Assembly (NCBI GenBank): GCA_021613535.1
Contig: CP075496.1
Location: 5,828,001-5,892,000 of the forward strand
Source: Adineta vaga
Lineage: Eukaryota; Animalia; Rotifera
DNA length: 64,000 nt
Direction of reading: 5' to 3'
The translations under genes and the position numbers were made by a program. The notes beneath the pieces were generated by a model. It saw only the letters and a program-made list of their open reading frames with translations, did not search any database and was not told where the DNA came from. This document shows positions 1 through 64,000 of the stretch, piece by piece. Position 1 is the first letter of the stretch. Each line of letters opens with the position of its first letter.

Positions 1-21
1 ATTGAAAAAAGATATTCATAC

Positions 22-97
22 TTGTCAGTGTTTCTTGATCATCGGCTGCTTCCAGTGCATCAATATTAATATTGAGGCAATGGCAAAAGAAACGCAT
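22..97 (-). CDS. First coding exon of a gene running off the left edge (MRFFCHCLNINIDALEAADDQETLT...), product unknown
   Basis: Acceptor-like TTTTCTAG just before the ATG at 97, 25 open codons, then a GTATGA donor at 21. Too short to assign a family. Confidence 0.5.
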
Positions 98-1034
98 GAC
101 TAGAAAACAACCAAACTCACACACTCACACACACTCTCGCGTCTTTTGTTGAAAAAGAAATCTTAAATAAATCGAAAAAAAATAACAAAAAAAAAGATTC
201 AATCTAATAAAGGTAGCTACTACGTATGATAAATAATCTAAGCATTCAAACATCGGCATAAACAGGTCGAATGAAAATGCACGAGGGCGAGGGTAACTTA
301 TTTTTGTGTTCTTGTTCTCGATTGATGACTCATGCATACTCGTCGATATATTTACTTTTAAAACTAGGCAATTCTGATCAAAGATTTATTCATTTTGTTT
401 TTCTTTTGTAAAAGAATTTATTCGAAGTTTTCTTTAGAGAAAACAAATGTCGCTTTTACAAGAAGAAATGAAATATGATCGGTGGAATTCTTCTATCCAA
501 TCAAATTTTTTCTTTCTTTCTTTCTTTAACAGGCTTATTTTCTTCTAATATTTGAAAACAATCTAAATGAGAGAACAAATAAACATTTAATAACAGAGAA
601 TTTGTTTTCGTAAAAAAATATAACTTCACATAGAAAAGATTTCAAATTAATGAAAGAGACATATTTGGTTTCTTGACAATAGAACATCTATACAAGTATT
701 TTAACAGGCGTAACTAGAAAAGTCACGAAAATATGGATTCTCAATCAGAGTCTTTTTTTATTTTTTTTGAAAAAAATACATATTCTTGATATCTCTATAA
801 AATGTGCATCTGTTTCATATCCATCATGATTACGTTACATTTCGTAGCAATTTCTATGTCTTCTTTGTTTCTTATGTACCATCCAGTCATCGACATCCAG
901 TAGATTCTAAGTACACTTTCAATAAGACTACTTCGGGAATCATGCTAAGATCTTTTCTTCAAAGCATCATACTTAATCTATTCAAAATGAATCTTACTAA
1001 TTACGCTTTTATTTTTCTTATAGAAAACTACAAA

Positions 1035-1328
1035 ATGCCAATAAAAGTTTACATGACAAATATAGCTAGTAATCAATTAACAATTGGTAATCAACGAAAA
1101 TTAAAACATATACTTGATACGAATAAAATCGATTATAATGAAATTGATATTAGTGATGCTAAGAATAGTAATGAAAAAGAATTTCTTCAACGAACATTAG
1201 CTTCATTAAATCAAAAAATGAGTTTACCATACGTCTTCAATGAAGAACAATATTGTTGTGATTTCGAAGGAATATCATCCGCAGTGGAATCAAATTCACT
1301 CAAAGAAATCTTGAAATTAGATAACTGA
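1035..1328 (+). CDS. SH3BGR/SH3BGRL-like glutaredoxin (thioredoxin-fold) protein, 97 aa
   Basis: MPIKVYMTNIAS...QRKLKHILDTNKIDYNEIDIS...LPYVFNEEQYCCDFE...LKEILKL matches the SH3BGR family pattern. The ATG at 1035 follows a polypyrimidine-AG at 1023; the upstream part of ORF 804 looks non-coding. Confidence 0.85.
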   Translation: MPIKVYMTNIASNQLTIGNQRKLKHILDTNKIDYNEIDISDAKNSNEKEFLQRTLASLNQKMSLPYVFNEEQYCCDFEGISSAVESNSLKEILKLDN

Positions 1329-1483
1329 TGAATATGACAATCAAAAATGATCTCTTATACCTTTTTCTTCTCATACATAAAACTATGAACACCGGTTATT
1401 TTTTTCTTTTCGTACCTTTTTTTGTGATTGATTTGATTTGATTTGATGAAAATGAATATAATCGAGAATTGATTTTTCTAGAT

Positions 1484-4400
1484 ATGACAACATTGAAATT
1501 TGTACCCTACTCAAGTGCATTTGATACAGGTTTTTGGCATGAATTAACACGGCGAAAACTTGATATCTATCGACTTGATTCATCAGATCAAGCGATTTTC
1601 GGTTATTATTCAAACGGTAAACATTGAAAACGAGAGAAATTTTCAAGTTGTTCTTGTTTATTCTAATAGACGCCAATGATAATATGCCGGCATTATTCAA
1701 TGTTGATCATCAGTGTTTTGATGAGTAAGAAAGATTCGATTGTTTTAAGAGATTCGCCAAAAGAAATAAATCAATTTTTTTATTCGATATTGAGGGGTTA
1801 ATCAACATTAATTTTAGCTTATACTTGTTCGAGATCATTCATTTATGCGCATTAGAGAAATAATAATCATCAATTTTAATAATTCTTTAGAAATAATAAA
1901 ACTCTTAATCAACAACATCAGCAGCAATATACAGTCGATGGTACTTTAAAACTTGTTAATACAATTGAAGAATTTAAAACTTTTGATATTGATAAAGCCT
2001 TAAAAGCTGAAAGTACTATTGTAAGAAAATGTTAACGATATATTATTGATAATTAATTGAAAAATTCCTTTTCTTATAGCTTTGGAATGATTTTAGTCAA
2101 GGTCATGCATTGGAAAATCCACACAAACTTAATCGATTTTATCTTTTAATTTTTGCGGTAATGAGTAATTATGGAAATGTTTTATACTTGTAACACTATC
2201 TTTCTTATAGGATTTGAAAAAGTATATTTATCATTATTGGTTTGCATTTCCAACATTTCTTGTTCCAACTTCATTTAATCTAATAAATCCAGTACAATCC
2301 ATTGGAGAACATTTTTCACAAGATGAAGTAATACAGTTGATATACATAGAAACTCGTTTTCTTTCATTATACGATTTTCGTTTTTAGATTACAAAAATAG
2401 TGAAGGTTTTGGAATCAGATCGTTCACATGTTTGCTGTCTTTATCGTCAACAATCCATAATAGGTTTAAAAAAAGCTATACAACAATTAAATGACCAACC
2501 ACAATCTGCGGTATGTTCTTCAATGGAAAATTTCAATTTTATTCTCTTTTTTTGTTTTTGTTAATCTTATTTAGACAGAATATACTTTTGTTATAAGTGA
2601 TCCAAGTACAGATCCTACACATCCAGGGTGGCCAGTACGAAATTTATTGACATTACTTTATTATCATTTGTAAGTAATAAGAAGAGAAAGTTGTAGTAAT
2701 ATTGACAATTTGATTTCAATTTAGACAATCTGTCGAACAATTGAATGTAATTTGTTGGAGAGAAAGATTTCGCGATGGACAAAGATATGTCAATCATTCT
2801 CTATATTTGCAATTAAAACCAGAATCAATTCGTAATTTGACTGGTAAGACTAGCAAATAATAGAAGTTGTCGAATTATGATGATTTTACTTAATTATAGA
2901 TACAATTCCACAATCAACCGGTTGGGAAAAAAATGAACGACAACGTCTTGGGTCTCGTCAAGTCAATTTAAGTACATCTATGAATCCAATTCATTTAGCT
3001 GAAACAGCAGTTGGACTTAATCTTAAATTAATGAAATGGCGTTTAGCACCTGAAATTGATTTAGAATCATTAGAACAAACTCGTTGTCTACTCTTAGGTG
3101 CTGGAACACTCGGTTGTAATGTAGCTCGATGCCTCATGGTAAACTGATGATAATTTATTTTGAAGAAAAACAAAGACGAATATTAACTTTATTAAAAAAT
3201 TCTAGGGTTGGGGTGTTAAACATATAACATTTGTTGATAATAGTCGTATATCGTATTCAAATCCTGTTCGACAAACATTATTTACATTTCAAGATTCATG
3301 CGAAAATAAACCAAAAGCTCAAGCAGCTGCTGATGCATTAAAATCAATTTATCCTGGCATTGTAAGAATAATCTATTTAAAATTAATGACTTTTTTAAGA
3401 GAATTTTGGTTTTATTAAAGAAATCTATAGGATATGATTTAACTATTCCCATGCCTGGTCATTCTGTTGGTGGTAATTGAAGATTTGATTGTGTAAAAGA
3501 AAGTTTTTATTTAGTTGCTATTTTTTCATAGATTCAACAATGGATAAAGTCAAAGACGATGTAAAACTATTACATGATTTAATTCGTCAACATGACGTCA
3601 TATTCTTATTAACTGATTCAAGAGAATCACGTTGGTTACCAACAGTCATTGCTTCTGTAGAACAAAAAGTTTGTTGAATATAAATTTATTTCATAAAATT
3701 CTCATGAGATTTATTTAGATTGTTTTATGCTGTGCAGTTGGTTTTGATTCCTATGTTATTATTCGTCATGGTGTACCTAAGGAAGAATCGAAATCATCTT
3801 CTACAACATATAAAAATCTTTTATCCGGTAATAAACTTGGTTGTTATTTTTGTAATGATGTTGTCGCACCTGGTGATGTAAGTAGAACAAATGAATATCT
3901 TTTTTCTAAATGAAATAATTTGAATAAATAGAGTTCGATTGATCGTACACTCGATCAACAATGTACAGTAACTCGACCCGGTATTTCGATGATGGCTAGT
4001 GCATTATCTGTTGAATTACTTGTTTCAATCTTACAACATCCTCTTCGGTAAGAACTATTTGATTAAATAATCAATGCACAATACTTCTCATCATTACTTA
4101 TGTTGACAAATGAGAATTTCCATTTGTAAAATTCATCCGTTCTTTTTAAATATTCTTGATAAGAATATTAAAAAAAAAGAAACCTTCGAAAGATAAATGC
4201 ATCTATTGTTCTTATTTAAGGAAGTCAACTTTTATCTTCCTATTCAAATAGATTAGTATGCATGAAGGTTAGAATAATTTAGAAGACAAATAGCATTGTA
4301 TACTACTTACATAAATTAAAATACACATTATCAATTGAATATTAATCTTTACGGATGTATTATTGTTAATAATATGAATATTTTTTTATTTACTAGTGAT

Positions 4401-4835
4401 CAATGTCCAGCATTGATTCGTGCTGATTTGGAAGAATCTGTTCCCGAAGCACTTTCATGTCTTGGTATTGTTCCACATACAATACGCGGATTTCTTAGTC
4501 GATATTCAACAGTTTTGCCAACTGGTGAAGCATTTTCACAATGTGTGGCTTGTTCATCTATAGTAAATATCACGTTTTTATTCCATAGATTTTTCATGAA
4601 ATAAACACAAAAAATCGTCAATTTCAGGTTCGAAAAGCATATCAAGAGAATGGCTTTTCATTTCTATTAAAAGTCTTCAATGAATTGAATTATTTGGAAG
4701 ATTTAACAGGTCTTCTTGCTATGCAACTAGCTACTGATATCAATGAAGTAAGATTTACATAATATTCCAAACTTTTTTTTCGAAAGTTTTCTTCTCTTCT
4801 AGATCATTGAATTAAGTGATGATGAAGAAATCTAA
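1484..4835 (+). CDS. ATG7: Ubiquitin-like modifier-activating enzyme ATG7 (multi-exon)
   Basis: N-terminus [32 protein letters not shown]; also [51 protein letters not shown], catalytic-Cys motif [14 protein letters not shown] and VPHTIRGFL. Many ~55-nt GT-AG introns; stop TAA at 4833-4835. Confidence 0.97.
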
Positions 4836-6269
4836 TCTTTAATTATTTGTCAAGCATTTTCATTCTATTTCATATTTTTATTGTCATGATTTTATTCAAA
4901 GAAAAAAAAAGCCCAATACATAAATTCCATTCTTGATTATAAATCGTAACAAAACTTTCTTGTTCCCTTTCTTCAACACATTCTTGTGTGAAAATCTTTA
5001 CATGATAAAAACATTCAATTATCAGAAAAGAACATCAATTTTTATTCAAGCAGTATTAAAATATGTTGATAGAATTTCATGTACATGATAGAACCATTAG
5101 ATTAATTGTTAATTCACTGTAGGTTTTTTTCTCTGAGGATTACGACGAAATAAGATTCAAACTTCTAGTTAACATTAATGATAATTTCTGTTCTCTTCAA
5201 ACTGTCAAAAGAAAAGATCATAATGACCTATAATTCTCAGCAAGACATATTATCAATTGGTAACATAAACGCCATCATTGGAAAGTTCGATGAAATAAAT
5301 GCAACGATCTCCCCGGGACGATTTATTGTTTGAAAACATTTTATTGAAGAAATTTTTCTAGAAATGAATTTCTATAGATCATTAATTTACTGTAGGATTG
5401 ATGTTAAGTTGTATATTATGGTAAAACTCAATAAAAAGAAATAAGTGACAGGAAAAATAAAGAATAATGACAAGGTAATGCAAATGTTGGCCTTGTTTGG
5501 CTCTTGATGAATAAATGAATGTCATGATTTTTGAAGGAAAACGGAAATTACCTCTGTCTGTCTTTTCCTTCTTCTTGTTACTTAATTTATACTTATCACG
5601 AAACCATTTGAATGCTCTATTAAACGATTATATCCCAAATCATTTTTGAAATGTCAAAAGAAAAGAAATTTGATTTCTATCGTTCAACTATTTTCTTTAT
5701 CTTTTGAATTTGTTTCTTCTGCTTTTCAGACAATTTTGTCAAAGAGAAGAAATTCAATACTTTTTTTGCCCACGAAACATAATCACATTAATGAACGAAT
5801 GAACAAAACGAAAGATTATAAGAGATTAAACGAAAAAAAAAGGATAAAAAGACACGAAAAATTCGTTTTGTGCTTTTGTTTTGAATGAAAAATGAGAAAT
5901 TGAAAGAAAAGAAAAACGAAAAAGGGAAGAGAAGAAACAACATCAAGAATCAATCAACAGAGAAGAGAAAAGGCGAAAAAAAAATGGTTTGAATTAAAGA
6001 CACGTATAAAGAAATGACAAATCTATATAAAGACAAACGTTTTTTGTTTGCATACAAAACGATGTCAACTAGACTATATTAAAATAGATAAATAAACTGT
6101 ATTGAAAAAGAAAAGAAAAAAAAAACTATATTGTATTGTTCTGTTTTTGTTTCTTCTATATTATTCTTATTATAATTAGTGTTTTTGTATTTGCTCTAAT
6201 TGTAGGCAGTTGTTGTAACCTGAGAGAACGAGTAAATAAAATAAAAGAGAAGTTGATAACATTATTCTA

Positions 6270-8485
6270 TTAAAGTTTTGACGTTTCATGAAAATCTTCA
6301 CGACTATGTTTTCGTCGTTCAGTACTTAATTCGGATGCTGTTCGAGCTTTAATAGGTGCATTAGTATTTTCACCTTCTTCAAGATCAGTAGGTCCTAATT
6401 CTCGACGAACAAGATGATCGACAACACCAGCTCCAATACCATCACCCAGAATATTAACGGATGTACGAATTCGATCTCTAAAATCAAAGGCAAGAGAACA
6501 AGAAGAATGAGTATCTCGAAATCAAAGCGTCTTTTTTCTTTTTCTTTCACTTACAATGCCCAATCGATAGCAAAAATAATTGTTATTTCTTTTGCAGGAA
6601 TATTCACAGCTGACATAACTAAAAGCATTGTGACAAGACCTGCCGATGGAATTGAGGCAGCTCCAATTGAAGCTACTGTTGCTGTGAAACTATATATAGA
6701 TATAATTACAATCTAATATGATCTCGTTTTTCTTTCTTTTTTACCTGACAATAATTAATTGACCAATACCTAATTGTCTACCCATCAATTGGGCAAGAAA
6801 AACTGGTGCTACAGCTTCATATAAAGCCGTACCATCTAAATTTATACTATGTTATTAAAATCGACGAGATTGAATTTCCTTACCCATATTAACTGTTGCT
6901 CCGATAGGTAAAACGAATCGTGTTACGCGCCTGTCTAATTTTAATGTTTCTTCCAAACATCGAAATGTTACGGGTAATGATGCCGCACTAATAGATATTT
7001 TTAAAACAATTTAATCATGTTAGCGATAAGAAAATTGGTGTTCTATGTTTTTTGCCCTTATTCTCGAGTTGATTGACTTACCTCGAACCTGTACCGATAC
7101 CAGTTAACCAAGCTTGAAGCATACCTCGATAGAATGCAAACGGATTTTTACGTGTGACCGCATAGTAAATTAATGGTAATGTAATCAACGAATGTATAGC
7201 TAAACCGGTCAAGACAGTTAAAGCATACATTCCTAAACTTTGAGCTAATTTAATTAAATCTTCAATTTCTAAAATTTTTCCCGCAACCAAAAACATAATA
7301 CCAATAGGTGAGTACCTAAATCAATGTCACAATTCATTTTCTTTCTGTATAATATCTCATTAATTGTTCGTTACATACCACATGACAAGTTTAATTAATT
7401 TCATGACAATTTCATTTAAGATCAGAAAAAAATGTAACATAGGTTCTCCTCGTTTACCCATTGTTCCGATTGCAATACCAAAAGCACAACAAAATGTAAT
7501 TAAACCTAGAATAAAAGATGTATATAGGTTTATTTTCAAAAATATGTTAGTAATTAAATCAATAATTTTTACCCAAAAAGTTCGCGCCTGCAACGTAACG
7601 TGTTTCAAATTTTAATTTTGTGATATAGTCGCCTGTTGCAGCATTAGTAACATTATAATATGCTAAAGCATATATAGTTAAAATTTCAATGATAAAATCT
7701 ATTTTTTTTCTACAAACTTCTCGTTGTTTTAACTTGTTCAAGAGTTGCTTGAATGATATTTTCCGCAAACATATTACTAGAAATAATCATTATTTCAATG
7801 AATTACCGGACAAAATAATATTCCTACCGAAGTAAATCAAATATAGCATCGAGTGTTGTAACTTGATCAGCAACGGGTTCATTATTACTCAATAACTGCG
7901 ATCGAACTTCTTCTTTATTGTTTCTTTCACCCGGTCGAATAACTTGAACCAAGATAATTCCAAGTATAGCAGCAAGTACCGTTGTACAAAAGTAATATGT
8001 CAATGCATATAAACCTAATTTGCCACTGGATTTTGGATCAAGTACAGCTAGGCCTATAGATAATCAAATTCATACAATATCTGAATACATATGTTCGTTT
8101 GTGATTGATGACATACCAGTGATAAGACTCGATGTAATCAGTGGTAGAATAAGCATTTTGAGCATACGCATAAGAATGTCACCGGGAAACGAAAGGATCA
8201 TAATCGTTTCGGTAGACGGATTATAAGAACGAGCAGCAAAACCAAATATGAAACCCAAGAACACGCCGGCTATCGTTAATGTTAGAAGTAAATTATCCCG
8301 CAAAGCACCAATAAAACTTGAACAACACTAAAACAAAAATGTTTCAAAGAAATAATTAGAGAAAATCAATAAAAGAATGATTTAATTACTTTTCGTACTG
8401 GTGTTTGATTACCATCAGTTCTCATTCTCGGTGGATGAGTTTCATCATTCAGCATTGCAATGGTTTGATCATGTTTTTCATCCAT
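6270..8485 (-). CDS. Excitatory amino acid transporter (SLC1/EAAT, dicarboxylate:amino acid symporter family), multi-exon
   Basis: Motifs [63 protein letters not shown] and [15 protein letters not shown] at 8485 (MDEKHDQ); C-terminus ...ETSKL*. Confidence 0.95.
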
Positions 8486-8746
8486 AATTAAAGACTAATT
8501 AAACAAAAGTCGAAATTTTTTCTACAAAATGGAAGATATTTTACCTTCTATTCTCGTTCTTTTTCTCTTACACTCTTTTATATGTTAATCAGCTCAAAAG
8601 ACTATTGCCTTTGGCAATTTTTTTCCAAGGTGTACAGATCGTTTTTAAATGGTAATCTGTACGTTTATGTTCTATCGGATAGGTTTAGTGGCGGTTCGAC
8701 CTCGTGTTCTTTTTATTACATTCGTGTCCATTTTCAGCTACTTATC

Positions 8747-8747
<1 letters not shown>

Positions 8748-8780
<33 letters not shown>
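8748..8780. repeat. (TA)n microsatellite
   Basis: About 16 consecutive TA units upstream of the EAAT start codon. Confidence 0.95.
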
Positions 8781-8783
<3 letters not shown>

Positions 8784-11758
8784 ACTACTGTAAAAAAATA
8801 CAACAAAGAGTGTGAATGAGAAGAGAAGTAAGAGAATAGGAGCGGAGGCATGAAAAAAAGAGGAGAAAAAAAGAAGAGAAAAAGAATCACATTGACACAA
8901 CTAAATGGTGCCAACAGTCATACTGAGATTTCTTCTTTTACTATTCGATTTTCTTCTAATTCTCAGTATTTTCTCAACAATGATTGATAAAACATGTTTT
9001 TGAGAAACAATTTATTTCTAACAAAAAATGCAACCGAAATAATATGTTGTCTAAGATGATTATCAAATATGATACTGAATAAATGAATACAAAGAGAGAA
9101 AAATCCGAAAAAAGAAGAAGAAGAAGATAAAGAAAATCAATATTAAAAGCATCGAAAACATCATCATCATCACCATCATTCAATCAATTTGCAAGAAACT
9201 AACATACTTAATTGCTTCTCAAAGATCTATATCATAAGCACAATTGAAATCCTTGATGACATGTTCTTACAGAATTGACTATTATCGCTCGAATAGATAG
9301 AGAACAAAGATCTGCTTTTCTATATTCCCTCGACTTTATACATCATATAAGAACGAATAATTGTTAATTCTCAAACAGGAAATTCTACTTATCTCCTTCG
9401 TTAGTTTCTGTTCTTTCCTTTTTTCTTCTACGCTTTAAAAACGATAAGAAAGACAGAGCAAATCATGCACTTAACCAAGACCTTCGTCCTTATGGACAAA
9501 AAGTGGTTTAAAAAAAATAACATCAGACAGTAGAAGAGAGAAAGAAAAATCCCTCTCATATTAAAAGAATGACTGATTATAAATGATGTTTTTGTTGATA
9601 TGGGATTTAGTAACATTCTTCTTTGCCTTTCTTGGCCTTTACATTCCAGGCGATTTTGCGCTGATTAAGAAGAGTCCAATCATTTTTTTTACTAACCTCA
9701 CGTCATCATTGGATATTTACTTAGTATGCAATACGCATCAATAGTATCGTGAATTCAATACATCTGAAGTATTGCCTTGGCGTACAAAATTTCTTATTCA
9801 TTATTTCTATCGACTCGTTCTCGTAATCATCGATCAAGAGAGAAATATAGAAAGAGAAAATGCATGTAAACCAAATAACAAAAAAGAAAAAACTTGCGAT
9901 TTTTTAAGTAGAGATTAGTCGACTAATAGTCTATCAAATAAAATTAATGCAATGGATTAGAAATATCAAGCTAAATCATAAAGAAGTTCATTTTTTTAAA
10001 TTTTTTGTTCTCTTTTCTTGATTTGAAATAGTTTGTGAATATTCTTAATATGATGAAAATTATGAGTGAATCTATCATGTTTTTTTTGTTTATCTTTGCC
10101 GTAACTAAGTTAAGAATAGACACGTATAGATAAGACTTGACGAGTATAATGATTTAATTAACAACGATTTAGAAACGATGGAATTCGTGCGTCATCAAAC
10201 AATAAAATTTCCGACGTTCGATTTAACTAAATGAACTAGAAATATGTCTTTAGATCGAGATTTAACTACTAGTTTGATTAAGGAAAAGAAACACAATATA
10301 ATGCTATTCCGGAAGACTTATTGTTTGGACAAAATGTCGATGTTTACTGAATATTTAAAATATGTTTTGAGAAGATCAACAATAACCTTACCTTGTTTGT
10401 CAATCGTCGTTGTGCTTCTTCTTCTTCTTTTTTCTACTTCTCTTGAATACTGTTAAATAAAGACGAATCAGTCGTTTATGTCCTAAAAACACGTACAACA
10501 ATATTCATGAAATGGAAAAGAAGCTAACACGAAGACAGATGATTGCAACTACGGAAGATACATGATGTTTTCTTTACATCAAGTTTGACATGGTTTCTTA
10601 GAGATTATAATAATGTCAGTAACTCTCAGATGAAGGATTATTCTTGCAAGATCGAGGTGACGATATGATATTACTGATAGCACTTGTATATGTTAGAGAC
10701 AGTGGCATTATTATAATGTAAGAATTCTTGCTTTCTTTTGCTTCTCTTCTCATATTCTAATCCTAAATTATGAAAAGTAAATAAATACGAGCGACTGTCT
10801 ATCTTCGCATGTGTATAAAGCTGTCAAACAGTTGTATTTTCTCACCAAGTCACCGTAAAAACGAAAGAATAAAAAAGAAGAAATAAGATCGACAGACGGC
10901 AGATATGTAAAAAAAAAAAGAAAATGCTTCGAGAAATAATTATAATGGACCAGCTGCTCGTCTTGCTAACCGTACGGTTTCTTATAGGGCCTAGGCTATC
11001 AACGAACTGAATTTCTTTTCTTTTCTTTCACTATTACGGTTCCTATTTCTGCTTTTTCTTCTTTTTCTTCTCTTTCCATTAATATTCTTTAAAAAAAGGA
11101 TCGTTTATGAATATATAAACATAGAAAAAAAATCTCTATTCAATCTTTCAACAAATTTCCACTTGATGAATTTATCAAGAAACAGAAAAACATCTTTAGT
11201 TCTTATCGAAACTTAGAAACAGACATCGAAGTCATTACAATTGATCAATCGTATAAATAATAACCGATATCTTTTCTAATAAAGCAAAAAAATGGAACGA
11301 CTTCGTCTCAATAGCTTGTCATCTAACTGATAACGTTCGACGGGGCTTTCTCTTCTTCTAACAAATATATAAACGTCAGAAGCCCTTGACTGACTCTACA
11401 ACTTTTTTTTCATACTGATGAATTTCATAGACTATTAAGCAATTTTTTTCCCGTCACTTTAACGAAGGACGATGAAAGAAGCAAATCTTTGTTTGACGTT
11501 AGCTGCTATATGAATAGTAAGATAAGACTTCTTTAGTTGTTTAACGAGTTATTTTTCATTTGCACTATTCATTTCTTTCTTTCGGTAAGATGAGACGAGG
11601 TAGGAAATATAAGTTAAGAAATAATAACGACGATTAAATAAATAAAGACATCTGACAATGTTCTTTTCTTTTCTTTTCTATATTAACTAATGTCGTGTGG
11701 CATTTAGTGATGTACCATGTTGAAAACAGAAGAAAAAAAAAATAACAAATTAGATTTT

Positions 11759-13326
11759 TCATGGTTTCACACTATCGATATAGATCCATTCGAGGGCTCG
11801 AGCTGGACTTAATAATTTACAATAATGAAAACCAGCGACAGTTGAGACAGGATAATCCTTTGGTAAACGAAGTGTTGGCGAGCGTACAGTTACAACTGAT
11901 CTTCCCTGACTATCGGTACCAAGATCATATTTCTTTGAAAAGAAAAAAAAGTCATGACAGATAATTAATACTCCTCTTATTTTCAATATATATTAGATCT
12001 TACCAATGGTGTCCATATCCATAATGGACCAGCATTTAATGGACCAATATCATCGCCAATTAACATTTTTTTCCCTTTTTTCTCATATCTTTCTTTACTT
12101 CCATATCCAGCATTTTCTAAAGCCCAATCAAGTGCATGTTGATTAATCAAACCACATAAAGATTGATTATCTGTTTGATTAAAATCATGTTCTTTTCCAT
12201 CAGCAGCTTCAAGAAGCACTTGTCGGGAAATCATTTTTACACGCATTTCTTCTGCAGATGTATGTGTTTCACCCGTATCAAATTGATCAGTTAGATCATA
12301 GATATTCTGTGTTACCGTATGAACATTTAATATACAATTATTTAACGGTTTAATTGATGAACAATTATTATCCAAATGTGGAAAATGTTCAGGTATTTTA
12401 TAAACAATATGGAATTGATCTGAAATATTCAATTGAATCGTATCATTGAGTCCACTCATAATTTTTTGTGCATAAGTACTCCATGGACTACCTATTTGAC
12501 AATTGTCATTCGTTTGATTGTAACATGGCGGAAGAAAATGATAGAATCCTTCAAGATTTAATGCATCAAGATATGGTTGAGAAAAGTTTTTTGTCTGTTC
12601 TAAATGATATGCTAACATAGATGTTATTGTTTGATTATTTAAACGCATATTGATATAATCCGCAATTCGAATAGATAATTCTTGATGTGCTATTGTTTCA
12701 TTGATTTCTGATTCAATATCATTCTTAATAATATGACTCGATGGTTTACCTGATGCTGTATTCATATGATTCATTCCGGGAATAATTAATGTAAAATGAG
12801 GATAAATTGAAAAGAAATGAAATGATTCAATGATACGTGTAACACGTGCTAGACCATCGAGTTCGCCAGAAAGTATCAATGTTGATACGGGATATATTGT
12901 ACTTGTTGATTGATGTTTACGTTCAAGAAATGCGCCTGTTAAGATTTGTCCAAAGATTCTTTCCTGATATTTAATGGCTAAACTTTGCGATACGATACTA
13001 CCTAAACTATGACCGCCAAGAAAAATAGTTACATTTTTTGGCACACCAGAATGATATAATTTATCTAGAATTTCATCAATAACTTTTGGACGTAGTGCTT
13101 CGACCGGTATATTATCTGGAAAGGATGGAATAGCAATCCAAAGACTATAATTAGATGTGATTTGTACTTGTTTCAATAATGGAACATAACGTTCAGGTGG
13201 TAATTCAGCACCAGGAATAAATATGAATACAATTGGAATGGATTCTTCTTTAATCGGTTGAAGAATAATATCAGATGAGCAGATGATTAGATGAAATAAA
13301 TTGAAAATTAAAATTAGTTTTAGCAT
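11759..13326 (-). CDS. Secreted alpha/beta hydrolase-fold protein, 2 exons (13326-12004, 11932-11759)
   Basis: Signal peptide; FIPGA oxyanion region; nucleophile elbow GGHSLG; candidate Asp (GELDG) and His (GMNH); Cys-containing C-terminal extension ending HYCKLLSPARALEWIYIDS. A phase-0 GT-AG intron joins the two ORFs. Confidence 0.85.
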
Positions 13327-14104
13327 GATATAAACTTAGAGAAAACGTAAAACAATGAATCGCTATAGTATTCATTTTATATTGATCGACAAGTGCAGAT
13401 GAGAATCATTGACATATGTTAGGATTATATAATCAGGATAACAAAATTCGAAATAAATACGTATATGAAAAATATCGAATAAAATTTAATCTACTCCACT
13501 ACTACATATAGATAAGCAATATGTTCAGTTCAAAGTTCATTCTTTTGTTTGACAGACCATTGTTTTTGTTCGGAAAAATTTCTTCAAACAATTATCATCA
13601 TATTTTCGATTTATAAATACTAATATGGCTCAAAAATTTTCAATATATCAATTCATTGAATGTGATTAGAATCAAATTTATTTTGCATTTTGAGAAAAGA
13701 AATGACAACTAATTCATATCATTAAGAATGAAACATTTGGTGAACAACGCCCTTTTTTGAGTGACGAATAATAAGTGATAGATTTCACGCTTGTCCCTAG
13801 TAATTAATAGTAATGTATATTCACGCTTATTTTCTCGTCTATGAAACTGTTCTGTTTTAAATACTATCAGTTTTTCTTTTGTTATTAAAAAATGACCAAC
13901 TAATAGCGGCGTTTATTATCAAAAAGAATATTTAATCAAAAGAAAACATAAAAGGAAAAGTTTTATTTATTTATAAGAAAAAAAAAACTTTACAAAAAAA
14001 TAAGATCTATCAAAACATAGAATGAGTTATTGATAATTCTTAATTCATGAAAGCATAAAAAATGATAGATAAATTCCAATAAACGACAAATAGGAGCCAG
14101 AAAA

Positions 14105-14165
14105 AGGAAGAGTGTGTACCCGGTGACTGTATTAAAATCGAAGTGACCGTTTAAACAATCTTCCT
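14105..14165 (-). ncRNA. mir-36: pre-miRNA, miR-36 (miR-35/36) family; predicted 3p mature UCACCGGGUACACACUCUUCCU (14126-14105)
   Basis: 23-nt arms pair in register (18 of 23 positions) around a ~15-nt loop. The 3' arm starts UCACCGGGU, the seed of the miR-35/36 family. Confidence 0.9.
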
Positions 14166-14247
14166 ACAAACATAATCAAACTCTCCGGCTCGTTTATCTT
14201 CTTTTGAGAATAATTCTTCCATTATCGACAATTATTGATCGTATCAA

Positions 14248-14316
14248 AGGAAGAGTGTTATACCCGGTGATTTATTTCATATTCTAAATCAAATTAACCG
14301 GCTATCCAATCTTCTA
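14248..14316 (-). ncRNA. mir-36: pre-miRNA, miR-36 family; predicted 3p mature UCACCGGGUAUAACACUCUUCC (14270-14249)
   Basis: 5' arm GAAGAUUGGAUAGCCGGUUAAUUUG pairs with the UCACCGGGU-containing 3' arm with small bulges. Confidence 0.87.
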
Positions 14317-14393
14317 TCGAAAGAACAAAAGTTTTTCAGATAAAAATCAAGTAAACTCATGAAAAACATCTAAATTATTCTTTAAAAACATCA

Positions 14394-14473
14394 TCACTAA
14401 AGCTAAGTGTAGAACCCGGTGAGAAATCATTTTCATATCCACCTCTACCGAAGTTCCACCTAGCTTTAGTAAT
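14394..14473 (-). ncRNA. mir-36: pre-miRNA, miR-36 family; predicted 3p mature UCACCGGGUUCUACACUUAGCU (14422-14401)
   Basis: Perfect basal stem ACTAAAGCTA...TAGCTTTAGT; 5' arm GGUGGAACUUCGGUAGAG pairs with the seed arm. Confidence 0.9.
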
Positions 14474-14511
14474 ATGTCAAACGAAGAGAAGAAATAGATA
14501 ATATATCAAGT

Positions 14512-14609
14512 GAAGGTGCTCTCAATTAGGATGAGTGTGAGATCTAGTCATGAACTTGCAAAAACCACATAGACTAAATAACACAATCATATGAATCGGA
14601 GAGCTCTTC
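14512..14609 (-). ncRNA. mir-279: pre-miRNA, miR-279 family; predicted 3p mature UGACUAGAUCUCACACUCAUCC (14550-14529)
   Basis: Near-identical to canonical miR-279 (UGACUAGAUCCACACUCAU..). Star arm AUGAUUGUGUUAUUUAGUCUAUG; extended basal stem GCTCTC...GAGAGC. Confidence 0.92.
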
Positions 14610-16821
14610 TCTTCAAAGATTTTGTCATTAAGTATACTATCACCACAAACAATAAATACAAAATCCAAGCATAGCATGCAGATTTAATAAAAGAAAAAGT
14701 ATGATATATAGAGAAAGAGAGCAGCTCACCATGCTTTGATCCAATACTTCAATTGTTTTTTCCTTTTTTTGAATGCATATGTACATATATAGATATTAGT
14801 AAGTTTGACTAGGTTTATTTTGTTGTTGGTTTTTTCGTCTATAGATTTAACATAAGACAGAGAACGACGTTTTTTTGACGGTAGGAGACGACAATAAATG
14901 TTAAGACAAACGCGATGCAAATGAACAACTGGACGAGTTGGCCCGACGATTGACCCTATATACATTGTTTTCTATGTATTCTCTCTTGCTTCTCGTCGTT
15001 GTCGAAAAAAAGCAGTAAAAGAAAGCGAGCGAGCGAGAGGGAGAGAGAGAGAGAAAAAACCGTAAAGACAAGCGAAAGCTTGTATAAATGTATACTTGCA
15101 TCCGACCGTTGTCGATCGATGTCTAATATGAGCGACATGTTCAGATATGTACATTTTCTCTTCTCTTTCTCTCGATTTTTGACCGAACATTGACCTGTTT
15201 CTCTTTCTTTTTCTAAATGCTATTTTTGCCCGATACTAGCATACTATATCCATGCTTGTCTCTTCGATTTGTCCAATGGTAGAAATATGAACATCATCTT
15301 TCGTCTAAACATTGATAGATTTTTTTTCTCTTTCTGTCTTCATCCAGACATCCTGACCTTAGGAAAAAAGAAGTAACAGAAGAACGGACAACTGAACAAA
15401 CAGAAAAAAGATGGTTGGTTCAAAGATGTTATGTCTGACAAGTCTATTATTTTGGCTTAACGCCAAATTTATATACATAGACATATACTAACGACATATA
15501 GAAGCCATTTGAGGTAAAATAAAATCAAAACAAACGTGCAATAAGTGTCTGTTATGTTTGAGTAAAAAGCAATTGGCTGAATCCATTGATGATAATGAGG
15601 AAAAAAGAATAACACATCTGACAATATATTGATAGTTGTCTGGAGTTTTCATATCGTTTATGTTGAAATCATGTTCAAAATGAATTTCTTCTTCTTCGAG
15701 TCATTCAAACGATGAAGACATTACCGTATAGAATATGAACAATAACAAACGAAAAGTAACTGTAGGATTAAGCATGTTGTTAAATGTTCTATTTGTTTGA
15801 CAACGGCTTTATATCTGACGAAAGCTACTGAAGCTCTTTTAAGTATTTAACGGAAAAATCTTCATTGAAGAAAAAAGAAAACGAACGATCAATTCGACAT
15901 CCATCAATCGTTTGTCATTAGTGATGGTTTGTCTAGATTGATCTTATCTATTTCTTTTGTCAACACTTTACTTGAATAATCATTGTTGATGATCATCTGT
16001 TACGTGAGTTCAATATCAAAAACAAAATTAAAAACATTCATCAAATTACATAGAATGACAATGATGTAAGATCGGATCAGAATATCACTTTTATCTTTCA
16101 CTCACTCTGTAATTGACATCTATCAATGATGAAAGATCGCTTCTTTTTCGGAAAAAGAATATAAATTTATTCACTGAAATAACGTTATATCTCCGTTTGT
16201 TTTTGCTTAATTATCGTCAGTACTGAAAATCTTGCATTTAGCTATTGATAATGATGATCATTATTCTCAATAGTTAACACTCATATTCATTCATCTTCAT
16301 TTTGTTTGGACACTTCTGTCGTTCATCAGTGAATTAGATCGATACACTAGGGAGAAGACGAGCTTATTAACAGTATAAGATACATTACTCTGTTGATCTA
16401 CAAAATAACCATTAGTCTAATGTGTTGATGATTATTTATATCTCCTGATGTTTATAAACATCAAAAATACATTTTGTTTTATTTTTGTTTGTTTTTTGGC
16501 ATTGATTGAAAGATATCGGAATGATTTTGATTTCGATGAAGAGATGCAGTAGTCTGTTTATGACAGATTCGTAACATTTCGTTTGTTTTGATAGAACGAG
16601 ACAGACAGAAGAGAGTTTTAAGTAAGTGGTAGAGTGAGTGTTCTAATTGATGTTCTTTCAACTACAAATATTTGAACACTTGAACAATTTTTCGTCGTAC
16701 ATTCAAGTATTTGTAAGTGATGTCTATTGTATTGGAAGAAAAAAAGAAAACGAAACGTATGTTAAGTTCACAAATTGAAAGGTTCATATTAACAAAGAAT
16801 TCATCTATGTATGATATTTAT

Positions 16822-18540
16822 TTAAGAAATCAATTGAAAGTTTTTCTTCAATTGCGTTTTCGCCTTATTTGTCTCATGAATTTCAGTTATTCGATTCGAT
16901 GATGTTTGATAATGTTGATAGAATAGAACAGAAGATGGATTTTGTAGATATTTCCATGGATGAAAGATCTTTTCTGGATTATGAATTGTTTCTATTTGAC
17001 GTAAATGTAATTCATGTTGAACTATTTGAACTTTACGTTCCCAAACATGAATATTTCTACGCAGATTGATTTGTTTCGATTTTAAATCTACATAATTTGG
17101 AATAGATGGAACACGATAGGTAACAGCTATTTCTTGCAATTGTTCGTTTATTTTCTCATATTGTCGAATTTCCTAATAAAAAACAAAGAGATAAGATGCA
17201 ATTGAAAAGAGATTTTATTCAATTTTACATATAACATTTTTTGTTTGATTTCATTATAATATTTTACTAATTGTATTCGATTATTTATTTCTTTACGTAA
17301 AGATACAAGTGTACGAAGTTCTTTGAATAATTCAGGCTAAAGACAAAGTATAACGAATATTGATAATTTCATTTAGAATTCTTTTTCTATCGTCATAACC
17401 TTCTTAGCATTAAGTTTCATATTCGCTTCAGATTGTTGTCGTTTATAGAAAATCAACATTTTATTTTTAATATTAACTTCTTTTAATTGTTTATCGATAT
17501 CAATTTTCAATTGTTCAAAATCTACTTCCGTTATTGTATCAACTATTTGACGAACCTAGATTTACATAACGATCGAGACAGAACAAGAGCTTTTAGAAGA
17601 AAAATTTATATCAAACTTTTCGAATGGATTTTTCTGTACCATCAATATTGAAACGAAGACGAACAGTTTTCTGCCATTTCTATGACAATAAGATATCGAA
17701 ATGGATTTATCTTCATAGAAATAGTTGTACTTACTCTTTCATTTAAAGCTTCCTAAAGAAGAAGAAAAAACGAGTTTCATCAAGAATTATCAAAGAAGAA
17801 AAGTTCACTAGATAATGCATTCTATCATGAATATATTCAAAGAATTCTTCAGCAGTAAATCGTTTTTGTGTTGATATCAAATCAATATTCATTTTTTGTA
17901 TGAATTTTTTCAATGTAATCAATTCATGTTCTAAATGAATGATAGTTTCACCATCAGTTTCAAGTGTATTCTAAAAAATGGTACAAAATTTCTCATGAAG
18001 ATATATTTTGTTTATCTCACAATGCATTCATCAACATATTGTGTTATATTAATTCCATATTTTTGATTGTAAGCAAACAAAACTTTACAAATAGCTTCGG
18101 CTATTTCACGTTTCTTTTCAATAGATAATGGTTGTTTAGTTTTATGTTTCAAAATTTTATGAGATAATGGTTTTATTTTATCTGAATGAATTGATATTTC
18201 AAATCGAAAATATAAACTTGTTTACTTGGAAGAAGAATATTCTCAGATATTCGTTTGTCTTGATGAGGAACTATTTTCTTTTCATACCATATCAAATAAT
18301 TATGTAGTAGACGATTTTCAGCATGAAGATATATGATCTGTTCACTTCAAATAGATTCCAATAATTCATATGAAGAAAAAAAAACCAAAGGAAATTTTAC
18401 TTCAACTTTTTCACTTTTTTCTGTAGTATGACAAGTGATAAATTGGATAGATCTTCCATTTCTTGCTCATTATATAAATTATGATCATATCCATTGAGGA
18501 TAGCAGTTATATTTTTACTTAAATCCTGTTGATACGACAT
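16822..18540 (-). CDS. Coiled-coil ciliary protein, CCDC113/CFAP263-like (DUF4201-type), multi-exon
   Basis: Exons splice in frame from the ATG at 18540. Motifs LHAENRLLHNYL, VDFEQLKIDI and YRVPSIPNYVDLK...IHVWERKVQI are typical of the CCDC113/CCDC96 family. 3' end approximate. Confidence 0.7.
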
Positions 18541-18787
18541 ATTGCTATTCAGTATTGTATTAACGAATAGTTTTAGCGCTGAGTTTATTCATTACTTGAT
18601 TCTACAGTACTATGAAATTAATCATCTCCTTTTTGCTTAGATTGTAGAATTCAATGGCGTAGAGCGATCTCTGTCCTTCAAATAAATAATCATTTTCATT
18701 ACCCGTGAGCTATTTTTACAAAACAAATATAGACGTTTTAATGTATATACAGAAAAACAGCGTTTCTGTCTTTATGATTTGATCATG

Positions 18788-18823
18788 GTTACTATGGATA
18801 TGATCAGCTGAAAGTATGGTAAC
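18788..18823. promoter_or_regulatory. Candidate RFX X-box-like sites in the bidirectional promoter of CCDC113-like and CEP97
   Basis: GTTACTATGGATAT (imperfect GTTNCCATGGNAAC palindrome) plus an ATGGTAAC half-site, between two divergent cilium/centriole genes. Confidence 0.4.
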
Positions 18824-18969
18824 TTATAAAGTCGAAATGCATCAGCACACACCTTTTTAAAAGTCATCTATTCAAGGCGAAATAAATAAAAGAACAAAAA
18901 TACATTTTCACTGCAAGTTGTATCACATCGGTAAATTTCGACGAAAAAAGTTTATTAAATCTCTCAACA

Positions 18970-21900
18970 ATGTCAATCCGAGCAAGCCATCCATTAATTT
19001 TCTCGATTGATAATTATTTATTAGAAGAACATTTAGTTCAACTTGATTTATCTTCGAAACATTTAAAACGAATCGATCAAATATCAAATCAAATTGATTT
19101 TAATGTTATTCTACTTGATCATAATGAAATAAGTAAAGTTGAAAACCTAGATCGATTTTCTCAATTAACTCAAGTAATATCGCTTTATATTTATCAAGAA
19201 AACTTTGTTTTTCATCAATAATTTCTTTAGTTATCATTATCTCATAACCGTCTGATTGATATTCATTTACTGCATCGAATAAGATCAGTACAAAAACTGA
19301 ATCTATCGTATAACTTAATCGATTCCATTGATAGTAAGAAATGAATCTTTTCTATTCTGTTGCATTTCGAATTCATCTTTTAAGGTTTAAAAACTCTACA
19401 AAATCTTGTTATGTTAAATATATCCAATAATAATATTCCGAGTATAGGAATACTAAATAACTGTTGTACATTACAATCATTAGATGCCAGTGAAAATTGT
19501 ATTCAACAAATTGAAGATCTTTCACAATTGACATCATTAAAAGTAAGAAGAAATTCTAAATTTAACATAGAATATTGATTGATTTATTTTATTAGTATTT
19601 GAATTTACATAAAAATTTTCTGGATACATTAAATTTGATTTCACGCTATTGGCCAAAATCACTTCATACATTGATTATATCCGATAATGAAATTCAAGAT
19701 TTAACTGAAGTAAATAGTTTTGAATTTCTAAACATTATTTTGAAATATTTTTTTGAAATGAAGATTGCTCATTTATCATCATTTATTACATTGAATACGC
19801 TTTATTTTATTGATAATCCATGTCTATCAATAGTAGATGAAAAACATGGATGCCATCAACCATTTGATTACAGACCATATATTCTTAATTGGTGCGTATC
19901 ACTTCATAATTTAGATGGATTATTTATTACACGAAAAGAAAGGTAAGACTTATGATAGTAGATATTTTCATGTTTTTTTCTCTTCTATTACGAATCTAGT
20001 TTGAAAGCTGAATGGCTTTTAAGTCAAGGTAAAGGTCGATCATTTGGATTTGGTGAGCATGCTGAACTTGTTCAATATTTAATACGAGTCTGTAGCACAG
20101 ATACTCATGAAGTAAAACAAATCGAATTTTGATGTGTTCTATTTCTCCTTCGTTTAAAAGAAAGATGATCTAAACCTATCACGTATTATGCAGCAACAAA
20201 ATTTATATATTCATCAACGACAAAATGGTCAGATTTTGTTTTAAAACTAAATCTATTTACTTCAATTATTAGTTTCTAGAACATACAAATGAAGAAATGG
20301 AAGCAACATCAGATACCATTCATGATGCGACTGACACATTATCTCAAAGTTTAACATTCATATCATAAATGTATAACAATAGAAATGTGTACACTTTAGA
20401 TACACATCGAAAATTACATCAAAGTACACTTATATCAGAATCCGAGTTTATATTGTTAAATACTTCATCTTCAACCACATCTGCAGATGAGGAACCTGTC
20501 TCATCCACTCGTCGTACGATATTCAAATTTGATGATTCATTCTCAAACATTCTATTTCCGCCCTAGTAGATCATCAAATGCATACACCAAGTCAAGCATA
20601 TAGTCGATCAATACACACCAGCGTTTCTCATATCGATGATCCAATAACAGAGAATAGTTCTAGTAATCGTTATGCTCAATACGATGATCGACCGATTAAA
20701 CCATTAGATCAAAATATGCTTCAAGCAAAACTTAATCAATATCCATTTAATAAGTAAACGTCATGTATTACCAGTTTAATATATACGACTCTTTGAATAT
20801 TATTAGTTTTCAAAAGGATAATATAAATCGGTCTCGTTCTCAAATTCAAGCTCATGCTCAGGCAATCAAACCATCACCGTCTTCTTTAGGTTACAATGCG
20901 AATCGTTATTCACCAAAAACGGCATCGTCTGAGCCGACTCATTCGTCTATTCTTTCTGAGCAAACAAATGTCACACTTACTAAATGTAAGAAAAAATGTT
21001 TTCTTTTCTTTATTCTATTAAAAAATCGAACCATCCATAGTATCTCACAATCGACAGAAACTTCGAAGAAGAAATACAATTCACAGTAATCTTCTTCAAC
21101 CATATGACAATGTTAAACATTACTCGACAACGAATAACAGAAATCAAATTAAAGAGCGTCAAGTATTGATCGACACTTCAAATGATAATAGAAATCGTAA
21201 GGCTTTCTTGAGAGAGAAAAAAATAACAAAATTTACGTATCTTAAAATCATTTTACACGATTTTGATGCGTACGCACTTCACTAACACTTTTTTAAATCC
21301 ATGATTTCAAGACAAAAAGGTGAGTCTACTCTTGTTCATAAAACGACATTTACATGCTGATGAACATTCTTGTTTTGATAACTAAAAAATAATTCTTTCT
21401 ATCACTAATTAGAACATGTTGACGATGATATGGAACTTCATTCGAAATCAGTTCCAACAACTACTATGTTATCAGCTCGAAGTACAACAATGAATAATAC
21501 CAGTGACATAGATAAATTAACGACTTCTGTAGAAACAATGCGAACATCAATTCTTCACGCGTATGTTTAACAAACTATTGTTTCGATATTATACAATTTT
21601 TATCACATCTTTCTAAAGGTATATGGATTTACATGAACGATTTACTAAAACAACTGAATTACAAACATCTGCAATATCTGCCCTTTGGAAAAAAGTATGA
21701 CGATTCAGATGAGATAAGTTTGCTGTGTATAAATCTATTCATGCATATTTTAGTGTGAAACACAAAATTTAACACATCAACATGAAACGGAAAAGATTAC
21801 TCAACAAAATCGATTACTCAATCAACGAATACATGAACTTGAAGAACGTTTAAAAACTACGAATGAATCACATTCAGTAAGAAAAAGAAATCTTGCTTCG

Positions 21901-23191
21901 TTTGTCTACGACTATTATCTAAAATGGACAAAATCACAGATTTATTAGTCAATAAACACGAAATAATTTCTAAACTCTTCTTTTCTAGGCTACACACACT
22001 ATTTCAAAACATAATCCACATATTCATCCTCCACTTCGTGCTCACATTTCTAAACGTGATGCAAAAAGTTTTTTTCTTCATTGGATACCAAATTCATTGA
22101 ATGAATCTCAAAGAATTCTTGGTTACCGAATATATATTGACGATGTTTTCAAAGGGGCTATTGATTCTGGAAAATTCGAAGCTATTATTGATTATATTCG
22201 TGATGAAGGAGAATATAAAATCAAAATACGAACTTATAATCAAGATGGAGAATCGTCAGATTCAAATATTGTCATTGCGAGATTTCGTCGTCAACATTCA
22301 ACGATGCCAGCTTCGGAAGTAACAACATCACGACGACGAACGCAATCGGAACGTATTGCTGAAGATATCAATGAAAAACAAACAAATGAAGATTTAATAA
22401 TGTTATCGAGAAATCGAAGTCGAACACCGATTATTATGGATAAACGACGAAGTGATATTGAACAACCACAAGATCTTCTTTCAATAACACCAGAAAAAGA
22501 AACAGTAGATTGAAGAATTCTTCCTTCTCTTTCGATTTATCTACTTGCAATTTTAGATTTTAACTGATCAACCTTCCGATTCATCGACAAAAACAAGTCC
22601 TCATATGACAAGAAAAGATTATGCTGTTATGGGTAAACCACCAATATCACCTACATCGAGTCCTAATCGAACTGAGAGAAAATCACCGAACAGAGAATTC
22701 TGCGGTAAATAAAAAGAATTCATGATAATGTATATAATTGACAACGCAATTTTCTTTATAGGTCTTTCAACCAAACGAAGTCCTGTACGAGCAGGTATTA
22801 TGTCTCGTTTGACAAAGAGTTCTAATAAACTGAAACAAAATAGTAATCTTTTGAATGTTCCACCCATTGAACGAAGTAATAGTCCAACAGAATCGATAAA
22901 TATCTCGAAAAATGAAGTAAAATTCATCTAATTATTTCAATATGATTACATGATCTATTTTAGATGATGTCAGTCAAACGAACAATTACATTTCAACCTG
23001 ATTTAAACAGTAATGAACATGAATCTATAGTTAGTCAACAAATTCCAATAAGATCAACATTTGATCCAACGACTTCGATAGATGTTGATCATTTTACAAC
23101 ACGTTCTAGTACATTCTTATCAACGTCACCGTCCTCACCTCCTTCCAGAAGATCAACGAAATTTGTACCTACAAGCTCCCTCGATCAGTAG
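18970..23191 (+). CDS. CEP97: Centrosomal protein CEP97-like (N-terminal LRRs, coiled coil, additional FN3-like domain), multi-exon
   Basis: LRR array followed by the CEP97 signature [19 protein letters not shown]...[31 protein letters not shown]; coiled coil with QTSAISALW. True start uncertain. Confidence 0.88.
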
Positions 23192-23444
23192 ATGATGTCA
23201 ACAAACTGTATTTAAAATTGTCAGATATTCAGTTTTATGAACTTGATTCTGAGTGTTATTTTTTTTCTCTCTATTTCGATATAATTACAGAATATAACTT
23301 GTGTGCTAAGATGTATTGAATAACTCAACTGTTCATTGTGACATACACATATCATTTTTGACAATCTATTTTATATCAAAGACATTTATTCGTTGTAATA
23401 AAACAAGTGATAACAATACATTTGTTCGATAACTGTTTCAATTA

Positions 23445-25218
23445 CTAGCATGGCTTAGGCTGCCAACAATTGCACCATTCATCAGGTATTCCAGCAGTTC
23501 GACAAGTTCGATCATTAGATATGTTTTCAGAAAACAGATTGATTGCTTTTGGTAATGTTAAAGGCAATGAACTTTTAGCAAATCGAGCAAACGTCATATA
23601 AATATCACCGTGACTAATGAGTTTATCACTATTCGATTTTAAATAATTCATAATACTAGTTGAATCTTTCACATTTTTACCTATTAGAATATAAAGTGGC
23701 GGATTTCGATGATCAAATTCACGCCATAATTCTTTCCAATCATGTCCATGTAAACCATGATCACCGAGTATAATGAGTATTGTATTGTCCAATGCTTCAG
23801 ATTTATTTGCGGCAAGTAAAAAATCATGAAATGCCGTATCTAATACTGCATAATTAACTAATTCATCTTCAGTATGTGGATCGACCATATTATTTATTGA
23901 AAACCAACCACCTGAACGCATAGCGTTAAAGCGATCATAAAGATACGAAAACATTTCATCTGCTATCCATGTCGTACTTTTAATACAGCCACCTTTGTTG
24001 TTATATAATTCAACTGTATCACCACCAAATTCACCAAAATAATTACTTGCTAAAACACGATCAACAGTTTTAGAAGGAATGTAATTTGGCAATTGATAAC
24101 TATAACTTTCTAAGAGACTAGTTGCATAACCAGCTTGCTTGTACAAATTTAGAAGTGAAGTTTGTTGACAATTACCAGAACCACAGTATACTCTTCTCAT
24201 ATTTGGTTCAGAATTTCTTCCATTCACATTGAGATAACGAAATTCAATTCCTTTGGCATCTCTTAATGCCGATAAGGTATATGGAGTTGAATTGGATTTA
24301 CTAGGAAAAAAAATAGTCAAAGTAAATATACAATTATCTTTTTGTTTTGTCAGTTGAATAAATTTTATGTATTCTAAGAAACGATAATCTAACAGAACAA
24401 TCAGAAACAGTTTTATATGATGTGAGGTATTTTTCTTCTTCTTGAAGTTTCTTTAAACAGCATAAAATGAATATACCTGTAAGCTGTGAGGAGACTATAA
24501 GAACGTGGCATTCTTCTATACATTGCTTGTCGACCAAGAGCATCGAATTGTAGAAACACAACGTTCGGTTTCTGCTTGGCAGCGGCAGATGGTTCAGGAA
24601 GCGGTCGAGAATGCAAATGCAGACGAGTAACCGGCTCTGAATAAAATGGAAGACTACATTGAGTGTAAACCCATTCATGATCTCCCATATTAACAGGACT
24701 GATATAATTCTCTAGAAGTGAATTTCGAGTTCGAAAACCATATTTTGGTTGCATCGATGGTGGACAATCAATAACTAATGTATTATTAGTTCTGATTATT
24801 TTTGAAAACGTTGGCGCCCAACAACCATGTCGATACATCGGTCCCCATCTACAAAAAAAATTTCTCTCAGTACCGATCAACATAATCAAATTCTACAAGA
24901 TTAAAAGAACACTTACCGATGCCGCCATATAAAGTCTAATGTCGATGCCAAACTACGACTGTCAGTTTCTGGTATATAACAATTACGCAACTTTTCGTTG
25001 ACTTGAACATTGTATTCACTTCTTGGTGCATTTGGTCGAAACCTGATATTTGAATCACATACATTTCCTTTATTCTCTTGTATAAAGATAGTTCTATTGA
25101 ATATTTTATAATTTATTGAAGTTCTAGTCAGTATATGAGGAAATGTTAGAATTGAAAAAAGTGTTACAACCAAAAAGGCAAGTGCCATCAATACATAATG
25201 ATAGCAAGGTTTTGTCAT
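23445..25218 (-). CDS. DUF229-like type II membrane protein (alkaline phosphatase/sulfatase superfamily), 3 exons
   Basis: N-terminal TM anchor; KPNVVFLQFDALGRQAMYRRMPRS, PHTED, TILIILGDHG and C-terminal RTCRTAGIPDEWCNC. Introns at about 24916-24850 and 24478-24301. Confidence 0.8.
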
Positions 25219-28200
25219 GGTCTGTTCAATTTATATGAATTCATGCAATAATCGATGTTAGCGATCAATTTCTAATCATAAACAACGAGACAGATGACTT
25301 CAATATCTAGAATAACAAAATAACTTTTTAAGAATTCCAAATAAAAACTCATCTGTATGTCTACAGATACGTCATCAAATAGATTTGAAGTTCGAAAATG
25401 AAAATACGAATAGTCATATGTCATTGCCTGACGAAATTCTTTCGTTTTCTACACATATATAATGGTTGTCAATGAAGATAGTTAAGAAACTTCGAAAATA
25501 ATCTCATCAATTCTAAAATAGAAATAAACTGGGACAATTTCGTGGAAAAGACGCGTAAATGATTAACCATCAAATATTGAATAGTTTGACGCTAAGAAAA
25601 TAGTATCATATTTCCCTAATCTATTTATTTGCTATATAATAAATCTTTTAATGCAAGGTTAGAAGAAAAAAATCGGTGCAATCAATAAATATCATATTTA
25701 CTTTCATGAAGACAAAACTACATGGAATATTTTCAAATAACTACGTACAATCGTTATTTAGTGAGTTTATTTCATTGATACGTGACTTCTTCAAAGAAAA
25801 ATCTTTTTTTTTGATAGATATGTTCGATTTTTCTCTTATTTAAATCAAAATATCACACATACTCGTACATTTCTGTTAATTAACTTTTCTCTACGTTTAC
25901 CAATGATATCGATGTATAACCACCTTCATTTTCTCTAGAATATTTCTGCTATCTGAAGATTGAATGATGATTAATCGATAAACACGTGCGAATTATCAAA
26001 TGACTAAATACTAAGATAGAAAATCTCATTAAGATTTCATTGTCATTCATTTTTCATATATCGCACTCTTCTATCATTTGTATATGTAGATAAAACATGT
26101 GCTTGAATTCAAACAATGTATTAATAGTAATAATATCTACACCTTTAGAAATCCAAAATCATACTGACGCAGACTGTTGAAAAGAAATCAGTGAAAGTGT
26201 GGAGGTCGATATCATGCTCATGTTGAGAGAGATCTCGACAACGATTGATATGACTATACTAATATTTAACGACAGACTATGAAGAAAGAAGTTGCTGTAT
26301 GATATACTTTTGGTTTCTATCATCAGTCATTCTATAAAATATGTTGTCAATTTCTAGTCACTATCAGTATATCTTTAAAACGCTCTACTAATCATACTAT
26401 ATATATACAGCATGATTTCGATTTGTCGTCCAAATGATCTCTAATTATATTATCAAAATTTATTTCATTTACATACAAAACGTAGATATGGTATACATCA
26501 TTTTCTCAACATATAGATCTATTAGTTAAAAAAAAATATTCAATTGAAATGATCATTATGATATTTTACTATGACTACTGGCTCGAGAATAGAGAAACAC
26601 GGTAGAAAGACAGAGATTGACAATGACGTTATGTGTAATATGACTAGCAAGCACATATAGTCAATTTGCACAGCATGTTCGTCATATATTAACTATTGTC
26701 AATATTAATGCTCGCGAGAGAAAAAGAAAAGAGTAGAATTCTAACGTTACTTGAGCAATTAGAGAAAAACAATCAGTTTTTCTTTATTCGGTAAAGTAAA
26801 GCCAATCTGTAGTTGATATGATTTTTATAGTTTAACTGAAATATAGTAAGCTAAACTGCAAGATATATTCTATAAAAGAAAAATATACATATTTTACTTT
26901 AGTCAAAGCAGTACGCATACATTTTTTAATATTTATCTATGATTCGACAGATAATTTGATCGTTAATAATACGATCAATGTCTAATACGTAAAAAAAACT
27001 GACTTTATGACTTTGTAAAGTATATAAATCATCATTTTAACATACTTTCTTTTACTTTTTCTTGAAGACTAAATATGATTAATATTGGACATTTACCAGG
27101 AATTAAAACTAGTCGACGCGATATGTTCGTATCACCATCACTATAATATGAGCATGTGCACTAGGTGGGATAAACTAACTCTTTATTATGAACGTGCATA
27201 TTTTTCTTTTTTATATTTACAAAAGTTTTTGTATGTCAAGTCTTTATTCATAAATCAAAGACGTCACATGACGTTAGCAAATATATAATCTATATGTTTT
27301 AGAAAAGTAGTTTAATCAGTATTTTTTTAGACAAGTCACTACTTCGTATTTCTCAAAGATAAAGTTTCCATTGATATTTCGATTCGACGCACATATAGAC
27401 ATCATCTAATATTGATTTTTCATTTTTCTCACTCATTTACAAATAGCTAATAAAACGATATATATATATTAGCTTAGCAAAGTTTTATAGATATAAATTA
27501 GATAAGTCATGTATAATAGGAAATCCAAGGAAAAATTTCCAAAATAGAAATACTAAAAACTACAATGCTTAAAAGATAACGAATAAAATCTCAGTTTTCT
27601 ATACTTTTCTCTGATTAAACACCTTATTCTGATAGATATCTGTTCATACTAATGCTTATTTAACTGTATCTGTACGTTACTGCGCCTATAAATACACTAT
27701 ATTGATCTTGTCTACCTTTATGTTACGTTTTTTCTTTTATTCCTATCGTCACAAGAATACTTTTGGAAGGAGACTTCGATTCTTCCGTTTATTTTCATAT
27801 ACTAATCTTTACATATCAATACACATATCGGTGTCTCGTCCTTCATACCTGTTCTCTGATTTCTCTTTTCATTGATCAATCGTTATATGTTCGCATTGGT
27901 TTCTACAAACGCTTTTTAAAATTTTTCAAAAATATCTGTCCAAATATTCTCAATATGAATCAGTCATTGATTTGATTTAGTTTCACTTTTCTTGCACGTG
28001 TTATTTTCGAGTATGTAGAATAATAAGTAAATTTTGAATAAAATAAAATATACCTTTCTTCCTCTCTAATAGTTGACATGTAAAGACAATTTGTAATTCT
28101 AGATGATGGATGAAAAACCGTTCTACAATTGTCTCAGGTGGTGTCTTTTGAACTAGGAAAAGTATGTAAAATTCATATTTTAACTAACCATTGAATGTTC

Positions 28201-29842
28201 TACTTGCATAGTACCAATATTATTTCATAAACACTTGAAAATGCTATTTTCCTCTGGAGCAAGTTCCGTTTTTACAGAACATATATTAGTATGTAAGAAT
28301 TGAGAAATTTATTTATCGATAGCCGAGGAAAAAAAAGAATAAATTATCAGAAAGATATGTTCTCAAGATAAGGAAGAAAGAAAGAAAGAAAGAGATATGT
28401 TCATAATAAAACAAGAAAAAAAAGAAACTAGTACAATTGTCATGGACATTGAATAGTGAAACTATTTTCCTATATTCAGACAGAGTTGTTCACTCGCTCG
28501 TATGATTCTTATCATTTCCAATTCTCTGACTTTTACCAAGATTGATTATAGGTAAGTCGCTATGTAATGATAGATGTTAATGTAAACTACACTCAATTTT
28601 CGTTTAGATATTCTTGAAAGTATTCTAGATAGTAAAACAATATGTGTAAATAGTATAGTTTCAATTCCAATTATTCTTAATTCGACTTTCTTGAAAATAA
28701 TATAAATTTGAATAAAAGACTTACATATGCTCCTGTTGATAAGAAAAAATTGTTATCGAAGGGTGTAAGATTTTTTTTTCTCTTCATATTTGCATATTCA
28801 CATTGGCCCATGTTATCTGTGTAGGTAAAAATGATTCATTCACAAATGTCGTTTTAGAAGTACTATCGAAGAAATATGTTCCATTATTCTGTGAGCTTTT
28901 ATAACTATCAAATAACACGTTGTGGACAAGTAGAACCAAATCATACTTTGATTTGCTATAATTTGTATTGTATCACGTTACTGTTGAAATTCAAAGAATA
29001 TATGAAACTTTTCAGTGACGACAGCATTCTCTTCTTACTTTAGTCACTTTTTTTTTGTAGATGTGTAGTTATAAGATTGGATATGAAATTCAAAATCCAT
29101 AGTCATACGTTGAAACTTTAAACTGAAGTATTTGTACAAAGGTTTATTGAAAATTTATCGTCTAATAATACACTGTAGGATCTATAGCAACTGAATATTC
29201 TTGCGATGTTGTTGATAAGAAATTTTCAATGAATTTTACTAATTACATATATTCATATACAATATTCGTCCAATTTATTTCAAATTACATTCTTAGACAT
29301 CAGAAAGAACTTTCTTTTCTATCTTATTTATGTACTTTGGCAAGTAATAACTTAGAATTCTCTGATCTTCTATATGATAGCTATTCAAAGAATTAGTCGA
29401 ATAGAATAGTTGAGTCCATATTCAAGAAAATACCTTTTCTCATCTTTATTTATTTTATTACGGATTATATTCTAGGAAATGTGACACAGCCGATATTTCA
29501 ATTTCTAAAATATTTTACTATCAATATAAAATTCATTTTAGATTAAATTATCTACATTTGTTTTATAGAGTGTTCTCTATTAGCTATTGTTATTGTAGCT
29601 CATCTTTCTCTTCTATGCTATTCTACTATCGATGGGTAGTCAACAAAATAAAACGAACATAGTAAAATATGAGATATCTTTATGAAAAGCAGAAGCAAAA
29701 TGATTTTGTTTTAAAGGATGCTTCTTTGTCAATATAGATTTGTCTGTCTTTATATCTGCACAATTTTATCTATTTAGAACGAACATAATCTGTCTTTCGT
29801 GATAGCTTATATCTATATTTTATTTACACAATTTTATAGACG

Positions 29843-30982
29843 ATGACTAACAGTGAAAGACTAATTAATATCAATACTGATGGCGCCATGATCCAAAAGG
29901 AAGCAATAAAAATTGATCTTCCATCTCTGACAATTGAAAAGAAAGATGATGTTTCTCAATCACTTGCATTTCGAGCAATGGTTCTTTTCCAAGTTCTTGC
30001 ATATGGTTCTTATTCCGTATTGGTACATCTTTGTGAACGTGGTGGTGTTATTATGTTTTCTTCTACGACTATGAATTTAGTTCTTGAATTTATTAAACTT
30101 TCTTTTTCCCTTACCAGTCATTTATTTAACTCAAGAAAATCATCATCAATGGATATTTTCAATTATAAGTTATGGTTTCGTCATTCTTTACCTTATTCAA
30201 TTCCTGGACTTCTCTATTTTATAAATAATAATCTTGCTGTTCATATGCAACTTCAAATGGATCCTGCTTCATATCAAATTTTGTCCAATTTTAAAATTGT
30301 TACTACTGCTATTCTTTATCGAATCATTATTAAACAGAAATTATCCCGACAACAATGGTTTGCTGTTTTGCTTCTTTTCTGTGGTGGACTATTCTATAGT
30401 TTAGGTAAATTTCTGTGAAGAATAACAATGAGAGTATCATTCGAATAGGAAATAGCATCTCGTTTCTTATTTTAAGGTGCAATAAATGATCCTGCGAAGA
30501 TCAGTAAAGTCAATATGCGACGTATGTATATTCGTCCGTTAGGGCTTCCAATGATCTTTATCTACTGTACACTTAGCGGCTTTGCAGGTGTCTACAATGA
30601 ATGGATTCTTAAGAAATACTATTCCGAATCTCTTCATAAACAAAATATCTATCTCTATACTTATGGAACTTTATTAAATCTAATTCCTGCAGTTGGAATA
30701 CCATTACTTACATCAAAATCCTTGTTTAAACTAGATTTATTCAAAGGTTTTTCATTTTACACATGGTTAATTATTGCAACACAAGCTCTCAATGGTCTAT
30801 TTATGTCAGTTGTAATCAAACATTCATCAAATATCATTCGTCTATTTATCATTTCATTTTCATTAATTGTTACCACTGTATTATCCGTCATAGTTTTTGA
30901 TTTGACATTAAATATTTATTTTTTTGTATCATTTGCAGCTATGATGTCTGCAGTTTATTTATATTATTTCAAAGAAGTTTAA
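29843..30982 (+). CDS. Nucleotide-sugar transporter, SLC35A4-like, 2 exons
   Basis: YSIPGLLYFINNNL, DPASYQILSNFKIVTTAILYR, SGFAGVYNEWILK, QNIYLYTYG, NGLFMSVVIKHSSNIIRLF. One intron at about 30405-30477. Confidence 0.9.
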
Positions 30983-31628
30983 TTGTTTATCAGTATCAAT
31001 CGTAAATCCTTCTGTACGCAATCGAACCTTTTTACAATTGCAATAATTTCATCTACATATTAAATAAATCTATTTAGTTTATTGATAAATTGATATAACA
31101 AAACATCTTCTATTTTAATATAACTATCCTATTTGATAAAGTTCGTCTATTAAAACATTTACGTAATTTCACAATAGATACTACATTGTAAGTGACAGTT
31201 ACAATCGTGAGTACTTATCGAAGAACATGATTAAGGTTATAAAGAAAAAATCAAATCATTGTGCTATGAGACCTGCGATTAACATAATATATACTTTTTA
31301 TTTTATACTTGATAACATAGCGATACACATTATTAATCTAGCATTATTATGTAGTCTATCTTAGAAATTCCAAAAGCTTGCAGAAATTAGCCTTTGTATA
31401 GGTAACCTAATGGATATTATAGTAAATCAATAGTTAAATTCATTTCATGTATTCTAGGATTTGACATACTTCCAGCGCTATATGGAAAATGTGTGAAATC
31501 AGATTCTTGTGTTCTCTTTCATTTTGCAATCGTATTCTATATCTAAATAAATATTCGTTAGAGTGGAAATCAAAAAGCAAAAGTTGTTAGTATACCGTTG
31601 ATATCGATATATTTATCGTCTTCGACAA

Positions 31629-32004
31629 ATGAGCAGATTTGTATTGCTTATACTTGTATTGATGATCATATAGACAATCCGGGTGATTATATTAATCTTG
31701 GATTTAGTTCTGTCGAATTCGAACAAGCAAGAATGACTTTGAGAAACTCAACAAAAAAATGATTATGATCTTACTGGTATTCTGATTCATAATAAACACA
31801 TAGAAAACATACAAAAATCACTTGAATATCCTGTTACTTCTTCTTTTTTCAAAGAAATTATTATTTGGAATAATAATACACAATTGAATTTAACAGTTAA
31901 TGATCTTCATTCTTATAATCATTCAATACCATCAGTTCGTATCATTAATCCCATAGATAACTTCGATTATTTAGCTAAATATTATGCTTGTATTCAAGTC
32001 AAAA
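31629..32004 (+). pseudogene. Truncated GT-A glycosyltransferase-like gene fragment
   Basis: An open stretch from ~31758 reads YDLTGILIH...FFKEIIIWNNN...VRIINPIDNFDYLAKYYACIQVKT and stops at a transposon-like end. The upstream part has a stop and a frameshift. Confidence 0.55.
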
Positions 32005-32070
32005 CTAGGGGTAAACATAGTTCAGTTCACCGAACTGAACTAATCGATCAACTAAACTGATGTGAACTCT
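32005..32070. mobile_element. DNA transposon terminus (hAT-like TAGGGG end with AACTG subterminal repeats, or a Helitron 3' end on the minus strand)
   Basis: CTAGGGGTAAACA followed by a perfect 11-bp hairpin TAGTTCAGTTC-ACC-GAACTGAACTA (32018-32042). Confidence 0.5.
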
Positions 32071-33647
32071 AAATTCCATTCCTTTGTTTAAAGGGTTATA
32101 GCTTGGGTTATAACTAGTCGAACTTACAAAAAGTAGTTTTAACTTCAACAATGCATGCAATACTACTCACATTTATATGTTACTATGATCAAGAAGATAT
32201 TCAATCATACAGATAATATTATCAACTTTGTATGAGAGTCAAACCCGAAAAACTATATTGCAAATATTATTTGATCACAATGAAAAGCCTTAATGAACTA
32301 TCTTGTTTCATTGATCGATGTAATTTCATACGGTTAAATATTCTCTTTGATTCATTCAGAAAGAAAGGAAAACAGCGACATGCTTGATTTGATTTATATT
32401 CAACTGTCTCATTATATATAGTGCATTTTTGTTCTCCACTTCTTTTCAACAAATGTGCACCTGAAGATAATTCATTATACATGTGTTTCTTTTTATGTTT
32501 CCATTCACTAGGGTCTGGTTTCGGAAATCTTTTCTTAGCCTTCATTCTCAGGTTCTCGCCGTTTAATGTATTCGTCGGAGTTCTGATTGCATTTTCTTGC
32601 GTGTGAACACCAATGTCCACCATTCGTCACAACATATACAGCAGAAAAATCATTGAAATAAAATAAATTCTTACATGATGAAAAGCGCAAAAGATATATT
32701 GGTTATGATGTGATTCATAGCAAGTTTGATTCACATCAAGTTAAATTTCATCCTTGAACAAAACTGTTGAGTTTAATTGACAACCTTGTTAATGTTCATT
32801 TCTAATATATTCCAAGTTAAAAAATATCATAGGAAATGTTGAATCAGTCGATTTATAGCAATACTTTTCAAAGATTTTTCTATAAAAAATGGCATTTAAA
32901 TCAATTTTGATCTAAGAATAGTTCCAGTGGATTAATATTTAGTGATATTATAAAACTCGTCATCAATAAAAGAGATTCGTATGGCTTTTCATGTTTGATG
33001 CGAATGTGGTAGTGCATTATTATAGAATCATTTTATGCTACTGATAAAATATTTCGTTAGAATTAATTCATTTTATGTTCTTCTATTTAGATAAAGAAAA
33101 CTAACCGAAATGTGCCTATCATGAGGATCATATACATCAATGTTTTTTTACTATTGTTATCTGTATAATTCTTTATTATTCGATGTTGTTTTTTCACTAA
33201 TCTTAGTCGAAGTTAACATCGTTGATAAGATTAATGATTGAATTGTTGTTGTTGGTTGTTTTTCTTCTGATTCTCTTTCATAACCAAAGACTTCGAGTAC
33301 ATCAGTTGGATCATATTCTGTATTGACTTGACTGTATGCTTTGTTTGCCAGTGATTATTGTGACTATTGCATTCGTCATATTCGCAACAAAAGTTAATTA
33401 CGAAGTTCATATCTTTAAAACTGATATCAAAAACAAGTTCAATCCTATCTCCTGTTTGTTTCACGTCGTCATTAAAACAATTTTGATGATTTCTGTGTTT
33501 GCATGTTATACGGACTTCTAATCCTCAAGAATATATTCTTACATTCAGCCACGGCTAATCACACTTGTACTCTTCACTGAGTCTTCAAGTCTGAATTTAA
33601 TTTGAAGATGACACTTTAAAAATGATTCATTTATTATATAGTATTAT

Positions 33648-34527
33648 ATGTCGTCTATCGTTTCACATAAAAAAATAGTTCTTAATCCTCAATACATTTT
33701 TATTATTTTATGTTTATTATTCCTTTCTACACGAGTAATTTTTCTTGTGTTTGATTATAATATTTATTCACAAGCGATTCGTCTGAATTCTATCGAAATT
33801 TTATTGGATATCATATTAATTCAACAATAAATTTCTATGATGAATCATCAGAAATCAATTTTGAAACAACTGATGTCAACAAATCAGGTAGTATATAATA
33901 CTCAAAGCAATACTAATATTCATTCTCACTCATCCTCACAATTATCATCTATTAGAAATCAAAACTTTCACATCCTTCAACGCTCTGCAAATAATGATCT
34001 TTCGAATAATAATCATCTCAAATCTCGTTTTACATATTGCATTAAATCTCCAAATTTTAATGATGATTTCATATTCTTTAGCAATATTCTTCCATTTAAA
34101 ATACAAAATAATTCATCACATTCAACATTATTCAGTATATGGAAAGTAGGAGACGACAATCTGTCGACCTGTTGGCAATCTTATCGAATTCCGCATTCAA
34201 ACAATTTTTTTTTCTATTAATTTTTTACAACCTCAAATGAATATTACATTTATGTTGACACTAGCACATATTTTCACATTAGAAGATAATCTTGAAATAA
34301 AAATTTCATTCAATAGTATTTGGTGGATTCCTTATCTTTCATTAAAAGGAATTTATACAAAAAAGATTGTTATGCCTGAATAACAATTACAAACTATTCT
34401 CTTCGATTCTGCTCAATTTAATCCAGGTTTTCAATCCTTTCGGTATATTTCATTTACAATTCGCGATCACCCTAATGAATCTTTGCAATATGTGATATTC
34501 AAATTATTAAGAAATAAAAAGAAGTAA
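33648..34527 (+). pseudogene. Disrupted gene relic, probably related to the 31.6 kb glycosyltransferase-like fragment
   Basis: A TM-like start, then CIKSPNFNDDFIFFSNILPF...VGDDNLSTCWQS...LEIKISFNSIWWIPY...QFNPGFQSFRYISF across frameshifts and an internal stop. Confidence 0.45.
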
Positions 34528-35021
34528 AATTCGTTTATGATTGATAAAATTTACATGGATCAGCAGAGTCCCTTCTAAATAGATTTCAAGCTGACCTCGT
34601 CTTTTCAAAGTTTGATTCGGGCTTTGAAAAAGCTGCTATTTTTCTTCTTGGTTAATGTAGATTATGAAATAAATGCCATAAATAATTCAACATATGTCAG
34701 GGATTGTAATAAACATCAGCTTTATTGACGACGGATTTTATACGCAGATGATATTTTTGTGTTGAGAATTGCTGGATTGAGAATGTTCTCAGAAATGCAG
34801 AAGATAATGACAACATATGAGTTGCGCTTGAGAAGAAAACGTATACAGTTTTTAACTACACTAAAAAAATATGAAAGAATTTCACAATACAGTCTTGCAA
34901 TGTTACATTCGTTGGAATTCGTATATGCAATAATCAATTACTCTAGATCTGAACATTCTCTGTCATTGTGTTTTTTCGAAAAACTTACAATTAGACTCCT
35001 TGAACTATTATATGGTTATCG

Positions 35022-35924
35022 TTATGTCATTGTCGGTACTATATCGTTTGATTGTTTTAAAATTTTTTTCTTTAATAAAGCTCTTAAGGGTTCTGTAAAT
35101 TGAAATAATATAATCAACACGGATATTGTCGATGCATGAAGAAATATATATGCTATTCGGAAATGAAATTGTGGTGCTCGATGAAAAAATGCCATGAACA
35201 TGATTAATATATATGGAAAAGCTATGCCAATAAGAATTGCAATTAATATGACTAATCGACGAACCATTTTCAATTCTCGTCTTGCACGATCGATATTCGA
35301 ATGATTTGCTACATTATTACGTATTGTTTTTACATATCGAACTAATTTATAATAAATCAAGATCACTAATGATAATGGAACTGAATAGGCCAAACATGCT
35401 CCATAGATAATAGAAAACGAAAGTCGAAGAATTATTTGACAAATTTGATTGTCACTGTTGTAAACAATATCACTCGTAAATACAAACGGAATGATGTATA
35501 TAATACCATATGTCCATGTTAAGCAAATACAAAACATTTGAAATCGAACTTTTTGCCAGGCTAAATGAGTTGGATAGACAACAATCATATATCGTTGAAA
35601 AGCTTGTAAGAAAAACGAACAATTGAATAATGTATATGTTATATAACCAACAAAACCTCGTATAACACAAAGTGAATCTTCATATACGACTTGTTCTAAA
35701 TCATTCATCAGTGTAAATAGAGACATTCTTAGAAGAATAATTCCAAGTATGATTCCAATAAAATAAGTATGACCAATTAACATCATTGATATTGTATGAC
35801 ATGTTTTATTCACAATGATAATAAGTAAGACAAGAATCGCTACGATAATAATTAAAATACTATTGATAACCATGAGAATATCGAAAGGAATAAACCATGA
35901 TTCAATAGAACTAGTTGAATTCAT
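35022..35924 (-). CDS. Intronless class A (rhodopsin-like) 7TM GPCR, 300 aa
   Basis: Seven hydrophobic segments, Cys at the TM3 start (DSLCVIRG), DRY-equivalent QAFQRY..VVYP, ECL2 Cys (QICQ), TM5 YSVP...IY, TM6 FPY. Confidence 0.9.
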   Translation of the reverse strand: MNSTSSIESWFIPFDILMVINSILIIIVAILVLLIIIVNKTCHTISMMLIGHTYFIGIILGIILLRMSLFTLMNDLEQVVYEDSLCVIRGFVGYITYTLFNCSFFLQAFQRYMIVVYPTHLAWQKVRFQMFCICLTWTYGIIYIIPFVFTSDIVYNSDNQICQIILRLSFSIIYGACLAYSVPLSLVILIYYKLVRYVKTIRNNVANHSNIDRARRELKMVRRLVILIAILIGIAFPYILIMFMAFFHRAPQFHFRIAYIFLHASTISVLIILFQFTEPLRALLKKKILKQSNDIVPTMT

Positions 35925-36944
35925 GTTTTGAAGATATTTGTGTATAATTATAATTTCTACAAAAAAATCTAAAATCTTGACAAGTGTAACTCATGTAAGA
36001 AAATATTTTTCACTAATTCAAATAATTACTTGTGCAGAAGATGATTGACTGTGTAAACAATGAACACCTTTTCTATTCAGATTAAAAAGAGAAATAGTCG
36101 TATCTTTACTAAGTTAGTAATTTTCTTTCTCTCAAATGTCAAAGATCAATAGAAATGACTTAATCTTGAATCTCTTTGTCATAGTTAAAGAGAAAGAATT
36201 ATCGATAAATAAAAATTTTTCATTTGTTTTTCCTTGGATTCTTGAATTTTTTTTTCTTTACGTACGCACCTAAACATGGAGAGAAGCAAACAGTTCAAGC
36301 AAGAAGTGAAATAACAGGGTTATTCATGTAATTCTTTGACAGTCTAATTAGCTTGAGTGAAAGCTTTCCGAAAAAAATGTATAGCTTGAATAAAACACTA
36401 TCTAATAATTGTATTTTATTGTTGTATTAGGGTATCTCGGCGTCATACCGTGATCCAGGGATATTTTTTATACTGATGATGATTAAGACATTCATTAAAT
36501 GCTTGTGATTTCCTGAACATTCAGTTCTTTAGTTACAATAAATGCTACTAATGAACGTTAGTCTTAAACACGTGTGATATTGTTTGAATGGCGAAAGAGA
36601 GAGATATAATCGAATGTGTCATACAAAACCAAAGAACCAATGAAAATCGATTAAAATATAAGCTTTTACAACGATATTGCGCAAAAAAGTGATTCAATTT
36701 TACTTCGCAAGTACGTTAATTCAATTTGAACAAATTTCACTCGAAAAAACAATCAAGATGTCGCACTGAGTAAGTATTTTATTGATTATCAGACAGTTTC
36801 AGTGATATCAATGAATCCGATTGGACTTTCAAAAATTGGGTAAAAAAGTCAGGGACTAGTTTAGGAATGGTCATATATCGTTCTTTTTTTGTAGTTATAA
36901 TTTTCACATTTAACATATTTTGTTCCTAGAATCAGAATATCTCA

Positions 36945-39934
36945 ATGATAAAATCAGATACACCCGTATCGAGTAATTTCGATCGACCAAAGTTATTACT
37001 TTTCAAATTTCTAGCACATCAGTAAGATTTATACTTTCTCACGAGTTTTTGAGTGACTCTTCTTGGTGATATTGTTTAAAGGATTCATCCATTTGCTTAT
37101 GCAGTCAATACTTTTCTTCGCCCAGCTTTGGATGATTGTCTTGAATTGATGCATACGACACCACAGGATACATTCAATGTTTTGTTATCACTTTCGCAAA
37201 CATTTACAAGATTTGCACCAGAAACAGAATTAATCTACGATGATATTCAACAATTTGCTAGTAATTAGATCTATCATTTACATTCCTTTCGTATTCACTA
37301 TCGATTTCTTTAGTTAAATTGAAAGATGCCATTGATAAATGTTTCACATCGCTCGATCCAAATACTATTCAACAGTCATCACAACTACTTCAATCAACTC
37401 ATGAAAGTCTGTTGGAAATTATTCAACAACAAGGTATGAATGATATTTAATAGATTTGATTCGACTGTAAGTTATATACATAGATGCAGAAAATACAACA
37501 TATACAAATATGTATAAAAATATGTCAGGTATTAATCTCAAGATTAATTAATAATTTCAACAAAAAGGTTATCCTTTTAGCGGTATTAACGAATTTGGAA
37601 AAGATCAATTCGTTACCAATGGAAATGCAAACCATTGATAAAACAAATCCTATGCAAAAATTGAATATTAATGGACGAAAAGGTTAGTAATTATTGAATA
37701 TTCATAGGATAAACTATAAGATGAAGATATTTAATTTATGATCTTGTTTTGTTGTTCTTATTTCTATTTTATTTTAGATGCAATAATTCGCCGTGAGTAT
37801 GCTCCTAAAACCATTGCTACAGCTCCAAATCGAACAACAACTATTACACCACCTCCTGGTATGCTACCACTTTCAAATAATCAATCATCCAAAATGTTTC
37901 CTCCACCAATAACAAACCAAAGTCAAACATTTCGAGATCAATCGAGTACAACCACATCATTTGTAATGCCTCCGATAGATCGAATGAAAAGTCTTTCAGT
38001 TTCTTCAACATCGTCGTTACCTACACGACCTATTTCCAATGTAAATCATCTAAGTGAATATGAAGTTTTTGACACAAGTACACAACCATTAAAGAAATCA
38101 ACAGCAAATATAGCTTCGTTTCCACCACGCCAAAATACATCACTCTTTACGTCCGTTACATCAACAGATGATAAAAAAGTCGAACCAACTACAAATCATA
38201 CGAATGATCAATATTCAACAACGTTAATCAATGATATAATGAAGAATAATCAGCCATGGTCTCAACCCAATTTTAATCTCCCAAATAAGATTACAAATCA
38301 ACCACGTAGTACACCGACACCTTCAAATAATGGCAGTATTCGTTTTAATAATATATTAGGATTACGTACAACATCATCAGTTATATCCTCTGTGTAAAAA
38401 ATATTATTTTATAAAATATAAGATTTGTTTCTTTGAATCCTTTTAGTCATGAAAACTCCGATGATAATTGGGATGATGATACTAATCGACAATACAATTT
38501 AAATAATCGATTTGCCACTCCAACTCCTGCTAATAGTTCTGAGTATGTAAAGAAAGATGATTAAATAGAAAGAAAGTATAGTCATAAATTTAGATGGCGT
38601 TTACCAAAAGAAAATCGTCGCAATAATGATGATCATCCATATTTCAATGAAACAAAATCGTTAACTCATCCTCATGTAACTGATGAATATATGCAAGAAT
38701 TTGCAACAAAACAACGTAGATTTCTACAGTATATTATTCTTAAGATATGAATAGATAGTTTCTTCTAGATCGACCTGCTTTACGTGGTGAACTTTCTATG
38801 ACATTTGGTACACCACAAAGTGGTCCACAAGCAACATGCTTACCAATTGGTGTCGGTTTATCTTATGATGAATTAACATTACTTTCATGTGATGTTCATC
38901 GAAGTGCACAACATGTTCGACTGTTTGATATTCAAACAGGACGATTGAAACATACAATTTCGAGTAATCAGGTACGACGAACATTGATTTCAAAAATCTT
39001 TTCCCACTTTCTGTATTTTAAAGCAAATGAAATTTCATCGTCCAGGTGCAATTATGAGTAACCCACGTAATAATATTTTAATTGTTGAAAGAGATTCAAT
39101 TTATATAACTGAATCCGATGGTCGTTTAATACAAACACTTGGACACCGTTCAATAAAACAATTATATGGTTTGTTTTATTCCTTGAATAAAATATCTCAC
39201 AAAGACAGTGTTCTTTTTTTTCTACTTATAGGAATTGCTTCATTTCGTGATCGTTATGTGTTAACAATTGATTCCAAAGCTACAGATAGTCAATCAGCAG
39301 AAACATGTCGTCTACTTTTATTTGATCCAAATAGTGGTCAATTAGTATTCGATCAAAATATTACAATCAATCAAGAATCAGAGGATATTCTTACGAATCA
39401 ATATACAAATCATATTCAAGGAAGAATTTTACCAGAATCAAATAGCAAACCAAGATTTCTTGCAGTACATAATGATGATATTTACATTGCAGATCTTGGT
39501 AGGATGTATAATTTTGTTTTAATATTCTTGTATGTATGTTTTGTTTTTGTAATGCAGGTCGTAGTTTAATTTATGGTACAAGTCTTCGCAATCAATTTGA
39601 TTTGACTTGTACAACTGTTTTTGGTGGTCATGGACGTGGAAATGGTGAAATGCATGATCCATCAGGTTTATTTATTGATTCTGGTGGAAATATCATTAGT
39701 GCTGATAGTAAAAATGATCGTGTTCAAGTAAGACATGATTGTTTTCAAAAGAATATTTCAATTATTTTTCTTTTCTAATAGTTATTTTCAGCCGATGGTG
39801 AATATAAAACAATATTTAAATTGAATGAACGTATAAAACGTCCATCGGGTATATGTGCAAATCGTGCTGGTACACAATTTTATGTTTCATGTTATTTAGC
39901 CGGTTGTGTTCGAGCATTTAACATTGGATACTAG
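36945..39934 (+). CDS. NHL-repeat beta-propeller protein with helical N-terminus and S/T/P-rich linker, multi-exon
   Basis: C-terminal repeats FHRPGAI, KPRFLAVHNDDIYIADLG, FGGHGRGNGEMHDPSGLFIDSGGNIISADSKNDRVQLF and RPSGIC. Exons splice in frame from the ATG at 36945 to TAG at 39934. Confidence 0.85.
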
Positions 39935-40235
39935 AAAACGAAAACTCAGAAATGTTCATTATTGAATTCATTCTTGTTACTGTTATTATTTCTTTTTTAA
40001 TTTGTGAATTAGCATTGTAGCAGATATAAGACAAACATTGAAATGTAATAGATACTTTGTCAATATGAAAACTTTTAAATATGAAATATCGGATATATGT
40101 GTGTGAAATGAGAGGATTTTGTATAGGTTTTTTTCTGAAAAAATAGCTCAAATATAGATTGTTTTATGCATTTATGTTAATAAAAGTTGTCTCGGTGTAT
40201 GATGGTGTTACTTGAGATTTATTAACGATATTTTC

Positions 40236-40303
40236 CGCGATTTTAAAATTTATCTTAAAGTACAGTTGACTTTATCATCACCATTGATCATAGAGTTAAC
40301 CAA
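40236..40303 (+). repeat. ~70-bp dispersed direct repeat, copy A (copy B at 43784-43855)
   Basis: AGTACAGTTGACTTTATCATCACCATTGATCATAGAGTTAACCAA versus AGTACAGCTGACTTTGTCATCACCATTGGTCATAGGGTAAACCAA. Confidence 0.85.
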
Positions 40304-40334
40304 CGCTTCGAATTCTACCGATTTCAATGTTGCG

Positions 40335-40829
40335 AAGCCGATTTTATAAACCTATCTAGTTTTTCTATGTGAATGATAGAGGCCAATATTTCATCTCATC
40401 ATACCATTGATTAAAAAGTTATCGAGCGCTTTTTCTCGTTTCTATTTCGATCTTACGACAACTAGGTTTTTTTAAAACCAACATGTTTTTCTGTCAGTAT
40501 ATTGAGGCGTTTTTGCATTGAAAAAAATTTTATTTATAAACCAAACACAGATTCAAAATCAGTACCAAAAACTGTACCGTATAGACTGTTTCATACCATG
40601 TTGAATACTTTCATTTTTACACCTCTATGGAAAAGTTTTAGCCCTTTAATCGCACTGCAGAAAACAAGGAAAAATGAAAGTGCTTAGAATGATTTGAAAC
40701 AGTCTATTCGGTGCTGATTTTGAATCTGTGTTTGGTTTATCAATAAAATTCTTTTTTCAATGCGAAAACACCCCAATATACTGATAGAAAAACTAGATAG
40801 GTTTATAAAATTGGTTTCCAAGAGGTTAA
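40335..40829. mobile_element. Non-autonomous foldback/MITE-like DNA transposon relic with long inverted repeats; right end GG|TTAA (piggyBac-like)
   Basis: 40700-40825 is the reverse complement of 40337-40368 plus 40486-40570 (e.g. ATAAACCAAACACAGATTCAAAATCAG / CTGATTTTGAATCTGTGTTTGGTTTAT). Left terminus degraded. Confidence 0.75.
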
Positions 40830-41642
40830 ATTGCTATCGTTTCGAGGATCACTGTCAGCATAGTTTTGAGGTTAGAGTCGATCTAAAAACATCTTTCGAC
40901 TCGGCTTAGGTTACTGAATCAGCAAGATCAATTTCAAAATAGAAAATATCGCATATTCCGTGAAAAGATGCACTTTTCTTAAAAGACAATTTCTGCGAGT
41001 TATTTCGCATTATTCGATGAAATTTTTTGCTAAGGGTAAAAATCTGTATACGTGATTAGCTCCCAAAACTCCACCAGAAGAGGTAAAAGAAAGAACAAAA
41101 AAATTTTTTACTCGAATTTTCTGTCGTCGATACCTTACTTCCTTTTCCTATGGTTATGTGAAAGTTTCAGACTTCAACTCTATTGACTAGATTTAGTTTT
41201 GCTTCTCTTTTTCGCCGTTAAATATATTCCTGATAAACACTTGTTATATACATTTCTATCGAAGATCGAATATATTGTTGTTTCGAATAGAGTCTAAGGG
41301 TCCAAACATTCTATAAAAAATAAAACAGAATTAAAACAAAAATAAATACATGATTGGTTCATTCTTATTTAAGTCAGGTAATGAACATCATTGGTCAAGT
41401 CTGTTTTAGTTTTTATAATGTGTCCATGGCCTATGACCGTCCATAGAATAGCAAGAATATGCACAGCTATATATTCCTCTTTTATGATGGCTTGACCTTG
41501 TTTATTGTTGAATATATAAATGGAATGACGAACAAAGAAGTATTGCTGTTATATGAAGAATATCAAGAAATAGTTCAAACAAAGTTTAGACTGAAGTCAA
41601 TATCAACGAATATACATTGAACTAATCAGATAAATTAGAAAA

Positions 41643-42972
41643 ATGAACAATTATTTAAAAATAGCAATAGCTACTAGTTTCAGCTTATTCATCACATTTA
41701 CACTTTATAACGTTGTGAAGGGGAAGCGTGCGAGAAACTCACTCTTTCAGCAAATCATTGCTGATAATTTGCATCATTGATTCTTATATGCAGCCAATCG
41801 TATCAATCAACAAAGTATGTATTTCTGAAAAGTAAATTTTGCAATATTGCATACTAGTTATGTAGATAATACGTCAAAATTAAATTATCTTTATACAAAT
41901 GTCACTCAGATCTGTTATACCTTCTCCAGTTGTCTAATTCTCCTTGTGGCATCCGCATGGTATTGTGGTTCTAAAGTAGTATTTCGCTTACTGTTGGGAA
42001 TATTGACAATTGTTAATGCATGGTTATTTGGTCGATGGTGTGATGGTTTTCACTTTTGCTATTCAATCGATATATTAACTGCTTATTTTCTTGTATGGCA
42101 ATTCAGTTATGTTTCATTGCAATGGTGTTTACATCAACTCGCATGGCCTCATCTTATTTGTTATCAAGCATCAATTTGTATATTTATAGCTATTGAAGCC
42201 TTCATATTTCACGATCTGGTTTACCAATATTTTCCATGGTTAACTCTTATTTTAATTTGGTATCATTGCTTCTATGATGTGTAAGTATTATATGCATTCA
42301 CAAAAGACATCTTATGGAATTCGTTAATCATTTCTTTTTATTATGATAGTCGTCACATTTAGTTAGAATGACGGTTTCAGGATACTTAACAAGACATGGG
42401 ATTTCTGAAAACGAAAATAATTCTAGTTTTACATCAATAATAAGTGTTTTGTTAACTGATTATTTACTTTCTCATATTTATGCATAAATCGAGGATTTCA
42501 TTATCGCTTTATTTACTAATATCTGTTTATTTTTTTATGTAGGTTTTCAAGTTTACAGATTAATGGTCGAACACGTAATATGTTCAAAGATAGTCCCGTG
42601 AAATACGCAACGCGAACACATCAAGGATGTCCAGTTTTTTGCTTTTACACACATGACTTTGAAGATGGAAAAGATGCAACCAAAGGCGCTGAAGGTTTGG
42701 GTGATGGTGATTTTTTCGTACATAATTTGCTTCTTCTTTGGCTACTACCGCCAATGTCAATAATGATGGAAATACTGATACTTATTGGTTACACAATCAA
42801 TATACAAATCGCTCTTATGCTCACAGATTGGGTTCGTTCGCTTTGGAAAGAGCGAGGAATGCCGGCCTTACCTCTTCCTGTAGTCTTTAATTCAGCATAC
42901 GCTCTCATTGTTTACTTTCTCCTGGAAAAGCTAGATATTGATAATATCAAGATATCAGATTGTATGAAATAA
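41643..42972 (+). pseudogene. Divergent presenilin-like GxGD intramembrane aspartyl protease with an in-frame TGA in exon 1 (pseudogene, null allele or recoded gene)
   Basis: Exons 41643-41814, 41866-42280 and 42543-42972 join in frame. They give a multi-TM protein with FYDVF (first Asp), GLGDGDF (GxGD) and PALP. TGA at 41778-41780 (codon 46). Confidence 0.7.
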
Positions 42973-43783
42973 ATCAGTTGCCTACAGATGATGGAAGTTA
43001 AGTTTAATGAGTGAAAAAGTCATCTTCGATAGTAGAATGAAAAGAACTTCATTCTACCAATCATGAACAAGCCAGTTTGTTTCTATAAAGATTCGAAAAC
43101 TTTGTGAGACTTCATAAATTGTAACGAAAGCAAGGTAAATAGCACGGATTTTAATATTGTCTATTAGAGTTACCGAAAATATTATCAAAAATACCATGAT
43201 TACATTAGAAAGTTTCTGTAAAAACTATTAGTTTCCATACTTGTTATGGGATTTTATTAGAATTTTCCAAAATAACCTTAAATTTATTGTCTGATCCCAC
43301 AAACTAGAAGATATATATAAAAACACGTATTTTCTTCTTACATTCATCGTTTTTCTTTCGTGTTTACACTGTCTATAATTATTATCAAAGTTGAGGATGA
43401 GTGTGGGCGTAGATTCATCCACTTACGGTACACGAATAATTTTGTACTAACGAATATTAAGATGCTCATCAAATTACTTGATATTCTGAATATTATGTTT
43501 GAATGGTTGGAAGAGAAATACAATGAGAAAAAATCGATTGATACTTTCTACAGATGATCATTTAAATTATAACTGGAGCGGCATTCGAGCTTAGCTCGAT
43601 TGCGAAATATGGTGCTACAAAGTTGAAGAACCTCGGCAAATACTTATAAACCTCGAAGTAATAAATGATGTCGCTGCATCAATTATCTATCGTCTTAGCT
43701 AATCGTATCAGACTTAGCAATTGGCTTTTTCATGCGTATGCTAATTATTGTGATACGAAGCATAATGCATTTATGTGGATGGT

Positions 43784-43855
43784 CGTAATTTTAAAATTCA
43801 TTTCAAAGTAAGTACAGCTGACTTTGTCATCACCATTGGTCATAGGGTAAACCAA
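43784..43855 (+). repeat. ~70-bp dispersed direct repeat, copy B, in the MDH1 upstream region (contains ATTGG/CCAAT)
   Basis: Aligns with 40236-40303 with a few substitutions and a 4-nt indel. Confidence 0.85.
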
Positions 43856-43991
43856 TCAGTATGATGTTACGACCTATTTTCATTAACTACTTTCTTTTTC
43901 TTACTGTGCACTGTATTCCTAGGTCTTATGTTTTTGATTTATCATTATTTTGGTTTTTTAGATTGCATTCAATAATCAAGTCAACGACATA

Positions 43992-45355
43992 ATGTCATCA
44001 TCCGTAAGAGTAGCAATGCGAATCTTCTTTTAAAATGATATCTATATTTTGAAGGTTCAAAACTTTAAAGATCCAATTCGTGTTGTGATAACAGGTGCTG
44101 CAGGTCAAATTGCATATTCATTAATTCATCAAATTTGTAATGGTGATGTATTCGGAAAAGATCAGGTTTATTTCGAAACAAATCTATCGGCTTTTTATTA
44201 TATTAATAGTACTTTGCTGTTCATAGAGTGTTATTCTTCATCTCTTGGATATAACACCAGTAATGAGTGTACTTCAAGGTGTTGTCATGGAAATTGAAGA
44301 TACAAGTTTACCTTTAGTCAAAGGTAACATTTCATAGATAAATGTAGGACTAATAAATTTTATTGTTCGTTCAGGTGTTATACCTACGGATAATGAAGAA
44401 ATAGCTTTTAAAGATGTTGATGTTGCTTTATTTGTTGGTGCAATGCCACGTAAAGAAGGCATGGAACGTAAAGATCTATTAAATGCAAATGTTAAGATTT
44501 TCAAATCACAAGGTACTGCTCTTGATAAATTTGCCAAGAAGAATGTTAAAGTAAGTTTATTCATATCTATTTACAATCAAATATTTCGTTTAATTAGGTA
44601 CTTGTAGTTGGTAATCCAGCCAATACAAACTGTTATATCTTAGCTCATTATGCTCCATCAATTCCACGTGAAAATTTTACTTGTTTAACACGTTTAGATC
44701 ATAATCGTGCTAAAGCACAAATAGCGGCTCGATTGAAAGTATCACCCAATGCAGTCAAGAATGTAATCATTTGGGGTAATCATTCTTCAACACAATTTCC
44801 TGATGTTCGTTCAGCAACCGTATCAATAAATGGTAAAGAAACACCTGTTTATGAAGCCATTAAAGATGATCATTGGCTGAAAAATGATTTTGTTTCTGTA
44901 AGAAAACTTTTTATTGATAAAAGTCAATTCAACTATCCATATATATATTCATTTTTTGTTGTAGACTGTACAGAAACGTGGTGCAGCTGTGATTGCGGCA
45001 CGTAAACTTTCAAGTGCTATGTCAGCAGCCAAAGCAATCTGTGATCATGTTCGAGATTGGTGGCAAGGAACAAATGATGTATGATGGAAAAAGAAGCCTT
45101 TCATTTCTAGAATTCTAACGATTCATTTTTTGATTATTTTAGAACGAATGGGTCTCTATGGGTGTTGTAAGTGATGGATCGTATGATATTGAAAAGGGCT
45201 TAGTTTTTAGTTATCCAGTAAAGATAAAAAATGGTACAGTTTCTATTGTTCAAAGTTTAAAATTGGACGATTGGGCAAGAGAAATGATCGACAGAACACA
45301 TAAAGAATTGGTTGAAGAGAAGAATGATGCTTTAAAAGCGACTAATTCCGAATGA
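43992..45355 (+). CDS. MDH1: Cytosolic malate dehydrogenase, multi-exon
   Basis: [72 protein letters not shown]. Confidence 0.97.
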
Positions 45356-45571
45356 CTAGATGGCAGCAACTTGAGATCGATGATTTAAAACTATATATAT
45401 ATATTCGATTTTTGTGATTGATTTCCTATTATTATTATTATTTTTATGAAACATAAAGTTTTTTACTGATTATCTTTTGAGATTTATCTATGTTGTGTTT
45501 TTCCAATAAAACTTTGTTGAACAGAACAAAAATATTGAATAAATCATATTTGTTTGTTAATTAGAACAATT

Positions 45572-47287
45572 ATGGCAACTAATCTTGTTAAACTTCAAAC
45601 TATTGAACAATTATCACCATTGGTTCTACGTGTACTTGGTTGTAATCCAAGTCCAATGACATTACAAGGTACAAATACATATCTAATTGGAAACGGCAAA
45701 AAGTAAGTTATCATCAATAGATTTTTCATAGAGAAAATTAAAAGTCATTTACATAATTTGTCAGTCGAATTTTATTGGATGCTGGTCAAGGTGTTCCAGA
45801 ATATATTGATGGACTTAAAAATGCGATGACAAAAGATAATATTTCATTACAAGCAATTCTTATAACACATTGGCACCCTGATCATATCTATGGTATTAAA
45901 GATGTTCTTAAATTAGTTCAACAACGTATGTATCATACAAAAAAATTTCAGTAGATAAATTCAATTATTTCTAGCTGATTTACCTGTTTATAAACGTAAA
46001 CTTCTGGAAATGCCTGATACAACCAAATTGCAAGCGTATGGTATACCAGAAAATCCTGACACAATTGCTAATTTTACATTTATCAATAACAATAATGATC
46101 AATTTACTATGGAAACTCAAGGAGCTCATTTAAAGTAATTCAACTAGAATTTAAAGTTCATCTATTGTTATTTTTCTTTTTCTTCTCAAGAGCTATTCAT
46201 ACACCTGGTCATACAACTGATCATCTTTGTTATTGGCTTGAAGAAGAACAAGCACTTTTTGCTGGTGATACAATTCTTGGTCAAGGTACAACTGAATTTG
46301 AAGATTTATATGATTATTTAAATTCTCTCAAACTTATTTTGAATCTTTCACCGAAGAGAATCTATCCTGGACATGGACCTGTTGTTGAAAATCCTCAAGA
46401 AACAATTGAACATTATATATCACATCGTCAACAACGAAATGAACAAATTCTTGATGCATTGAAACAATCCGATGATGGTTTGAATCCGGAAGAAATCACC
46501 AAGATTGTTTATAAGGTAAATTTATTCGAAAAAATTGTGCTTTAAATAATTGTTCCTTTTTCATTTTATCATTCATTTTATCTTGTGTTTGATAAATCAT
46601 TTTTCGTTCATTGCATAAGTCGTCAGGCTCACATATGAAGTTATCACTTTCAATCAGAGATAGAGAACAATACTGGATAACGAGAGTGCGACATCCATAC
46701 TAAATAAGGAAATACAACGATGATAACGAATAACGAAGAAAAGGTTTATTTAAGCGTTTAGAGAATTACTAGTGTACCATTCTCAGTTAATATTCTCTTT
46801 TGAAATTATTTATAAATACTTGACAATTATGTTTGTCAATATTTTCTGGATGAATACAAATGATCACAACGTATTTCCAAAAAAAGACTTTCAATCCATT
46901 TGAGAAAAGTTTTAGAAAGTCGTACTGCTTGAACCTATGTCTCATTGTTTTTAGTGACTAATTTGTGACAACAATGTTCATTCAATCACACTTACCATCT
47001 TAGAGAGGAGAAGAATTAATATCCATGAAGAATAGGAAAGCAGATTTTTATTATGGATGCCACTTTAACCTTCTTTATATAAACTGTAATGTTTAGGATT
47101 TAGTAGAATCATTATTTCCTGCCGCTTGTCATAATGTTCGTAATCATTTACAAATGCTCAGTAAACAAAGTCATGTGGGTAAGTGTATCATTGAATTCTT
47201 TTAAACATTTATTTTTACATGGAAATAATTCTAGTTTTCAACAATAAAAATAACAAATGGTCATTACGAGTGAATTCATCCATCTAA
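45572..47287 (+). CDS. LACTB2: Metallo-beta-lactamase-fold endoribonuclease LACTB2, multi-exon
   Basis: [52 protein letters not shown] and a winged-helix C-terminus; stop at 47285-47287. Confidence 0.93.
46685..47068. mobile_element. Degenerate MITE in the long LACTB2 intron (Kolobok-like TTAA end)
   Basis: AGTGCGACATCCATACTAAAT at 46685 is an imperfect inverted repeat of TTTTATTATGGATGCCACT|TTAA at 47046-47068. Confidence 0.4.
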
Positions 47288-47604
47288 ATTCTTCCATTTA
47301 TTGTCTTTCTATTTGATTAATAAAATATTTTTAATCGATTATATTATTTGTATCTTTCACTAATGATTATATTCGAACAGATGCAAAATAAGATGATGAC
47401 ACATGTATTGAAATATAACATATTACGAAAACGTGGTTCTAAATCACCTGATCGATACCAAAATGCCTATGAAGAAAATCAGAAGATGTCATTGAAACAA
47501 TCGAAATCTTCACTATACCAAACATAAATGTGAACCAAGTAAAAAGATCAAACAAATACTCAAACAGATAAATGTTGCTTTGATATGATCAAAGAAAAAT
47601 ATAC

Positions 47605-47800
47605 TACCAAATGTTGTCTAAAGAGAAAAGATTTTATCGATAAAAAAAAGAAGTACTTTGAAAACTTTATTTACCAGAACAAAGATAGTTGTGAGAACAG
47701 TAATACCAAATGTTGTCTAAAGAGAAAAGATTTTATCAATAAAAAAAAAGTAATTTGAAAACTCTATTTACCAGAACAAAAATAGTTGTGAGAACAGTAA
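47605..47800 (+). repeat. Tandem duplication, 2 x ~98 bp
   Basis: TACCAAATGTTGTCTAAAGAGAAAAGATTTTATC...ATAGTTGTGAGAACAGTAA starts at 47605 and again at 47704 with few differences. Confidence 0.95.
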
Positions 47801-48199
47801 TAATAATAAACGAGATACGATCCTAGGAAAGTAAGAAAATATTATTCTTTACATGGAATAAATATTTTATTTTATGAATGAATCTTTACTCGCGATCTTG
47901 TTTCACCAAAAAGTGGATGGTCAGTAAGATCAGCAGGATAGGTTGAACGAGATGCCATGTTTTTCAAAGAAAGAATTTACTCACTCATACTCATACAAAT
48001 GTATATGATACTTGTAGACTAGGATAGGTCATTTCGAACCAATGGAAGATTTAGAATTTCTTTTTTTAAATGAGTAATATCTCTTACGTCACATGTCAAG
48101 AAGAATACAGTGGTCGCTACTTGTTTATCTTCACCTCATTGAAAGTTTTTATCTATTATCTATCTACATTTGGCGCTAACTACGAATCAGTTATCTTAC

Positions 48200-51100
48200 A
48201 TGACTGAATTAATCATCCATCAACATATTAACTTCATACACGATGAACTTTATAAGAAAAATTCAGTTAAAAATCAACAAATATATTCAGAATCATTATC
48301 ACATACTGTATCACAATGTATTCAAATAAATAATAATATTCTTACTGATGTAAGCTTAAAAATTCGTAAATACTTCTTCAACTTTTACCTGTATCTATTC
48401 TAGTATGGAATAGATATTTTAGAAACTAATGGTTGTTCGAAGATCACAGATGAAATTATTTATCGTCTTGGTTTTTTATCATCATTATATTTGCATAGTT
48501 GTAATCAAAATAATAACAATAATTATGATGTATGTTTTCCGTCATCTCAACATGATCATAATGAAATAATAGAAAGAGAACCACGTTCAGAAGGTATATC
48601 GATTCGATTACCAGTTAGAATTGAAATGCAATTAAAAAATAATCGACTTCTTCAAGAAGCTATTCGTAATTATCGACATCATCAACAGATAAAAACATCA
48701 TTAAAAATCAGTAAAATATCTTCGTTAAAACTAACAAAAGATGAAGATGATATTCTAATAATTGATGTTGAACCATTATGTCCGACCGAATCTGATACTA
48801 GTCAGATGTCTTCTCTCTCGAACAGAATTGAATCCACTTCAAAAGAACATTTTGTAAAATTAATGAAACAAATTTATAATCAATGTAAAAATAAAACTAA
48901 ACAAGTAAGAATATATTTCTCATATCTTCGTCTTCTATGTATTCTTTCAATTAGAAAAATGATAAATACATTTCGAATATCAAAACAAAACTTAATAGTA
49001 TCATCGATGATGAAACTACCTATGAATATTTACAAAATGAAGTGAAAATCAATAATCAAATAAAATGTATTCGAAAAATAAAGAAAAATAGAAGTGGAAT
49101 ATTACAGATACTACCCTATGAGAATACATATAGTCAATTCTATTATCCAAATCAAATTCTACCAATCGAATCAACAATGATTGAGAAAATTATACATGGT
49201 GTACAAGCAATGATAGCGACATTAACAAAGCCAGTGCATAAAAAAAATCAACAAAATCTTCATTTTTTGTTATTTTGATAATTTTCTATTTAGAAAGATG
49301 CCGAAGATATTCTGAATGGTATTATTATCTCAACTGATCATCTAAATACTAAACTAGCCGATGAACTTCTAAAAACAACACCAAGTAAGTACTGTAACTT
49401 GTTTTATTCGTTTTCAAATTTGTATTTCATTGAAGAACGATTTAACAGACGAAAACAAGATCATACAATAAATCATGAACGATTACATGTTCGTTTAGCA
49501 TTTGATTTAATCTTAGCTGATTATCGTTTAAATGGTATAACCAATCTTTGTCGATCTGAATCACTTACTCTTTCTTGTATACTTCGAAAAATTCTCAAAT
49601 GTACTCAATTAAGAACTCTCTGTACCTATGCTGATGTATTAACTATTCTAAATGAATCCGATTCTCATCAAATTCATTTTCGTACAATACAACGCATGTG
49701 TTTATCATTCGATGAATTCATTGAAATACTAGGTGAAATGTATCATACATGTTATGAATTGATGGACACAATGAAATACTATTTAGAAGCAAATGATATT
49801 CTTGATGTTGAAACGAATCTTATTCATTCATCAATTCTAACATCGAAACAGATTGATGATATGATGAAATATATCGTACGTGAGGATGCTATTCGATTTG
49901 TTTGGAAACTTATTTTTGATCAAGAAAGAAATCATTCAAAGGATGTTAATGATAAATATAAACAATTTACATTAGTTCTTCCAACGAAATTGAATGATTT
50001 ATATCAACCAATTAAAAAATTGAATGCTTTTAGTAAGTGATAGGATTTGCATTAGCAGTAATAAGTCTATTACATGTGTTGTTTGTTTTTTTGTTAAACA
50101 GTGTCAACAACTCAAGTATTAACAGCTATTAGAAAACCTTACCTATCTCAACTGAATCAAAGATCGAAAAAGAAACCGATTGGTATCAATGATCTTCGTG
50201 CTATTACTTCTCAAATATGGTTATTACCAGAAGATTTCAAAACGTTGATTACTGAAAATACTATTACCTCAGAAATCTTATGTCAATTCTATATTGATTT
50301 TCATGAACACGAAGATATTGATGAACGATTAAACAAAGTAATATTTCACTTTGTTGATTGTTTCTTTCTATATGAATAAATTTCTCAATAGATAACGAGA
50401 AAAATTCATGAACATTTGAATTTACATAGTTGTATTACTCGTGTCGTTTTTAAAATGATTGCAGAACATTCGAGTGGAACAAGTCTAACACCATTTCTTG
50501 ATGAATTTAATCAAATTCCTCGTTTGATATCCATTATTGATGTATATGATGATCTACTTACTTCAGGTCTGATTTCAATCAGTGAACTTTTGATTATTTC
50601 AAAACAAGATATAATTATTAAAAAATCTTCTCTATTGAAACATTTTCAACGAATTTCATTCATTCGAAAGCATGATGCTGATCTATTGGCTGAAATGACA
50701 TTAGTGATTCGAGAAGATGTTCTAATTGAATATCTTACACAACGAGCTAAAACTATGAGACAAGCATATATCGATTGTATTTTAAAAAATGATGAACGTC
50801 GTGATTTTATTATGAAAAATACGATTCAATCAACGAAAAGATTATCATCTCTGTCAATTCATGGTAATGATTTCATATTTAAATAAAAATTATTAAAGAA
50901 ATTGATTTACTTTAGAATTTATACGATATTTTAATTTGAATCCAAGTTGTGGGAAAATATTCTATTGGATGAATTTAACCGATGAAAATATCGTGAAAAT
51001 ATTAATCGAAACAAAAACATTTGTTAATGAATATACATTGGATGGAGTATATAAGAGTTTTCAAACAAGACTTCAAGATACAATAGGTTAGAAAGAAAAA

Positions 51101-54100
51101 TAATGTCTGAAAAAAAAGTATCTCTCTTCTCTTAGAATCTGGTATATATTACATCTCTGCAGAAGATTTAATTCATTTTGATCAACTAATGAAAAATAAT
51201 CATGTAACTTATAAAATTGATACGAAAAAATTGTGCAAACTTAAGTATTTTTTAACATTTGAACAAGCTTCTATTCTTGTTGATTTTGCTGATCCTCAAT
51301 ATGAAGAAAATCTTTCATCTCTAATCATAACGAAGGATATTATTTCTCATGAAAGTTTAAAAACATTATTAGAATTAAAACATTTTCAAATTAATCTTGA
51401 CGAAATTTCCAAACTAATCCTTCCTAACCAATCAGTGTAAGTTACTGAAGAATTCTATCGATTGAATAATCTGATAATTGTTTATTTATAGTATTGAATG
51501 TCAGTCTCTTCTTGATTCATTTCGTCAACGTATAAATGAGCGTCAGAAATGTTTTGAACGTGTTCAGAATCTACAAAAACTTCTTCTTTCATCGACATTA
51601 TTCGATCAATTCATCGACATAATTCCTCAATTGGGCGAAGAATATTTTACTCGCATTGAGCTTGATCATCTCGAAGAAATCAAACTTATCGATATCGGGG
51701 TTCTGGCACTTCTTCTCACGTTACCATCATATAATCCTCTAATACATCAACATAGATATGAATGGTTTCATGATCAAAACAATCGATTTCCTTCATCATC
51801 ATCTGCGATGAATTATCTACACAATCTTGATCCAATTATTGAAAAGTATTCTATATTTTTAACAATTATCATAGTACGAATCATTTCGAATAAAGATCGT
51901 TTTTCCACAATCAATGAAATTTTATTATCCAATCTAGAACACTATTTATCGATTGAAGAAATTCTCAAAATTTGTGCTTATGAAAAAATATTATCACAGA
52001 ATGATATTTTACGTATCTGTCAAGAAACATTTTCAACATTACAAACATCAGAACATAGTCCTCAATCTGATGATAAACAACGGTTGAGCCAAAAATCACT
52101 CACAACTAGTACCAATACGCATGTTATTGATAGTATAAGTGAAGACATCAATTTCAATAGCGGTAAACTACAAAAGAAGGATATGGAGATTTTGTTGAAA
52201 TGATTCATTTTAGTTTCAAAATCAATATCTGATTGTTATAAACGGAATATAACTGCGTATTCTTATGATCCTCTTCTTCAACAAAAAATGAAAAAAACAA
52301 TAGTTTTAGCTCTTTTTGATTATCTTCTTCATTTCAATCATCGTGTTTCTATTAATGGATATTTACGACAATTATTCAGTGCATTTAAACCACAATCAAT
52401 TCATAGAGCACAATTATTAATAGAAAAAGACTTGACACTTGTAAAACTATTATTGAAAACACGTAAACAACAGACAAAATTACATATCAATGATCTAAAT
52501 CGATATTTAGAATCATATCCAATTCCATGTCGATTGTAAAATCTCATTAAATTTTATTTTCCTCATCAGAATCTTCTTTTCATTAGAGATATAATCAATG
52601 AATTACGTCATTCCAATATTATTTCACAATCTCTTGCCAATGAATACACAATGAATCAATGCCATGAATTAAAAATAACGACATCTGAAGCTCAAACAAA
52701 TTTTCTTTTGTATATGATAATCAAACTCATTCGAGAGGAAGGTTATATCGATGAAATTAATTTGATACATATTCTTCAACAATATCAAACGAATACCAAT
52801 GATGAAAAACTTCAAAGAATTAACAAAGAAATTATACGTAATGGTTTTCTGACTATGGAACAGATAAGTCAGTCAGCAAAAGATTTTTTCCTACAAGATG
52901 TAAGTCTTCATGTCTAATCGTTTTGATATCTTGAACATATAAACGATGAACGTTCGTTTTAGTATTTTAATGAAATGACACTGACTTGTGATGATAAAAT
53001 TGTACTTCAAAAGCCGATTATACTCGATCTTTTTCGTCGAGTAGATTCAACAACTATACAATTACAATCTTCGCTCATGCAAAATATGCGTCAACGTCAA
53101 GTTATTCAAATTCATGCAATAATTGATCACTTGAAACATGCTCAAATAGCAAAAGAAAAAGTTCAACGTAAAGTTGAGCATGTTCTTTTAAAAATGGATG
53201 AAAATGTTCATTCTTCTTCGAGAATGTTTCATCTAACATCTAGTAGTATAACTAAACATCGTCTATCTGCTCAAACACCAGCGACTAACAATATAAATAA
53301 TGAATCATCACTGGATTTACGATCGTTACGTCGTCATTATATTCAAGCGAAAATTTCTCGAAATCAATTGCATTTATTAGCTGAACAAGGTGGTTGGTCT
53401 GAACAGATTTATATTGAATTTAAACGTGAATTGGAAATTATTGATTCAGACAATTCATTAGATCTGATTCGACATATAATAAAGAATATTTCATTGTTAA
53501 TTAAAGAAAATGGTTCAGTTGCAGAAAAACCATTGATGACCTATTACCAACAGCATCAGATTTTATTTATGGCTGATTTTGATTTATTACTTACTCGATT
53601 TGGTATGGTGACATTGGAAGATTTGATTGATTTATTAGTTGTCAGTCGACTTGCAAAAGCGAATGAAATTGAATCGTATGCCAAACAAATATTCTGTTTA
53701 AATGTAAATATCTTTCTTTACTGTAGCGAATAACAAACATATAACAGTAGTTATCATTATACAATATTTAGATCAACACATTTGTGAAAATTTCTAAATC
53801 TCACGAAGATATTTTAGTCAAAAAGAATCATGTTGAAAACAATTTAGAAAAACGCTTATGTCTAACAGCAACTGATCTCTCCCAACTATTGAATCATGTC
53901 CTTAAACTTGATCGTCTCAAACGGATTCTTGACATGATACCAACTATTAAAAACTATATGCGTTTACATCCAATCAATACATTCAATGCATTAAAAGCAT
54001 TGAAACTTGAATGTAACGATAAATACATTAAATTCAGTCTCCTTCTTTTATTAAGTTTTATCTTTATGTAGTTGATTTTAATCATTATGATATGCGATTT

Positions 54101-57100
54101 TTACGTGATTTAAAACTTTTAAATGATACATGGTATAAACGATATTTACTATCACGAACAAGTGAAACAAATGCAACTATTCCAACAATAACCGAGGATG
54201 AACAAGATCAAGATGATCGACAAGAATTTAAATTTCGGTCAACTGTTGACGATGATTTGGATTTGGATTTGGATACTTTTAATGAACTCATTGATAGAAA
54301 AGAATCACAATCAACTACTGATGAGCAACGTAAACAAGCTTATTTGTAAGTTCATTTTATTGCTCATATATTTGGTATCAATGTCTCCTTTTCATATTCT
54401 AGAAAACAATTGAAAAAACGAAAAGATCAACTCAATACCTATCGATCGAAGTTATCTACGGATGAAGATCAACTTCAATTATCATTAAATCTCGATGAAT
54501 TTCAGAAAGAAAATAATCGAAAAGATCATCCACGTGTTATTGAACAATTCTTTCCACATGCATCAACTCTAGAATCTCAATTACTCATGCCATTCTTATC
54601 TGATGATCAGAAGCGAATCTTCATGCAATTAGATTTTGCTAGTGAACAGAATATTGAAGATTATCATAAAATAAAACAGAAAGATGATGATTCATTAAAA
54701 AAAGAAAAACCAATGTTACAGAATGCTGAAAATAATGAACAGTTGATTTTATCTTCTGATGACAACGACGTATCAAAAAAAGAAGTTACTAATGATGTTG
54801 ATAATCAAACAATAGTAGCATCTATGAACAAAGCTTTTATCATAGAACAATTTCATGAAATACAGAAGACAGAGCAAGTCATCACACCATCATCAATTGA
54901 CGAACCACCATTGAAAACTAGAGAGTCACTTTTATCTATCACTGATATAGAGACAAACGAAGTTAAGCCACAATTAGAATCATCACCTCAAACAAAAAGT
55001 ATCACAAATGAACTTATTGCTAAAAAATCAACTCAACTCTCTCCTACACTCTTTGCTGAACAACATCCAAGATTATACATGACAGAAGATCTTTGTGTTT
55101 CTCTTTCACAGTTGTAAGTTGATTCTTTTCGATTATTGAAAATATATCTAGCTTACAAATTAGATTGAAACAAACGACAAATGTTGAGCACATATCATTA
55201 AGAAAAAGTCTCCAACTTAGTAAATTTACTTTTCTTCTGATCTTTCTTCATTCTTTCTGTCAGTTCGTCATAGAATTGATCAATGGCTTCAAAAATCTTT
55301 ACAATACACTAAACAACTGAACTCCATTGATAACAGTAATCAATCTTTACTCGAAAATGAATATAGTACAAATCAACTCGTTCGTTATTTTCGCAATGAA
55401 TTAGAACTATTTCAGCAAAATTTCATTTCTTCAATACTATTGAATTCTTTAAATGATACCAAAATAACAGATCTCCTTCTACAACGAACAAATCATATAG
55501 AAAATATCTTACAAGAAATGAAAAATCATCAAGATATATTTTCCCAAATTCATCAACAAATTCTTGATATAGAGCAAATATTTCATGATATTAAAAGCGA
55601 TCCAAACAAGACAAATCTTATAGAACAATTAAACTTGAAATTCATCAAGCATAAAGAAGATTTCAATCAGTTTAGAAGACAAGAAGAACGCGAAATTCAA
55701 CCTCTATTAGGAACACGCTTAGAATTAGCTATTCGAACACTTGATGCCGATCTACAACTAATAGAAGAAATTCTTGACGGAGAGTCAACAACTAATCTCA
55801 TTCCGACAACATCATTAATCGTAACAGCAACACCTAGATTAGCTAGGCAATCAAACGAATCAGAACTGTATCAGAAAATGACAATAACTCGACATAATCT
55901 ATCTACAATAGCTAAAGACATTCAAGCTTGTAGAATAATAACTAATGAGAAACACACACTACAAGATTTGTTACGAATTGAAATAGTAAGTAATTGAAAT
56001 CATATACTTCAGTGAATACAATATTGTTTTAGACTGAACGTCTTCAGACAATCAAGAAAGCATATGCAGAGCAGAAAATAAACAGAGAACAACTTGAAAA
56101 TATCAACATAGCTCTGGATAATATCGTTGAAGCTAATCAACAGTTAGATATTCAATCAAATCAAATTCAAAAATATTTACAAAAAACTATAACCACTTGT
56201 TCTAATTCAAATCATCCTAATTTCCCATTATATGCGAAGTTAAAATTTCTTCCAGTTGATCACGTAGGAAAACCAATGGAACAAATATTCTGTCTTGTCA
56301 ATGGAAAGAATATGCCTCTATCAGATCCACTTCACCTTATTAGACTACCGATTGAATCAGATCGATTTCAAATCTTACAAGACAAATATGAATTAATCGT
56401 TGTCGATGAAAACGAAATACCAATAAGTGATTCAATTACATTCCAACATTTAACATCCGAACAGATTACATTTCAATATTCTGATATTAATCGACGAACT
56501 GTTCAATTATCATCACAGAATGGAATAAATCAAACTGTTTCATTCAATATAAAATCCGTTTCTTTCGATAAACTACCCAACGTAGAACAACCAACCAGTA
56601 AGTTCACATAAAAATTTATCCTCTTCGAAAGTACATATTTTGTAGGTCAATCTTTATTTATTATCGATAAGAACGATAATATACTTTCGAAACCAATTCA
56701 ATTAACAGATGACATCAGTACACCATTGAATACTTCCGAACTCAATCTATCTACTTTTCTTTACGATGAAAAAACGAATGAAAAAGTATTGCTTACACTT
56801 GAACACTATTTAATGACATTACAACAAGCGGAATTTACCTCGAGAAAATTTGTTACATATCTTACTGATAAAAATAATATATTAAAATCAGAACCAATTG
56901 AAGTATCAGAATTTGGAATACAAATGAAATCGATAATCGAAGATACATTCCTAAAAAAACTGTTATACTATGATAGAGAACGTCATACATTGTTGGATTC
57001 TTTAAATTCAACAACGAATAAAGAAGAACTTTTGAAACTTTCATTTGCTGAATATCAACTTATCAATGCTTATGTTCAAGATCGAATAGATAAATTAAAA

Positions 57101-60100
57101 GTCGAAGAAAAAGTTATTGAACAAATTTTACCGATCTTCGGTAAAATATATTTTACTTAACATTTCAATTACCTTCTTTGTTTCGTATGCAGACGAACAT
57201 CATACTATGATTTCAACAGATCATATCGAATACATACAAGAACAATTCAATATGGATTATCTTCTAGATACGATGAAATCTATTGTACAATTAGATGAAA
57301 GATTAAGTGCAGCACGAAAAATGAAATCGATTGAATCATTAGAAATTCAAACGCTTGAAAACAAACTCATTCATCAATTAGTTCAAGTTGCTCATGAGCT
57401 GAAAGATGGATCGATCGTTGAACAAGTTCAAACTCTTTCTGATCATTTCCAAGGACTTTCACTTCTTACTGAACTTCGACCAATTGTTCTTTCTGGTTAG
57501 TCGTTTTTTCGTCTTCGTTACCATAATATTGATATTCCATTCGGTTGAATATCCAGGTATAAAAACGCGTGCAAAACTAATTCAAACAAAATGTGAAACT
57601 CTATTGATGAATATTCATCAGAAATCGAACCAATCAAATCAGCCAGAACAAATTCGTTTAGAATATATTCAATATCTAACTGAACGGTATAATGAACAAC
57701 GAGAACATGAAAAGGACATGGAAAAATTTTATAACAAAATCGAACGAATGCAATATGATCTCTATCAAAAAATCGGTATGTCTAACTTTACGTTGAAGTA
57801 GATACTATTTAAGTGACAGTATTATCGTATCACTTTGACGAAATTCTTATAACATTACGGAACATCTTTATTGATTCTCATGTTTTTCCCATTTTATCAA
57901 TAGTTGATTCAGCGAATACCATGGAACTTGCAGAGCTTAATGATGCAATAAAACATCGATACAATATAGATCAAATTCAAATTCCAACCTATTTACAAAC
58001 GAAAAATGATCAATTGATCTATAAATTTAATCATATTCTTCGATATTTTCATCACGAATCAATAATGATCGAACAATATAAAAATAGTTTTCTTCATGAA
58101 ATGCAACGATATCTTATTGAATCCAATGAAAAAGAATGTTCGTATTTTTATCAAATCAATTTTGTTAAAAACGAAAACAAAATCGACTATTATGAAAAAC
58201 TATTGAAAACGATCGAAAAAATTAAAATCCTATTAAATAAACTCGAAACAATAACTGATACAAATATTCAGCATGATTTTCTCTTATCGAAACTTGAACA
58301 TTTATATAAGATCTTATTGATGAACTATCAAATCAAACTTCCATCTACAACAGATATCGAATCTGTACGTTCTATGCTAAATACTGTGAGAAAAACGACA
58401 AAAAAAGAAATACAAAGATTGGATGAAATCAAGAATGAATTATCACGAAAATTGGATGTACACAAAAAGAAAGAAGAATTAACTCAACGTACAAAGATAA
58501 ACGAAATAACACAAGTAAAGAAGTTCTTCCTTAGAATAGTGTATATGACTCACTATCAATACTCAGATTATGTCGGAACTAAAATCAAATGAACTTTTAA
58601 ACGTATTTCTATTCTAGGAAGATCAATTGAGTTCACTCATTGCATATATTCAACAATCTATAGCCGAACCATTTAATTTACGTCATCAGTTTTACTCAAT
58701 GAAAATTCGGCATATCGTTAATGAATTAGTTGCAACAATTCAAACACAAACATTAGAACAGCGTTTATCTATAATACGTACACTTGGCAACACGTTGGAA
58801 TATGTGGAACATTATCGTGAAAGATTGAAGGAATTGAAAGATGACAATGAAAGAGAATCGAAAAATATTGCCGAACAACTATCGAATACACGAGAATATT
58901 CTGTCGTTGATAGTCTTGTTCGTGAAGAAGTAGAAGATTTAATGAAACAACAAAATACTGTAATACATATTCGACAAGCAATTAGCCGAATGGAAGTGAT
59001 AGCTAGTGAAGCATTTGAACATATTCATTCTATACTGATTTCTAATCAAGTACAAGAGAACTATCAGCCGTCACTGACAGAACTAAAACAAAGAGGTTTG
59101 CTAAATAAATTGCTGCTTTTTCTTAACTCATATTCTCATTTAGCAATAAATTCAATCATTCAATCAAAAGCATACGAGCGTTTATCTAGAAATATATCAC
59201 CTAACTTATTATTATTACATAAATTCACTTCAGGACAAGAGTTAATTTCTTTGAGCATACCATCAGCTATCAATCAATTTCAATTAGAAATAAAAACAAG
59301 TATTCATCAGGAACTTCCATCTGAAACGTTTCTTCTTCGACGGCAATCATCAATTTCTTTCCAAAAGAATTATCTCGAACAACTATCATTATTAGATTTC
59401 GCTAATAGCAAAAGTCAAATCCTGCAATCGGAAATCACCTACCTTCAAAAACAATATAATGAAGCAGTTGCTGTTGGTGATATCAGTCAACAACAAGCAA
59501 CAAAACAAGCCATTTCTGCAAAAATTCAAGAAAACAAACCGGAAATCGAAACCAATCTCGGAGAGACTCTTAATCGATCGCTAACTCCTAATCAACAATC
59601 AGTTGAATATGATGAATCGAATGTTTCAAAGATATCACCAACACTTACCAATCGATCTCATTCAATTTACGAGATAGATCAACAAATAGGTGAACTACTA
59701 ACAAATCAAGTGAAACTTTTACAAGAACAAACTCAAAATGATCAATCAAATGGACGCCAATCTCTTCATTTGGATCATAAAGAACAAGAAAATCAACATA
59801 GAGAAATAATTAATTCTGTTACAGATCTTCGTCAATTAAGTATAAGTTTTGAGAATTAAATAACTTCATATTCTACTGTGTACTGAATTAGATGATGATT
59901 TTAAGAGATTTCGTGAAGAAAATAATCGTCAACAACAGATTGACGTTGAACTACAGATCTTAGATAACAATGAGCAACTAGATCATGATTCAATTAATCA
60001 AGAAACTGTACAAAACCTTCGTAAATATCTTTATGAAGAACAGCACAATTTATCTATTCAAGTCCTACCAACTTTATCAAATGTTGTAGAATCACTTTAC

Positions 60101-63100
60101 TTACCTGTGACAAATGAGCTTATATCACAGAATGATTTAATTCAAACAATAGATACAACATTGTCAACTACTAATGCAAAAGAATTATATGAAGAACTAC
60201 AAAAATTGAGATATTCTATTGTGACAGCTTTTGAAAATAATCTAGATGTGAAAAGATCACCAGTAAGTCTAATGATTTATAATGAATTAAAATCGGATCG
60301 GATATTTTCAGGTTGTACCTTTGCCACAAAAGAATGTTATAGCAATCGAACATGACGAAGAACATGTTCAGACTGACGAGGTTCATATTGTTCGAATACC
60401 TAGTCAAAGTCGTTTGCGATTGAATTCAGTGAAAGAGTCGCATAGTTCATTACTCACTACCGAAACTGCCAATAAATCTGCAACTGACCTTAAACAAGTA
60501 TTACCATCATTATCAATTGTTGGAAATGTTCGAAAATATACCCTTGTACAGAAGAAAGCTAATAATCAACAAACTACCAATTCAACACAACGATCAATTA
60601 CACAATCAGAACGTCAATTTGGTGATGTTTATGTTCGGCATCGAGTAAATTCTTTTTCTTTGTTTTATCATTACTTGAAACATGTATTTCATTATATAAA
60701 TAGCTTCCTGAAAATATCTCTTCTGTGTCAGATTATAAGAACGAACAGGAACAAACCGATAAAATGCTTCATAATAAAGTTAAGAAAAAAACACGCCTGG
60801 TGAAATTTGAAAAATTTACACAAGGAAACACAGTAATTCATAGTCAAGTAAATTCGCTAATGCATAATTCACTTGTTCCACAACGAGCATCATACGAAGA
60901 AAATCTTCAACCAGTACTGCCATTAATTCATGTAAAAGATTATACTAATTCTATGATCAATCAAAGAAGTACTGAGACAAAACGAATAAAAAGATTATCA
61001 TCATCTTCACCATTACAGTTTGATCTCGAACAAGAAATATTTGATGGTAATAAAACTGATCTTTCGAAGAAACCATCTAATGTTACGCCATCGTTTCATT
61101 CCGGTACTCCGCTCTCTCCTATTGAAGAAGAACCTGAAATATCCTACGGAATAGCGTTGAATTTAACACGTCAAGACTCAACAGTGAAAAAAAATATCAT
61201 CGACACAGAATCAGAAGATAAAATCAATGAACCTAATACGTCTAGTATTCAAGCAAAACCATCTCAAAAATTAAATACTCTTCCAATGATGTCAACGAAC
61301 ATATTGCCTGTTAGTAGTTCTTTACATACCCACAAATCAACAGACGAAAACAATCAAGTAAAAGCATAATCCAGTTTATAATCAAAAACATTTCTTCCGT
61401 TGGTCTCTTTTCAGATCGAAACTACAAGAACATCTTCGTCTGCTTTTCTCGAAGATCTTCCTTTAACATCTGATGTATACGAAATAAAAAGTCCAATAAA
61501 AATATCAGCATCAAAAAAACGAAAGAGTTCAAAAAAGAAATCGCCTAAAAGAAAAGCTGAAGATGATCAACTGACAACAATCATAGCTGCAATAGATGAT
61601 GAATCGTTATTTACAGAAGGTTTTGATACTGAACCAGAAATTTCACCACTCCTTCCAGTTGTACCCGAAAGCAAAGTTATCTATCATAAAGTTGGTGGTA
61701 AATTGAAGCGCGACAAGAAGAAGAAGAAGAAGAAGAAGAAAGCCAATAAAAAAAGTACTAGTGGTGATAGAACGAAGAAAAATTCGAAAAAAAATGAAAT
61801 AAAACTTGAATCTGAGTCCTTGATATTAATACCACGGAAAGCTGTTCCTTTTATTTCGGCTATGGAAGGCAAACAAATCAACGTGGAAGATGATCTACCA
61901 ATTAAATCGAAAAAGAAAAAACGAAAACGTAAATGTAAGTTGCTGAACAATATTTTGTTACCAAGAATATTTTTATTACGAATATTAGTTCAATTGCTAA
62001 AATCATTTTTGTATTTTCAGCCAAGTCAAACCGTAAACGTTCGCGTTCTAGATCATCATCTAGTGCTAAGAAATCACCCGGTAAAAAAAAGAAGAAAAGT
62101 AAAAGTCGATCGCGAAAACGTTTGAATACGGAAGAAAACACTGAGAATGTTTCAAATGAACCACAAATGACGACAAATAAAGATGCTATCACCAAGCATC
62201 TCCTCAATGTTAAGAGATTTACTGGTCCACCTGTATCAGCTATTTCTTCGGACCAAACTCCTCTTAAATACGTCGATAGTATTGAATTACCAGAAAATAT
62301 GATGAAACAATCTCGATTGAAACGATTAAAACCAATGATAAAAAATTTTGAACTTGATATTAATTCACATCGATATACAAAAGAAGTTCATGAAATTGAC
62401 GCATATGATCTCGATAAAGAACTGTTCGATTTTAAGAATGATACAAAAGATATCAATCAACCAGCTATGTTTACCGAATATATTCGTAAGTTATCGAAAG
62501 AAAAAATGTAAAATGTGATTATAATAGATTACTTTTCTTTAGCGGAATTATTTCAAAAGCAAGCTGAAGAAAAATATATTCGTAGAATTTCATTAACAGC
62601 TATCAAAACGGATGAAAATCTTGTTAAACGTCTTGCACCACGAGTATCTCGACTATACGATGGATGGCAACCAAGTGATACACGTAAGAACCATTTTCGA
62701 TCTAAGAGAAAACAACATTATAATAGTCGATTTGGTTTTAGCTTGTGTACATACAGATGAATTTCGTCCATTAATGAAGTATCTTATGTCAAATCTATCG
62801 TACTACTTCGATGATGATTTTATCGATGAATCAGGTCTGTTTAAAAATGAGAAGAATTTCGATAAGTTTGTATTAAATTTATTCATTTAAAAACAAATAC
62901 AATAGTTTGACTTTTTTCTTTATAGAATTCAACCACGAACAAAACAAGCAACTCAACGTTTTCGTGATGATTATGTTGTTAAAGAATATTTTCATTGTTG
63001 GAAAAATTATACGACAGAAAAAGCTCGTATTGCTGAATTGAGACGAAAACGGGTTATGATTGATTTTCGTGAATTTTGGTTCCAAGATGCTCTTTCCGAT

Positions 63101-63640
63101 CCATTCTATTCATATTTCGAACAATCACCAGATTATGCAAAAAAACAAGATCAACATCATCAAATGGCTTATCGTCAACATAAACGTCTTGTTCGAATAG
63201 GTCGTGAACAACCAAAAGAAACAATGAAACATATAAATCGTTCGACATTTTTACCATTTCTTTTCAATTTACCAAAAACTAAACTCGATCGACAAATATC
63301 TCTTACTCATCGTCGTTCTCAGTTATTAAATGATCCTAATGATCGTCATCATACTCCTTTATCGAATCTATTGACTAATCAAGATGAACTTCTTCCATTA
63401 ATACGTGAACGTATTCATTTTCTTAATCGAAACAAATCTTCGATCAATATTCATCGTGATGAATTAGCTATTAAACAACTATCAATCAAAAGTTCTCTCT
63501 TAAAACAAGGAACACTCGATAATTTAGATCAATTAATCATCGATTATTACGCATCAATTGAAAATCAAGATCCAAAAACTCTTCGTAAAATATCTAGTAG
63601 TAATACAATCAAATTACCAATGTTAACAACTATTAAATAG
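48200..63640 (+). CDS. Giant uncharacterised multi-exon protein (helical/coiled-coil, Lys-rich low-complexity block near the C-terminus)
   Basis: Unbroken chain of + strand ORFs separated by ~50-160-nt GT-AG introns from the ATG at 48200 to TAG at 63640. No family motif recognised. It could be more than one gene. Confidence 0.7.
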
Positions 63641-63704
63641 AAAGAAACCTTCTTCCTTGTTTGATTTCTCAGTTTATTTATATAATATACAAAGGAAAAA
63701 CAAA

Positions 63705-64000
63705 TTATTTATCAATTAACGTTCCTCGAATGTTAGCACGTTTCGTTTCTTGTTCACGTCGTACAGCCTAGAGAAGAGAAATCATTCAGTAAGACATCAA
63801 TTATATATATACATATACATACTTCTTCGATTGCTTTTCGTTTATTCATGCCTTTGCGTTCAAATTGTTTTTCAATAACTCGTGCATTTTGTGTATAAGA
63901 ATTGGCTATTTCTCTTGCTTCTAATTCTTCTTCTTCTTCATCTAACGTTGATACTGTCACTGATGATGTCTTTCCACGATCTTCACGTTTTATATTTTTA
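63705..64000 (-). CDS. 3' end (last two exons) of a gene entering from the right edge, product unknown
   Basis: ...[17 protein letters not shown]...KAIEE splices via GTATGT...CTAG to [20 protein letters not shown]. Confidence 0.65.

Follow-up and report, generated by a model that had tools for sequence, protein, structure and literature searches.

The minus strand of Adineta vaga contig C4 carries a compact group of four hairpins, one of the miR-279 family followed by three paralogues with the miR-36 seed, within the 64-kb stretch of DNA analyzed here (the window). We regard it as very probable that this is a bdelloid polycistronic microRNA locus of four hairpins with guides on the 3p arms; the hairpins, their seeds, the 3p position of the guides, and a conservation gradient across arms, loops, and spacers were all observed directly. 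An earlier note on this DNA had proposed such a same-strand microRNA cluster, and its reading is borne out by the folds, by the seeds, and by conservation of the arms in a homoeologous copy and in environmental relatives.

Four hairpins on the minus strand

The miR-279-family pre-miRNA hairpin comes first (14517-14605, minus strand), with a predicted 3p mature sequence at 14550-14529, UGACUAGAUCUCACACUCAUCC, and a 5p arm at 14590-14570. Three miR-36-family pre-miRNA hairpins follow on the same strand: hairpin a (14391-14475; predicted 3p mature sequence 14422-14401, UCACCGGGUUCUACACUUAGCU; 5p arm 14465-14446), hairpin b (14246-14318; predicted 3p mature sequence 14270-14249, UCACCGGGUAUAACACUCUUCC; 5p arm 14314-14294), and hairpin c, measured with its basal stem (14099-14190; predicted 3p mature sequence 14126-14105, UCACCGGGUACACACUCUUCCU; 5p arm 14165-14144). 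The 3p starts that the earlier note had placed at 14550, 14422, 14270, and 14126 were reproduced to the base by reading the strand and by an exact-match scan, and they lie 128, 152, and 144 nt apart, in keeping with the spacing of ~130-150 nt that it had given. Also as it had stated, the 3p arm begins with UGACUAGAU at 14550 in the miR-279 hairpin and with UCACCGGGU in all three miR-36-type hairpins. The three miR-36 paralogues combine a common seed with diverged 3' halves; since a, b, and c differ at positions 10-22 of the guide, supplementary pairing could differ among them.

Folding places all four predicted guides on the 3' arm, and every fold is stable, with free energies of -22.7 to -40.5 kcal/mol and z-scores of -2.6 to -7.9 relative to 200 dinucleotide shuffles. 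The miR-36a hairpin is the strongest (-40.5 kcal/mol, z -7.9) and, like the miR-279 hairpin (-31.6 kcal/mol, z -3.9), it was matched by none of the 200 shuffles; two of the 200 folded as well as miR-36c (-29.7 kcal/mol, z -3.1) and five as well as miR-36b (-22.7 kcal/mol, z -2.6). Each is an imperfect hairpin of the kind recognized by MirGeneDB, with 28-37 predicted pairs and most guide bases paired within the stem.

The concentration of the seed pattern in the cluster far exceeds chance. The 9-mer TCACCGGGT occurs 158 times across the 100.8-Mb genome and three times in the window, each time in the cluster and on the minus strand, and the pattern TCACCGGGTN{3,4}CAC has eight genomic matches against none for a reversed control, six of the eight being the window cluster and its homoeologue on C1. 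The remaining two matches, C2:11784447 and C5:11543733, have no hairpin fold. The search for other miR-36-seed sites covered, among the matches listed, 100 of the 158 TCACCGGGT sites. We also rejected 14 further CGGT...TCACCGGG matches, whose folds are weak or two-stemmed with the guide poorly paired to the 5p arm, and eight further miR-279-like matches to TGACTAGATN{1,4}ACAC, which form no hairpins and are about as numerous as in the control.

Conservation in the C1 copy and among environmental relatives

The window (C4:5828001-5892000) belongs to a six-contig genome of 100,824,805 bases and ~30% G+C that we take to be AV20 of A. vaga. AV20 is a haploid assembly of six scaffolds whose chromosomes 1-3 have chromosomes 4-6 as their homoeologues (PMC8494291); the homoeologue of C4, the contig that contains the window, is C1. 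The sole other genomic match to the cluster lies on C1, where a second four-hairpin cluster (C1:7621745-7622212) keeps the same order within flanks that are colinear with the window. Between the two copies, 87 of 88 positions are identical in the 3p guides, 71 of 84 in the 5p arms, 60 of 82 in the loops, and 64 of 160 in the spacers; the miR-36b 3p arm is unchanged, and the fold energies of the copies are similar. A MAFFT alignment of the six miR-36 hairpins puts the type a 5p arms out of register, and for this reason the RNAalifold consensus was weak (-3.95 kcal/mol). As a separate observation on the two contigs, C4 begins with (CCCACA)n telomeric repeats (C4:1-400), which are absent from the first 400 bases of C1; the unit is the reverse complement of TGTGGG, the telomere repeat given for Adineta vaga (PMC8494291).

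Fifteen metagenome contigs contain the exact first 20 bases of the miR-279 guide, and the order 279-36a-36b-36c is complete in 13 of them. The 14th has a broken 36b, and the 15th ends 62 nt past the match, before the miR-36 hairpins. In the 14th (L048:570-1052, from ERZ781399 NODE-11791, C1-type), a 13-nt deletion removes UCAC, the first four mature bases of 36b, whose guide also has one base change; with its three companion hairpins intact, the contig records a natural loss of one paralogue. The indels listed for the relatives' contigs are confined to spacers or to the miR-279 loop.

In an alignment of 13 distinct sequences, invariant columns make up 81 of 88 (92%) in the 3p arms, 59 of 84 (70%) in the 5p arms, 39 of 82 (48%) in the loops, and 23 of 185 (12%) in the spacers. 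The mature arms thus outlast the loops, as the earlier note had asked to see, and the descent from 3p arm to 5p arm to loop to spacer reads as a microRNA signature. Paired states are kept in 88.6-95.6% of pair cells. Compensatory double changes are seen at five stem pairs, of which hairpin a accounts for four. Taken hairpin by hairpin, the miR-279 arms are nearly fixed (20 of 21 columns invariant in the 5p arm, 22 of 22 in the 3p arm), and in miR-36a the 3p arm is invariant in 21 of 22 columns and the loop in 9 of 23. The miR-36b 3p arm is invariant in 17 of 22 columns, with every variable column due to the contig carrying the broken copy. The miR-36c 3p arm is invariant in 21 of 22, and its sole variable position (11, C or U) tells apart the two homoeologue types.

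A maximum-likelihood tree separates C4-type from C1-type sequences with 100/100 support and places several environmental lineages in each, so that the four-hairpin unit predates the duplication and the divergence of these taxa. The proposal of a lineage-specific expansion of miR-36 therefore stands in part: the tandem triplication is real, but on the evidence of the tree it arose before the genome of bdelloids was duplicated and before several environmental lineages separated. Because all structural and evolutionary tests were passed, the cluster makes a clean positive control for microRNA gene finding from sequence alone.

Family membership, catalogue entries, and transcription

The MIR-279 seed GACUAGA occupies positions 2-8 of the first 3p guide. 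The hairpin gives a full-length match to the Rfam model mir-279 (RF00754) at 33.7 bits (E 5e-4 locally, ~1e-3 genome-wide), and the C1 copy does so at 35.3 bits, both below the gathering score of 56. Nearly all aligned bases of the guide match the Rfam consensus, with one inserted base; the guide is nearer to this consensus than to the flatworm miR-61 type, and its similarity to flatworm Mir-279 (16 of 22 bases identical) extends past the seed.

In the other three hairpins, positions 2-8 of the 3p guide read CACCGGG, the MIR-36 seed; this holds for both homoeologues and 13 environmental contigs, and one contig has the broken b copy. Curated models respond to hairpin a alone: Rfam mir-36_2 (RF04298, clan CL00088) scores 14.6 bits (E 5.2) against a gathering score of 46, and mir-5316, whose consensus also contains CACCGGG, gives a sub-threshold 23.6 of 70 bits; miR-36-type Rfam models gave no match to hairpins b and c. 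In gapped global alignments, the guides share 15-19 of 22 bases with emu-miR-36a/b (PMC8016320) and Fhe-Mir-36-P1 (PMC7878377), compared with 5-14 for cross-family pairs, and similarity to these accepted MIR-36 members extends past the seed. The first ten bases of hairpins b and c, UCACCGGGUA, are identical to those of the flatworm guides emu-miR-36a/b-3p and Fhe-Mir-36-P1, with further matches in the 3' half, and flatworm Mir-36 and Mir-279 (emu-miR-61, Fhe-Mir-279) guides sit on the 3p arm, as in the rotifer. Exact seeds, 3p-arm position, and identity past the seed to flatworm guides together support membership in the two families, though all scores fall below the thresholds of the curated models.

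The earlier note had described the microRNAs of this group as poorly catalogued, a description that no longer holds. MirGeneDB 3.0 annotates 129 microRNA genes in Adineta vaga from the small RNA libraries SRR3185495 and SRR3187155 (Herlyn et al. 2025, PMC12256650). Reads are recorded for seven Mir-36 genes (P26a/b, P27, P28a/b, and P29a/b; PMC12256650, Supplementary File 1) and for at least five of eight Mir-279 genes (P21a/b, P22a/b, and P24b; PMC12256650). Together, the Mir-36 genes and Mir-279-P21a/b span 10^2 to 2.6x10^4 reads per million, with Mir-36-P26a/b at about 23,000-26,000 and 10,000-12,000 in the two libraries, respectively, and Mir-279-P21a/b at 15,516 and 5,329 (PMC12256650). 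The catalogue thus lists, for the same species and the same two families, Mir-279-P21a/b and three Mir-36 a/b pairs (P26, P28, and P29), and three such pairs are what two homoeologous clusters with three miR-36 hairpins apiece would be expected to give. P21a and P21b have near-equal counts (15515.6 versus 15516.3 reads per million; PMC12256650), in accord with miR-279 hairpins whose arms are identical on C4 and C1. Judging from these counts and from the a/b pairing, by which we infer the match of genes to coordinates, the cluster is very probably already catalogued with read support in MirGeneDB.

The same source also counts MIR-36 among ten microRNA families lost in bdelloids (PMC12256650). 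Its sheets disagree: the family table ('species microRNA families') gives Mir-36 as zero in all 25 syndermatans and Mir-279 as eight for A. vaga, whereas the sheet 'microRNA expression' holds the seven Mir-36 genes with A. vaga reads (PMC12256650). Mir-36-P26a/b also have Brachionus and Seison counts there, and P27 has Brachionus counts. The zero likely reflects a failure of covariance models to recognize hairpins this diverged, a failure that the Rfam models share here. A genome with six conserved miR-36-seed hairpins contradicts the reported loss of MIR-36, and this bears on loss counts taken from covariance models.

Two other accounts of the hairpins deserve weighing against these results. 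The UCACCGGGU hairpins might be real microRNAs of a family born in rotifers that reached the miR-36 seed by convergence instead of descending from protostome MIR-36. Such an origin would suit the far sub-threshold scores of the Rfam miR-36-type covariance models, with two of three hairpins unmatched, as well as the MirMachine models, which score Mir-36 as absent in every rotifer. We consider it improbable all the same, given that the identity to flatworm Mir-36 runs past the seed and above the cross-family range, that the guide lies on the same arm as in flatworms, that the A. vaga genes bear the name Mir-36 in MirGeneDB 3.0, and that the hairpins are linked to miR-279, as at the nematode mir-42-44 locus (for the family assignments of the nematode genes, see PMC4238352). 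Less credible still, and very improbable, is that the hairpins are conserved as structured parts of a regulatory region or non-coding RNA, uncut by Drosha or Dicer. Processing at the locus is itself a prediction, which leaves room for this account, but one arm outconserves its own pairing partner while the loops vary, which is the mark of a guide strand and not of a purely structural stem; both seeds match those of ancient microRNA families exactly, and published A. vaga reads exist for such genes.

On the mechanism that we propose, a single minus-strand primary transcript would carry miR-279, miR-36a, miR-36b, and miR-36c in that order, and the four hairpins would serve as Drosha and Dicer substrates to be processed at the locus into 22-nt RNAs. 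By established microRNA biology, the 3p arm of each would be the guide strand loaded into Argonaute, and the guides would repress mRNAs through 3'UTR sites by way of the seeds GACUAGA and CACCGGG. Evidence on transcription came from assembled Logan contigs, which by their nature do not represent 22-nt reads. DNA runs from 2013 contain the cluster stretch; A. vaga runs guessed to be RNA contain none of it (0.00 of its words), and portions of it occur in metatranscriptomes from moss, soil, plants, and the phyllosphere. One moss library, recorded as RNA, yielded a contig spanning 14082-14302 (hairpins c and b) and another spanning 14519-14614 (the miR-279 hairpin) with one change, and a run only guessed to be RNA yielded a contig at 14136-14563 that takes in all of a and b and parts of c and miR-279. 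This coverage fits a polycistronic primary transcript; carried-over DNA could also account for the metatranscriptome contigs.

The hairpins could instead derive from separate transcripts, or from two or more units, and not from one polycistron. In favor of this, no contig from a library recorded as RNA covers all four hairpins. Set against this are the short spacers (~40-70 nt between hairpin bases) with only 12% invariant columns, the confinement of conserved non-coding blocks to the region upstream of the first hairpin, the guessed-RNA contig at 14136-14563, and the recorded-RNA contig over two hairpins, and on balance we think separate transcription unlikely and favor the single polycistron. 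In a run labelled as another organism and of unknown library type (X2), a 234-nt contig identical to the window at 13907-14140 extends from the interior of hairpin c to ~200 nt downstream, and AATAAA signals occur on the minus strand at ~13967 and ~13917; the primary transcript may have its 3' part here.

Upstream region, related clusters, and neighborhood

Long blocks are kept between the homoeologues over ~900 nt upstream of the first hairpin, and the conserved non-coding blocks at 14855-15583 (minus strand) show 66-75% identity to C1 with long invariant stretches. Within them, a perfect TTGGCN5GCCAA palindrome (15452-15466, plus strand) is shared by both homoeologues and five environmental contigs. 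Three RGGTCA half-sites (TGACCT at 15191 and 15354) are likewise shared by both homoeologues and recur, at comparable distances, in all environmental contigs that reach far enough upstream. We take the palindrome and the half-sites to resemble NFI and nuclear-receptor sites, respectively. The region is putatively regulatory, as a promoter or an enhancer, or else forms the 5' portion of the primary transcript, and its conserved blocks would be the source of cluster regulation. A match to snoZ178 at 15004-15169 was dismissed as CT-rich low-complexity sequence (24.4 of 100 bits). Farther out, 1.3 kb upstream of the cluster, a stable single-stemmed hairpin at 15870-15964 (minus strand; -28.8 kcal/mol, z -3.0) has no copy on C1 or elsewhere in the genome and is not counted in the cluster.

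In C. elegans, mir-42, mir-43, and mir-44 are physically clustered, and the mir-35 family is essential in embryos. The rotifer cluster resembles this mir-42-44 locus, in which mir-42, with the miR-36 seed, is linked to mir-44, of the miR-279 family, and more loosely the fly mir-309 cluster; its tandem expansion of the miR-36 family also recalls C. elegans mir-35-41. The nematode mir-42-44 cluster differs in order and content and has a miR-2-family gene that the rotifer cluster lacks; the 3' halves of the guides diverge between the two animals, and an essential embryonic function is shown in the nematode only. The family assignments of mir-42 and mir-44 follow PMC4238352. The Drosophila mir-309~6 cluster combines mir-286, of the miR-279 family, with mir-3 and mir-309, two genes that Mohammed et al. 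2014 (PMC4238352) grouped with the C. elegans mir-36-42 family. That cluster differs in having eight hairpins of four families and the seed CACUGGG in place of the rotifer CACCGGG, and the same authors argue that it was assembled from dispersed copies (PMC4238352). In flatworms, by contrast with the rotifer, Mir-36 and Mir-279 genes are not reported as clustered together in PMC8016320 and PMC7878377.

A broader reading is that linkage of miR-279 with miR-36-type genes goes back to an ancestral protostome polycistron, surviving in rotifers (in both homoeologues since bdelloids duplicated their genome) and in nematodes (mir-42-44), and persisting in flies in a modified form (mir-286 with mir-3 and mir-309), with a shared early-embryo role and driven by the upstream RGGTCA and TTGGCN5GCCAA elements. 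We offer this tentatively and think it doubtful as a whole. The linkage itself recurs in rotifers, nematodes, and flies; a search of the literature on Mir-36/Mir-279 linkage found no statement of it outside nematodes and flies. An embryonic or maternal role for the cluster may likewise be suggested by analogy, from C. elegans mir-35-42 and from stage data for like-named Capitella genes: Mir-279-P22a peaks at the 2-4-cell stage and Mir-36-P26a in larvae (PMC12256650).

On the same strand, 780 nt downstream of the cluster, lies an intron-less 447-aa ORF (11983-13326, minus strand) with an alpha/beta-hydrolase domain (Pfam Abhydrolase_5, E 1.3e-7). A search for contigs encoding this ORF found none; at the nucleotide level, one moss metatranscriptome has diverged contigs over it. 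The ORF is single copy in the genome and absent from the colinear part of C1, which measures 3.2 kb there versus 5.5 kb here, and either a lineage-specific insertion or gene acquisition could explain its presence.
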